From Elusimicrobiota bacterium (lineage in GTDB: Bacteria > CG03), in assembly GCA_021161565.1 (NCBI GenBank), contig JAGHAK010000075.1, positions 1 to 41,483 of the forward strand: a stretch of 41,483 nucleotides of DNA. Direction: 5' to 3'. The notes beneath the pieces were generated by a model that saw only the letters and a program-made list of their open reading frames with translations, did not search any database and had not been told where the DNA came from. How positions within the stretch are numbered: position 1 is the first letter of the stretch; each line of letters opens with the position of its first letter. Shown here piece by piece: positions 1-41,483 of the stretch. Both the position numbers and the translations under genes were made by a program.

Positions 1-94
1 ATTGTCCCCCTACTTTTGGAGGTTATTTCAGGGATGTCACCGACGAGAAACCTTCTGAAAATGGCTCAAAAATCCCCTTTTTTACCCGATTCTC

Positions 95-994
95 GTGGAA
101 CTTGGGATTAAAATTTCGGGAGAAAAGAAAAACAAAAAAAAATTTATGGAAATTTTTCCCAGAAAAGGAGAAATTTCCTTGACTGTGGAAACCAACGGAA
201 CCATAGAGCCGCGAAATCGCCTTGAAATAAAACCTCCCATTGCCGGAAGAATAGATAATATCATTGTTGCGGAAGGAGACAACGTCAAAAAAGGCGAAAT
301 TGTTGCGTGGATGAGTTCCACCGAAAGAGCGACTCTTCTGGACACAGCGCGAGCCAAAGGAAAGGAGATGTACAAAAAATGGGCGGATGTTTACAAACCT
401 ACGGCAGTTATAGCACCGATGAATGGGTTCATCATCAAAAGAAATAAGGAACCCGGCCAGACGATAACTTCGCAGGAAGCGATTCTGATAATGGCCGACA
501 CGCTTATCGTAAAAGCGCAGGTGGACGAAACGGATATAGGGAAACTGAAAGAAGGACAGCATTCGACAATTACTCTCGACGCTTATCCTGAGGAGGAAAT
601 TCCCGCGGAAGTGGAACACATCGCATACGAGGCGCAAATAATAAACAACGTAACGGTTTATTATGTAGATATAGCGCTTAAGAAAAAACCGCAAGCGCTG
701 CGAGCGGGAATGAGCGCGGATATAAAAATCACGATTCGTCAGAAAAAAGACGTTTTGCTGGTTCCCTCATATGCTGTCAGAAGGAGCAAAAGAGGTTACG
801 CCTGTATCGTTAAAACACCTTCCGGAAGCGAAAAAAGAAGTTTAAAAATAGGAATTGACGATGGCGAATTGCTTGAAGTCATCGGAGGTATCGATGAAAA
901 CGATGTTCTTCTTGTGGAAGCCAATGTTCGAAGCGACAACAGATTTCCGAGATTCGGGGGCATACCCGGAATGAGAAGAAGCGGGAAAAAATGA
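95..994 (+). CDS. Periplasmic adaptor / membrane-fusion protein of a MacAB-type efflux pump (HlyD family); 5' end unresolved
   Basis: The translation carries MFP-type motifs (IKPPIAGRIDNIIVAEGDNVKKGEIVAWM; IAPMNGFIIKRNKEPGQ; VLLVPSYAV). The stop overlaps the start of the next gene (ATGA at 991-994). The ORF begins at GTG 95 and the same frame has a stop at 54-56. No N-terminal TM helix or lipobox is visible. Confidence 0.75.
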   Translation: MELGIKISGEKKNKKKFMEIFPRKGEISLTVETNGTIEPRNRLEIKPPIAGRIDNIIVAEGDNVKKGEIVAWMSSTERATLLDTARAKGKEMYKKWADVYKPTAVIAPMNGFIIKRNKEPGQTITSQEAILIMADTLIVKAQVDETDIGKLKEGQHSTITLDAYPEEEIPAEVEHIAYEAQIINNVTVYYVDIALKKKPQALRAGMSADIKITIRQKKDVLLVPSYAVRRSKRGYACIVKTPSGSEKRSLKIGIDDGELLEVIGGIDENDVLLVEANVRSDNRFPRFGGIPGMRRSGKK

Positions 995-2940
995 TAAAAC
1001 TGGAAAAAATAAACAAAACTTATCACCTTGGAAAAACAAAAGTTCAGGCGGTAAAAAATGTTTCGTTGAAAATTGAGGCAGGCGAATTTGTTGCCATAAC
1101 GGGACCCTCAGGATCAGGAAAATCCACAATGCTCCATATTATCGGGCTTCTCGACAGACCCGACTCCGGCGCATATTTGTTGTTCGGCAAGGAAGTTTCT
1201 TGCCTTTCAGATGAGGAACTCGCTTCGGTGCGAGGCAACCGGATGGGTTTTGTCTTTCAGACGTTCAATTTGCTTCCGAAGTTGAACGCAAGGGAAAATG
1301 TGGAATTGCCGTTGTTGTATTCCATGCCGGCAGACGGCAGTTTTTATTCGCCCGAGGAAATTCTTGAAAAAGTGGGTCTTGGCAACCGATTAGAGCACAA
1401 TCCGAACGAACTTTCTGGAGGAGAAAGACAGAGAGTGGCGATAGCGCGGGCCCTTGTCGAAAACCCCTGCATAATTCTTGCTGACGAACCAACCGGAAAT
1501 CTCGACAGCAGGTCATCAAGCGAAATTATGGAGATTTTCAAGAATTTAAACAGGGAAGGCATCACGGTTGTTATGGTAACACACGAAATGGAACTGGCAA
1601 ATCAGACAAATAGAATTATAAAGATGAAAGACGGTTTTATTATATCCGACGAGGCAATGTCAGAGAGAAAAATCGCGGTTTCAAAAAAAACATCGGATCT
1701 CGAAATAAAGCGGCTTAAATTCAATTTGGCGCAGGCAAAAAATTATTTCAAGCATGCCTTAAAATCTCTGTCATCCAACAAAACAAGGTCTTTTCTTTCT
1801 ATTCTCGGGGTGCTCATTGGCGAGGCGGCGGTTATTGCGATGCTCGCTCTTGGCGCGGGAGCGAGAGAAGATATCAAACAGCGATTATCTCACCTCGGAA
1901 GCAATGTGTTGAGCGTGCGGCTCGACCGACGCAAAATGCGAAGCATTGCTATGGGAAGCGGATTTGCTTTGAGATTCACTCTCGGGGACGCAAACGCCAT
2001 AAAAAGAATTCCGATTCCTACCCTTGTCAGCCCGACAATCTCGGGGGGAGCGCAGGTGGTTTACAGAAACAAAAACACTGACACAGACATCCTTGGCGTT
2101 GCTCCTGATTACGAATACATACGTTTTTACACGCCTGTAAAAGGCAGGTTTTTCAATTCCGAAGAAACAACCGCTCGCGCGAAAGTTGCACTCATCGGGA
2201 AAAAAGTCGCCGAAAAAATCTTCGGAAACGATAATCCAGTCGGGAAAACAATAAAAATCAACAGAATCGCGTTTCGGGTTATTGGCGAGTTGCCCGAAAA
2301 AGGTTCCGCCGGATGGCGCGATTACGATGACCAGATTATCATTCCGCTGAATACGGCGATGTACCGGTTGTTCGGAAAAAAATATGTCAAAAATATAGAG
2401 GTGAAAGCCCTCGATGAAAAAAACATTCCTATTCTTCAACGCGAAATAAAAAATTTAATTGTGAGGAGACACAAAATTCCCGAAGACAAAAGAGCATTGA
2501 TAGAAGTGAGAAATTGGGCGGAAATTCAGGAAGCGATTTCCTCTACGGCAAAAACTTTCTCGTGGCTTCTCGGATCAATCGCTTTCATCAGCCTTCTTGT
2601 CGGCGGAATCGGAATTATGAACATAATGCTGGTTTCCGTAACTGAGAGAACGCGGGAAATAGGAGTCAGAAAAGCGATCGGCGCAAAAAACCTGGATATT
2701 TTGATACAGTTCATAATAGAAACCGTCGCAATTTGCCTCATAGGCGGAATTATGGGGATAATGCTGGGGGCAGTCATAACAGGCGGTCTTTCGAAATTCG
2801 CGGGCTGGAACACGAAAATATCGGCGTTTTCGATTTCGCTGGCTTTTCTTTTCTCTGCGGTGATAGGCATCTTTTCAGGTCTGTGGCCTGCCAGAAAAGC
2901 GGCTCGGCTCAATCCGATAGATGCATTGAGGTACGAATAA
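991..2940 (+). CDS. macB: MacB-type ABC transporter, fused ATPase + FtsX-like permease
   Basis: Walker [13 protein letters not shown] signature [15 protein letters not shown] and Walker [12 protein letters not shown] are present. They are followed by a TM helix, a large extracytoplasmic domain and C-terminal TM helices ending in the typical ...[16 protein letters not shown]. The gene is translationally coupled to the upstream adaptor gene. Confidence 0.92.
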
Positions 2941-2967
2941 TCGTCAAATATGTATATCGGTTCTATG

Positions 2968-3231
2968 CCTATCCGCCTGCCATCGCTACGCTCAGGCGTT
3001 AGTGGGCAGGTCGCAGTCCCCCGCACTTTTACCCGCCTTCGCAGAGCCCACTTCGCCGTAGTAGCCTACAGCTACGAAGGCTGAAAAGCCACCCCGATTC
3101 ATCGGGGTGGATGAATGCGAAAAGGGTAACCCGCTGTAGCCTTGGCGAAAGCGGGTATGCTTCGGCGGGTTCCGCCGAAGAATGTGGAGGTGCCACGGCT
3201 GTGAAGCCGTGGTGCTCCACCATCAGGGAAT
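2968..3231. other. GC-rich multi-hairpin element (candidate structured RNA or REP-like palindrome cluster), family not recognised
   Basis: Local GC is clearly above the flanking sequence. Perfect stems are: 2976-81/3005-10; 3035-41/3075-81 enclosing 3061-65/3071-75; GAAA tetraloop hairpin 3079-90; 3089-97/3102-10 (9 bp); 3129-34/3151-56; 3160-68/3172-80 (9 bp); and a long GTGA-tetraloop hairpin 3184-3220. The only ORF here (3029..3238, minus strand) is not protein-like. Confidence 0.35.
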
Positions 3232-3260
3232 TTGACATCGGCTTTTTTTTAATGTATAAA
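3232..3260 (+). promoter_or_regulatory. sigma70-like promoter for the coiled-coil operon
   Basis: TTGACA (3232-3237), a 17-nt T-rich spacer, then TATAAA (3255-3260). The predicted start site is about 20 nt upstream of ATG 3289. Confidence 0.45.
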
Positions 3261-3288
3261 ATCTAAGAAAATCCGCGCGGGTTTTTTT

Positions 3289-6200
3289 ATGGAAAACAAA
3301 AATAACGATAAAATCGAAAATCTGAAAGTCGCTTTAGGGCGGCAGGTGACGGCGATACACAGAAAGTACGAGAATGAAATTTCCCGCCTTAAGGAAAAAA
3401 TAAACGCGCTCGAAAAAGACAGAGCGTTTCTCCAGGCGAGAGTTTCAATAGAAACAGCAAAACTGAACAGGCAGTTCCGCAGCCGCCTGAGCGAACTCGA
3501 GAGAAAAGAGAAAGAACTCGCACAGAGAGAATTTTTTCTGGCTGAAAAAGAAAAGAAACTGGAACTGCGCATTCAGGAAAAAGAACAGGTCATACAGAAT
3601 CTTAATGTCAAAGCGATGGAGACAGAGTCCAATCTCACGGCTCAGTTCAATCAGAAACTCAGAGACAAGGAATGGGAAAGCGTCAGGAAAGATGACGAGA
3701 TAAAAACTCTGCGGCGGCTTGCCGAAGAGAAGGAAAAGGAAATTCGCAAAATAGCGGAAACGTTAAAGAACGAAATAAACGAGGTAAAAGAAAAACACAA
3801 AGCGGAAATTTTATCGATGAGTTCCCGTTTTGCGGTCGAGAGGGGAGAATTTGAGAGGGAAAAATACGCGCTTCAGCAGACGATAAAAGCGCTGAAAAAG
3901 AACATTTCGGAAAATGTCGTCAGCCGCAGGGAAATCGTGGCTTCCTACGAAGAGAAACTGAAAGCGCAGGCTCTTGAGGCGGCCGAGCAGGTTTCGAACC
4001 TTCAGAATGCGCTTGCCGAAGTCACCGCGGAAAGGGATTCCCTCACGAAAAATCTTGAAGAACTTCGGCTCAAGAGTCATCTGCTTGTGGAGGATACGGA
4101 GAAAAGATACCGCAAGGAGATACAGAATCTGACTTCCGCTGGCCAGGAAGCGAAGAGGGATCTCGCCGCCGCGAAGAAAACGATAGAAGATCTTCAGGCG
4201 GTCATCAAGTCGACCGAGGAAAATTACGAAAAGAAAATTTCGCAGATTGAGGATTCTGCCAGGGTTGTGGAAATCGAACTGCGCAACAGGCTCTCGGAAA
4301 AAGACGCGCAGATTTCCAGAATAGAGAGTGTCAACAAGAAACGCATTGCGGAACTGGAAAGCCTTGTGTCTTCGCTTTCCGAGGAAAAGGATAAACTCGT
4401 CCGAGAAACCGAAATTCTGAAAGAAAGGAACAAAGAAACCGAGAATAAATATTCTGCCCAGTACATTTCTCTTGCGGAAGAGAAGAGACATTTGAAAGAG
4501 ATGCTCGAGAAAGAAATATCCTCGCTGAAGGAGAAAATCGTTCAGAAAGAATCGGCTCTTTCCGCGATGGAAATGGCGTCGAGCCGCGAAAGGACGGATT
4601 TTCAGATAAAAATTTCCGCTCTTGCGGATGAAATCGGCGATTTGAAAAATGAAAAACAGCGCATTGAAATCGAGAAGAATAAAATAATTGAGCAAAAGGA
4701 CGGCGAAATTTATTCGCTGAATCTTCTGATTAAGGAAAGGGAAAAGGAATCTGAGAAGAGATATTCCGAGATTTTGCAAAAATATAATCTTGTCTCGCAG
4801 AAGTTTTCCTCAGAGAGGGAAACTTTCCTCGCCCGCATCGAGGAGAAGGAAAAAGTCATTTCGCAGCTAAAGCAGGATGCAGACCGTTTGCGTCTGGAAA
4901 AGCAGATATCCGTCACAGAAATCGAGAAGGAAAAGAACAGGGAAATCGACCGCCTCAACAACGAAATTTCTAATCTGACAGAAAAGATAAATCGGCTCAA
5001 TGAGAACCTTAAAGCCGAGCAGGCCAGACACGCCAGTGAGATTTCCGAAAAAGACGCGCGGTTTCAGGAAATAGCGGATAATCTTCGTCTCCAGATTGAC
5101 GCGAAAGAAGATGCCATTTTCAAACTGAAAGACGAGCACCAGAGGAAATTGCTTGAAAAGGACAGCGAATATCAGAGAAAAATAGACGAGATGAGAAACG
5201 CGATTCTGGTAAACAGCCAGAAGTTTCAGAAGGAAAAAGAGATTCTGAACAACAAGTTAATATCGCGGGAAAACGAAATCAACGCGCTCAAACAGGCGCA
5301 GGAGGAGCAACTGGCTCACCTGTATTCGGTCAGGGAGTCGGAAAAGGCTGCTTATCAGAAGGAGATTTCACAGCGTTCCGAGAGAATCGGGATTCTGGAA
5401 CAGGAACTTGCGGCCAGGTCTGAGCAGATTAAGAAGTTTGCCTCTGAGACTTCCGCTTTGAAATCGAAAATAGAATCGCTGAAGGAAGAAAAATCCTCGC
5501 TTGAGCAGTCAAACGCTTCCATAATTTCGGAAAAGGAAAACCGCATACTCGCGCAGGAAGCCGAAATCGAGACCCTCAAAAAAGAATTAAATCGCATTGA
5601 GGAATCGAAGGAGAAGGAGGTTGCCCGCGCGAGAGATGAACTTTCGAAAGTTGTTTCCGAGAAAGAGGAATCTTTCGGACGCCTGCGTGCGGAGATGGAA
5701 GAGGTTTCCCGCAAGAATGAAGAACTTTCAGCCGAAAATCTGCGGCTCCGCAATGAAATCGTTTCGCAGAAGAGCGAATTCGAGAAGCGTCAAGATGTTA
5801 TTATTGTCGGCAAAAATTCCGAAATAGACAGGCTCAAAACGGCCCTCTCCGCGGGGAAAAAGGAAATTCAGAAATTGAAGACGGAAAACAAAATCGCTCT
5901 TGAGAATCTGAAAAAGCAATATCAGGAAATAATAAACGAAAAAGAAATGAATTTTTCCCGCCAGATTTCGTCTTATGAGGCAAAACTGGCGTCGCTTGAC
6001 GAACTTAACGGGCAGTTGGCAGAGAAAATCCGCCAGTTGGAGAAGTCGAATATGGCTTCATCCGAGAATTACGAAAAGAAAATTGCGGAAATCAAGACAA
6101 AGTTTGACAGGGAACTTGCCGGCCTCAAAAGCGAGTTTAATAAGGAACGCCGCAAGCTGACGGACAGAATTTCGCTTCTTCGGGAAAACCTTTCCGGAAA

Positions 6201-6753
6201 GGAAGAGGAATTCTCCGCTCGCCTGGCCACGGTAAAAAAGGAAAACGAAAATCTGAGGCGCCAGATCGCCGATATGAAACTTGACAGGGAAGCCGCATCC
6301 GGCAGATGGAACGAGCAGAAACAGGCTCTGCTTGACCAGATAAAAATGATGGAAATGAGGCTAAAGGAAGAGACGAAAAAACTGAAGGAATTTCAGATAA
6401 AATATCACCGCAGAGACGCTCAGGCTATCGAAGAAGCGGGACGTCTGGAGAAGGAATACGCGGAAAAACTCGAGCAGCAGCGCGCGGAATTCGAAAAGCG
6501 GTTGAAGGGTCTTTCAGACGAAATCGGCCGTCTCAAGGACGAACTCGCAGAGGTTTACCGGCGGACATCCGCGGAGAAGGATGCTCTGAAAGAGGAGTAT
6601 GACGCGAAACTTCGGGAGGAGCGCGACAGATTCAACAACGAGAGAATTCGCCTGATGGACGAAATGAGGGATTTGAGAGATATAAACAGGGCACTCGAAG
6701 AGGAACTTTCGTCGATACGAGCTCGCCTTGAAACATTCAAAAAAGGAATTTGA
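3289..6753 (+). CDS. Giant coiled-coil protein 1 (1154 aa), function unknown
   Basis: Uninterrupted 3.46 kb ORF. The composition is dominated by E/K/R/L/I/S with heptad-like spacing of hydrophobic residues throughout. I counted 0 Pro and 0 Cys. There is no Walker A/B, no TM segment and no signal peptide. Confidence 0.85.
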   Translation: MENKNNDKIENLKVALGRQVTAIHRKYENEISRLKEKINALEKDRAFLQARVSIETAKLNRQFRSRLSELERKEKELAQREFFLAEKEKKLELRIQEKEQVIQNLNVKAMETESNLTAQFNQKLRDKEWESVRKDDEIKTLRRLAEEKEKEIRKIAETLKNEINEVKEKHKAEILSMSSRFAVERGEFEREKYALQQTIKALKKNISENVVSRREIVASYEEKLKAQALEAAEQVSNLQNALAEVTAERDSLTKNLEELRLKSHLLVEDTEKRYRKEIQNLTSAGQEAKRDLAAAKKTIEDLQAVIKSTEENYEKKISQIEDSARVVEIELRNRLSEKDAQISRIESVNKKRIAELESLVSSLSEEKDKLVRETEILKERNKETENKYSAQYISLAEEKRHLKEMLEKEISSLKEKIVQKESALSAMEMASSRERTDFQIKISALADEIGDLKNEKQRIEIEKNKIIEQKDGEIYSLNLLIKEREKESEKRYSEILQKYNLVSQKFSSERETFLARIEEKEKVISQLKQDADRLRLEKQISVTEIEKEKNREIDRLNNEISNLTEKINRLNENLKAEQARHASEISEKDARFQEIADNLRLQIDAKEDAIFKLKDEHQRKLLEKDSEYQRKIDEMRNAILVNSQKFQKEKEILNNKLISRENEINALKQAQEEQLAHLYSVRESEKAAYQKEISQRSERIGILEQELAARSEQIKKFASETSALKSKIESLKEEKSSLEQSNASIISEKENRILAQEAEIETLKKELNRIEESKEKEVARARDELSKVVSEKEESFGRLRAEMEEVSRKNEELSAENLRLRNEIVSQKSEFEKRQDVIIVGKNSEIDRLKTALSAGKKEIQKLKTENKIALENLKKQYQEIINEKEMNFSRQISSYEAKLASLDELNGQLAEKIRQLEKSNMASSENYEKKIAEIKTKFDRELAGLKSEFNKERRKLTDRISLLRENLSGKEEEFSARLATVKKENENLRRQIADMKLDREAASGRWNEQKQALLDQIKMMEMRLKEETKKLKEFQIKYHRRDAQAIEEAGRLEKEYAEKLEQQRAEFEKRLKGLSDEIGRLKDELAEVYRRTSAEKDALKEEYDAKLREERDRFNNERIRLMDEMRDLRDINRALEEELSSIRARLETFKKGI

Positions 6754-6765
6754 CCGGAGGTTTGA

Positions 6766-9700
6766 ATGGATAAGAAAAGCCCGTCCAGAGAGATAGACAA
6801 ATTGAAAGAGGATATGCTTTCGCAAATCGAATTTCTCAAATCGCGGCTTGAGAGGGAACGAGCGGAACATCAGGAGAAAATTTTGAAACTTCAGTCGGAA
6901 AACATCGCCATCCGGACGGAATTCAAAGAACGGGAAAATCAGCTTCTCTCCCGGCTGAGGGATCTTCAAAACGAGTTGAAGAGACTGAATCAGGAGTATT
7001 CCGATGACCGAAAAACCTGGGAGGAAATTCTCAAGAGCAAGGAAGAAGAGAAAAGTTCGCTTTATGCGGAACTTGCCATCAAGGAAAACGAAGCTCTCAG
7101 CAGTCAGGAAAAGGAAAAGAAGCGGTTTATGGAAAGAGAGGACAGTCTGCGCCGCCAGATTGAAAATCTCGAAAAGGAACGAGCGGCCGCAAAATCGGAA
7201 CTCTCCGAAAAAATTTCGCAATTCGAAGAGGAAAGGGAGAATATCGTTTCCGGATACGAGGAAAAGATAGCGCTTCTTGAAAAACAGATTCTTTCGAAAG
7301 AAGATGAGATAAAAAAACTGAACGAGGAAATTTCGCGCCTGGAGGAAGAAACAGGACTTGTCCGCGGGGAAAACATTGTTCGCGAAAACGAACTCAACGA
7401 GGAGATTTCCCGTCTCAGGGAAGAAATCGTCAGACTGAAAACGGCGATTGAAAGCGAACGAGCCACCGCGGCTACGCAGGCGCAGATTAAAGACAGAGAC
7501 ATCAGGGAACTGAAGGAAAAATTTATTGATATGGAAAGGCGCCTCACTGAGGACATAGCATCTAAAGAGCGCGAAATTTCCGAACTTCAGCGGACTCTCG
7601 AAAAGGAGAGGGAAGAGTCGTCCCACAGAATACACGAACTTGAAGAGTCGATAAATGTCGTTCGAGCGGAAGCGGTTTTGAGGGAAGATTCCCTGAAGCG
7701 GGAATGGTCGCAGAATCGCGCCTCTCTCGAAGCGGAGAAGAAAGAACTTGAGGATAAAATTTCGGAACTCCGGAATGTTATCGAAACCGAGCGAGCCAGA
7801 TTCGGCGAAGAAATCCGCCGTCGGGAAGAGGAAATCACCCGTCTGAAACAGGAGATACAGAAAAATGTCGCGGATTTCCGCATTGCGCTTTCTGCTAAGG
7901 AAAAGGAGATGGAAGCCCAGCGTTATCAAGACGCTGAGCAGATAAAATTTCTGAAGTCGCGACTTGAACAGGAAAGGGATGTTTTCGAACAACGCCTTGC
8001 CGAGGAAGAAAAAAAATTCGAAAGAATTGTCGATGAAAAGGAAAAAATTGCGCAGGTTCTGCTTCTCAGAGAAAAAGAACTGGACGATTTGAAAAATCAA
8101 TGGGAGATAGAAAAGAAAAACTACAATACCCAGATAGAGGAACTGCGGATTCAGGCGGAGCGCGGGCGGCTCGTCCTCGCGAAAAAAGAGGAAGAGTTCC
8201 GCGGGGAAATTTCCGCCAAGGAAGAGGAAATTCGGGCGCTCAACATAAAAATAGGGGAATTGAATTCCGACTGGCAGAGGCGCCTTAAATTCGCGGAAGA
8301 GGAAATTTTCGCCAACCAGAAGGACAAATTCAGGGAAATAGCCGAACTGAAGGCGCAGCATCAGAAACAGGAAACGGAACTTATAAACCAGTATAACGAA
8401 AAAATAAACGAACTTACGGCGCTCAAATCGGCTTACGAAACGCAGACGCAGGAGCTTTCGAAGGGTCTTCTCGAGAAAGAGGACGAGATAAACACGCTTA
8501 AAAAGGTTTTGTCCGAGAAGGAAGGGGCTCTTCAGCACGCCGCGCGGGAAAAGGAACTCGAAATTGCGCAGGTCAGACACAGATTTGAAGACGAACTTGC
8601 CGCCGCGAGAGGGCAGTTCGAGGCCGAAAGAGAAAGATTTATTTCCGAATTATCGAAAAAAGAGGATGAGAAGAATAAGATTCTGAGCAGGACGGAAAAG
8701 GAAATCGCAGTGATTGACGCATCTTTGAAGGCGAAGGAAACAGAACTCAATCTCGCCGCCGCCCGCGCGAAGGAAGCGCAGGCGAATCTCGCTGCGCAGA
8801 TAAATTCCAAGGAAGCGGAAATTTCTTCGGCACGTTTGGAAATCTCGCGGCTTGTGGAGAAACTACGTCTTCAGGCGGAAAATTTCGACAGGGAAAGGGA
8901 GCGCCAGACGGCGAGTTTTCTCGAACAGTTGAAACTAAAAGAGGACAGCGGTCTTGCCGAGCGAAAGAGATTTCTCTCTGAGATTGAGGAGAAAGAGAAA
9001 AAACTCCAGGCAGAGAGAATCGAAAGCGAAGGGAAAATAAAGGAACTCCGCCAGGTAATTTCGGCGAAAGACAGAGAAATTTCCCATCTTACCGCGCGGC
9101 ACGCGGAAGAAATGGAGGAAATTTCGAAGAAAACCGCGAGCGAGATATCGAATTTGAAAATGAAAATTTCGAATCTCGAAAGCGAAAAGAATTCCCTCAA
9201 GGTTCAGGTGGCAAACCGCGAGGACGCGATAGCGGAATTAAAAAATGTTTCGTCCGAGAAGGAAAGGCATATTAAGGAACTTTTTGAGACGGAAAAAGCG
9301 CAGATTTTGAGCAAACTTACCGCCAAAGATGAGGAAATAAGAGGTCTTCGGCTTCAAATCGCCGAAGTCGAACGCCGCCGCAAAAATGAGATAGAATCTC
9401 GCTCGCTCGATTTTTTAAGGGAAAGAAGTCGCCTGCGCGAGGAAATAAACAAGTATTACAATAAATTTGTCGAAGTGTCATCGCAGGTTCAGGAATTGCT
9501 TGCGGCAAACGCGAAACTCAAAGGCGAGAAAGAGGAAGTTATAATCGAATGGCGGAAGCGTCTCGATGAAAAGGAAAATAATCTTATCGAGGCCAAAAAG
9601 GAACTGGAACGGATTCGGGAAAAATTCGGCGAACTTGGCGCTATGGAAGAGCGCCTCAAGGCGAAAGAGCGCGAACTGGGGGAATGGTCAGGTCGCCTGG

Positions 9701-10374
9701 CCGCCCGCGAAGCGGATTTTTCCAGGGAAGAGGAACGACTGAAGCAGGTGCATTCCCGGGAAATTCAGGGGCTTGAATCCGCGGCTGAAAATCTGAAAAG
9801 GCTTTTACAGGCGAAAGACGATGAAATCAGGGAAGTCAGAAGAGAAAGGGACATTCTCGAAAACAGACTGAGTGAAATAAAGGAGCAGAGCGAATCTTTT
9901 CGCCTCCGACAACGCGAAGCGGAATCTGAACTCAAGAAGGCTCTTGACGAGATAGGAAATCTGAAAAATATTATGAGGGAGAAGGAAAATCTCTTTGATC
10001 AGCGGATGAAGTCAATAACGGCGGAATTTTCCTCCCGCCGCTCGCAGATTGAGGAATCAGCCCGCCTCGAAGTGGAGCGCGCGCAAGCGGCGAAAAATTC
10101 CGTTTTGAGCGAACTGTCGAATACGAAGATTCTTTTTGACAGGCAACTGCGCGTCTGGGAGGACGAACGGGTCCGCCTGACGAGAGAGATAGAAAAAGTC
10201 CGTTCGGAATTTGAGAGAAAACGGGATTCGTGGGAGAAGGAAAAACGCGAACTTCTCGAAAAATTTTATCTGACAAACGCCACAAGAAAAGAACTTCTTT
10301 TAGAAATAGAAAATCTTGAAAAGCAGTTGAAGGAAGCCAACAAGGGGATTTTCAGAAAAATATTCGGAAAGTGA
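6766..10374 (+). CDS. Giant coiled-coil protein 2 (1202 aa), function unknown
   Basis: It starts 12 nt after the stop of protein 1 and has a GGAGG Shine-Dalgarno 7 nt upstream. The composition matches protein 1. The single Pro is at residue 6 and there is no Cys. It has internal repeats and a short amphipathic C-terminus (KGIFRKIFGK). Confidence 0.85.
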   Translation: MDKKSPSREIDKLKEDMLSQIEFLKSRLERERAEHQEKILKLQSENIAIRTEFKERENQLLSRLRDLQNELKRLNQEYSDDRKTWEEILKSKEEEKSSLYAELAIKENEALSSQEKEKKRFMEREDSLRRQIENLEKERAAAKSELSEKISQFEEERENIVSGYEEKIALLEKQILSKEDEIKKLNEEISRLEEETGLVRGENIVRENELNEEISRLREEIVRLKTAIESERATAATQAQIKDRDIRELKEKFIDMERRLTEDIASKEREISELQRTLEKEREESSHRIHELEESINVVRAEAVLREDSLKREWSQNRASLEAEKKELEDKISELRNVIETERARFGEEIRRREEEITRLKQEIQKNVADFRIALSAKEKEMEAQRYQDAEQIKFLKSRLEQERDVFEQRLAEEEKKFERIVDEKEKIAQVLLLREKELDDLKNQWEIEKKNYNTQIEELRIQAERGRLVLAKKEEEFRGEISAKEEEIRALNIKIGELNSDWQRRLKFAEEEIFANQKDKFREIAELKAQHQKQETELINQYNEKINELTALKSAYETQTQELSKGLLEKEDEINTLKKVLSEKEGALQHAAREKELEIAQVRHRFEDELAAARGQFEAERERFISELSKKEDEKNKILSRTEKEIAVIDASLKAKETELNLAAARAKEAQANLAAQINSKEAEISSARLEISRLVEKLRLQAENFDRERERQTASFLEQLKLKEDSGLAERKRFLSEIEEKEKKLQAERIESEGKIKELRQVISAKDREISHLTARHAEEMEEISKKTASEISNLKMKISNLESEKNSLKVQVANREDAIAELKNVSSEKERHIKELFETEKAQILSKLTAKDEEIRGLRLQIAEVERRRKNEIESRSLDFLRERSRLREEINKYYNKFVEVSSQVQELLAANAKLKGEKEEVIIEWRKRLDEKENNLIEAKKELERIREKFGELGAMEERLKAKERELGEWSGRLAAREADFSREEERLKQVHSREIQGLESAAENLKRLLQAKDDEIREVRRERDILENRLSEIKEQSESFRLRQREAESELKKALDEIGNLKNIMREKENLFDQRMKSITAEFSSRRSQIEESARLEVERAQAAKNSVLSELSNTKILFDRQLRVWEDERVRLTREIEKVRSEFERKRDSWEKEKRELLEKFYLTNATRKELLLEIENLEKQLKEANKGIFRKIFGK

Positions 10375-10440
10375 TAGGTTGTTGATAAGTTAAAAAGCTG
10401 ACAAGTTAACAAGTTGATAAGGGAAAATCCCCCCTCTCTT

Positions 10441-10583
10441 TCTCCCCCCTTCCAGGGGGGAGATTAAGTAGGGGGTTCTTTTACCTTTTCTACTTTTCAA
10501 CTTTTCACCTTTTTGGCGATTTACATCGCCCGCTACATCCCCCACCAAAATCCCGGTGAGGGGCCAGCGTGCAGGTGGGGGAT
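10441..10583. other. Stem-loops in a convergent intergenic region (possible non-canonical terminators)
   Basis: Stems are TCTCCCCCC/GGGGGGAGA (10441-49/10455-63), GGCGAT/ATCGCC (10515-20/10525-30) and ATCCCCCACC/GGTGGGGGAT (10537-46/10574-83, 27-nt loop). None is followed by a clean T-run. Confidence 0.3.
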
Positions 10584-10594
10584 ACATTTTAACT

Positions 10595-11266
10595 TCATTC
10601 CATCCAGAGGACAATGTTGTAGTCGCTGTCAATATTGGCTGAGTCCCCGTTATAGGGAATTATGGAAAAACCCTCGTCGTCCGGGGGGTAAAGAGTGTCT
10701 TTTATTCCTGCTTTAAAGATGTTGGGAATGGCGTATCTGAAATTGGAAGTACTTTTACCGGGTATATCATCAGGCACCGCACTGCTTGGCCCCTGACAGA
10801 TAATAGCTGAATAGCAATTACTTTTCTCTGAATAATCTTTATATAGAAATCTGTGCTCCCATGGATCGCTAAGAACATCTGTAGAATTTATATAAGGACC
10901 ATGCCAGTTGTAAATGTGTTTGTCGCCGTCTTTGTCATATTCAGTTCCTGTAGGATCGCAGCCTGCATCAGCAGTGAAATCATAATCTAAATCCCCATCT
11001 ATGAAATATTTTATCCATAAAGAAGTATCATTTGGATTGTTCCCAAGCCCGCAGAAAGTTCCTGCGTATGTCGGGAAATTGCCCGTATCGGAAAAATACA
11101 TTTTTATCGCGACCTGAAGAATTTTCATCTGCGCTTTCGCTTTGTTAAGCCGCATTGTTTTTTGCATATCGTTGAATTTCAGGGCTCCCGCTATAAAAAG
11201 AATGCCCATTATTGCTACGATAAGCATTAGTTCGGCGAGAGTGAAACTTTTCTGAAATTTTCTCAT
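10595..11266 (-). CDS. Type II secretion GspG-like / type IV pilin-like pseudopilin
   Basis: N-terminus MRKFQKS-FTLAELMLIVAIMGILFIAG is a class III signal with a hydrophobic helix and conserved Glu5. GspG-like LNKAKAQMKILQVAIKMYFSDTGNFP and a later DPWEHRFLY follow. Confidence 0.8.
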   Translation of the reverse strand: MRKFQKSFTLAELMLIVAIMGILFIAGALKFNDMQKTMRLNKAKAQMKILQVAIKMYFSDTGNFPTYAGTFCGLGNNPNDTSLWIKYFIDGDLDYDFTADAGCDPTGTEYDKDGDKHIYNWHGPYINSTDVLSDPWEHRFLYKDYSEKSNCYSAIICQGPSSAVPDDIPGKSTSNFRYAIPNIFKAGIKDTLYPPDDEGFSIIPYNGDSANIDSDYNIVLWME

Positions 11267-11282
11267 TTTTGAAATTATAGCA

Positions 11283-12353
11283 CTATCGGAAAATCAAATC
11301 AAGGTTTTTTATCTTTTCGGGCGTTCTTCCGAATGTTTTTCGCCATACTGGCGCGCTTTCCATACAGAGATAAATTTTGATATCGGAACCGAATTTTCTT
11401 ATAAAACCGGATATTTTTTTGAACATTTCCGTTCTTATGGATTTAAGGTATCGAAATTTTCCATCGTCGCCGCGGATGAATTCCCCCAGAAGAATTTTGG
11501 AGCGGGGAAATCTTTCTCTGACAATCGGTTTGAGTGACGGGTAAAACCGCAGTGCTCCAATGCTCACCCACGCGATTTTTCCGGGCGGGATTTTCGGAAA
11601 AATCGCATCTACGGTTTTTTTGTATTCTTTTTCCCAGTTTTTGAAATGAATAATAGGGTCGAAATGGAAAGCTACGGGGTAGCCCGCCTCCACAGCAGCC
11701 TGCGCCGCTGTCGCTCTTTCGTAAACGGACGAGGTTTTTCTTTCTTCCGTTTCGATGATTTTCTGCGGATTTATCGACCAGGCAATTACGGTTTTTCCTC
11801 TGTGATTCAGATTCAGAAGTTTTCTGATATTTGCGGATTTTGTTTTTAGTTCCAGCAGCGAAGGGCTTTTCGAGCAGATTTCAATCAGGGTTTTGTTCTG
11901 GTCGACAATCTCGTCGAAAATCAGAGAATCGGAAAATTCTCCCGATCCAATCCGCAGGGCTTTTTGTGCGGCTTTTTCGAATTCCGCGAAGAAATCGTTT
12001 TCGTTGACGAAAATTGTCGTCGCCTTTATGTTGAGGTATGCCTGAAGATAGCAGTAGGAGCAATCCATGGGGCAGCCAAGAATGTTTTTTGTCACGAAAT
12101 AGTTGCAACACAGATGTCCCTTTGTTCCGGGACATTTTTCTATAAAACCTTCCCTGCGGGTCGTGAGAAAAAGGTTTTTTTTGCATTCGCTGACCGTCTG
12201 CGGTTCTTTTTGCGCCCGAAAGCAGAGACTGCGGGGGGAATCCACGGCGACAAGTTTAGCGTCCGCAAAGCGGCGGATAATTTTTTTTGAAAGCGGGAAA
12301 TTCAAGGCGTCTTTGGTGTAGTAGATTTTAGAGAAGTTCAATGATGTCATCAA
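11283..12353 (-). CDS. Radical SAM protein of the spore-photoproduct-lyase (SplB-like) family
   Basis: CPMDCSYCYLQ (CxxxCxxC) lies in an SPL-family context. The length of about 356 aa fits the family. Confidence 0.7.
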   Translation of the reverse strand: MMTSLNFSKIYYTKDALNFPLSKKIIRRFADAKLVAVDSPRSLCFRAQKEPQTVSECKKNLFLTTRREGFIEKCPGTKGHLCCNYFVTKNILGCPMDCSYCYLQAYLNIKATTIFVNENDFFAEFEKAAQKALRIGSGEFSDSLIFDEIVDQNKTLIEICSKSPSLLELKTKSANIRKLLNLNHRGKTVIAWSINPQKIIETEERKTSSVYERATAAQAAVEAGYPVAFHFDPIIHFKNWEKEYKKTVDAIFPKIPPGKIAWVSIGALRFYPSLKPIVRERFPRSKILLGEFIRGDDGKFRYLKSIRTEMFKKISGFIRKFGSDIKIYLCMESAPVWRKTFGRTPEKIKNLDLIFR

Positions 12354-12846
12354 ATTCCTTTTTTTTCCGGCGAAGGCTCAGGAGAAGTTCTTCCAGTTCT
12401 TCCGAGTTTGAAAATTCTATTGTCGCGGTGAGTTTTTCTTTTTCGAAATTTTCGGGATACGAAATTTTTATTTTTGGGGGCAGTTTTAGCGCTTTTATCT
12501 TCGATCTGATTCTGGAGGTCTTTTTTGAAAATTCGGGAAATCTTTTTTCCCTCAAAAAATTTCGCAGCAGTTCGATTTTCCGCTTTCTGGAAATGCCCAG
12601 CGACATTATGTTTCTGATTTCGCGTGATTCTATCAGTTCTGCCACCGTCAGATTTTCCCTTTTCGAAATTTCATAGAGGTTTTCCGCGATTTCCCGCATT
12701 TTGTTTACGGACGGTTTCAGCGTCTCAAGAAAATCCGAAAGGGCGGACCTTTCCTTTTTCTCCAGGAGTTTAAGAACAAGTCCCGTTCCGTAGGATATTC
12801 TGCCGTCGGCGATTTTTCTTTCGATATCTTCCGGAAATTTTATCAT
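12328..12846 (-). CDS. Hypothetical helical protein (172 aa)
   Basis: Start chosen at MIKFPEDIE because that ATG forms an ATGA overlap with the upstream GT2 stop (12843-12846). The 3' end overlaps the splB-like start by 26 nt. I recognise no family. Confidence 0.55.
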   Translation of the reverse strand: MIKFPEDIERKIADGRISYGTGLVLKLLEKKERSALSDFLETLKPSVNKMREIAENLYEISKRENLTVAELIESREIRNIMSLGISRKRKIELLRNFLREKRFPEFSKKTSRIRSKIKALKLPPKIKISYPENFEKEKLTATIEFSNSEELEELLLSLRRKKKEFDDIIELL

Positions 12847-13652
12847 TTTCGTTTCGCCAGATTTTTTATCAGCCAATATTTTATCGCCCTGAAAAGATGC
12901 CCCCGCTTAATCGCCCCTTTATAGACAATTTCGCATTTTTTTTCAAGTTCTTTCAGGGCAAGTTCTTTTTTCCCGTCGGGAAGATTTTTGAGGATTTTTC
13001 GAATCGAATAAATTCTGAATCTGTCCATCACCGGAAATTTTTTTGAAAGTTGTCTGTGCCCTCCGCGTTTTGTTACGAGTTTTTCGGGAATGTATCCGAT
13101 TTTGTGTTCCGCCGCGATTCGCAGCCACAGGTCGTAATCCTCACAGACGGGCATTTTCTCGTCGAAAGAGTATTTTTCAAGAATTTCCCGGCGAATCATC
13201 GCCGAGGATGGGGATATTATGCAGAGTTTCAGACATTTTTCGAAAATGTCGCCGCCGGATTTGGAATGGATTTTTTTCTGATTGAGGAATTTGCCGTTTC
13301 TTATCCAGAGTTCGTCCGTATAACAGAGTGGATATTCGGGATTTGTTTCCATAAACAAGAATTGTTTTTCGAGTTTGTTTTTTCCCCACAAATCGTCATC
13401 GTCGAGAAAACAGATGTATCTGCCTGAACTGCCCGCGGCTCCGGTGTTTCTCGCCGCGCTGATTCCGGCGTTTTTAAGAAACAGATATTTAACGGGATAT
13501 TTAGCCGCCGCTTCCGCCGTGCCGTCGGTCGAACCATCGTCGACAAGGATTATCTCGAAGTCGCGGAAAGTCTGGGCGAGAACGCTTTTTACCGCTTCTT
13601 CGGCGAATTTCCTCCGGTTTCGGGTTGTTATTATCGCGCTAACTGCCGGCAC
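12843..13652 (-). CDS. Family 2 glycosyltransferase
   Basis: N-terminus VSAIITTRNRRKFAEEAVKSVLAQTFRDFEIILVDDGSTDGT plus a DDDD acidic motif, both typical of the GT2 fold. Confidence 0.88.
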   Translation of the reverse strand: MPAVSAIITTRNRRKFAEEAVKSVLAQTFRDFEIILVDDGSTDGTAEAAAKYPVKYLFLKNAGISAARNTGAAGSSGRYICFLDDDDLWGKNKLEKQFLFMETNPEYPLCYTDELWIRNGKFLNQKKIHSKSGGDIFEKCLKLCIISPSSAMIRREILEKYSFDEKMPVCEDYDLWLRIAAEHKIGYIPEKLVTKRGGHRQLSKKFPVMDRFRIYSIRKILKNLPDGKKELALKELEKKCEIVYKGAIKRGHLFRAIKYWLIKNLAKRK

Positions 13653-14239
13653 AGGTTTTCTATTTTTTCTGAATTCACTTTTATGAAATTCAGCATGGAA
13701 TCGGTTATGTAATAAAAAAAACGGAGTTTTAGTTTTTTGCCCGCCTCAGCCACATAGGCGGTTTCCATATCGATAATATCAAAGCACCTTTCTTTTAGCG
13801 CTGCGAAGATTTGCGGTTCGGCGAAAATGGAAGGGGTTGTGTAGACATTCGCTTTCCCAAACCCAGCCGCAGGAGTGAGTTTTTTTATGCGGTTTGTTTG
13901 TTTTAGGGTTTTCAGCGGGTTTTTTATGAAGCGCGAGAAATTTTCGCCGCCGGCCCAGCCTGCCCCCGTGCAGATTTCACCCGGAATGGGTTCACTCCCC
14001 ACGCTTCCCGCAAAACCGAAAAAGGTTATTTCTCTGATGCCGGCTTTTTTCAGAAAAAGAACGCAGTCTCCGGCGGATGTCCCGGTTCCGCAGTCGAGAA
14101 CAATGAATTTTTTTGTTTTTCCCCGTCCGGAATATCCCCGAAAGATGTGGAATTTTATTCTTTGCCTGCGTGTCAGTTGCGACAAAAAAATTTCGGCTAT
14201 TTTCCCGATTGGGCTGATAAACGCGATTTCAGATATCAT
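13631..14239 (-). CDS. Nucleoside phosphorylase-family protein (PNP_UDP_1; MTA/SAH-nucleosidase or futalosine-hydrolase-like)
   Basis: CGTGTSAG..., GFAGSVG and a C-terminal DMETAYVA motif resemble the phosphorylase/nucleosidase fold. The subfamily is not resolved. Confidence 0.55.
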   Translation of the reverse strand: MISEIAFISPIGKIAEIFLSQLTRRQRIKFHIFRGYSGRGKTKKFIVLDCGTGTSAGDCVLFLKKAGIREITFFGFAGSVGSEPIPGEICTGAGWAGGENFSRFIKNPLKTLKQTNRIKKLTPAAGFGKANVYTTPSIFAEPQIFAALKERCFDIIDMETAYVAEAGKKLKLRFFYYITDSMLNFIKVNSEKIENLCRQLAR

Positions 14240-14645
14240 TGGCTTCCAGAATCGGTTTTGCCCGGAGTTTTTTCTTTTCCGCTACGATTTTTTTCAATTT
14301 CAGAATTTTTTCCTTTGCCCTTTTGGACCTTTTTCTTTTCTGTCTTCTTATTTTGCTGATTTCTTTCATCTTCGCGCTTTTCGCGCCGAGAATTTTCTGC
14401 TCGATTTTTTCTGCGAGAATTCTTCGGGCGAGGAATCTGTTGAGCGCCTGCGACCGCGACTTCTGGCATTTCACTGCAATTCCCGAGGGTCTGTGCTTCA
14501 GAAAAACGCAGGTCGAGGTTTTGTTGACTTTCTGCCCGCCAGGGCCCTGTGATTTTATGAACTTTTCGGAAATGTTTTCTTCGCGGATTTTAAGTTTCCG
14601 GAATTTTTTCTTCAGCTGCGCGATTTTTTCAGGCGATACCGTCAT
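14229..14645 (-). CDS. arfB: GGQ-motif peptidyl-tRNA hydrolase, ArfB-like ribosome rescue factor
   Basis: SQGPGGQKVNKTSTCVFLKH is followed by a long basic C-terminal tail. Start taken at MTVSPEK, where the ATG overlaps the upstream stop as ATGA (14642-14645). This gives 138 aa, close to the length of E. coli ArfB. Confidence 0.8.
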   Translation of the reverse strand: MTVSPEKIAQLKKKFRKLKIREENISEKFIKSQGPGGQKVNKTSTCVFLKHRPSGIAVKCQKSRSQALNRFLARRILAEKIEQKILGAKSAKMKEISKIRRQKRKRSKRAKEKILKLKKIVAEKKKLRAKPILEANDI

Positions 14646-15001
14646 TTGAAAATCGTGTAGATTCCGCCTGCCACCATCGCTAAGCCGAATATTTTTCTCA
14701 AAAGATTCCCGTCGATTGAGCATGCGATGCGGGCTCCCAAAAGCCCCCCGAAAAAAAATCCGAGACAGATGCCTGCCGCAATGTCGGCAATGACAAATCC
14801 TTTTTTGTAGTATGTCCATGCCGCCAGAAGCCCGATGGGCGGAACCATCAGGGCGAGAGTTGTGCCCTGCGCCTGATGCTGGGAAAGGTGAAATATATAG
14901 AGAAGAGCCGGAATTATGAACAACCCGCCGCCGATTCCGATAAGACCACTGATTGCCCCGACCAGAACCCCGAAGATTACATAAATCGCAAAATTAAGCA
15001 T
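14642..15001 (-). CDS. Half-size TSUP (TauE/SafE, DUF81) membrane protein, 119 aa
   Basis: Four predicted TM helices carry the family's glycine-rich motif (GAISGLIGIGGGLFIIPALL). Start at MLNFAIY has GGAGG 5 nt upstream. Confidence 0.7.
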   Translation of the reverse strand: MLNFAIYVIFGVLVGAISGLIGIGGGLFIIPALLYIFHLSQHQAQGTTLALMVPPIGLLAAWTYYKKGFVIADIAAGICLGFFFGGLLGARIACSIDGNLLRKIFGLAMVAGGIYTIFK

Positions 15002-15064
15002 TTTTGCCTCCAGACCGAGATACGGAAATTTACTACTGTATGGTTCCATTCCTTTTACAAATAT

Positions 15065-15138
15065 TGGGCAATGTAGGACTCGAACCTACGACCCCCGGCT
15101 TGTAAAGCCGATGCTCTCACCAACTGAGCTAATTGCCC
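15065..15138 (-). tRNA. tRNA-Val (anticodon UAC)
   Basis: The reverse complement reads GGGCAATTAGCTCAGTTGGTGAGAGCATCGGCTTTACAAGCCGGGGGTCGTAGGTTCGAGTCCTACATTGCCCA. It forms a cloverleaf with a 7-bp acceptor stem, anticodon loop TT-TAC-AA and T-loop GGTTCGAGTCC. CCA is not encoded. Confidence 0.93.
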
Positions 15139-15195
15139 GAAATTCCCTTTTGCGCAGATTTTAATTGTATTAAATTTTTGCTAAAATACAAAACT

Positions 15196-16605
15196 ATGAG
15201 AAGAGAAAGAGAGAACATCATTCTCATCGAGGTGGACAGAGACGAGCACCGCGCCGCAGTTTTGTACGGCAAAAAGGTTTATGAACTTATTATAGAGCGG
15301 ACAAACGAGCCGTCCAAATTGGGGAATGTTTACAGCGGCACGGTCAGGTCGGTGAAAAAGTCTATAAACGCTGCTTTTGTTGATATAGGAATAGGAAGAA
15401 ACTGCTTCCTTCCTCTTTCCGAATGTCCCGCGGAAGTAAAGGAAGGAAGCCCTGTGTTCGTTCAGGTTTCGAAGGACGAAATCGGCGCCAAGCCAGCGCG
15501 GCTTTCGGGTTACATTTCAGTGCCGGGGCGGTTCATAATATATATGCCGAATTCCAGCAGGGGCGGAGTATCCCGAAATATTGCCGACCGCGGAGAAAGG
15601 ATGCGCCTCAGGGAAATTCTGAATTCCGTCAAGATGAATTTTGGCCCGGCATGGATTTTGAGAACCCAGGCTGAGGGCGGAAGTCAGAAGGAAATTTTTG
15701 CCGATGCGCGGCATCTCGTTGAAATCTGGAAACAAATAAAGAAGGCGATGGAAAACAAAAAAAGTCCCGGACTTGTTTTTTGCCTTGAGGATTTTACTGT
15801 GAAAGTCATTCGCGAGGCGCTCAATTCGAAAACAACCGGCATTTTTGTGGAGCCGAAAGAGGAGTTCGTAAAAGCGAGACACTACATAAAAAAAATAGCG
15901 CCGGAAAAGTTGAAGATTCTGAAGTTGAACAGAGAGAAAAAAAACGTTTTTAGTATTTTCGGCGTGGAGGATGTCTTGCGGGGCCTCACGCGCCCCCGCG
16001 TCGCGCTTCCGTCCGGAGGCGAGATTGTCATTCAATCGACCGAGGCGCTGACGACAATAGATGTCAATAGCCGCAGGTTTGGAAAGAATGTTCCGCGGGA
16101 GAAAGTGGCTTTTGCCGTAAACAGGGAAGCGGCAAGAGAGATAATGAGACAAATCCGTTTGAGAAATATCGGCGGAATTATCGTTTGCGATTTGATAGAT
16201 ATGAATGCCCCTTTACAAAAAAAGGAGATATTTGATATTATGACAAGAGAGGCGGAATTTGACAGAGCGAAGATGGAAGTTTTCCCGCCGAATAAATTGG
16301 GTCTTGTTGAGATAACAAGGCAGCGCCTTGAGGACAACATTCTTGAAAAAATCACATCGAAGTGTTCGCATTGCGAGGGTTCGGGCAGGGTTCTCTCGCC
16401 TCTTACGATGATGATAAGGATAAAAAGGCATATTCTCCGCAACCGCGGTTTTTTTGGCGACGCGTATCTCAATCTGTTTGTTCATCCGACTGTTGCGGAA
16501 AAGTTCGATGAAGACTCCGTGGAAGAACTGGAAAAAATGACAGGAAAGAAAATAAGAATCCGCGCCGATTTCAAGATTTCGGAGCAGGAATTCGAACTGA
16601 AATAA
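15196..16605 (+). CDS. rng: Ribonuclease G (RNase E/G family)
   Basis: S1 domain (GNVYSGTVRSVKKSINAAFVDIG) and catalytic-core motif TEALTTIDVNS. Start moved to ATG 15196 because the longer ORF overlaps the tRNA. Confidence 0.88.
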   Translation: MRRERENIILIEVDRDEHRAAVLYGKKVYELIIERTNEPSKLGNVYSGTVRSVKKSINAAFVDIGIGRNCFLPLSECPAEVKEGSPVFVQVSKDEIGAKPARLSGYISVPGRFIIYMPNSSRGGVSRNIADRGERMRLREILNSVKMNFGPAWILRTQAEGGSQKEIFADARHLVEIWKQIKKAMENKKSPGLVFCLEDFTVKVIREALNSKTTGIFVEPKEEFVKARHYIKKIAPEKLKILKLNREKKNVFSIFGVEDVLRGLTRPRVALPSGGEIVIQSTEALTTIDVNSRRFGKNVPREKVAFAVNREAAREIMRQIRLRNIGGIIVCDLIDMNAPLQKKEIFDIMTREAEFDRAKMEVFPPNKLGLVEITRQRLEDNILEKITSKCSHCEGSGRVLSPLTMMIRIKRHILRNRGFFGDAYLNLFVHPTVAEKFDEDSVEELEKMTGKKIRIRADFKISEQEFELK

Positions 16606-17096
16606 TGGCAGGGAAGAAGGCTTTTACTCTCGTGGAACTGATGATTGCGATGACAATCATCGCGATGCTCGCTTCAATTGGCATTCCGAAATTCGCCAAT
16701 ATGATTAAAACAAGCAAACAGTCAACGGCGAAGCACAATCTTGGCGTGCTGCGTTCGGCAACGAACATTTATTACGGCGAAAATACCGGCATCTGGCCGT
16801 GGGAAAACACGGATGTCGGCGGAGATTACAAGGAACTGAGCACCATAGAATCCTATGACTCCAATGCGCTGGTGCCGAAGTATCTGAATGAATTTCCCAA
16901 ATTTGACAGCGGAATTAGAGATAATCCTCTAAACGGGAAAAATACTGTTTGCGTTGCGGATGACGGCGGAACATACGATTATTACGGAAGGTGGACATCA
17001 GGCAACAGCAATGTATGGATTTATGTAAAAAAGAAAGGTTGGTATATAAATACGGAGGACACCGACACAAAAGGCGCGGGGATACACACATGGTAA
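16605..17096 (+). CDS. Prepilin-type N-terminal cleavage/methylation domain protein (pilin/pseudopilin-like)
   Basis: MAGKKA-FTLVELMIAMTIIAMLASIGIP class III signal. The start overlaps the rng stop (TAATG). Confidence 0.8.
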   Translation: MAGKKAFTLVELMIAMTIIAMLASIGIPKFANMIKTSKQSTAKHNLGVLRSATNIYYGENTGIWPWENTDVGGDYKELSTIESYDSNALVPKYLNEFPKFDSGIRDNPLNGKNTVCVADDGGTYDYYGRWTSGNSNVWIYVKKKGWYINTEDTDTKGAGIHTW

Positions 17097-18430
17097 AAGA
17101 AACCGCTTATATTGTAGACAGAGACGAAAAATTTGTTGAACGGCTGAAAAATATTATAGGAAACGACTACATTATTTCTACTTTCAGCGAGCCGGGCGAC
17201 GCCGTTGATTTGATTTTGAAAAAAAAGCCTGACATTGTGATTACGGAACTTCTTTTCCCGTCGCTCGACGGGATAAATTTCGTCGCATCCCTGAAGGAAC
17301 GGTGTGCGGAATCCCCGATTGTGGTGGTGACCAAATTGCCTGTCACGGGAAAGTTCGCGTCGATTTTCGAAATCTCGGATTGTTGGGGCAAAAATCTTTC
17401 CGATGACGAACTCTACGAGAGGATAAAGAAGGCGTCGGGATGGAAGAGAAAAAAGGTTTCTCCTCCGGCTCTTCCCATAATCACGGAAGGAGCGATTGGC
17501 ACAGCTGTAAAAAACTTGCTTGACGAAGTTTACGAGGAGAAAAAAAATCTCTGCCTGAGATATATGGGCGAAAAGAATTACGCCCGGGCGATTGAGATCG
17601 CCGCTTTTCTGAGACGCGTTTTCCCGACGGACCTGAGAACGCAGGGTCTGATAAGGGAAATTATCCTCTCCCCCGATGTTTCGGCGACCGCGGACAATCA
17701 GACGACTTTTTCGATGCCGGCTGAAGAGATAAACGCTATTTTGAGGGAAAACAGGGATGCTCATTCGAAAAACGACCTTCCCAAAATGCTCGACTGCGCG
17801 AAAAAACTTCTTTTGGGCGAGGATGTGAAAAACGGAGTCAGAATTTTGAGAGAAATTGTGGTTTTTTCAGAGGAAAATCCTTTTCTCGCCGAGCAGGTTG
17901 TTATAAAGAAAGAGGGCGCGAAACTGCCCTTGAGCGAAATAATCTGTGGTGTGTCGCTGTTTCTGAGTTTTTTCCTGTTTCCGTATGAGTTCGCGGGCAT
18001 CGCGATTGTTTCGGGAATATGGTCGCTCGCGAAAAAGTCGAAAAAAGTCGCGAGGTTTGCTATACCCATGGCAGTTGCGGTTATAGGTTTGAATCTCGCC
18101 CATTTTCCCATGCTTTCGGGAATGATTGAAAAATGGTATGCCCAGCGTCAGGCGGAAAGGGCGTTCAACGTTTCTCCAAAATTTTTCAGGCCTGGTTCAG
18201 AAATGCTTCTTGTCAGATACAGGGTTAAAAAATACGGGCCCGTAAAAATAACAGTGTCTTCCGGAAGGCAGCATGCGACGATTATAGACAATCCGTCTCA
18301 CGAAGCCGGCACTTTCACGGTTCAGTGGAACGGCAAAGCCGACGACGGCTCTTTTATTAAAAACAATTTTTACATCAAAATGATTGCCGCCGGGCGCGAA
18401 TACAGGGGAAAAATCTACGTCGGCAAATAG
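17090..18430 (+). CDS. Membrane protein: N-terminal receiver-like domain (Asp replaced by Glu), about 3 TM helices, C-terminal FlgD-Ig-like domain
   Basis: REC-like YIVDRDEKF...PDIVITELLFPSLDG...IVVVTK has E where the phospho-acceptor D normally sits. Hydrophobic segments are ICGVSLFLSFFLFPY, FAGIAIVSGIWSLA and FAIPMAVAVIGLNLAHF. The C-terminus GTFTVQWNGKADDGSFIKNNFYIKMIA is FlgD-Ig-like. The start overlaps the pilin stop (ATGGTAA). Confidence 0.65.
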   Translation: MVKETAYIVDRDEKFVERLKNIIGNDYIISTFSEPGDAVDLILKKKPDIVITELLFPSLDGINFVASLKERCAESPIVVVTKLPVTGKFASIFEISDCWGKNLSDDELYERIKKASGWKRKKVSPPALPIITEGAIGTAVKNLLDEVYEEKKNLCLRYMGEKNYARAIEIAAFLRRVFPTDLRTQGLIREIILSPDVSATADNQTTFSMPAEEINAILRENRDAHSKNDLPKMLDCAKKLLLGEDVKNGVRILREIVVFSEENPFLAEQVVIKKEGAKLPLSEIICGVSLFLSFFLFPYEFAGIAIVSGIWSLAKKSKKVARFAIPMAVAVIGLNLAHFPMLSGMIEKWYAQRQAERAFNVSPKFFRPGSEMLLVRYRVKKYGPVKITVSSGRQHATIIDNPSHEAGTFTVQWNGKADDGSFIKNNFYIKMIAAGREYRGKIYVGK

Positions 18431-19018
18431 ATGGCATCTTACAGAAGAAGGCATTATCTGATAAACAAAAAGTATCAAATCAGATACACGATTTACATTT
18501 TAGCTTCGATGATTGCCGTGGCGGTTCTGATTTCCGCGGTGACTTTTTCGGTAATTTATCCGATGCTTTCGGCGAAACTTTCGAAAGCCGTCACCGAGGC
18601 GATTTCGAAGGACATATCAAGGGGATTGCTCATAACTTATTGGACGGGTGTTGCGGTGCTGATTGCCGTTGCGGCGGTTTTCGGCATTTTGTTTTCGCAC
18701 AGAATTGTCGGGCCCATAAACAGAATGACCGCGCTTGTAAATGAAATCAAACAGGGGAATCTTTCGAAAAAAATCATTCTCAGAGAGAAAGACGAATTTT
18801 ATCCCCTCGCCAACGCCATAAACGATTTGCTCGACGAACTTGACGAGACAGTTGCGGTAAGCAGGCAAAAAATCGGCGAGTTTGCCGAAAACCTCGAGAA
18901 AATCAGAGCGCAGTTTCAGCGGAAAAACGCCATCGACAGCGATACAGACAAAAAATTCGAATCGATGATTTCCGACTGTCGCCGCATTTTGTCGGAACTT
19001 TCAAAATACAGGACGTGA
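18431..19018 (+). CDS. HAMP-domain membrane protein (two TM helices plus HAMP, no output domain)
   Basis: Two TM helices are followed by SHRIVGPINRMTALVNEIKQGNLSKKI...EFYPLANAINDLLDEL, which is HAMP-like. The start is immediately adjacent to the upstream stop. Confidence 0.7.
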   Translation: MASYRRRHYLINKKYQIRYTIYILASMIAVAVLISAVTFSVIYPMLSAKLSKAVTEAISKDISRGLLITYWTGVAVLIAVAAVFGILFSHRIVGPINRMTALVNEIKQGNLSKKIILREKDEFYPLANAINDLLDELDETVAVSRQKIGEFAENLEKIRAQFQRKNAIDSDTDKKFESMISDCRRILSELSKYRT

Positions 19019-19119
19019 ATCTTTCGTTGCAACATCTCTCGCAGGATGCAGAAAAGTTGAGCGGCAACGAAAGATTGAAAAGAGGGGTTTTTCCTTTTTT
19101 GAGAAAAAGGAGAGAAATC

Positions 19120-19161
19120 ATGCTTGAATTGCGAACGAAGTTCGCAATTAGCCCTTTATGA
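19120..19161 (+). CDS. 13-codon leader ORF (MLELRTKFAISPL) translationally coupled to murI
   Basis: AAGGAGAGA lies 4 nt upstream of ATG 19120. Its TGA (19159-61) overlaps the murI ATG (19158-60), and murI has no Shine-Dalgarno of its own. The ORF contains a 10-bp hairpin (19127-36/19140-49). Confidence 0.4.
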   Translation: MLELRTKFAISPL

Positions 19162-19928
19162 AAATTGGAATTTTTGATTCTGGTGTCGGTGGGCTGACTG
19201 TTTACAAAGTGATAAAAAGAAGATTTCCCGCCTGCGATTTTGTTTATTTTGCCGACACGGCTCACTTGCCGTATGGAGACAAATCCGAAAAAACGATTGT
19301 CAGGTTCAGCAGGAATATCGCCGGCTTTCTCGTCGAAAACAAAGCGGATTTGATTGTTTGCGCCTGTAATACCGCTTCTTCTGTCGCGGTTTCCCGCATT
19401 GAAAGGGAACTTCCCGTTCCGATTTTCGGAGTGATAGAATCCGCCGTCGAGGACGCGGTTTCGGTGGCTCAAAAAATCGCTGTGATAGGGACGAAACTCA
19501 CCATTAAAAGCGGTTCTTACGAAAGAGAAATAAAAAAACGCGGCAAGGGAATCAGCGTTTTTTCGCTGGCGACGCCTCTTTTTGTTCCGCTGATAGAAGA
19601 GGGCTGGTGCGACACGCCTGTTTGCGATAAAGTGATAAAAATATATCTCGATGAAATAAAAAAATGGAAGCCTGAAGCGTTGATTCTCGCCTGCACGCAT
19701 TATCCGGTTATTAAGAACAAAATTTCAAAGTTTCTGGGCGGAAAGACAAAAATGTTTGATTCCGGTTCGATTGTGAAAACATTGAAAAAATTTGTCAAAC
19801 CCTGCGTTGGAGGGAAAGGCAAAAGCAGTTTTTTTGTGAGCGACGACCCCGACAATTTTAGGAAAATCGCAAAGAAAGTGATGAATATGAAAATAGAGAA
19901 GGTGGCGCTGTGTACAAAATTTCTGTGA
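19158..19928 (+). CDS. murI: Glutamate racemase
   Basis: IGIFDSGVGGLTV, the catalytic-Cys motif CNTAS and ACTHYP. Confidence 0.93.
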   Translation: MKIGIFDSGVGGLTVYKVIKRRFPACDFVYFADTAHLPYGDKSEKTIVRFSRNIAGFLVENKADLIVCACNTASSVAVSRIERELPVPIFGVIESAVEDAVSVAQKIAVIGTKLTIKSGSYEREIKKRGKGISVFSLATPLFVPLIEEGWCDTPVCDKVIKIYLDEIKKWKPEALILACTHYPVIKNKISKFLGGKTKMFDSGSIVKTLKKFVKPCVGGKGKSSFFVSDDPDNFRKIAKKVMNMKIEKVALCTKFL

Positions 19929-20272
19929 AAAGTTTTTTCTCCGCGGCGCATTTTCTGAAAAATTACCGCGGAAAATGCGAAAATCTGCATGGCCACAACT
20001 GGGAAGTGACGGCTACGATATCCGGCGAAAATCTGAAAAATGGGCTTCTTATGGATTTCTCCGCGCTGAAAAGAATTTTGAAAAGCCTCCTTGCTCGCTT
20101 CGATCACAAATCGTTAAACGAACTAAAAGAGTTCAAAAAAATAAACACGACTTCCGAAAACATAGCGAGAGTTATTTTTCTGGAATTGAAAAAGCAACTG
20201 CCGGAAAATGTTTCTCTCGAGGAGGTTGCCGTTTCCGAAACCCCCACGAACCGGGCGAGTTACAGCGAATGA
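19910..20272 (+). CDS. queD: 6-carboxy-5,6,7,8-tetrahydropterin synthase
   Basis: SAAHFL...KCENLHGHNWEV motif. At 120 aa the size fits. GTG start. Confidence 0.88.
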   Translation: MYKISVKSFFSAAHFLKNYRGKCENLHGHNWEVTATISGENLKNGLLMDFSALKRILKSLLARFDHKSLNELKEFKKINTTSENIARVIFLELKKQLPENVSLEEVAVSETPTNRASYSE

Positions 20273-20288
20273 AAAAAGAGGATAAATA

Positions 20289-20972
20289 ATGGAGTGGATA
20301 AAAGCGGGAAAGAATAAAAAGAAAGCAGTCGTTCTGCTTTCAGGCGGTCTGGATTCGTCGACGACGCTTTATCTGGCGAAATCACGGGGATGGGATGTTC
20401 ATTGTCTGATTTTTTCCTACGGTCAGAGGCATTCCCGCGAGGTGAAATCGGCTGTCTCGATAGCGAAAAAGACCCGTTCGTCGTACAGTTTGGTGAATAT
20501 AAATCTTCCCTGGTGCGGCTCGTCTCTGATAGATAAATCGAAAAAAATTCCGCCGGGAAAAATCGGAAGAGAGAGAATTCCGTCGACCTATGTCCCCGGA
20601 AGAAACACGATTTTTCTTTCGTACGCTTTTTCCTTCTGCGAAGCGAAAAAAATACCCGCAATTTTTATCGGAGCCAACGCCGTCGATTTTTCTGGCTATC
20701 CCGACTGCCGACCTTGCTATTACAGGGCGTTTAACAGACTTCTTGAGCACGCTTCGGTGGCAGGAGTCAAGATTGTGACGCCTCTTATCAGAAAATCCAA
20801 AAGAGACATTGTTCTTTTGGGGCATAAACTCGGGGTGCCTTTCGAAATGACCTGGTCGTGCTACCGCGGCGGCGACAAACCCTGCGGCGATTGCGATTCC
20901 TGCCGCCTCAGGGCAAAAGGTTTTGAGGATGCGGGACTTGCCGACCCGCTTGTGAAAACAGATAGTGAATAG
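20289..20972 (+). CDS. queC: 7-cyano-7-deazaguanine synthase
   Basis: PP-loop VVLLSGGLDSST and a C-terminal Zn cysteine cluster CYRGGDKPCGDCDSCRLR. Confidence 0.93.
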   Translation: MEWIKAGKNKKKAVVLLSGGLDSSTTLYLAKSRGWDVHCLIFSYGQRHSREVKSAVSIAKKTRSSYSLVNINLPWCGSSLIDKSKKIPPGKIGRERIPSTYVPGRNTIFLSYAFSFCEAKKIPAIFIGANAVDFSGYPDCRPCYYRAFNRLLEHASVAGVKIVTPLIRKSKRDIVLLGHKLGVPFEMTWSCYRGGDKPCGDCDSCRLRAKGFEDAGLADPLVKTDSE

Positions 20973-21023
20973 CGCGCGCAGGGCGGGCGGTCCGGAAAGA
21001 GGCAAACAGAAATTGGACGGAAT

Positions 21024-21662
21024 ATGAAAGGCAAAATTTCGGAAATTTTTTTTTCGATTCAGGGCGAAGGCCCTTTTGCCGGTCTTCCCTGCTACTTTAT
21101 CAGGTTTTTCGGATGCAATGAAAATTGTTCCTATTGCGACACGAAATACGCGCTTTCGGGAAAATTCTCGCTGATGACTCCAGGCGAGGTTGCCGGAAAA
21201 ATAAAAGGCGGATTTCCTGTTGTCATTACGGGCGGCGAGCCGACGGTTCAGACGGATTTTCTGGCTGATTTAGTTTCGAAACTGGAAGGCCGGCGCATTT
21301 TTCTGGAGACAAACGGTGCGAACTCCATAAAAAGAATCGCGGAAAAATTCGATTTTATTTCGTTTCATCTGATCCCGCCTCCGACCCGCGGGAAAAAGGA
21401 GTTTATAACGGAAATTTCGCGCGTTCGGTTTGGAGTTAAAATCGTGGTCGAGCGGGAAACAAAATTGAAGGAAATTTTCAGTATTGCTCAATTTCTGAAA
21501 AATTTCGAAAAGGGGGTTCTGATTTTGCAGCCGCTGTCGTCGAGAAAAAGGATTGTTCCTGCTGCGGCTGAAAAGAGTTTGAGATTTGCTAAGGCGGTTT
21601 ATCCCGCATTCCCGCGGGTTTTTGTCATTCCGCAGATTCACAAACTCCTTGATTTTAGATGA
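21024..21662 (+). CDS. queE: 7-carboxy-7-deazaguanine synthase (radical SAM)
   Basis: EIFFSIQGEGPFAGLPCYFIRFFGCNENCSYCDT, which is the QueE-type N-terminus with its cluster cysteines. Confidence 0.88.
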   Translation: MKGKISEIFFSIQGEGPFAGLPCYFIRFFGCNENCSYCDTKYALSGKFSLMTPGEVAGKIKGGFPVVITGGEPTVQTDFLADLVSKLEGRRIFLETNGANSIKRIAEKFDFISFHLIPPPTRGKKEFITEISRVRFGVKIVVERETKLKEIFSIAQFLKNFEKGVLILQPLSSRKRIVPAAAEKSLRFAKAVYPAFPRVFVIPQIHKLLDFR

Positions 21663-21683
21663 GGGAATTTGGGATAATAAACA

Positions 21684-21968
21684 ATGGAAAGGGATATAGA
21701 TAAACCCGAAAGGGAGAAAATAGACGCGATAATTTATTTGAGAGGTTGCAAAATAAAGGGAACGATTTTTCTGCCGCCCGGAGGGCGTCTTTCGGATTTT
21801 ATCAATTCTCCGGTAAGGCAATTCATTCCTGTGAAGGATGCGGAAATAGAATCGATAACTTCGGACAAATGGTCGTATAATGTCAGGTTTCTCAATCTCA
21901 ACAAAAATGAGATTGTGACTATTTTTCCGAAAGAGGCGTTTATAGAAAGAGGGAAATTGGCGGACTGA
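21684..21968 (+). CDS. Hypothetical small protein (94 aa), beta-rich / Sm-like pattern
   Basis: Clean ORF with a plausible start context. [29 protein letters not shown]...FIPVKDAEI resembles a small beta-barrel, but I recognise no family. Confidence 0.5.
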
Positions 21969-21981
21969 TGGGAGGATTTTT

Positions 21982-22998
21982 ATGTCTAAAACAGAAAGAG
22001 AAAAAAGTTTGAATGTCGCTCTGGCTGAAATCGAGAAAAAATTCGGCAAGGGGGCGATAATGCGTCTCGGCGACGAGAAATTCCTCGGCAAGGTTGCGGC
22101 GATTCCGACTGAAGCGCTTGCTCTCGATATCGCGCTTGGCATTGGAGGAATTCCCCGCGGCAGAATCACGGAGATTTTCGGCCCGGAGGGCGGCGGCAAG
22201 ACCACGCTTGCGCTTCAGATTATCGCGAATGTCCAGAGAACCGGCGGAGTCGCGGCTTTTATTGATGCCGAACACGCGATGGATCCCGATTACGCTGCGA
22301 AAATCGGCGTTGATGTGAAAGCGCTTCTCGTCTCCCAGCCGGATTCGGGCGAACAGGCTCTGCAGATTTGCGATACTTTAATCCGCAGCGGTTCGATAGA
22401 TGTTATCGTTGTCGATTCTGTCGCTGCTCTTGTGCCAAAGGCGGAACTGGAAGGCGAAATCGGCGATCAGACGGTCGGGCTTCAGGCGCGGCTTATGTCC
22501 CAGAGTCTTCGTCGGCTCGCTTCGGCTATTTCAAAATCGAAAACTTCGGCGATTTTCATAAACCAGATTCGGGAAAAAATAAATATGGGTTTCGCTTTCG
22601 GCGGGCACGAAACGACCCCCGGCGGCCGCGCTCTGAAATTTTATTCTTCCGTCCGACTGGATATAAGGAGAATAGGTTCTATAAAGTCGGGTTCGGATGT
22701 TGTCGGCGCGCGAGTCAAGGTGAAGGTTGCGAAAAACAAAGTCGCGCCGCCTTTCAAGGTCTGCGAATTTGATATTTACTTCGGCAGGGGGATAGTGAGG
22801 GAATCGTCCATTCTCGATGTGGCGCTGGCGGAAGGTATTATCAAAAAAACCGGCAACACCTTTATCTACGGCGACAAGAAACTCGGTATTGGAAGGGAAA
22901 ACGCGGTGGAAGGTCTGATTAAGGAAAAGCAAATCTGCGAAAGAATCGAAAAGGAAATAAGAAAAAAACACTTTGAGGAATCCGCCGCAAAAAAGTAG
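21982..22998 (+). CDS. recA: Recombinase A
   Basis: [15 protein letters not shown], Walker [16 protein letters not shown] and L2-region motifs. Strong Shine-Dalgarno GGGAGGA. Confidence 0.97.
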
Positions 22999-23007
22999 CA
23001 GCGAATT

Positions 23008-23877
23008 GTGATTGACGCGGAAACAGAGGCGATCCTCGACGAATACAAAAATTTTTGTTTTTCCGAAAGAGGTCTCGCTGGGCTTTCTGTCTATGCGTAT
23101 CTGACGGATGTAAGGGCTTTTCTCGACAGGGTTCAGAAAAAAGTTTCCGAAATAGAATCCCGCGATGTGAAGGATTTTCTCCGGCAAGTCCGCATCCAAT
23201 CGACTGCCCGCACGCTTGCCAGAAAAATCTGCGCTTTGAAGAGTTTTTACGAATTTCTTATAGAAGACGGCATTGTCTCCCGAAATCCCGTCTCGACTAT
23301 TCGCACGCCCCGTCTCGAAAAAAATCTTCCGGAAGTTCTCTCAACAGACGAAGTGGAGAGAATTATTTCTGTGGCTGGAAAAATGAGAAGCGCCGCGCGA
23401 AACCGCGCTATTGTGGAGACTCTTTACGGAGCAGGGCTTAGAATCAGCGAACTGACGAATTTGAAGGTGAAGGATGCGAATCTGAATGTCGGTTTTCTCA
23501 GGATTCAGGGCAAAAGGGGACGGGAAAGAATTGTTCCCGTGGGCCGCCCCGCCAGAGAGGCCATATCGAAATATCTGGCCGGCCGCAGGCCGGGCGAAAA
23601 TGATTTCCTTTTCCCAAATCCCTCCGGCGGCAGGTTTTCCAGAATGGGCGTGTGGAAAATCGTGAAAAGGCTCTGCCACGCCGCGGGAATAGAAAGAAAA
23701 ATCACTCCGCACACTTTCAGGCATTCTTTCGCGACGCATCTTTTGCAAAACGGAGCGGATTTAAGAAGCATTCAGGAACTTTTAGGACATATTCAGATTG
23801 CCACTACACAGATTTACACACATCTTTCACAGAAAAGACTGAAGCAGATACACAAGCGTTTTCATCCGAGGGCGTAG
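23008..23877 (+). CDS. Tyrosine site-specific recombinase, XerC/XerD family
   Basis: An N-terminal SAM-like domain plus the catalytic R...HTFRHSFATHLL...LLGH...TQIYTH signature. GTG start. Confidence 0.88.
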   Translation: MIDAETEAILDEYKNFCFSERGLAGLSVYAYLTDVRAFLDRVQKKVSEIESRDVKDFLRQVRIQSTARTLARKICALKSFYEFLIEDGIVSRNPVSTIRTPRLEKNLPEVLSTDEVERIISVAGKMRSAARNRAIVETLYGAGLRISELTNLKVKDANLNVGFLRIQGKRGRERIVPVGRPAREAISKYLAGRRPGENDFLFPNPSGGRFSRMGVWKIVKRLCHAAGIERKITPHTFRHSFATHLLQNGADLRSIQELLGHIQIATTQIYTHLSQKRLKQIHKRFHPRA

Positions 23878-23965
23878 AATCGATGCAGACAAAATTCGCC
23901 TTTGGCGGCGGATCCCTTCTTTTTTTTTGCGCGGGAATTTGGTAAAAAATATCTCGGAGGGTGAT

Positions 23966-24463
23966 ATGAGATTCGTTTTTGTTATTATGATTTTGTTTTC
24001 GCTTTTTTCCTGTAAACACAAAAATCCTGTCGCCGAGATTGTCACCGAGAAAGGAACGATTGTCTGCGAACTTTACCCGAAGGAAGCGCCGAAAACGGTG
24101 GAAAATTTTATCAGGTTGTCGAAAAAAGGTTTTTACGGCAATCTGACTTTTCATAGAGTCGTTCCGGATTTTGTCATTCAGGGCGGGGATCCCAAGGGAA
24201 ATGGCACAGGCGGTCCGGGATACACTCTTCCCGCCGAAATTTCGCCCAATTTGAGGCATATCGCCGGCGCCCTCGCGATGGCGCGCCTGCCGGACAGGAT
24301 TAATCCCGAGAGAAGGTCGAGCGGGAGCCAGTTTTACATCTGCCTGAAAGACAATTTTTTTCTTGACGGAAAATACACGATTTTCGGAATGGTTGTAAGG
24401 GGAATGGATGTCGTCAGAAAAATCGCGGTTGGCGACAGGATTTTGAAAATCAACATAGAATAG
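23966..24463 (+). CDS. Cyclophilin-type peptidyl-prolyl isomerase, probable lipoprotein
   Basis: MRFVFVIMILFSLFSC has a lipobox. FHRVVPDFVIQGGDPKGNGTGGPGY is the cyclophilin core. Shine-Dalgarno GGAGGG lies upstream of ATG 23966. Confidence 0.88.
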   Translation: MRFVFVIMILFSLFSCKHKNPVAEIVTEKGTIVCELYPKEAPKTVENFIRLSKKGFYGNLTFHRVVPDFVIQGGDPKGNGTGGPGYTLPAEISPNLRHIAGALAMARLPDRINPERRSSGSQFYICLKDNFFLDGKYTIFGMVVRGMDVVRKIAVGDRILKINIE

Positions 24464-25689
24464 TGGATTATTTTCGTTATCGAGAAGACGAACTTTTTGC
24501 GGAGGACGTTCCGCTGAAATTTCTCGCCGGCAGATTCGGCACGCCGCTTTATGTCTATTCGAAAAAAACGATTGTCAGACATTTGAGGGCGTTCAAAAGA
24601 AGTTTTTCCGTCTTGAATCCGTTGATATGTTTCGCCTATAAAGCGAATTACAACAGAAAAATTCTTGAAATTATGAAAAAAGAGGGTTTCGGAGCCGACT
24701 GCGTTTCGATGGGAGAACTGAAACTCGCGAAGAAGATAGGTGTGCCTTCCTCGAAAATCGTCTTTAACGGCAATGGCAAGACGGAAGAGGAAATCGAGAT
24801 GGCGGTTGGGATGAAAATAAAAATGTTTAATGTCGACAGCGTCGAGGAACTTCTTACGATTTCCCGCATCGCCCGGAAAAGAAATACGCGCGCGAATATC
24901 GCTTTCAGGGTAAATCCCGAAATTGAAGTTCCCACGCACCCGCATATCGCCACAGCCCTGAAACAGTCGAAATTCGGCATACCTCTTGAAGACGCATTTT
25001 CTGCGTACGAATTAGCGAAACAGATTCCGTCTATCGCGGTTTTGGGAGTCCATTTTCACATAGGTTCGCAAATTACCGAAGTCGGTCCATTTCTGAAAGC
25101 CCTGAGAAAAACGTCGGCATTCGTCAGAAAACTCGGCAGGCGCCGAATACCCGTGAAGTTTTTGAATATTGGCGGCGGGATAGGGGTTAGGTACCACAGG
25201 GAGTTGCCCGCGGACCTCGACACATACGCACGCGAGTTTGCGAAGTGTTTGAAAATACCCGTTAAAATAATTATGGAGCCGGGCAGGGCGATAATCGCCA
25301 ACGCGGCGGTCTTGCTTGCCAAGGTGGTCGCGACGAAAAAAACCCGTTACGGAAATTTTGCCGTGGTGGACGCCGGGATGAACGATTTGGTTAGACCCAG
25401 TATGTATGGCTCTTATCACGAAATAGAGCCGGTAAAAATTTTTGAAGACAGAAAGAAAACGAAATATTCCGTTGTAGGTCCTGTTTGCGAGTCGGGGGAT
25501 ATTTTCGCGAAAAAGGCAGCGCTTCGTCAGGTTTTTGCCGGCGAACTTCTTGCGTTTCGCAGCGCCGGCGCCTACGGATATTCGATGAGTTCCAACTACA
25601 ATTTGCGTTCCCGTCCCGCGGAGGTTCTTGTGGACGGAAAAAATTTTATCGAAATCAGAAAAAGAGAAAAAACAGAGGATTTGATATGA
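24463..25689 (+). CDS. lysA: Diaminopimelate decarboxylase
   Basis: Fold-III PLP decarboxylase motifs (YAYKAN, GGGIGVRY, EPGRAIIANA, CESGD). It lies in a dap gene context. Confidence 0.92.
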   Translation: MDYFRYREDELFAEDVPLKFLAGRFGTPLYVYSKKTIVRHLRAFKRSFSVLNPLICFAYKANYNRKILEIMKKEGFGADCVSMGELKLAKKIGVPSSKIVFNGNGKTEEEIEMAVGMKIKMFNVDSVEELLTISRIARKRNTRANIAFRVNPEIEVPTHPHIATALKQSKFGIPLEDAFSAYELAKQIPSIAVLGVHFHIGSQITEVGPFLKALRKTSAFVRKLGRRRIPVKFLNIGGGIGVRYHRELPADLDTYAREFAKCLKIPVKIIMEPGRAIIANAAVLLAKVVATKKTRYGNFAVVDAGMNDLVRPSMYGSYHEIEPVKIFEDRKKTKYSVVGPVCESGDIFAKKAALRQVFAGELLAFRSAGAYGYSMSSNYNLRSRPAEVLVDGKNFIEIRKREKTEDLI

Positions 25690-26483
25690 AGACAATTCCG
25701 TTTGTGAAAGCGCAGGCTTCGGGAAACGATTTCATCGTGTTAAAGGACCGGCTAGATTTGATGAGAAAGAGCACCGTGAAAAAACTATGCGACAGAAAAT
25801 TCGGCATTGGCGCGGACGGGGTTCTTTTTGTTTTTCCCACTGATGTTGCGGATTTCAGATTTGCTATTTTAAATTCCGATGGCAGCCATCCGAAGATGTG
25901 CGGCAATGGCGCGCGGTGCGCGGCTGTTTGGGCGGCAAAATATCTGAAGCCCGGAAAGAAGAATCTGAAAATCGAAACGGATGCCGGAATGATTTCGGCA
26001 AGAGTTTTCAAAAATTCTTCGCGCGTCGAGATTCCCCGACCGAAGCGGTTCAGGGAAAATTTTGCGATTACTGCTGCGGGAAAAGTTTTCAAAGCAAATT
26101 TTGCGGTTGCGGGCGTGCCGCATGCGGTTTTATTTCTCGACAATATACAAAATATCGATGTAGGAAAATTCGGTCGTCTTATCAGATTCCACAGAGAGTT
26201 TGCTCCGGCCGGAGCAAATGTCGATTTTGCGAAGATTTTGAGCCGAACCAGCATAAAAATCCGCACTTATGAGCGCGGCGTCGAGGGGGAAACTCTTTCT
26301 TGCGGGACAGGGGCCACCGCGGCCGCGTACATAGCGAACAGGATTGGTTTGACAGGGAACATTGTGAAAGTTGACACGAGAAGCGGCGAAACTCTGACTG
26401 TCGAGATTTCGGAGGAAAGAACCTTTCTGACCGGTCCCGCGCAGATTGTCTTTGAGGGAAAAGTAAGAGGATTAATAAGGTGA
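25686..26483 (+). CDS. dapF: Diaminopimelate epimerase
   Basis: ASGNDFIV, CGNGARC and SCGTGATA catalytic motifs. ATGA overlap with the lysA stop. Confidence 0.92.
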   Translation: MKTIPFVKAQASGNDFIVLKDRLDLMRKSTVKKLCDRKFGIGADGVLFVFPTDVADFRFAILNSDGSHPKMCGNGARCAAVWAAKYLKPGKKNLKIETDAGMISARVFKNSSRVEIPRPKRFRENFAITAAGKVFKANFAVAGVPHAVLFLDNIQNIDVGKFGRLIRFHREFAPAGANVDFAKILSRTSIKIRTYERGVEGETLSCGTGATAAAYIANRIGLTGNIVKVDTRSGETLTVEISEERTFLTGPAQIVFEGKVRGLIR

Positions 26484-26538
26484 TAAGATGCGGAAGTTTG
26501 CCAGTTTCGCATTGTTGTCTTTTTAACTTATCACCTTA
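26476..26538 (+). promoter_or_regulatory. Intercistronic 12-bp stem-loop between dapF and dapA
   Basis: TAAGGTGATAAG (26476-87) pairs perfectly with CTTATCACCTTA (26527-38). It spans the dapF stop and ends 6 nt before the dapA Shine-Dalgarno (AAGGAGGG). It is followed by an A-run, not a T-run. Confidence 0.3.
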
Positions 26539-26556
26539 AAAAAGGAGGGAAATAAT

Positions 26557-27606
26557 ATGAAATTCGAAGGCGCATGGACGGCGCTTGTGACGCCGTTTAA
26601 GGAAGACGGTTTGATTGACTGGGACGGACTCAAAAAAAATGTCGATTTTCAGGTCAGGGAAGGCATTTCCGGTCTTCTGCCGATGGGAACAACCGGCGAA
26701 TCCCCGACTCTCAGTCATGAAGAACACAATGAAGTCAATAAAAGGGTTTTCGAATTTGCCGGCGGAAGGTGCGGAGTTCTCGCTGGCTGTGGTTCCAATT
26801 CGACGAGCGAATCGATAAAATCCGTCGAAGCCGCGAGAAATGCGGGTATCCGCGCGGCTTTGATAATAGACTGCTATTACAACGGGCCTTCCTCGTTTGA
26901 GTTGAGGACGAGGCATTATGAAGTCATTGCGAAAAAATTCCCCGATGTGAGTTTTGTTCCGTACATCATTCCTGGGAGAACCGGCTGTGAAATGTCCGCG
27001 CATGATCTCGCCTTGCTTGCCGCAAACTGCCCGAATGTTCCGGCTGTGAAGGAAGCGACAGGGAACATCGAAAGAATGGAAATTGAAGGAAGAATTCTGC
27101 CTGCTGATTTTTCCATTCTATCTGGAGACGACGGGATAACTTTCGAAATGATGGCTTCCCCGAAAATCAGGGCGAAAGGGGTCATTTCGGTTATGACGAA
27201 TCTGACGCCTGGAGCAATAAGCCAGATGTGCAGGTTTCTTCTCGAAGGCAAACCCGGCGCCGCAGAGGAAATCCATAAAAAACTGAAACCGCTTTTCGAT
27301 GTTATTACCGTTAAAGTGAAACGGAGTGTTTCCATAAAAGGCATATCTTACGCGGTTGTGGACAAATTTAGGAACCCTGTGCCTATAAAGACGATGATGA
27401 ACGGTCTCGGTTTGCCTGCCGGAGCGATGAGGAATCCTCTCGGTAAAATGACTCCGGCGGGTGTTTTGATTGTGCGCGACGCCCTTAAGACGGTCTGGAA
27501 AATGAGCCCCGAAGTTTTAAAGCCAATCGAAGATTTTTACGGCATCAGTGTCGAAAAGAGATTGAACGACGATTCCGTATGGGAATCTCTTTGCGAAAAA
27601 GTTTGA
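26557..27606 (+). CDS. dapA: 4-hydroxy-tetrahydrodipicolinate synthase (long form, 349 aa)
   Basis: ALVTPF...GLLPMGTTGESPTLS N-terminal signature. The C-terminal part is about 50 aa longer than the roughly 290-aa length I recall as usual. Confidence 0.88.
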   Translation: MKFEGAWTALVTPFKEDGLIDWDGLKKNVDFQVREGISGLLPMGTTGESPTLSHEEHNEVNKRVFEFAGGRCGVLAGCGSNSTSESIKSVEAARNAGIRAALIIDCYYNGPSSFELRTRHYEVIAKKFPDVSFVPYIIPGRTGCEMSAHDLALLAANCPNVPAVKEATGNIERMEIEGRILPADFSILSGDDGITFEMMASPKIRAKGVISVMTNLTPGAISQMCRFLLEGKPGAAEEIHKKLKPLFDVITVKVKRSVSIKGISYAVVDKFRNPVPIKTMMNGLGLPAGAMRNPLGKMTPAGVLIVRDALKTVWKMSPEVLKPIEDFYGISVEKRLNDDSVWESLCEKV

Positions 27607-27623
27607 AGGCAGAAGGGGGTCTG

Positions 27624-28382
27624 ATGCTGAATATTTGTATTTCCGGAGCCGCAGGCAGAATGGGCGCGGCATTGATAGAAGCGAGCAGGGAAAAGGACTG
27701 GATTAGGATTTCCGGTCTTCTGGAAAAAGAAGGCAGTCCCGAAATAGGGCGCATTGTTTCGGGAGTGGAAATTGTTTCGGATGTAAAAAAAGCGGTTGAC
27801 GGATGTGACTGCTTTATAGAATTCACGACCCCTTCCGCCACGCTAAGTCACATCTCCGAAATCGATGTTCCCGCTGTTGTCGGCACGACGGGCTTTACGT
27901 TTGAGGGAACGAAAAAACTCGGAAAACTGTCGGAAAAAATTCCGATTGTTTTTTCGCCCAATATGAGTCTGGGAGTGAATCTGCTTTTTTCGTTGGTGAA
28001 AACAGCAGGGAGAAAACTTTCGGGATATGATATCGAGATTGTCGAGGCGCACCACAACAGAAAAAAAGACGCCCCCAGCGGCACCGCCCGCAGAATAGCC
28101 GAGATACTGAAAGAACTGGGAGATTATGAATTAGTCCACGGCAGAAACGGCAATATAGGAGCGAGAAAGAAAAACGAAATCGGAATACACGCTGTCCGCG
28201 CGGGAGACATTGTCGGCGAGCACACTGTGATTTTTGCCGGTGCAGGAGAATGTTTTGAACTTTCTCACAGGGCTTATTCGAGGAGTTGTTTCGCCGAAGG
28301 CGCTCTTTTGGCGGCGAAGTGGGTCGCTTCCGCCCGCCAGCCAGGGCTCTACACAATGGCGGATGTGCTGGAAATAGAATAA
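27624..28382 (+). CDS. dapB: 4-hydroxy-tetrahydrodipicolinate reductase
   Basis: ISGAAGRMG nucleotide-binding motif and EAHHNRKKDAPSGTA signature. Start at ATG 27624 behind AAGGGGG. Confidence 0.92.
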   Translation: MLNICISGAAGRMGAALIEASREKDWIRISGLLEKEGSPEIGRIVSGVEIVSDVKKAVDGCDCFIEFTTPSATLSHISEIDVPAVVGTTGFTFEGTKKLGKLSEKIPIVFSPNMSLGVNLLFSLVKTAGRKLSGYDIEIVEAHHNRKKDAPSGTARRIAEILKELGDYELVHGRNGNIGARKKNEIGIHAVRAGDIVGEHTVIFAGAGECFELSHRAYSRSCFAEGALLAAKWVASARQPGLYTMADVLEIE

Positions 28383-28483
28383 AGAGGAAAGACGCATTCG
28401 CTTATTCAGACTGGTGAGTGGATTGAAGGGATAAAAGAGGAGTATATCCGCCCAGCAAAATGCGGGCTTGACAAAAGCAAACA

Positions 28484-31366
28484 GTGGCCGTCGGCATAAA
28501 TCCTGTCAGGGATTCTTCTTCTTCGGGCAGGGCTTATATAATTTCAAGACTTTTCGAAAAACGGGGAAAACTTTTTGTCATATCCGAAAGTTCCGATGAT
28601 GCGGAGATTCTGGTCTCGGATTTGTCCGCTTTTGGCGTTCCTTTCATCCGTTTTTCCCGGAGAAACGAAAATCTCGCGGAAACCCTGCTTTTTCTAAACA
28701 GAGGCGAAGACGGAATAATCGTTGCTGATAGAGATTCACGAGTTATCAGAGTAAAAACGCCGGAGCAATTCGCGAAGAGCGTTTTTGTAGAAAAAGGCGC
28801 AGATTTTTCCCCACAGACTCTTGCCGCAGAACTTTCCGGCTCCGGGTTTGAAAAATCGGATTTTGTTTTCGAGCGGGGAAAATTTTCTCTTCGGGGGTCG
28901 GTCCTGGATTTCTGGGATTTTGTCTCGCCTCGGCCTGTCAGAGTCAATTTTGGAATTTCGAAAATAAAGAAGATAAAATTTTTCGACCCGGACAGCCAGA
29001 TTTCGGACAGAAATACCGACAGAGTTTTCATTTTCAAAAATCCGCTCGGCAAGAGAGCGATTTTATCGTTTTTGCCGGATAGTTTTGCGCTTGTTTTTCC
29101 CGATACGGTGGATATAAAAGAGAAGAAATTCGAAAAATTCGTCTTTACGCCTTCGGGAGAAGATTTTTTCATCCGCCGCGCAGCGGTTTATAACGGGAAT
29201 GTGGAGATTTTTCTGAATGACCTGCGCAATTTTGAGAAGAACGGATTTGAGGTTTCCATTTTCTGCGAAAGTCCCGAATCGAAGGATTATCTCGAGGGTA
29301 TCATTTCGTCCCAAATTTCTCTTAAAGTCATCTATTTTATCAAACCTTTTTCAGGCGGTATCGTTGACTGGCGAAACAGGAAAGCTTATTTGAAAAGTAG
29401 CGAGATTTTCGGATTCGGCGCGAAACTGAAAGAAGTTGAAAAAATTGCCCGAAGGAAGATTCCTCCAGGCGACCTTCTTTACAAAAAGGGGGATTTTATC
29501 GTTCATTCCGATTACGGAATCGGTGAATTCCGGAAATTGAGCCGTTTTGAAATAAAAGGCAAGTTCGTGGATTATATCACGATAAAATACGCCGACGGTA
29601 TCGCGCATATTCCACTTGAGGAATTTTCCAAACTTCACAGATACAAATCTTCGCCGGGCGTAAAGCCCGCGTTGTCCCGTCTCTCGACGAGGGATTTTGA
29701 GGCGAAAAAAAGAAAAATTTCGAAGGAAACAATGAAAATCGCCGCGGAAATCCTCAAGGTCAACGCAAAAAGAAAAAAGATCGACGGAATTGCCTTTACC
29801 CCCTCTCCGGCCGAAAAGGCTTTTGCGGGGCAGTTCCCCTATGACGAGACATCCGATCAGAGGGAAGCGATAAGAAGAATTTTGAGCGAAATGGAAAAGC
29901 CCCATCCGATGGACCATCTTCTCTGCGGCGATGTCGCCTTCGGCAAGACGGAAGTGGCGATGCGCGCGGCTTTCAGAGCCTGCTGGAACGGATATCAGGT
30001 TCTCTGCGTTGTTCCCACCACTGTTCTCGCCCAGCAGCATTTTTTTGTTTTCAAAGAAAGGTTTAAGAATTTTCCCATCGAAATAGATGCTCTTTCGAGA
30101 TTTACGAGAAAAGAGAGAGACAGAATCATTAGGGATGTCGCTAATGGAAAAACAGACATTCTCATAGCGACTCACGCCGCTTTCGGAAAAGAGGTGCGGT
30201 TTCCCAAATTGGGACTTTTGATTATAGACGAGGAGCACCGCTTCGGAGTCAGGCAGAAAGAGGAGATAAAGAAAAAATATCCAGCGGTGGATGTTTTGTC
30301 GATGTCCGCCACGCCCATTCCCCGAACGCTTTCGATGGCGCTTTCCAGAATTCTTTCGCTTTCGATTATAGAGACCCCTCCGGTGGGCAGGGTAAAAACG
30401 CAGACCTATGTCGGCAGGTATAAACCGGCAATCGCGAGGGAAGCGATTATGCGGGAGATACATCGCGGCGGTCAGGTCTATTATGTTTTCAACAGAATTT
30501 CCGTTTTGAAAGAGGTTTGCGGGGAACTGAAAAAAATGTTTCCGCATCTGTTGATAGAAATAGCCCATGCGAAAATGTCCGCAGAGAAACTTTCCCGGAA
30601 AATGCTTGATTTTGCGGCGGGAAAATTCGATATTCTTCTCACCACCTTGATCATACAGTCGGGTTTGGATATTCCGTCGGTAAACACTCTTATCGTTCGC
30701 GGCGCGGAGCTTCTGGGCCTGGCACAGATGTATCAGCTGAGGGGCAGAATAGGAAGGGGCATGAGAAAGGCTTATTGTTATTTTTTTTATGGCGACCTCG
30801 TGCCGACAGCAAGGAAAAGAATAGAGTTTTTCCAGGAATTTGACGACCTGTCGTCGGGTTTTCGCCTCGCGATGAGGGACCTCGAAATGAGGGGAGCGGG
30901 CAACATTCTCGGACCGCAACAGCACGGCTATATTAAGCAGATAGGAGAAGAACTTTATTTCACGCTTCTCGAAAAAGCCATAAGCAAACTGAAGGGAATT
31001 CCGCAGCCAAGGCGCTGCGAGTTAAAGTTCATCACAGGAGGCAGATTCATTCCGCAGCAATATGTGGAAAGTCAGGATGAAAGATTCCGTTTGTATATTC
31101 GTCTTTCGAGAATAACGACCGAAACCGCTTTGCTGGAGTTCGAAGATGAACTCAAAGACAGATTCGGAAACCTGCCGCCGCCTGTCGCTGAACTCATAGA
31201 CGCGACCCGGCTCGGGATTGTCGCGCGGACAGCAGGCATTTTTCGGATAGAAGAAGCGCCGAATGGTTTTATACTGGAAAAGGCGGGTGGTTCTTTGCCT
31301 TTTCGCTTTTTCGCAGGGAGCGTTCGGGAACTGACGGAAAAAATAAAAAAAGACAAAAGAAAGTAA
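28484..31366 (+). CDS. mfd: Transcription-repair coupling factor (short N-terminus, 960 aa)
   Basis: CarD/RID-like GDFIVHSDYGIGEF and SF2 helicase motifs (GDVAFGKTEVAMRA, DEEHRFGV, QLRGRIGRG). The GTG start has no Shine-Dalgarno, so the start is uncertain. Confidence 0.88.
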   Translation: MAVGINPVRDSSSSGRAYIISRLFEKRGKLFVISESSDDAEILVSDLSAFGVPFIRFSRRNENLAETLLFLNRGEDGIIVADRDSRVIRVKTPEQFAKSVFVEKGADFSPQTLAAELSGSGFEKSDFVFERGKFSLRGSVLDFWDFVSPRPVRVNFGISKIKKIKFFDPDSQISDRNTDRVFIFKNPLGKRAILSFLPDSFALVFPDTVDIKEKKFEKFVFTPSGEDFFIRRAAVYNGNVEIFLNDLRNFEKNGFEVSIFCESPESKDYLEGIISSQISLKVIYFIKPFSGGIVDWRNRKAYLKSSEIFGFGAKLKEVEKIARRKIPPGDLLYKKGDFIVHSDYGIGEFRKLSRFEIKGKFVDYITIKYADGIAHIPLEEFSKLHRYKSSPGVKPALSRLSTRDFEAKKRKISKETMKIAAEILKVNAKRKKIDGIAFTPSPAEKAFAGQFPYDETSDQREAIRRILSEMEKPHPMDHLLCGDVAFGKTEVAMRAAFRACWNGYQVLCVVPTTVLAQQHFFVFKERFKNFPIEIDALSRFTRKERDRIIRDVANGKTDILIATHAAFGKEVRFPKLGLLIIDEEHRFGVRQKEEIKKKYPAVDVLSMSATPIPRTLSMALSRILSLSIIETPPVGRVKTQTYVGRYKPAIAREAIMREIHRGGQVYYVFNRISVLKEVCGELKKMFPHLLIEIAHAKMSAEKLSRKMLDFAAGKFDILLTTLIIQSGLDIPSVNTLIVRGAELLGLAQMYQLRGRIGRGMRKAYCYFFYGDLVPTARKRIEFFQEFDDLSSGFRLAMRDLEMRGAGNILGPQQHGYIKQIGEELYFTLLEKAISKLKGIPQPRRCELKFITGGRFIPQQYVESQDERFRLYIRLSRITTETALLEFEDELKDRFGNLPPPVAELIDATRLGIVARTAGIFRIEEAPNGFILEKAGGSLPFRFFAGSVRELTEKIKKDKRK

Positions 31367-31389
31367 ATTAACGCATCGCAAACAAACTA

Positions 31390-31483
31390 TTGACAAAAGA
31401 AAACAAAATTTGTAACTTGACAAAAGAAAGCAAAGGAAAATTCTTGGTAAGAATAGAAATTGCCTATTGACAAAAGAAAGCAA
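31390..31483 (+). repeat. Three direct copies of a 17-bp motif TTGACAAAAGAAA(A/G)CAA
   Basis: Copies lie at 31390-406, 31417-433 and 31467-483, with one mismatch in copy 1. Spacers are 10 and 33 nt. The second spacer contains the palindrome ATTCTTggtAAGAAT (31440-54). Confidence 0.85.
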
Positions 31484-31495
31484 TAGATGTAAAAT
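31467..31495 (+). promoter_or_regulatory. Near-consensus sigma70 promoter formed by repeat copy 3
   Basis: TTGACA (31467-72), a 17-nt spacer, then TAAAAT (31490-95). The predicted start site is about 31502, which coincides with the first possible start codon (GTG 31502). Confidence 0.55.
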
Positions 31496-31501
31496 CATAA
31501 A

Positions 31502-31849
31502 GTGAGCGAAAAGATGCAAAAAGAGATAATGAATGTTTCGGAACTTGCCGTATATCTCGGCGTCAGCCGGTCCAAGATTTATAAATTGATAAGGGAAAAG
31601 AAAATTCCTGCCTCGAAAATAGGGAGGCAGTATAAATTTTCAAAGCAGGTTGTCGACGCATGGTTGAAAGAAAACATAATCACGGCTCCATCGCCGATGC
31701 CGTTGTTTCAGAAAAAAAAATCCGAAGATACCTATCGGCCGATAGGTAAGAAAGGAGGTGAGGAAAATGGCAGTGAAGAAAAAGGCAAAGAAGAAGGTGG
31801 CAAAGAAAAAAACAGCCAAGAAGAAGGTAGCGAAGAAAAAAGTCGCTAA
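31502..31849 (+). CDS. Excisionase-family (MerR-like) helix-turn-helix DNA-binding protein with acidic low-complexity tail
   Basis: MNVSELAVYLGVSRSKIYKLIREKKIPASKIGRQYKFSKQVVDAWL is a typical excisionase-type HTH. The start may be GTG 31502, ATG 31514 or ATG 31529. The tail (GEENGSEEKGKEEGG...) lies in a polypurine tract. Confidence 0.75.
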   Translation: MSEKMQKEIMNVSELAVYLGVSRSKIYKLIREKKIPASKIGRQYKFSKQVVDAWLKENIITAPSPMPLFQKKKSEDTYRPIGKKGGEENGSEEKGKEEGGKEKNSQEEGSEEKSR

Positions 31850-31886
31850 GAAAAAGACAGCAAAGAAAAAGAAAAAGAAGAAGTAA
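31767..31886 (+). CDS. 39-aa lysine-rich peptide MAVKKKAKKKVAKKKTAKKKVAKKKVAKKKTAKKKKKKK (not in the ORF track)
   Basis: I hand-translated this. AAGGAGGTG lies 6 nt upstream of ATG 31767. The frame is bounded upstream by TAG 31743-45 and ends at TAA 31884-86. It overlaps the HTH ORF tail in the +1 frame. Confidence 0.5.
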   Translation: MAVKKKAKKKVAKKKTAKKKVAKKKVAKKKTAKKKKKKK

Positions 31887-31898
31887 GGAGGTTGAGCC

Positions 31899-32195
31899 AT
31901 GGCTCAGAAATTGGTTAAACTCGGCTTGAAGAGAGTAAAGAACACTCTCTATTACATCGGCAAAGATGGCAATGTTTGGGCAGCGCCTATGGCGAGAGCC
32001 GGAAAGAAGGGCGGTAAAGCCAAAAAAGTCGCCGATGCCGGTGTGAAGAAAGAATCTGGCTATCTCTACTTCCTTGACAAGGACGGAGATGTGGCGAGAG
32101 CCAAGATGGCGCGCGGCGGAAAAAAGAAAAAGAAAGCCGCGAAGAAAAAGAAGAAAGCACCCAAGAAGAAAGCCAAGAAGAAGAAAAAGAGATAA
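31899..32195 (+). CDS. 98-aa basic protein with an internal duplication and poly-Lys tail
   Basis: AAGGAGG lies 7 nt upstream of the ATG. The two repeats are LYYIGKDGNVWAAPMARAGKKGGK and LYFLDKDGDVARAKMARGGKKKKK. The tail is KAAKKKKKAPKKKAKKKKKR. Confidence 0.8.
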   Translation: MAQKLVKLGLKRVKNTLYYIGKDGNVWAAPMARAGKKGGKAKKVADAGVKKESGYLYFLDKDGDVARAKMARGGKKKKKAAKKKKKAPKKKAKKKKKR

Positions 32196-32216
32196 CTGAA
32201 AAGGTTGTTTCTTTTT

Positions 32217-32255
32217 ATCCCGCCCCCGATTTTATCGGGAGCGGGATTTTTTTTA
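32217..32255. terminator. Bidirectional intrinsic terminator shared by convergent genes
   Basis: ATCCCGCCCCCGAT (32217-30) pairs with ATCGGGAGCGGGAT (32234-47) with one mismatch. A T-run follows at 32247-54. A T-rich stretch (CTTTTT, 32211-16) lies on the 5' side. On the minus strand that stretch reads as A residues after the hairpin, so a minus-strand U-tract is not evident. Confidence 0.8.
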
Positions 32256-32966
32256 TGCCTGTTTGAAAATTTCGGCAGGCGCGAGTTTTTGTTTTGCGTT
32301 TGCGAGAAGTTTCAAAATTTTCCGTCTTTTTGGGGGCGTAAGTTTTTTGACCGCTCCGGGGCGAATCGCAATTTCATCGAGCAGTTTGTAGGGAGCCCCG
32401 ATTTCTTTTTCGTCCGTCTGTCCCTTCCACAGCCCCGCTGACGGAGGCTTTTCGACGATTTTTTTCGGAATCTTTAGTTTTTTGGCGAGGTCTATTACTT
32501 CATTTTTGGTTAAATTTCCGAGGGGAATAATATCGCTTGCTCCGTCGCCAAATTTTGTGAAGTATCCGAGTTTCAGTTCCGTTTTATTGGAAGTTCCGCA
32601 GACAAGGCAGTTGTTCGCGTTGGCGAAAAAATACAGAACCGCCATTCTGAGACGCGGTTTTATGTTTGCCAGGGCAATCTTGTTTTTTGTTTTTCCGACC
32701 GCTTTTTTGAATTCTCTGTAAACGCCGTCAAGCCGGACGATTTTGTATGGCATTCCCAATTGTTTCGCCAGAAAAACAGCGTCTTTTTTGTCGGCTGCCG
32801 CCGATTCGCAGGGCATAATCAGAGCAAGCGCGTTTTTTCCCACCGCTTTTTTTATCAGCGCAGCAGTGACAGCCGAGTCTACGCCGCCGCTCAGTCCCAC
32901 GACAAAGCCCCGCGCTCCGCTTGCCTTAAGTTTTTTTCTCAGCCATGAGACAATTTTTCTTTCCAT
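32253..32966 (-). CDS. nadE: NH3-dependent NAD+ synthetase
   Basis: PP-loop GFVVGLSGGVDSAV and an overall NadE-like sequence. Confidence 0.85.
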   Translation of the reverse strand: MERKIVSWLRKKLKASGARGFVVGLSGGVDSAVTAALIKKAVGKNALALIMPCESAAADKKDAVFLAKQLGMPYKIVRLDGVYREFKKAVGKTKNKIALANIKPRLRMAVLYFFANANNCLVCGTSNKTELKLGYFTKFGDGASDIIPLGNLTKNEVIDLAKKLKIPKKIVEKPPSAGLWKGQTDEKEIGAPYKLLDEIAIRPGAVKKLTPPKRRKILKLLANAKQKLAPAEIFKQA

Positions 32967-33046
32967 TTTATTACCCCTTTATTCCATCGCGGAATTTTGA
33001 TAGAATTATAGCAAAGGGAGTCTGTTTATTTCAATGGGAGTTTTCA

Positions 33047-33991
33047 ATGGATAAAATCCTTATTGTGGAGGATAATCCCGACAGCGCCGAGGTGCTGAGG
33101 GATATTCTTGTAAAGGAGGGGTATTACTGCGACATTGCCGCCACAGGAAAGGAGGCGGTTTTGATGGTTTCTACTTCCCGGTACAGTTTGATACTTCTCG
33201 ATGTGATGCTGCCGGATATAAGCGGCTTTTCCCTTCTTGAAAAGTTCAAGGCAGAGGCTTTTACGAGCATGGTTCCCGTTATTCTGCTTACCGCTCTTGA
33301 TGACACGAAATCCCGAATCAAAGGCTATAATCTTGGCTGCAGCGATTTTGTTTCGAAGCCATATAATCATTTCGAACTCATAGCGAGAGTAAACAACCAC
33401 ATAAGGCTGAAAAATACTCTCGAGGACCTCGAAGACACCAACAATGTTTTGTACACCCTCGCCGCGACGATAGAGGCAAAAGACCCCTACACGAGAGGGC
33501 ATTCCCAGCGCGTGGGAAAATTTTCCTATCTTCTGGCAAAGGAACTCGGGTGGAAAGAATCAGAATGCGTAAAAATCGAGCGTGCGGGGCTTCTTCACGA
33601 TATCGGGAAAATAGGCGTGCCGGATTATATTCTGACAAAACCTGGCAAACTTACGGATGAAGAATTCGAGGTGATGAAAACCCACCCCGTTTTAAGCGCG
33701 CAGATTTGCAAGTCCCTTTCGAGGCTGCGGGATGTTATTCCGATGATAAAACACCACCACGAGAGAATAGACGGCAACGGATATCCCGACCGCCTCGCTG
33801 GAGAAAATTTGCCGCTTGGCGCGAGAATTATGGCTGTTGTGGACGCGTGGGACGCAATGACCTCAGACAGGGCTTACAGGAAAAAAATGCCGGAAGGCAA
33901 AGTTTTCGAAATTCTTTCTTCCGGTGCTGGAAGTCAGTGGGACAGAAAAATTGTCGAGAAATTTCTGAAAGTCAAAAAGAACCTTTTTTGA
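33047..33991 (+). CDS. Response regulator with HD-GYP output domain (RpfG-like c-di-GMP phosphodiesterase)
   Basis: Canonical receiver (ILIVEDN..., LILLDVMLPDISGF, SKP) plus HDIGKIGVP and HHERIDGNGYPDRL. Start at ATG 33047 behind GGGAG. Confidence 0.88.
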   Translation: MDKILIVEDNPDSAEVLRDILVKEGYYCDIAATGKEAVLMVSTSRYSLILLDVMLPDISGFSLLEKFKAEAFTSMVPVILLTALDDTKSRIKGYNLGCSDFVSKPYNHFELIARVNNHIRLKNTLEDLEDTNNVLYTLAATIEAKDPYTRGHSQRVGKFSYLLAKELGWKESECVKIERAGLLHDIGKIGVPDYILTKPGKLTDEEFEVMKTHPVLSAQICKSLSRLRDVIPMIKHHHERIDGNGYPDRLAGENLPLGARIMAVVDAWDAMTSDRAYRKKMPEGKVFEILSSGAGSQWDRKIVEKFLKVKKNLF

Positions 33992-34051
33992 TAAATCTTT
34001 TCTGCTGCGGATTTATCCCAGATTTTTCATTAGAAAAATCTGTCCTTCGGA

Positions 34052-34093
34052 CCGCCCTATCTCTGATAGGGCGGGGTTAACCCCGCCCTTTTT
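34052..34093 (+). terminator. Two overlapping hairpins; the second is an intrinsic terminator
   Basis: Hairpin 1 is CCGCCCTAT/ATAGGGCGG (34052-60/34066-74). Hairpin 2 is AGGGCGGGG-ttaa-CCCCGCCCT (34068-76/34081-89) followed by TTTT. The two share 34068-74. Confidence 0.6.
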
Positions 34094-34326
34094 GCAATAT
34101 CTTTCATTTTTTATTTTCATTTTTTTGTTATTCATAATTTTCCGCATATTTTTTTATTTTTCATTTCAAAAGGGCGGCCCTATGGGCATTTTTTTCAATT
34201 CTATTGAAAAAAATGGGTTTAATCTGCTTATGCGGATAATAGCATAAAAGCCTGAAATCCGTCAAGAGGTATTTCGAATATCCCGTGGGCGACGAGTTTC
34301 TCCCCGTGAAAAAATGCTTTGTCTTT

Positions 34327-34536
34327 TCAGTTTTCCTTTATTTCGTCATACATCTTTTCTACTTTTTCAGGATTCCTCACGACGAGGACGGGGCAGTTTG
34401 CCTCGCGGAGGATTCTTTCTCCATCGTCGTAGAAAAGATCCGCTGCCGACAGAAATTCTTTCAAACGCCTCATCACGATCATATCGGCTCCAATCTCGCG
34501 GCACTTTCTTCTATTCAGTGTTTGTGTTCGTTGCAT
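34327..34536 (-). pseudogene. Universal-stress-protein (UspA) C-terminal remnant
   Basis: EIGADMIVM...GERILREANCPVLVVR matches only the last third of a Usp domain. The G-x2-G-x9-G(S/T) ATP motif and the N-terminal two thirds are absent. It overlaps the 3' end of the upstream gene. Confidence 0.3.
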
Positions 34537-34874
34537 GATTCCGCCGTCGTCAATTTTCCACTCAGGTAATCGTCGAGTGCCTTCCCGACGGTTCCGCTGG
34601 TGCCCGTAACGGCTTTCACGCCGAGACGCTCGAACCAATCAATCGCGCGCGGACCCATTCCTCCGGCAATTATGACGTTTGCTTTTTCATTCGCGATATA
34701 TCGCGGCGCCACTCCCGGCTCGTGGCTGGCGAAAAACGGATTTTCTTTTGTTTCGACTTTTTTCACAACGCCCTCTTCGACTTCTGCGAAAACATAATAA
34801 GGACACCTGCCGAAATGATGCGCCACCGCGCTTTCAAGCCCTTTGTTTTCTTCGCTTGCAATCGCAATTCTCAT
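34515..34874 (-). CDS. NifB/NifX-family (dinitrogenase Fe-Mo cofactor domain) small protein
   Basis: IAIAS...VAHHFGRCPYYVF...VIIAGGMGPRAIDWFERLGVKAV is typical of this stand-alone domain. Confidence 0.7.
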   Translation of the reverse strand: MRIAIASEENKGLESAVAHHFGRCPYYVFAEVEEGVVKKVETKENPFFASHEPGVAPRYIANEKANVIIAGGMGPRAIDWFERLGVKAVTGTSGTVGKALDDYLSGKLTTAESCNEHKH

Positions 34875-34912
34875 TTTTCCCCCTTCTTTTATGCTTTTAT
34901 CTACTTAAACGG

Positions 34913-34941
34913 ATGTTAGCATATACCAAAAAACCTGTCAA
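34913..34941 (-). promoter_or_regulatory. sigma70-like promoter for the NifX-like gene
   Basis: On the minus strand: TTGACA (34941-36), a 17-nt spacer, then TAACAT (34918-13). Shine-Dalgarno AAGGGGG lies before ATG 34874. Confidence 0.45.
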
Positions 34942-34955
34942 CGACAGATTTCGCA

Positions 34956-35690
34956 TCAGTCCCTCAGTTTTTCAACCCTCACCGCCGCCAGAGCCGTAAA
35001 AAGAACCCCCACCGTCGCCAGCACGATAAAGGAGATGCTCACTCCGATAAAATGCCTGTTCAGGATGGATGCTTCGGCGAGATTTACCGAATAAGTCATC
35101 GGGGAAAGATAGGCAAAAATTTTCAGAGTGGGAGTCAGCGACGAAACCGGCAGAAATATGCCGCTTACGAAAATCAGAGGGAGACGAATGAGGTTCATAT
35201 AGGTCATCGCGTCGTAGGCTTCTTTCACGATGAGAGAGAGAAACAGGCCGAAAGAGCTGAACGCAAATGACGAGAGAATAACCCACAGAATCAGAAGACC
35301 AGCGTTAAAAATCCGTATTTTCACGAAAAACAGCGTTATCGCGCAAATGCTGAGAGTCGTAAATATTCCGAACAGGAAACCCGCGAGAATTTTTCCCAGA
35401 ACAATTCCGCAATAGGAAATGGGGAACGTATAATAGACGTTGAAAACGCCGGTTTTTCTCTCCAGCATAATCGAAGTGGCTGTCATCGACGTCGTGCCGA
35501 AAAAGATGGCCATGGTAAAAAGTCCTCCGAGCATGGATGGAAACCCTGCGGGATTTTTCAGCGAAAATATGAGAACGAATACGAGTGGAAACAGGATTCC
35601 CCACGAAATGGTCGCGGGTTTGAAATAATAAGCCCGCACATCCTTCAGCGCGAGATGCAGAATATTTCTTATCTCACTTTTCACGGTCAT
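34956..35690 (-). CDS. ABC-2 type transporter permease
   Basis: A six-TM hydrophobic protein of about 244 aa. Its start overlaps the upstream ABC ATPase gene by 17 nt. Confidence 0.8.
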   Translation of the reverse strand: MTVKSEIRNILHLALKDVRAYYFKPATISWGILFPLVFVLIFSLKNPAGFPSMLGGLFTMAIFFGTTSMTATSIMLERKTGVFNVYYTFPISYCGIVLGKILAGFLFGIFTTLSICAITLFFVKIRIFNAGLLILWVILSSFAFSSFGLFLSLIVKEAYDAMTYMNLIRLPLIFVSGIFLPVSSLTPTLKIFAYLSPMTYSVNLAEASILNRHFIGVSISFIVLATVGVLFTALAAVRVEKLRD

Positions 35691-36606
35691 CCTTCTTTAT
35701 CAGTTTAACAAACAAATCTTCCAGTTTGTTGCCTTCGGTATTCACCTCGATAACTTTCAGTTTCGTCTCTTTTGAAAATTTGCTGATTTTTTCGAGAGCG
35801 CCTGAAACTTCGGCGTTTCTCAGATACAAAAAATTTCCGGAAATCCTGAAATTTTCAAAATATCTCTGTGCCTCGAATTCTACGGGTTTTCCGTCGAACC
35901 TCACGGCCAGAATTTTATCGCTCGGAAAAAGTTTTTTTATTTCTTCCATTTTCCCGCTGTAAATTATCCTCCCCTTGTTTATGACGGCGAGATTCGAGCA
36001 TAGCAACTCTATTTCCTCGAAATAATGGCTCGTGAGAAAAACCGTCACGCCTTTTCCATTGAGCCGCCGGAGAAACCCGTAAACGATGCCGCGCGCTTTG
36101 ATGTCCAGTCCGATTGTCGGCTCGTCGAGAAAAATTATATCCGGTTTGTGAATCAGCGACGACAGTATCGAGATTATCCGCTTTTGCCCTTTTGATAGAA
36201 ACAGATATTTCGTATTTGTTTTCGAGTTCAGGTTAAATTCGGAAAGATAATTCTTTATGCGTTTTTCCGCTTCTTTCCCGCGGACGCCGAACATTTTCGC
36301 TTTGAACTTCAGATTGTCTTTGACCGTCAGATCCGGGAAAAGGTTCGTGGACTCTCCAGTTATTCCGATTCTTTTCTTAATGTAATTGAGATTTTTATTC
36401 AATTGCTTGCCGAAAACCGTCACCTGCCCCGATGAAATGTTCGTCAGGCCGGTAAGCATTTTTATGGTTGTTGTCTTGCCGGCTCCGTTGGGCCCGAGAA
36501 AACCGAAGAAATCCCCGCCGTGTATGGAAATATCAACACCGTCGACGGCGGTCAGGCCGCCGTAGTTTTTTGTCACATTCTCCGCTCTTATTATCGTTTC
36601 GCGCAT
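35674..36606 (-). CDS. ABC transporter ATP-binding protein (ABC-2/DrrA-like)
   Basis: Walker A GPNGAGKTT, signature LSKGQKR and Walker B IIFLDEPTIGLD. Start set at MRETIIRAENV (ATG 36606). The longer TTG-started ORF running to 36684 has no Shine-Dalgarno. Confidence 0.88.
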   Translation of the reverse strand: MRETIIRAENVTKNYGGLTAVDGVDISIHGGDFFGFLGPNGAGKTTTIKMLTGLTNISSGQVTVFGKQLNKNLNYIKKRIGITGESTNLFPDLTVKDNLKFKAKMFGVRGKEAEKRIKNYLSEFNLNSKTNTKYLFLSKGQKRIISILSSLIHKPDIIFLDEPTIGLDIKARGIVYGFLRRLNGKGVTVFLTSHYFEEIELLCSNLAVINKGRIIYSGKMEEIKKLFPSDKILAVRFDGKPVEFEAQRYFENFRISGNFLYLRNAEVSGALEKISKFSKETKLKVIEVNTEGNKLEDLFVKLIKKDDREK

Positions 36607-36731
36607 TTCCCGGAAAATACTCTCCTGCTTCCGCCGTTCGGCCGATAAAGTTTTTTCCCCGTCCGTTTTCGAATCTTTGAACAATTTTATAATTTTTGCG
36701 TGAATTTCACAAATGGCCGCGGCTTTTGAAA

Positions 36732-37085
36732 CTATTTTTTCTCGATTTTTTCGATGTCGTCCTTTATCGTCGCCGACACGCAGGACATATCCTCTTCGCT
36801 GAAATCCGGACTTTTCTTTTTCTCCAGACCGAAATCTTCGTCGAGCGCGTAGGATAAATCAATTTTTGCGCCGGCTTTTTCCAGAGTTTTCTTCAGGCAT
36901 CTTTCTTTGCACCCGTCAATGACGATTTTACGCGATATAAAACCCGTCATCTGCCTGAGATTTGAACTTCCGAAACAGCCGTTGACGCCTATCGTCTTGC
37001 CGAATTTTTCGTGTTGCCCCATTATGCTTTTCTGCGCGCTCTCGGTTTTACTACTGAGAGCAGAAGATGTTTGACGCTTCATCAT
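36732..37085 (-). CDS. DGC-domain (putative zinc-binding) protein
   Basis: GVNGCFGSSN...IVIDGCKERCLKKTLEKAG is the DGC-domain pattern. Start at MMKRQ has AGGAG 5 nt upstream. Confidence 0.6.
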   Translation of the reverse strand: MMKRQTSSALSSKTESAQKSIMGQHEKFGKTIGVNGCFGSSNLRQMTGFISRKIVIDGCKERCLKKTLEKAGAKIDLSYALDEDFGLEKKKSPDFSEEDMSCVSATIKDDIEKIEKK

Positions 37086-37137
37086 ATTGCTCCTGACGAT
37101 AAGCATGCCGACATCTGTAGAACTTTATCCGATATCC

Positions 37138-37686
37138 TTATTTAATCACGCCTTTTTCTTTGAGCGCCCTTTTCACTTTAGCCCAGATGCCCTCTTTTTT
37201 ATAGAGTTCTCTGACCGAATTGATGTCCTGAAAAGTAATGGCGTTTCCCAGACACAGATTCGCGCAGGTCGTGCATCCGACGACGCAGTTGTATGGCCTC
37301 GCCACTTTCGGTTTGCCATCCACCCAGTCATAAACCTTTTTCCCGCAATTCATGCACATTCCGCAGCCGACGCATTTGTCTTCGTCAATCGTCGGAAACC
37401 ACTCGACTTTTTCTCTCGGATAACCTTCAATCCACGCCATTTTTCCCCCCATGTTTTTTTCGATAATTTCTTTCACGTCTTCTATTGTGAGAAAACCCCC
37501 AGCCGAGACAACTTTCTCGTCGATGACGAGAGCCGGCACCATCATAACGCCGTAGCTCATGATTTTCTGCAGGTTGTCCACTTTTTCGACTTCGATGTCT
37601 CTGCTGATGTCGCCGGCCACTTTTCTCACGATTCTTTCAAGCTGCTCACAGCTCGGATAGCCTGTGCACAGGACTTTGATTTTCAT
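37138..37686 (-). CDS. Fusion of a thioredoxin-fold 'redox-active disulfide protein 2'-like domain and a 2x[4Fe-4S] ferredoxin domain
   Basis: The N-terminus MKIKVLCTGYPSCEQL...YGVMMVPALVIDEKVV is Thioredoxin_3-like. The C-terminus carries CVGCGMCMNC and CVVGCTTCANLC clusters. Confidence 0.7.
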   Translation of the reverse strand: MKIKVLCTGYPSCEQLERIVRKVAGDISRDIEVEKVDNLQKIMSYGVMMVPALVIDEKVVSAGGFLTIEDVKEIIEKNMGGKMAWIEGYPREKVEWFPTIDEDKCVGCGMCMNCGKKVYDWVDGKPKVARPYNCVVGCTTCANLCLGNAITFQDINSVRELYKKEGIWAKVKRALKEKGVIK

Positions 37687-37698
37687 TTTTACTCCCGG

Positions 37699-38171
37699 CT
37701 AAAAAAACTTTCCGTAAAACATTCCGCTTGCGGTTGCCATCGCGACGACAAGCGAAATGTAAACCAGCGTTTTTTTCGTTCCTAAAACGCTTCTGCCCAG
37801 AGCGGAACCAGCCACAAGCAGAAAAAGTGCGCCCGTCAGATATCATTTAATTTTATAAATAAACCGTTATATTCCGATAGAATCGTCCCCGAAACCGAGG
37901 CCACCGTGTATGAGAGAAATTTATTCGCCTTCGCGCCGAAATATTTTATCACCGACTGCTGACTGACGAAACTGGCGATTGCCCCGGCAATAAAAAAAGC
38001 AGGGACGAGGCAGAGCAGGACGTGCTTTCTCGCATATTCCTGGCCCATCAGCAGAGCCTCTGCAACCGCTTTCTGTATCGCGATTTTATCAAAAGGTATA
38101 AAATACATTGCGAGAAAAACGGAGACAATCAACAGAAATTTATCGCGGTTTTTCATTTTTTCGCCCCGCAT
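37699..38171 (-). pseudogene. COG0701/ArsP-like permease with internal deletion and frame change
   Basis: The N-terminal 111 aa (HVLLCLVPAFFIAGAIASFVSQQSVIKYFGAKANKFLSYTVASVSGTIL) stop at 37836. The family's C-terminal end (LTGALFLLVAGSALGRSVLGTKKTLVYISLVVAMATASGMFYGKFF*) is readable in another frame from 37842 to 37699. By my recollection of the family, roughly 150-200 central residues are missing. Confidence 0.6.
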
Positions 38172-38494
38172 CTTTCCCTCAGACTTCCTTTCCTGCGGAT
38201 TAATGCTCCGTCCGGTAAGTCAGCGTGCGGGGGCAATTCGCTCAATACGCCCCTGATAATTTTGTTTTTAAGCATTCCTGGAGCAGTCCTGTACACAATC
38301 CATTTCCCCTCGCGGCGCCGTTCTATCAAGCTGGCCTCTTTCAGAATTCTGAGACTGTGCGAAATCCGCGACTGTTCCATATCCAGAATCCCCGTCAATT
38401 CACAGACGCACAATTCTCCTTTCGACAGAATCAGAAAAATGCGCAGCCGCGTTTCATCCGACAGCGCCGCAAATAATTTCAGATATTTTTCCAT
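38153..38494 (-). CDS. arsR: ArsR/SmtB-family metalloregulatory repressor
   Basis: LSDETRLRIFLILSKGELCVCELTGILDMEQSRISHSLRILKEASLI is a winged HTH carrying the CVC metal/metalloid site. Confidence 0.88.
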   Translation of the reverse strand: MEKYLKLFAALSDETRLRIFLILSKGELCVCELTGILDMEQSRISHSLRILKEASLIERRREGKWIVYRTAPGMLKNKIIRGVLSELPPHADLPDGALIRRKGSLRERCGAKK

Positions 38495-38521
38495 AATTCC
38501 TCCATCGCAATGTCTTCAAAT

Positions 38522-38555
38522 ATGAACATATTAACATCTGTTCATTTTTTGTCAA
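38522..38555 (-). promoter_or_regulatory. arsR promoter overlapped by an inverted-repeat operator
   Basis: On the minus strand: TTGACA (38555-50), a 16-nt spacer, then TAATAT (38533-28). The inverted repeat is ATGAACA-N10-TGTTCAT (38522-28/38539-45). TGAACA half-sites are typical of SmtB/ArsR operators. Confidence 0.6.
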
Positions 38556-38643
38556 GAGCCGATTTTTGCAGTTTCCCGAAAAATTCAAATGGGTAAGAAA
38601 CAGTCGAAACAGAAACTATTTCTTGCCCTCAGGTAGTAAATGC

Positions 38644-38672
38644 TTGACAAAAGATGGATTTGTTTACAATAT
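38644..38672 (+). promoter_or_regulatory. Candidate divergent promoter for the oxidoreductase operon
   Basis: TTGACA (38644-49) is followed either by TACAAT after 15 nt or by CAATAT after 17 nt. The -10 assignment is ambiguous. Confidence 0.35.
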
Positions 38673-38727
38673 AACTGAAAATGAACTTCAATAGCGGATT
38701 GGCAAAGAGAGTGCTAAAGGGGGCAGA

Positions 38728-40077
38728 ATGAAGGATTTTGCGGAAATTCTGATTATTGGTGGCGGACCGGCGGCGATTGTGGCGGCGTTAACGGCAAGGA
38801 AGTATTATCCTGACAGGAGTGTCGCAATAATAAAAGACAGGGAAACAGGGGTTGTCCCCTGCGGCATTCCATATATGACATCGAGTCTGGAGAAAACTGA
38901 AAGCAATATTATGTCTTTTAGTCCTGTCGAGAAAGCGGGAGTCAGGATTGTAATTGACGGAGTGAAGCAGATAAAAAGGACTGAAAAAGAAATTGTTACC
39001 GGCGGAGGAGAAGTCTATTCCTACGAAAAGCTGATTCTTGCTACTGGGTCTGATCCGATAAAGCCGCCGATAAAGGGAATTGATTTGAAAAATGTTTTTC
39101 CCATTTACAAAGATTTCGAATATTTGACGAATATGATAAAGGAAATAAAGGAAAGCAGAAGAATTGTCGTTCTCGGAGGCGGTTTTATTGGAGTGGAATT
39201 TGCCGATGAGATTTCCCGTCTGGGCGGCAAAGAAGTGTATCTTGTGGAAATGCAGCCGAGTATTCTTATGAATTCTTTTGACGAGGAATTTGCCGTTCTC
39301 GCCCGCGACAAACTTGCCGAAAAAGGCGTGAAAATTTTAACGGGCGTAAAAGTGGAATCGATAGGAGGTTCTTCCCGGGTCGAAAAAGTGCTTCTTTCGA
39401 ACGGCAAAACCATAGAATGTGACGTCGTTGTCTGCGGACTTGGTGGGGTTCCGAATACGGCTCTCGCGCGCTCGGCTGGTCTCGATATGGGAAAAGGAAA
39501 AGGAATATGGGTTGACGAGTATATGAGAACTTCTGACAGAAACATTTTCGCAATCGGCGATTGCGCGGGGAAGAGGGATTTTTTTACGAGACGCGACAAT
39601 CCCGTTATGCTTGCATCCATTGCGACTGCCGAGGCGCGAATAGCAGGGGCAAATCTTTACGAGCTCAAGGTCGTCAGGGAAATCAAGGGAACGATAGGAA
39701 TTTTTTCGACCTATATTTCCGGTGTCGTTCTCGCATCGGCGGGTCTTACGGAAGCGAACGCCAAAAAAGAAAATTTTGAGGTTGTTGTCGGCAATTATGA
39801 AGGCGTCGACAAGCATCCTGCCGCGCTTCCGGAGAAAAACAAGATAAAAGTTAAATTGATTTTTTCGAAGCAGTCGGGGATTTTGATGGGCGGACAGGTT
39901 GCCGGCGGTTTTTCCGCTGGCGAGATTATAAACATTATAGGAATGGGGATACAGAAGAATGTTTCTCTGACGGAACTTGAAACTTTTCAGATGGCGACGC
40001 ATCCCTATCTTACGCCGCCTCCGACAAAGTATCATCTTGTCGCCGCTGCGCAGGATGCTTTGAGAAATGTCTCGTAA
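38728..40077 (+). CDS. FAD-dependent pyridine nucleotide-disulfide oxidoreductase (NADH oxidase / CoA-disulfide reductase-like)
   Basis: ILIIGGGPAAIVAAL FAD motif, a single redox Cys in VVPCGIPYM, a second GGGFIGVEFA dinucleotide motif and GDCA. Confidence 0.85.
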   Translation: MKDFAEILIIGGGPAAIVAALTARKYYPDRSVAIIKDRETGVVPCGIPYMTSSLEKTESNIMSFSPVEKAGVRIVIDGVKQIKRTEKEIVTGGGEVYSYEKLILATGSDPIKPPIKGIDLKNVFPIYKDFEYLTNMIKEIKESRRIVVLGGGFIGVEFADEISRLGGKEVYLVEMQPSILMNSFDEEFAVLARDKLAEKGVKILTGVKVESIGGSSRVEKVLLSNGKTIECDVVVCGLGGVPNTALARSAGLDMGKGKGIWVDEYMRTSDRNIFAIGDCAGKRDFFTRRDNPVMLASIATAEARIAGANLYELKVVREIKGTIGIFSTYISGVVLASAGLTEANAKKENFEVVVGNYEGVDKHPAALPEKNKIKVKLIFSKQSGILMGGQVAGGFSAGEIINIIGMGIQKNVSLTELETFQMATHPYLTPPPTKYHLVAAAQDALRNVS

Positions 40078-40282
40078 CAGTGATGCTGTGAATGAATGTA
40101 AGTGGTATAATGTTTGTCCTATGAAGTTTTTTTACGAAAGCGGGAAACTGGACGAAAAATGGATAAAGAATTATTGTAAGGGTAATTGGAAAATTTGCGT
40201 AAGGTATCGGATGGAGGAGGCAGGGGAATATCACCCGGATAATATGCTTCCTGATGGAAGCATTGCTAAGGATTTGAAATGA
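40067..40282 (+). CDS. Small cysteine-rich protein (71 aa), function unknown
   Basis: CKWYNVC ... CKGNWKIC (Cx5C ... Cx6C) and HPDNMLPDG. It overlaps the upstream gene by 11 nt and the downstream gene by ATGA. Confidence 0.6.
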   Translation: MSRNSDAVNECKWYNVCPMKFFYESGKLDEKWIKNYCKGNWKICVRYRMEEAGEYHPDNMLPDGSIAKDLK

Positions 40283-40950
40283 ATAGCATAAGAGAAAATG
40301 TGAAAAAATTGCTTTCGGAAATTCCTGCCGGGGTTTCTGTTGTTGCCGCAGCCAAGACGAGAACAGATGACGAGATAAATCAGTCGATAGATGCGGGAAT
40401 AAAAATCATAGGCGAAAACTATATTCAGGAAGCGGAAAGAGTTTTCGAACTTGTCGGAAAAAAAGTTGAATGGCATTTTATAGGGCATCTCCAAAAAAAC
40501 AAAGTAAAAAAAGCGGTAAGAATTTTTGACATGATTGAGACAGTGGATTCATTTGAACTTGCTTATGAAATCGATAAAAGAAGCAGAACTGAAGGGAAGA
40601 TAATGTCTGTTCTCGTTGAAATAAACAGCGGGCGGGAACCTCAGAAAGCCGGCGTTTTTCCTGAACAGGCAGAGAACCTTATCAGGGAAATTTCGAAATT
40701 CGAAAATATAAGAGTTAGAGGTCTTATGACAATGGGACCTCGTTTCGGCAATCCTGAAAAAGCAAGGCCTTTTTTCAAACAGACAAAAGAGATTTTCGAC
40801 AGAATTCAAGGTCTTGATATTTCCAATGTTGAAATGAAGTTTCTTTCAATGGGAATGACAAATTCCTACAGAGTTGCGATTGAAGAAGGGGCAAACATCG
40901 TTAGAATTGGAACTCTGATTTTCGGCGAAAGGGATTATGATAAGGCTTAA
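40279..40950 (+). CDS. yggS: YggS-family pyridoxal-phosphate homeostasis protein
   Basis: VVAAAKTRT (PLP lysine), GENYIQEA and WHFIGHLQKNKVK. Confidence 0.9.
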   Translation: MNSIRENVKKLLSEIPAGVSVVAAAKTRTDDEINQSIDAGIKIIGENYIQEAERVFELVGKKVEWHFIGHLQKNKVKKAVRIFDMIETVDSFELAYEIDKRSRTEGKIMSVLVEINSGREPQKAGVFPEQAENLIREISKFENIRVRGLMTMGPRFGNPEKARPFFKQTKEIFDRIQGLDISNVEMKFLSMGMTNSYRVAIEEGANIVRIGTLIFGERDYDKA

Positions 40951-41320
40951 TCATATTGCGATTCAAGTGAAAAACAAAAAAGACGAGTTGTTTTTTGCGG
41001 AAATTTTGGGAATGAAAAAAGTTGGTGATTTCAGAATTGATTCACATCTTGTCGAGGCAATCTTCAAAAAAAAGAAGGCAGTTGAAGTGGCAACTTTTGT
41101 GAAAGGCAATGTTAAAATAGAACTTTTTATAACAGGCAGAAAGGTAGAGCCGTTTTTTAATCATATTTGTCTTGAAGTTCCGGACAAAAACAATTTTGTT
41201 GAAAAGTGCGAAAAGTATGGTATTGCAACCACAATTGTGGAGAGAAAAGGCAGGAAACTCTTTTTTGTCAGAGATTTTTCCGGCAATCTTTTTGAAATAA
41301 AACAGGTGACATCGCAGTGA
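40937..41320 (+). CDS. VOC (glyoxalase/bleomycin-resistance/dioxygenase) family protein
   Basis: LNHIAIQV ... NHICLEV ... FVRDFSGNLFEI shows the paired beta-alpha-beta-beta-beta module pattern. Confidence 0.7.
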   Translation: MIRLNHIAIQVKNKKDELFFAEILGMKKVGDFRIDSHLVEAIFKKKKAVEVATFVKGNVKIELFITGRKVEPFFNHICLEVPDKNNFVEKCEKYGIATTIVERKGRKLFFVRDFSGNLFEIKQVTSQ

Positions 41321-41483
41321 GAATAACGATAATTTACGACAACACGGTTTACAGGAAAAACCTGAAATCCGACTGGGGTTTTGCCTGTCTTGTGGAGAGT
41401 GAGAACGCGCCGAAAATTCTTTTTGACACAGGGGGAAACGGGGCAATCCTTCTTTCAAATATGGAGCAGATTGGTATTGACCA
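41317..41483 (+). CDS. MBL-fold metallo-hydrolase-like protein, 5' fragment (runs off the window)
   Basis: I hand-translated this: VRITIIYDNTVYRKNLKSDWGFACLVESENAPKILFDTGGNGAILLSNMEQIGID. GTGA overlap with the upstream stop. It is not in the ORF track because no stop is reached. Confidence 0.55.
   Translation, partial: MRITIIYDNTVYRKNLKSDWGFACLVESENAPKILFDTGGNGAILLSNMEQIGID

Follow-up and report, generated by a model that had tools for sequence, protein, structure and literature searches.

A conserved pair of very long coiled-coil proteins from Elusimicrobia as a candidate membrane-tethered scaffold

Scy, a coiled-coil protein of the Streptomyces polarisome, has a partner coiled-coil protein, FilP, that is encoded next to it, and a regular 51-residue repeat (51/14 = 3.64) of the Scy/FilP type was reportedly recognized by Walshaw et al. 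in 2010. Crescentin and the intermediate filament (IF) proteins are parallel-dimer coiled-coil rods whose ends are conserved and whose assembly requires no nucleotides, and crescentin is found along the inner membrane. The golgins of eukaryotes are rods of 100–200 nm that are attached to membranes by the C-terminus and contain many hinge breaks. Scy consists of 1326 residues, most of which form a non-canonical coiled coil that contains hendecads (PMC3718342, PMC9858780), and it interacts with ParA (PMC3718342). In Scy, FilP, and DivIVA-like proteins, the DivIVA-like motif RGYDxxEVD at the N-terminus precedes a coiled coil built of heptads (PMC9858780). ZicK and ZacK (Alr4504 and Alr4505) from Anabaena are coiled-coil-rich proteins (CCRPs) encoded by adjacent genes; they form a mutually dependent heteropolymer that is involved in shaping cells and trichomes (bioRxiv 10.1101/553073). 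Here we describe two genes from Elusimicrobia and compare their products with these systems.

The window, by which we mean the whole stretch of DNA that was analyzed, is 41,483 nucleotides long. Two genes on its forward strand, p1 (3289–6753, 1154 residues) and p2 (6766–10374, 1202 residues), occupy 7086 of these nucleotides (17%). The genes are separated by 12 nt (6754–6765), and p2 has its own ribosome-binding site, GGAGG (6756–6760, + strand), which is read from the sequence 5 nt 5′ of the ATG. Neither protein contains cysteine; p1 is free of proline, and the sole proline of p2 is residue 6. Glu, Lys, Arg, and Leu constitute 49% of p1 and 53% of p2, charged residues account for 42–45% of the two proteins, and the net charge of p2 is −28. 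The first-pass annotation of the window had given the coordinates, lengths, proline and cysteine counts, gap, ribosome-binding site, and share of the window exactly. It had also listed a Walker motif, a transmembrane helix, a signal peptide, and a globular head as absent, and our motif and hydropathy scans agree. No Walker A motif (GxxxxGK[ST]), transmembrane helix (highest 19-residue Kyte–Doolittle mean of 0.4–0.54), signal peptide (both N-termini are highly charged), sorting signal, wall anchor, or globular segment was found in p1 or p2.

Full-length collinear homologues of p1 and p2 were found in approximately 7–10 Elusimicrobia MAG species, with identities of 35–52%. There are 7 full-length homologues of p1, and lengths in this family range from 1143 to 1160 residues. 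The 10 homologues of p2 are 47–52% identical and 1202–1211 residues long, and the alignment with the homologue at locus L007 contains only 8 gaps in 1208 columns. The divergence of the pair (37–47% identity) resembles that of neighboring housekeeping genes (38–59%), there are almost no indels, and the family alignments contain hundreds of invariant columns. The p1 and p2 genes are real and conserved, the same two proteins being present in independent assemblies from different samples. A chimeric or low-complexity assembly, which had been named as a possible source of error, is contradicted by these collinear homologues of the same length and by the lack of DNA-level repeats able to cause misassembly in either gene.

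Six species, that of the window among them, have p1 and p2 side by side in the same orientation, separated by −4 to 12 nt (the other loci are L004/L011, L005/L012, L007/L008/L015, L013, and L014). The operon proposed earlier thus behaves as a unit, but it is not obligatory. At loci L001 and L002/L010, which represent at least two species, approximately 8 kb separates p1 from p2, so their co-transcription is not essential. Across the loci compared, no cytoskeletal or division gene was consistently co-oriented with the pair. In relatives, a block of FtsEX, M23 peptidase, and CtpB genes is oriented divergently from p1; the window lacks this block.

Upstream of p1, the −35 hexamer TTGACA (3232–3237, + strand), as read from the sequence, is invariant in 7 of 7 aligned loci 5′ of the p1 homologues. 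It is followed after 17 nt by the −10 hexamer TATAAA (3255–3260, + strand), which lies within the invariant block TTAATGTATAA. The −35 hexamer is perfect, the promoter TTGACA-17-TATAAA is unchanged across all 7 loci, and a 16-nt exact match to the −10 region is found upstream of the L001 homologue. This promoter was omitted by a consensus promoter scanner whose rule demands T as the last base of the −10 hexamer. A short leader with the palindromic GC hairpin UCCGCGCGGG and a U-run is located immediately 5′ of the p1 ATG (3270–3288, + strand); it contains no Shine–Dalgarno sequence, and a CCGC..GCGG hairpin is found at the equivalent leader position in relatives. The GC-rich structured element that the first-pass annotation had pointed out upstream of p1 does exist in the window (fold z = −5.1), but it is specific to the window and absent from all relatives, which share the conserved promoter instead. 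By this comparison, the element is not part of the p1/p2 system.

Both proteins contain a narrow hydrophobic seam, the period of which was determined to be 3.578 residues rather than 3.5, identical in 19 of 19 family members. This non-heptad periodicity, which is among the most informative features of the pair, had been missed initially. Relative to the random expectation, the periodicity power is 97-fold in p1 and 42-fold in p2, and the spectral power for p1 and p2 was 18.8 and 8.1, respectively, at 3.578–3.58, versus 0.03 and 0.29 at 51/14. The seam remains in phase over all of p1 and residues 1–960 of p2 in every homologue, and in p1 its phase is kept within a 100-degree sector across all 1154 residues. 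When the same heptad and hendecad units were shuffled 300 times, no shuffle reached the long-range order of the p1 seam (0.695, versus 0.384 ± 0.055 for the shuffles), and no long-period repeat was found in either protein. The seam covers more than 95% of the length of p1 and p2, which are thus dominated by predicted coiled coil in the sense used for CCRPs. A period near 3.58 with comparable spectral power is also observed in some unrelated repeat-containing coiled-coil proteins, and therefore the geometry, although unusual, is not unique.

Heptads and hendecads that are evenly interspersed would yield the mean period of 3.578 and an unusually shallow supercoil, with an estimated pitch of ~37 nm versus ~14 nm for a canonical coiled coil. 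One alternative gives this mixing a purpose of its own. The two proteins would constitute a hitherto undescribed two-component membrane-anchored cytoskeleton in which nearly straight rods of a fixed length of ~175 nm, about as long as an ultramicrobacterial Elusimicrobia cell is wide, serve as a strut or ruler for cell diameter or spacing. Even mixing would then have been selected to hold one pitch over more than 1100 residues, letting both proteins pack in register. We regard this arrangement as unlikely.

The a positions of the seam are rich in Ile (29–31%) and the d positions in Leu (33–44%), and Ala accounts for 5–10% of the core positions. For an in-register homodimer, attractive g–e′ pairs would outnumber repulsive pairs by approximately 1.4–3.5 to 1. 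Judged by residue preference, the a/d pattern is the classical parallel-dimer signature, with Ile at a and Leu at d, the rule for which is said to come from Harbury et al. in 1993. The hendecad centers carry bulky Leu, Phe, and Tyr at positions where Ala is expected in dimeric hendecads (PMC9858780), and these residues could point to a higher oligomer. The surface is nearly as conserved as the core (0.64 versus 0.67 in p1 and 0.71 versus 0.76 in p2) and contains discrete conserved islands, which suggests that p1 and p2 are more than a passive spacer.

The same seam bears on whether there is a functional coiled coil at all, rather than an assembly or low-complexity artefact, charged single α-helices (SAH), or disordered polyampholytes. 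The E/K/R-rich composition does resemble SAH (ER/K) segments, and the confidence of the AF2 models is low (mean pLDDT of 58.5 for p1 and 62.7 for p2). However, hydrophobic residues make up approximately 26% of the total and form a phase-locked seam whose a and d positions have different residue preferences. Together with the independent assemblies, the repeat-free DNA, and the invariant columns, this makes such readings extremely improbable and effectively refutes them. The AF2 monomer models are ~90% (p1) and ~96% (p2) helical, and the mostly disordered structure that had been considered as a counterargument was not predicted.

In p1, islands of surface conservation are found at residues 4–90 and 1106–1153. 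The most conserved N-terminal end segment, a cluster of invariant columns, spans residues 13–75 (LKIALGRQVT.IH...EKDRAYLQA.SSIETAKINR.YRSRL; 3325–3513, + strand), and a conserved C-terminal end segment with invariant columns spans residues 1127–1151 (R.L.DINRALEEELS.IR.RLE..K; 6667–6741, + strand). In p2, the sequence LVRGEN (residues 198–203; 7357–7374, + strand), with L198, R200, G201, E202, and N203 invariant, is located at a predicted short helix break, which AF2 places at model residues 193–197, or residues 195–199 of p2. Phase tracking identified a register-change zone at residues ~943–1050 (9592–9915, + strand), where the seam phase shifts by ~230 degrees. The local period is near 3.5 (canonical heptads) over residues ~870–1040, overlapping the start of this zone, and AF2 predicts a loop there, at model residues 941–962. 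The last helix is preceded by the hinge FYLT(D/N)AT (residues 1167–1173; 10264–10284, + strand), which is nearly invariant from F1167 to T1173 and is non-helical in AF2 at model residues 1165–1171.

The helix of p1 can accordingly be called uninterrupted, the term used for the length estimate in the first-pass annotation, but that of p2 cannot, given the register change and the conserved hinge. The predicted rod lengths of ~171 nm for p1 and ~178 nm for p2 are in agreement with the earlier estimate of 170–180 nm. The fold-backs in the AF2 models are probably artefacts of modeling a monomer. The phase-continuous seam of p1 over 1154 residues speaks against a fold-back antiparallel arm.

The C-terminus of p2, KGIFRKIFGK (residues 1193–1202; 10342–10371, + strand), is a conserved amphipathic basic tail and a putative membrane-targeting sequence (MTS) that had also been overlooked at first, although it too is among the most informative features. 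The consensus across the p2 family is KKGILKKIFG, and the net charge of the tail ranges from +4 to +5. All 10 full-length p2 homologues contain the motif, as opposed to none of the 8 p1 homologues. The MTS of Escherichia coli MinD is KGFLKRLFGG (PMC5471200). The two have in common the pattern K-G-hydrophobic-hydrophobic-basic-basic-hydrophobic-F-G, a location at the very C-terminus, and a positive net charge, but the motif tops a 178-nm coiled coil in p2 and an ATPase in MinD. The likeness to MinD or FtsA-type sequences probably arose by convergence.

A tail of this cytoplasmic-face type argues against secreted or surface fibrils that would resemble M proteins or S-layer stalks. Such fibrils would be in keeping with the many weak database matches of p1 and p2 to cell-surface coiled-coil proteins, with a pseudopilin-like gene downstream of the pair, and with a CsaB-like pyruvyl transferase gene nearby in relatives. 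The pseudopilin-like gene is convergent and not co-transcribed, however, and neither protein has a signal peptide, sorting signal, transmembrane segment, or wall anchor. We consider this location highly improbable.

No match above cut-off was obtained for p1 or p2 in any library searched; a match to a characterized family, which would have weakened the earlier proposal, was not among the results. The Pfam models DivIVA, Filament (PF00038), Crescentin, and SMC_N did not match either protein (Filament and Crescentin at E ≤ 1). When searched against 1.84 billion representatives, the p1-family profile retrieved 5 family members and otherwise generic coiled-coil matches, the p2 profile retrieved its own family only, and no homology to Alr4504 or Alr4505 was detected. 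A regular-expression search for RGYDxxEVD was negative in all 19 family members. At the level of sequence, no relative of p1 or p2 is detectable among the known cytoskeletal families.

The only library matches were weak (35–45 bits) and to the arms of SMC, LmuB, and JetC models; NCBIfam SMC models gave 11–45 bits, again in arm regions only, versus cut-offs of 567–729. Membership in SMC, MukB, or RecN, which had already been denied, was rejected: both proteins lack the ATPase head halves, the Walker A motif, and the hinge, and the scores are more than 10 times below the cut-offs. The arm matches, the Scy–ParA interaction, and the recA and xerC-like genes of the window, though the latter are ~12 kb off, would fit a chromosome or nucleoid organizer whose rods scaffold or segregate DNA in the manner of Scy with ParA or of SMC-like arms, with the membrane tail as the attachment point. 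This role is improbable, since the matches are confined to coiled-coil arms at scores far below the cut-offs, no DNA-binding domain is found, no par or smc genes are near the pair in any locus compared, and p2 is negatively charged.

The explanation that we prefer, to which we give about an even chance, is that p1 and p2 form a CCRP-type scaffold tethered to the membrane, an analogue of Scy/FilP or ZicK/ZacK that belongs to neither. The two would be cytoplasmic structural proteins restricted to one lineage. Two parallel strands in register would most likely make up each coiled-coil rod of ~170–180 nm. The MinD-like amphipathic tail would tether p2 at the inner face of the cytoplasmic membrane. 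The p1 protein, which has no tail, shares the periodicity of p2, is transcribed together with it in most species, and is conserved at its rod ends and in patches of its surface; it is therefore likely to assemble with p2, side by side and/or end to end. The product would be a membrane-associated, nucleotide-independent CCRP/IF-like element for cell shape, polarity, or envelope organization. Counting against co-assembly, cross-correlation of the core patterns of the two proteins gives no unique register for p1–p2 pairing. The roles that the first-pass annotation had offered, a cytoskeletal scaffold, a ruler, or a tether, are likewise hypotheses.

Dimers of p2 anchored at the C-terminus might instead stand off the membrane as golgin-like tethers or spacers with no filament lattice. 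The conserved N-terminal 170 residues of p2 would bind or place a cargo (for instance, the nucleoid, a storage granule, or a protein complex), with p1 as an adaptor or extension and the conserved length as a ruler of ~175 nm. This is possible, if on the unlikely side. In its favor are an anchor confined to one extreme end, a strictly maintained length with almost no indels, the strong conservation of the N-terminal segment of p2, and hinge-like conserved breaks close to the anchor. However, no recognizable cargo-binding domain is found in p1 or p2, and the surface is conserved along the whole rod and not at the tip alone, which fits lateral packing better. In addition, cultivated ultramicrobacterial Elusimicrobia pass 0.2-μm filters (PMC7308576), and a rod of ~175 nm, roughly the width of such a cell, would leave little room for a perpendicular tether.

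The coiled-coil cytoskeletal proteins of bacteria are few and poorly understood, and they have been studied mainly in three or four model phyla. A scaffold built from p1 and p2 would add an example from the Elusimicrobia, a phylum whose cultivated members are ultra-small cells and for which a literature search gave no report of a cytoskeleton. The host Elusimicrobia are uncultured. The features of the pair are unusually clean, namely a break-free coiled coil of 1154 residues, a conserved period of 3.578, and a recognizable putative membrane anchor on one partner only. The p1 protein is a natural test case for how evenly mixed heptads and hendecads may tune the supercoil pitch over hundreds of nanometers.

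The bacterial coiled-coil-rich and IF-like proteins, named as the nearest analogues in the first-pass annotation, are still the closest comparison. The golgins are a functional analogy only, being eukaryotic, unrelated in sequence, and interrupted by many hinge breaks where p1 has none. SMC, MukB, RecN, LmuB, and JetC, with their long antiparallel coiled coils, are like p1 and p2 in the arms alone. The parallel-dimer signature and conserved rod ends are as in crescentin and IF proteins, but the rods of 1150–1200 residues are about four times as long as those of IF proteins or crescentin (~310 residues), their periodicity is not heptad-based, and they do not have the head–rod–tail organization or linker pattern. 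Scy, like p1 and p2, is a very long bacterial coiled coil, and it acts at the membrane or cell pole as a scaffold that does not depend on nucleotides, much as is proposed for the pair. Scy and FilP differ from p1 and p2 in belonging to another phylum with no detectable sequence kinship, in having a regular 51-residue repeat instead of irregular interspersion with a period of 3.578, and in having a core rich in Ala instead of Leu, Ile, and aromatic residues; membrane contact in the Elusimicrobia pair would be made by the C-terminal amphipathic tail of p2. ZicK and ZacK share with p1 and p2 the arrangement of two adjacent genes for coiled-coil-rich proteins. ZicK and ZacK co-polymerize, as p1 and p2 may do, but p1 and p2 are almost entirely one continuous rod, with a putative MTS on one of the two partners.

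The two coiled-coil proteins p1 (1154 aa) and p2 (1202 aa) are encoded on the forward strand at positions 3289-6753 and 6766-10374, respectively. Reading of the ORFs reproduced exactly the positions, sizes, Pro and Cys counts, 12-nt gap, and GGAGG sequence that had been given in the first-pass annotation. Protein p1 contains neither Pro nor Cys, whereas p2 contains one Pro (residue 6) and no Cys. The GGAGG ribosome-binding site (6756-6760, forward strand) is located 5 nt 5' of the ATG of p2. Both proteins are dominated by E, K, L, and R, as had been claimed, and have a charged fraction of 42-45%. The reported absence of a Walker motif, transmembrane helix, and signal peptide was borne out by motif and Kyte-Doolittle scans. 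The Walker A motif is absent from both sequences, and no hydrophobic stretch was found (top 19-residue mean of 0.54; longest uncharged run of 11 residues). The N-termini of p1 and p2 are highly charged. The alternative that these proteins form fibrils on the cell surface is given very little weight.

AF2 monomer models built from the family alignments are ~90% helical for p1 and ~96% helical for p2, at low confidence (pLDDT of 58.5 and 62.7, respectively). Their few fold-back loops are the expected outcome of modeling a rod as a monomer. Tandem or long direct repeats were not found in the two genes at the DNA level. The objection that the ORFs are chimeric assemblies is ruled out because independent assemblies agree on p1 and p2. 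The reading of the pair as an artefact, or as single helices, is set against these assemblies and against the core residues described below, and we consider it to have almost no likelihood.

Seven clusters of p1 homologues were identified at 35-42% identity, six of which are full length (1143-1160 aa) and one of which is annotated as partial. For p2 there are 10 clusters at 47-52% identity, with eight that are full length (1202-1211 aa) and two that are truncated (1131 and 1019 aa). All of these clusters originate from MAGs of Elusimicrobia or unclassified bacteria. A GTDB scan in which each of 185,579 species was represented by a single genome returned p2 relatives in only seven species. When 1.84 billion representative proteins were searched exhaustively with an HMM profile of p1, five family members were recovered, the remainder being generic coiled-coil noise, and the search with the p2 profile found nothing beyond the known p2 relatives. 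As judged from these searches, p1 and p2 are confined to one small clade of Elusimicrobia. The identity between the window and the related locus L007 is 37% for p1 and 47% for p2, in line with the 38-59% of the syntenic neighbors. The alignment of the two p2 sequences has just 8 gap positions across 1208 columns, and the lengths of p1 and p2 are under strong constraint.

In the window and five further species (loci L004/L011, L005/L012, L007/L008/L015, L013, and L014), the two genes are neighbors on the same strand, separated by -4 to 12 nt. In at least two species they are ~8 kb apart, namely, in L001 (13624-21129) and in L002/L010 (13975-23462 of L002). The inserts in L001 and L002 contain toxin-antitoxin genes (HTH/Gp49 or RHH/PIN) and, on the opposite strand, a Tol-like ExbB-ExbD-ExbD-TonB_C-TPR cluster. 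The insert in L002 also encodes a 1059-aa DUF285/Por-secretion-tail protein.

The relatives carry a block of envelope and division genes divergent from p1 (93-9893 in L001, with equivalent positions in L002, L004, L005, and L007). It consists of PNP_UDP_1, in some cases cytidine deaminase, DUF5693, a CsaB-like pyruvyl transferase, FtsE, and FtsX and, further on, an M23 peptidase, the CtpB S41 protease, a polysaccharide deacetylase, and TsaD. In the window, HlyD-MacB is found upstream of p1 in place of this block. The downstream order is common to the window and its relatives: a convergent pseudopilin-like gene, an SPL-family gene, GT2, PNP, and an RF-1-domain gene. The pseudopilin-like gene (10595-11266, reverse strand; 223 aa) encodes a T2SSG domain and an N-terminal methylation motif. 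Its position is kept in most relatives, and in L007/L008 an AAA_14/DUF4143 gene lies between it and p2. The intergenic region between these convergent genes (10375-10594) contains a C-run/G-run hairpin, TCTCCCCCC-N5-GGGGGGAGA (about 10441-10463), together with polypyrimidine tracts, and is probably a bidirectional terminator, though it was not called by the consensus scan. Farther downstream, the longest ORF for the RF-1-domain protein (14229-14819, reverse strand; 196 aa) overlaps that of a TauE-like fragment (14642-15049, reverse strand; 135 aa). The L007 homologue of the former is just 137 aa, and the latter aligns only to the C-terminal half of the Pfam model and may be a remnant. The start codons of both require re-annotation.

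The alignment of seven upstream regions revealed an invariant block, AA.TTGACA ... TTAATGTATAA, which in the window contains a perfect -35 hexamer at 3232-3237 and, 17 nt away, a -10 hexamer at 3255-3260, both on the forward strand. This block is a sigma-70-type promoter for p1. The leader (3261-3288) has no Shine-Dalgarno sequence and contains a GC hairpin and a U-run that extends up to the ATG, with the look of a terminator. A CCGC..GCGG hairpin is found at the equivalent position in the relatives. The leader hairpin may be a 5' stabilizing stem-loop or an attenuator of the 7-kb transcript.

The first-pass annotation also placed a structured GC-rich element ahead of the pair. This element does exist, as a stretch of ~235 nt (~2990-3225) with stacked hairpins and seven inverted repeats (RNA fold z = -5.1) located after the stop codon of macB and ahead of the p1 promoter, but it is absent from every relative and lies outside the conserved unit. 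No Rfam family matched it, even at E ≤ 10, and neither the rest of the window nor the loci of the relatives contain a copy; a riboswitch or ncRNA of the operon was rejected on these grounds. Possible identities for it are a cluster of terminators, a REP-like element, and an undescribed sRNA.

The hydrophobic residues (LIVMFYW) of p1 and p2 give spectra with a single dominant peak at 3.578 and 3.580 residues, respectively, and not at 3.5. The peak power is 97 times the random expectation for p1 and 42 times for p2, whereas shuffled sequences reach ~13 times at most. The same peak (3.572-3.584) is found in 19/19 family members. Dynamic programming traced the hydrophobic seam as a mixture of heptads (3-4 steps) and hendecads (3-4-4 steps) with irregular spacings of 11, 18, and 25 residues. 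Neither long-period repeats (25, 43, 51, or 68 residues) nor myosin-like 28-residue charge repeats were found in either protein. In the family-averaged profile, the seam of p1 remains within a 100-degree sector across all 1154 residues. In p2, coherence extends from residue 1 to ~960 and, after a shift of ~230 degrees spread over residues 960-1050, resumes as far as ~1190. The shift coincides with an AF2 loop at residues 943-964, and the local period at residues ~870-1040 is ~3.5.

The phase resultant was determined to be 0.695 for p1 and 0.619 for p2 (residues 1-960), compared with 0.384 ± 0.055 and 0.350 ± 0.048, respectively, for random reorderings of the units, and the observed values were attained in 0/300 reorderings. 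Heptads and hendecads are interspersed far more evenly than chance. Some unrelated coiled-coil proteins among the weak matches peak at 3.56-3.63 with comparable power, mostly via tandem repeats, and the view that a periodicity of 3.58 is unique was therefore toned down. What distinguishes the periodicity of p1 and p2 is not its value alone but a coherence that is maintained in the absence of any sequence repeat. Relative to the 3.63 residues per turn of an undistorted helix (PMC9858780), a seam of 3.578 would drift by ~1.44 degrees per residue. The supercoil would then be left-handed, with one turn in ~250 residues or ~37 nm, compared with ~14 nm for heptads.

The a positions of the core are rich in Ile (29-31%), and the d positions are rich in Leu (33-44%), with 9% Ile; Lys, Arg, and Asn occur occasionally. 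Ile at a together with Leu at d is classically the mark of parallel, two-stranded coiled coils. In an in-register homodimer, attractive g-e' pairs would outnumber repulsive ones by ~1.4-3.5 to 1. At the hendecad centers, which have a 4-residue step on either side, Leu, Phe, Tyr, and Trp are enriched (21-24% Phe/Tyr/Trp), and Ala is not. This is the opposite of Scy and FilP, the polarisome coiled-coil proteins of Streptomyces, whose dimeric hendecads have Ala-rich cores (PMC9858780). The bulky centers may reflect a different packing or a higher oligomer.

The surface is nearly as conserved as the core (0.64 versus 0.67 for p1 and 0.71 versus 0.76 for p2). Conserved surface islands are found at residues 4-230, 304-339, 372-430, 470-508, 999-1036, and 1106-1153 of p1 and at residues 33-123, 189-221, 269-321, 418-450, 481-538, 591-725, 858-906, and 1154-1199 of p2. 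From this conservation, we conclude that the rods serve as interaction surfaces rather than simply as spacers. A golgin-like tether or a ruler, to which the length of the rods is relevant, is an unlikely alternative, though one that we keep in view.

It was also considered whether p1 and p2 are paralogues. Comparison with hhalign gave a probability of 94%, yet the alignment is off-register with 20% identity. Invariant residues common to both proteins are most numerous at several offsets that bear no relation to one another, and the global alignment score of 576 is no better than those of the controls (625 for reversed and 535-608 for rotated sequences). For these reasons, paralogy is not demonstrated. 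Cross-correlation of the family-averaged core patterns, parallel and antiparallel, gave no standout offset for a p1-p2 heterodimer.

The C-terminus of p2 is ...EANKGIFRKIFGK, with a family consensus of ...ESKKGILKKIFG. All ten full-length p2 homologues carry this motif, and it is absent throughout the p1 family, whose C-terminus, ...RLE(S/T)FKKG, is without a tail of this kind. Few stretches of p2 are free of acidic residues, and the tail is among them; it has a net charge of +4 to +5 and is preceded by a helix breaker (Gly, Pro, or Ser). Approximately 25 residues upstream is a conserved FYLT(D/N)AT sequence, a predicted hinge. The pattern of the tail is the same as that of the membrane-targeting sequence of MinD from E. 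coli, KGFLKRLFGG (PMC5471200). The tail fits the sequence definition of a MinD-type membrane-targeting sequence, and p2 is predicted to bind the membrane.

We propose that p1 and p2 would each form a parallel, in-register dimeric rod of ~171 and ~178 nm, respectively. The p2 dimer would be pinned by its two tails to the cytoplasmic face of the membrane. Protein p1, which has the pitch and promoter of p2 together with conserved ends and patches, would join p2 laterally or end to end, and the two would make up a membrane-associated, nucleotide-independent scaffold. The genes with their conservation and linkage, the helicity, the periodicity, the a/d signature, the tail motif, and the promoter are shown here, and the dimer state, membrane binding, co-assembly, and cellular role are inferred. 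We give this reading as a whole about an even chance of being correct. Cultivated Elusimicrobia pass through 0.2-μm filters (PMC7308576). The similarity of a 175-nm rod to the cell width is only suggestive, as it derives from these cultivated relatives and not from the hosts of p1 and p2. The observations of the first-pass annotation were confirmed, and its interpretation was supported in part.

No match reached a curated cut-off in Pfam, NCBIfam, PADLOC, PHROGs, or the PDB (sequence and profile), and Foldseek returned 0 matches for the p1 model against the PDB. None of these searches placed p1 or p2 in a characterized family. The sole library matches were to generic coiled-coil arms. Literature searches on coiled-coil proteins in Elusimicrobia, and on hendecad periodicity in giant bacterial proteins, found nothing relevant. 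Membership in the SMC family was rejected, with no heads, no hinge, and scores more than 10 times below the cut-offs. A nucleoid organizer is an improbable alternative. Membership in the Scy/FilP/DivIVA-like group was also rejected (no RGYDxxEVD motif, 51-residue repeat, or Ala-rich core), as was that in the intermediate filaments and crescentin (no model match and a different architecture).

On this comparison, p1 and p2 would work like a scaffold of bacterial coiled-coil-rich proteins but belong to no described family, and we consider them to be an orphan, Elusimicrobia-specific pair among the bacterial coiled-coil-rich cytoskeletal proteins. The pair combines a conserved non-heptad geometry with a predicted membrane anchor on one partner. 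Among bacterial coiled coils of more than 1100 aa that depart from the heptad, Scy is the closest precedent. The best functional precedent is ZicK and ZacK of Anabaena, which are not homologous to p1 and p2 by profile searches but are likewise coiled-coil-rich proteins encoded by adjacent genes, the products of which co-polymerize.

Follow-up and report, generated by a model that had tools for sequence, protein, structure and literature searches.

Three genes of one operon in an Elusimicrobia-type genome: a winged-helix protein, a predicted micropeptide of lysine repeats, and a small basic protein with a lysine tail from a widespread family

BldC and Xis proteins bind cooperatively to direct repeats in a head-to-tail fashion, and the PDB includes solved structures of the archaeal proteins Sso7d/Sac7d and Cren7. 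Ribosomes contain micro-proteins rich in lysine and arginine, such as bS22, bL37, Thx and eL41. Chlamydial Hc2 binds DNA and carries Lys-rich pentamers that vary in number between strains (PMC2848022). The C-terminal domain of AlgP, a KPAA tail, sits at polyphosphate (polyP) granules and spaces them (PMC9239181), and both mRNA binding and activation of translation have been demonstrated for a Lys-rich repeat region (PMC12818456). Lys-rich disordered regions can target DNA, polyphosphate granules or RNA (PMC9239181, PMC12818456), so that composition alone cannot identify the ligand of such a region.

The window analyzed here, a stretch of 41,483 nucleotides from an Elusimicrobia-type genome, contains a three-gene operon with strong expression signals, bounded by a near-consensus promoter on the 5' side and a strong terminator on the 3' side. 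All features of the operon lie on the forward strand. The products are a small regulator of the DNA-binding type (ORF1), a free lysine-repeat micropeptide (ORF2) and a small basic protein with a lysine tail (ORF3). The first-pass annotation had placed three ORFs at 31502-32195 between one promoter and one terminator, and this arrangement is indeed present; its gene layout overlooked an 83-nt overlap of ORF1 with ORF2, the two being read in different frames. According to an ORF scan, the upstream flank holds the housekeeping genes lysA, dapF, dapA, dapB and mfd, and the downstream flank holds nadE and an HD-domain response regulator. This lysA...mfd/nadE synteny is stable across the loci of relatives. 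As had been noted before, no integrase or phage gene flanks the cassette, none being found within about 8 kb of it.

ORF3 (31899-32195) encodes 98 aa, divided into a core (aa 1-72, 31899..32114, net charge +12) and a Lys/Ala/Pro tail that brings the net charge of the whole protein to +31. Its Shine-Dalgarno sequence, AAGGAGG at 31885-31891, overlaps the ORF2 stop codon. The two internal repeats proposed earlier prove to be homologous units of ~37 aa, the halves sharing 43% identity (E = 6e-8). Each unit is predicted to form a three-stranded beta-meander around G-Y-L-Y-F/Y-x-D/G-K-x-G-D/N-V ... K-M-A-R-G-G, and AlphaFold2 models the two meanders confidently, with pLDDT values of 89-96 over aa 1-70. 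HMM and structure searches, which had been suggested as a check, return no ribosomal or other characterized family. There is no family match in Pfam, NCBIfam, PADLOC or PHROGs; sequence and profile searches of the PDB reach a best E of 0.078, with chance-level similarities to YWTD and choline-binding repeats only, and Foldseek comparison of the model with the PDB and BFVD gives nothing at E <= 0.001. By the same PDB sequence/profile and Foldseek searches, the core has no detectable relation to known DNA-binding folds, including Sso7d and Cren7. Choline-binding or cell-wall-binding repeats (PF01473) were considered and rejected, as Choline_bind_1 scores E = 0.35 and 11.7 bits vs a threshold of 20.5, and the protein has two units and no apparent signal peptide. 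In the literature we found only analogues, and no paper on the ORF3 family or on histone-like proteins of Elusimicrobia.

The relatives of ORF3 are numerous. At least 978 proteins (clustered at 90%) share 55-93% identity with it, and a family profile search collects 1369 clusters at 50%. The family motif, to which ORF3 conforms, consists of tandem ~37-aa units with G-[YF]-L-Y-[YF]-x-[DG]-K-x-G-[DN]-[VI] ... M-A-R-G, amounting to ~75 aa in total and a net positive charge; L17, Y18, K22, G24, M31, R33, G39, G54, Y57, G63 and M70 are invariant. The core is basic in 78/78 aligned members (net +4 to +15, median +10), and 98% of 240 small family members are net positive. Members occur in at least 550 species genomes, including those of abundant marine Marinimicrobia and of some archaea. 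The phyletic distribution is patchy, and sequences from different bacterial phyla and from some archaeal MAGs are 55-70% identical. A tblastn search gave no match in sequenced phages or plasmids, and IMG/VR contains 11 distant matches only. The JGI labels 'YcgL (UPF0745)' and '20S proteasome subunit' carried by family members are not confirmed by Pfam and were treated as spurious. In some proteins, family modules are fused to ParB_N+HTH_ParB and HNH nuclease domains; further fusions involve OmpA, HEAT, GAF/RING and membrane segments, indicating that the module is not exclusively DNA-linked. A PD-(D/E)XK nuclease identity for the fusion protein P0225 is unsupported by Pfam. Taken as modeled, the ORF3 core is an uncharacterized fold, and it is a member of a large unnamed family.

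The tail of ORF3 (aa 73-98, GGKKKKKAAKKKKKAPKKKAKKKKKR; 32115..32195 including the stop codon) is predicted to be disordered (pLDDT 54-60). Such tails, of 15-56 aa, are present in some lineages only; most family members end at ~aa 75, and a K/R-rich tail is found in only 16 of the 240 small members. It is built of Lys-rich pentamers, whose number differs between strains. Judging from these comparisons and the predicted disorder, the tail is a lineage-specific add-on. The likeness to histone H1 tails, Hc1 and AlgP that had been pointed out holds for composition, which resembles that of histone H1, Hc2 and AlgP; ORF2 and the ORF3 tail consist of disordered short repeats of Lys/Ala(/Pro) in variable number. 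Neither ORF2 nor the ORF3 tail is matched by the Hc1 (PF07432) or Hc2 (PF07382) models, a comparison limited by low-complexity filtering.

ORF2 (31767..31886) encodes a polycationic micropeptide of 39 aa, which begins with MAV(KKK)A(KKK), continues with [V/T-A-KKK]x5 and ends in KKKK. Of the six (V/T)AKKK units counted previously, five are clean, and the remainder is the AVKKK/AKKK start. Upon recount, 25 of the 39 residues are lysines (64%, rather than the 67% given before), and the net charge is +25. The DNA has a period of 15 nt, repeated 7 times. The claim of strong Shine-Dalgarno sequences for ORFs 2 and 3 is borne out, with GGAGG 7-8 nt 5' of both ATGs; that of ORF2 lies at 31754-31758, 8 nt before its ATG.

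Counterparts of ORF2, 16-63 aa long, occur in 10 distinct related loci with position, Shine-Dalgarno sequence and ATG kept. The cassette, whose conservation the first-pass annotation had made a touchstone, is thus present in related loci. In one lineage, represented by two independent assemblies (L013/L095), ORF2 is tandemly triplicated, and each copy has its own Shine-Dalgarno sequence, start and stop. Length differences between loci are all multiples of 3, bar one ambiguous case (the alignment of the window with L015). Substitutions concentrate at codon position 3, with differences at positions 1/2/3 of 0/3/10, 0/2/11, 2/5/10 and 2/4/6 in four comparisons, a bias computed on low-complexity alignments that are prone to falling into register. 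The ORF2 frame is the only one that is stop-free in 10/10 loci, its two alternatives containing 24 and 8 stops. T counts by codon position are 1/64/13 over the 10 loci, a phase-locked base composition. By these sequence criteria, ORF2 is a real gene under coding-type constraint. One assembly of the same locus annotates only the overlapping HTH frame, ORF2 being missed by the gene caller. ORF2 has no match in Pfam or NCBIfam at E <= 1, low-complexity filtering limiting this search as well. Intragenomic gene conversion involving ORF2 and the ORF3 tail was also considered and is not supported, as shared DNA words are no longer within a locus than between loci.

ORF1, which runs to 31849 from either ATG 31515 (111 aa) or GTG 31502 (115 aa), belongs to the HTH_17/excisionase family of winged-helix proteins in Pfam and NCBIfam. 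It scores 61 bits against HTH_17 (PF12728; cut-off 27) and 63 bits against TIGR01764 (cut-off 28.8). The folded domain spans ~aa 1-57 and is followed by a disordered E/G/K-rich stretch at the C-terminus, with AlphaFold2 pLDDT values of 83-93 for aa 1-50 and below 60 past aa 60. In Foldseek, the best matches of the model are the RdfS excisionase, RacA, BldC and Pukovnik Xis, at a probability of 1.00, an rmsd of 1.2-2.3 A and target-normalized TM-scores of 0.57-0.76; the E values are only 8e-3 to 0.2, the domain being small. The term 'excisionase-like' used in the first-pass annotation therefore fits the fold, with both models passed, and does not fit the function, as there is no integrase partner: the neighbors are mfd and nadE and there is no integrated element, at odds with a true recombination directionality factor. 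The subfamily is narrow, with 74 database members, specific to Elusimicrobiota and always paired with a gene of the two-meander family. The idea of a cassette with its own regulator is plausible, since the HTH gene and the family gene go together in three Elusimicrobiota clades whose flanking genes differ.

At 31767..31849, the reading frame of the ORF1 tail trails that of ORF2 by one base, so that AAG-AAG gives Lys in ORF2 and GAA-GAA gives Glu in ORF1. The tail is net-acidic because the overlap is read in this shifted frame. ORF2 and the ORF3 tail, the latter free of any overlap, have T-ending codons before Lys at the same low rate (11% in each), giving no sign of selection for an open ORF1 acidic-tail frame. 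The acidic tail thus looks like a by-product of the overlap. A programmed frameshift fusing the HTH to the Lys repeats was rejected as well; the junction reads GAG-GAA-AAT in the window and GAG-AAA-AAT in relatives, neither of which forms a canonical slippery heptamer, and a consensus Shine-Dalgarno sequence and ATG are conserved instead.

Transcription is predicted to start from a sigma-70-type promoter at 31467..31495, TTGACA-17 nt-TAAAAT with TG directly before the -10 hexamer, which matches at 11/12 positions. The region contains 4 promoter-like sites vs 1.1 expected, and a CTATTGACAA...TGTAAAAT arrangement lies 5' of the HTH gene in 3/3 Elusimicrobiota operon variants. Three direct repeats of TTGACAAAAGAAA(A/G)CAA, at 31390, 31417 and 31467, extend over 31390..31484, and a partial fourth copy at 31352 lies within the end of mfd. 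Copies 1 and 3 are followed 17 nt further on by TAACTT and TAAAAT, respectively. To judge by their sequence, the repeats are duplicated -35/spacer modules, which could serve as tandem promoters or as candidate HTH operators, the operator role being a putative one. The leader between promoter and ORF1 start is only about 7-20 nt long, and hence ORF1 is probably translated weakly or leaderless.

The intrinsic terminator at 32217..32255 combines a G+C-rich stem of 13 bp, which contains one mismatch, with a U8 tract. Its hairpin (32217-32247) is predicted at -26 kcal/mol (z = -4.8), with 0/200 shuffles equally stable. It points at the 3' end of the convergent nadE, and a counterpart consisting of a hairpin and a T-run is found in the related loci L013, L014 and L015. 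A known RNA element or riboswitch was rejected, Rfam giving sub-threshold matches only, all on the terminator hairpin. A perfect 9+9 palindrome, ACCTATCGG/CCGATAGGT, at 31730..31747 lies just 5' of the ORF2 Shine-Dalgarno sequence and folds as an 8-bp hairpin (region z = -2.0). It falls in a window-specific insertion of 9 codons in ORF1 and is not found in homologous loci.

The pairing of the HTH gene with the family gene is confined to Elusimicrobiota, where it occurs in three operon variants; in the three clades the HTH gene lies directly upstream on the same strand, amid differing flanking genes. The three-gene unit is conserved in the clade of the window; it is not fixed beyond, the 75-aa core standing alone in most phyla. 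The tail and the free peptide are confined to one clade, and sister clades have either no peptide or a KamA-family radical SAM gene in its slot. The latter arrangement, an aminomutase gene between HTH and family gene, characterizes a sister Endomicrobia clade. The protein scores 235-261 bits against TIGR00238 (cut-off 199), and its start overlaps or abuts the HTH stop. A KamA-family neighbor of the family gene is also present in L161. The family gene adjoins mfd in the window clade and uvrA in Omnitrophota, Planctomycetes and Myxococcota. A gene neighborhood conserved across phyla was sought and rejected, as about 165 loci contain none and the context differs by phylum, which counts against a DNA-directed reading.

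These features can be best explained, if tentatively and with somewhat less than even confidence, by an autoregulated operon for abundant small polycations that bind polyanions, most likely DNA. What we observed are the gene structure, signals, conservation, coding constraint on ORF2, folds and linkage; all binding, the autoregulation and how abundant the products are we infer. From the near-consensus promoter, a single transcript would cover all three genes. ORF1, nearly leaderless and weakly translated, would be a winged-helix protein of the Xis/BldC/RacA type that sets the expression level through binding to the TTGACAAAAGAAAGCAA-type repeats at its own promoter. ORF2 and ORF3 would be made in bulk from their strong ribosome-binding sites. 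The ORF3 core, compact and basic with exposed conserved aromatic and Arg/Lys residues, would dock on nucleic acid, and its disordered Lys/Ala tail may neutralize backbone charge in analogy to histone H1 and Hc2 tails. ORF2, a free oligocation resembling protamines, would provide a tail of the same type in trans, and its dose could be adjusted via repeat number and gene copy number. The match of the HTH fold to the DNA-architectural proteins RdfS, RacA, BldC and Xis counts for a DNA-directed reading, and the ParB_N+HTH_ParB and HNH fusions together with the mfd/uvrA neighbors weakly hint in the same direction.

The polycations may also be directed at RNA, the core being an RNA chaperone or ribosome-associated factor whose tail and peptide bind rRNA or mRNA, like ribosomal micro-proteins or the PhaF KPAA region. 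Small, very basic and highly conserved proteins, 55-70% identical across bacterial phyla and some archaeal MAGs, and strong translation signals on ORF2 and ORF3 would suit such a role, and by analogy a Lys-rich repeat region elsewhere binds mRNA (PMC12818456). We consider it rather unlikely, as no ribosomal or RNA-binding family is matched, the gene never lies among ribosomal-protein or translation genes in about 165 loci, the phyletic spread is patchy, and a peptide ranging from 16 to 63 aa among close relatives is unlike a ribosome-embedded component. The resemblance of the Lys-rich repeats to the AlgP C-terminal domain (PMC9239181) would allow tail and peptide to bind or organize polyphosphate, or to link it with the chromosome, a role suggested for AlgP. 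With no ppk, ppx or granule gene in the ten scanned flanking ORFs or in related loci, this is improbable; moreover, most family members are tailless, so that the tail cannot define the role of the family.

The KamA-family gene in the HTH-family slot of the Endomicrobia clade, its adjacency in L161, and lysA-dapF-dapA-dapB just upstream of mfd in the window clade could tie the operon to lysine supply or beta-lysine chemistry, either as a lysine or nitrogen sink or with a core modified via a KamA-type product. ORF2 would then reflect a 'lysine' theme rather than nucleic-acid binding. This link is quite improbable: the lys/dap synteny is limited to one closely related clade, the HTH gene has a separate strong promoter, no EpmA-like ligase or acetyltransferase partner is seen at the KamA-variant loci, the KamA protein stays under every equivalog cut-off so that no substrate is assignable, and most family genes lack either neighbor. 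That ORF2 is no functional product at all is a very improbable reading. Its 25 Lys codons directly 5' of ORF3, a stop codon overlapping the ORF3 Shine-Dalgarno sequence and a highly unstable repeat number would fit a regulatory uORF or leader, in which Lys-codon pausing or coupling tunes ORF3, or a tolerated slippage-prone repeat. The locus lacks the makings of an amino-acid leader or attenuator, as ORF3 has a full Shine-Dalgarno sequence that fills the 12-nt gap to ORF2, gaps of only 12-38 nt leave no attenuator room, no terminator/antiterminator fold is present, no Rfam family matches, and ORF3 is not a lysine-pathway enzyme. Against either version stand the consensus Shine-Dalgarno sequence of ORF2, a composition conserved despite DNA drift at position 3, the triplication with intact signals, and sister clades that carry the family gene without ORF2. 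We give hardly any credence to a mobile or defense element, be it a cargo-bearing excisionase module, a toxin-antitoxin pair with the HTH protein neutralizing a toxic polycation, or a part of a MADS-type system. Apart from the excisionase models, it could draw on a sub-threshold MAD1 match (54.7 bits vs 80 in NCBIfam; 2.7e-11 in PADLOC). There is no integrase, att-like repeat or defense gene nearby, the housekeeping synteny is stable, phages and plasmids give no matches and IMG/VR only 11 distant ones, and neither PADLOC nor PHROGs contains ORF2 or ORF3.

Returning to the polycation operon, a bolder joint reading, which we regard as doubtful, is that protamine-like oligolysines and a new-fold protein together compact nucleic acids, the 75-aa family being an unrecognized class of nucleoid-associated proteins or nucleic-acid chaperones. 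The oligolysines would then be dedicated, highly expressed peptides of 16-63 aa, acting in trans from one to three gene copies. As an additional twist to this reading, the acidic HTH tail could bind surplus polycation, sense the free pool and so close a feedback loop, with the HTH protein as repressor. If the family binds nucleic acid, a widespread architectural or chaperone protein would be added for Marinimicrobia/Fidelibacterota, Omnitrophota, Elusimicrobiota and DPANN-type archaea, lineages in which chromatin proteins are essentially unstudied, and more than 1000 'hypothetical protein' clusters would gain a name and a testable function. Within our literature and database searches, a separate gene for a (V/A)AKKK-repeat peptide under evident coding constraint has no described precedent. 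ORF2 would be an encoded oligocation whose dose evolves by repeat slippage and tandem duplication, and gene callers overlook it. The overlap with ORF1 offers a clean case of dual coding, one purine-rich stretch being read as poly-Lys in the frame of ORF2 and as a Glu-rich tail in that of ORF1. The ORF3 core, a confidently predicted and very small new fold, is suited to NMR and might serve as a compact nucleic-acid-binding tag.

Compared with known systems, the cassette shares with Hc1/Hc2 and their Bordetella/Burkholderia relatives (PMC2848022) the Lys/Ala-rich pentamers in strain-variable number and the extreme positive charge, and, by analogy, a presumed role in charge neutralization and DNA condensation. 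In contrast to Hc1/Hc2, the repeats here, which the Pfam Hc1 and HC2 models leave unmatched, are attached to a folded, widely conserved two-beta-meander core and are also encoded as a separate peptide of 16-63 aa with its own ribosome-binding site. Pseudomonas AlgP/PhaF (PMC9239181, PMC12818456) likewise combine a folded N-terminal part with a long Lys/Ala(/Pro) repeat tail; however, the cassette has (V/A/T)AKKK instead of KPAA as its unit, its folded domain bears no relation to theirs, ORF3 is much smaller at 98 aa, and the repeat also comes as a free peptide, accompanied by a dedicated HTH gene. Sso7d/Sac7d and Cren7 resemble the core in concept only, as basic all-beta proteins of ~60-75 aa with exposed aromatics and stand-alone genes, and differ in showing no sequence, profile or Foldseek similarity and in having an SH3-like barrel vs a duplicated three-stranded meander. 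ORF1 passes the HTH_17 and TIGR01764 thresholds and superposes on Xis/RdfS/BldC/RacA at 1.2-2.3 A, and its promoter has direct repeats like the targets of BldC/Xis; unlike Xis/RdfS, it is accompanied by no integrase or mobile element and, in the window clade, has an acidic tail from the ORF2 overlap. Protamines and polyamines offer a functional analogy, as short unstructured oligocations neutralizing nucleic-acid charge, of which ORF2 would be an encoded equivalent; unlike protamines, it is Lys- rather than Arg-based and bacterial, and the likeness is one of analogy, not homology. As part of our tentatively preferred reading, and with the same guarded confidence, the cassette may be viewed as a variation on the bacterial histone-H1-like theme, set on an uncharacterized fold.

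The three-gene cassette is a genuine, conserved feature that current annotation does not explain. On the forward strand, a promoter matching 11 of 12 consensus positions (TTGACA-17-TAAAAT, 31467-31495) is followed by the HTH protein gene (ORF1, from 31515 with ATG or 31502 with GTG to 31849), the gene for the 39-aa Lys-rich micropeptide (ORF2, 31767-31886) and that for the 98-aa tailed protein (ORF3, 31899-32195). A 13-bp terminator hairpin with a trailing U8 (32217-32255; -26 kcal/mol, z = -4.8) completes the unit, so that the three ORFs lie between a strong promoter and a strong terminator as described in the first-pass annotation. The Shine-Dalgarno sequences reported for ORF2 and ORF3 are likewise present, with a GGAGG motif 7-8 nt upstream of each start codon. 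Two details required correction: the Lys share of ORF2 is 64% (25/39) instead of 67%, and ORF1, rather than ending ahead of ORF2, extends 83 nt into it in a different frame.

The 5' neighbour is mfd (28484-31366, same strand), itself directly preceded by a same-strand string of lysA, dapF, dapA and dapB (24463-28382). On the 3' side lie nadE (32253-32966), convergent with the cassette, and a gene for an HD-domain response regulator. Integrase and phage genes are absent within ~8 kb, in line with the earlier reading of the flanks. The order ppiase-lysA-dapF-dapA-dapB-mfd-HTH-family gene is kept in relatives (L178-L180), with dapF absent from L180.

Between 31352 and 31484, TTGACAAAAGAAAGCAA occurs in three full direct copies and one partial copy at spacings of 40, 27 and 50 nt; the first, partial copy falls within the 3' end of mfd. 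These copies are candidate tandem promoters or operators for the HTH protein. Direct repeats are bound cooperatively by BldC and Xis proteins. The related loci L014 and L094 carry, instead of the TTGACAAAAGAAAGCAA copies, a second upstream promoter-like TTGACA...TGTAATAAT. A perfect 18-nt palindrome, ACCTATCGGCCGATAGGT, is located at 31730-31747, directly 5' of the ORF2 Shine-Dalgarno sequence; it sits in a 9-codon insertion unique to the window and can form an 8-bp RNA hairpin (z = -2.0).

Sequence comparison indicates that ORF2 is a real gene under coding constraint. Its arrangement is kept in ten distinct loci, with GG(A/G)GGTGA conserved 7-8 nt 5' of the ATG, a frame beginning MAKKK(V/A)(A/V)KKK and a stop 12-38 nt ahead of the ORF3 start (in L013, counted from the last of three tandem peptide copies). 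The predicted peptides measure 16, 20, 20, 22, 32, 33, 38, 39, 45 and 63 aa. L013, a MAG, and L095, an independent metagenome contig, both carry the peptide gene as a tandem triplet of ~75-nt units (2752-2979 and 1261-1479, respectively). Every unit has its own Shine-Dalgarno sequence, ATG and stop and encodes a 17-22 aa peptide, MAKKKVAKKKVAKK(R)KR. Over all loci the Lys frame contains no stops, against 24 and 8 in the other two frames, and bases are distributed in phase with the codons, T occurring 1, 64 and 13 times at positions 1, 2 and 3. Orthologues differ at codon positions 1/2/3 by 0/3/10, 0/2/11, 2/5/10 and 2/4/6 in four comparisons, and lengths differ by multiples of three except for one compensating pair of 1-nt gaps between the window and L015, the most divergent alignment; both comparisons are to be read with the tendency of low-complexity DNA alignments to fall into register. 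Start-site conservation, frame-specific lack of stops and tandem duplication are independent of this problem. A search of the window and of ~650 kb of related loci found no further Lys-rich micro-ORF preceded by a Shine-Dalgarno sequence.

Within the dual-coded, purine-rich overlap (31767-31849, 83 nt), AAG-AAG (Lys) reads as GAA-GAA (Glu) in the ORF1 frame, which gives ORF1 a net-acidic tail rich in Glu, Gly, Ser and Lys that differs among relatives by E/K swaps. In L013 the HTH frame runs without a stop through the whole peptide triplet and on into ORF3. The Glu-rich tail of ORF1 seems to be a side effect of the overlap: the codon feature that would close its frame is as rare in the ORF3 tail, where no frames overlap, as in ORF2. 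Annotation of this locus is inconsistent between gene callers: among three assemblies, the full contig (L001) calls a 111-aa HTH protein and omits ORF2, and the 39-aa peptide is called on the truncated contigs L002 and L003.

The core of ORF3 belongs to a large family of small basic proteins. Residues 1-70 are predicted by AlphaFold2 to form two three-stranded beta-meanders (pLDDT 89-96), and the two halves are homologous to each other (43% identity, E = 6e-8). At least 978 proteins are 55-93% identical to residues 1-75; all of them lack a Pfam domain, and almost all are annotated as hypothetical. Run against 1.84 billion representatives, a profile from 78 members reached 1369 clusters (50% identity). 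With each GTDB species represented by one genome, relatives occur in at least 550 genomes, chiefly Marinimicrobia/Fidelibacterota, but also Elusimicrobia/Endomicrobia, Omnitrophota, Planctomycetes, Myxococcota, Babeliaceae and archaeal MAGs labelled Woesearchaeota, Thermoplasmatota and Methanobacteriota. Among the genomes, L013-L015 (an Elusimicrobia MAG and two unclassified MAGs) match best, at 88-93%, which makes the window one of Elusimicrobia type. Members are typically 75-77 aa and always basic, with a core net charge of +4 to +15 and a net positive charge in 98% of 240 small members. In each half, G-[YF]-L-Y-[YF] and K-x-G are among the conserved positions, as is the M-A-R that follows each hairpin. 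HMM and structure searches with the 98-aa protein matched no ribosomal or other known family: the core gave no match in Pfam, NCBIfam, PADLOC or PHROGs, chance-level matches in sequence and profile searches of the PDB, and no Foldseek match at E <= 0.001 in the PDB and BFVD.

Most family members end at about residue 75. A K/R-rich tail is carried by 16 of 240, found in Elusimicrobia/Endomicrobia (up to 56 aa) and some Planctomycetes and Omnitrophota, and the Lys/Ala tail of ORF3, predicted to be disordered (AlphaFold2 pLDDT 54-60), is by this distribution a lineage-specific addition to the core.

Sequenced phages and plasmids lack the family. IMG/VR contigs, classed as viral, carry 11 distant relatives, among them single-repeat 46-aa versions (L189, 1852-1989; L190, 3001-3138) and other distant members at 31-50% identity. 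The module is also fused to ParB_N+HTH_ParB, HNH, OmpA (behind a membrane segment), HEAT and Zn-ribbon/GAF/RING domains, larger proteins with the two-meander module being P0121, P0126, P0184, P0211, P0215 and P0219; an 886-aa membrane protein contains the module five times and a 354-aa protein four times. The JGI names 'YcgL/UPF0745' and '20S proteasome subunit' on some members are spurious. MAGs of the Omnitrophota, Planctomycetes and delta/Myxococcota type (L040, L065, L069, L076 and L083) have the family gene immediately 3' of a putative aspartate-dehydrogenase-like gene (GCGAIG motif), and uvrA follows the family gene in L040, L069 and L076. This would be a second, independent case of the family gene beside genes for nucleotide excision repair and NAD metabolism, the counterparts here being mfd and nadE.

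ORF1 scores above the HTH_17 and TIGR01764 thresholds. Its model (aa 1-50, pLDDT 83-93) superposes at 1.2-2.3 A on RdfS excisionase, the RacA DNA-binding domain, BldC and mycobacteriophage Xis, with a Foldseek probability of 1.00; the small size of the domain keeps the E-values modest. It belongs to a narrow subfamily, with 74 members among 5.8 billion proteins. In the ~170 family-gene loci this subfamily is confined to those of Elusimicrobiota type, where it is always 5' of the family gene on the same strand. Three layouts share the CTATTGACAA...TGTAAAAT promoter. The window clade (variant A) encodes the HTH protein, Lys peptide(s) and a tailed family protein, with conserved lysA-dap-mfd and nadE flanks. 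Rumen-type Endomicrobia (variant B; L033, L072, L090, L150) lack the peptide and have a long AKK tail, the HTH and family genes being adjacent in both A and B. In variant C (L173-L177) a KamA-family radical SAM aminomutase gene alone separates the HTH gene from that of a short-tailed family protein. Because flanking genes differ among the variants, the HTH-family gene pairing is likely functional. The KamA-family protein scores 235-261 bits for TIGR00238 (cut-off 199) and lies under every Lys/Glu/Arg 2,3-aminomutase equivalog cut-off. In this sister Endomicrobia clade its gene fills the slot of the Lys peptide, its start overlapping the HTH stop in L173 (1033-2740) and directly following it in L175 (1094-2734); in L161 (183-1722) a KamA-family gene is directly 5' of the family gene on a contig too short to reveal any upstream HTH gene. 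From the ORF1 leader of just ~7-20 nt, we infer that the regulator is probably translated less than ORF2 and ORF3.

We tentatively favor, at somewhat below even odds, an autoregulated operon whose abundant polycationic products act on a polyanion of the cell, with DNA the likeliest candidate. ORF3 would dock onto this polyanion through its basic two-meander core, and its disordered tail would neutralize charge as the H1 and Hc2 tails do. Free ORF2 peptide would supply tail-type activity in trans, its dose tuned via repeat number and gene copy number, and the Xis/BldC-like HTH protein would control the promoter. This is suggested by charge and disorder, the expression signals, the coding constraint on ORF2, the DNA-architectural fold of ORF1 and a repeat-number polymorphism resembling that of DNA-binding Hc2 (PMC2848022). 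The ParB and HNH fusions lend weaker support, as does the position of the family gene next to mfd here and next to uvrA in three other phyla. The nucleic-acid-binding or compaction role first proposed appears reasonable as one among several readings.

The equivalent Lys-rich region of PhaF binds mRNA (PMC12818456), and an association of the cassette proteins with RNA or ribosomes is conceivable if unlikely. That of AlgP binds polyphosphate granules (PMC9239181), which points to a polyP-directed role that we regard as improbable. The KamA variant and the lys/dap neighborhood suggest a link to lysine or beta-lysine, quite improbable in our estimate, and a purely regulatory ORF2 seems very improbable. 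The excisionase-like label of ORF1 holds for its bona fide HTH_17 domain but not for function as an excisionase, since an integrase partner is absent; a mobile-element, toxin-antitoxin or defense module is extremely improbable.

A Sso7d- or Cren7-like identity of the ORF3 core was ruled out by sequence, profile and Foldseek searches, and a ribosomal protein or choline-binding repeat by family and PDB searches. In the part of the literature covered, we found no description of a stand-alone oligolysine-type peptide gene. The interest of the cassette rests mainly on the size and taxonomic breadth of an unnamed family, on a constrained polycationic micro-gene and on binding, compaction and expression being easily accessible to experiment. 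The resemblance to H1, Hc1 and AlgP-type tails noted at first pass stands for composition and not for homology: the ORF3 tail and ORF2 are like Hc1/Hc2 and AlgP/PhaF in composition and likely physics, but are not homologous members of these families, as no model matches. What is new here is an H1-like polycation theme on an uncharacterised, widely distributed small fold.
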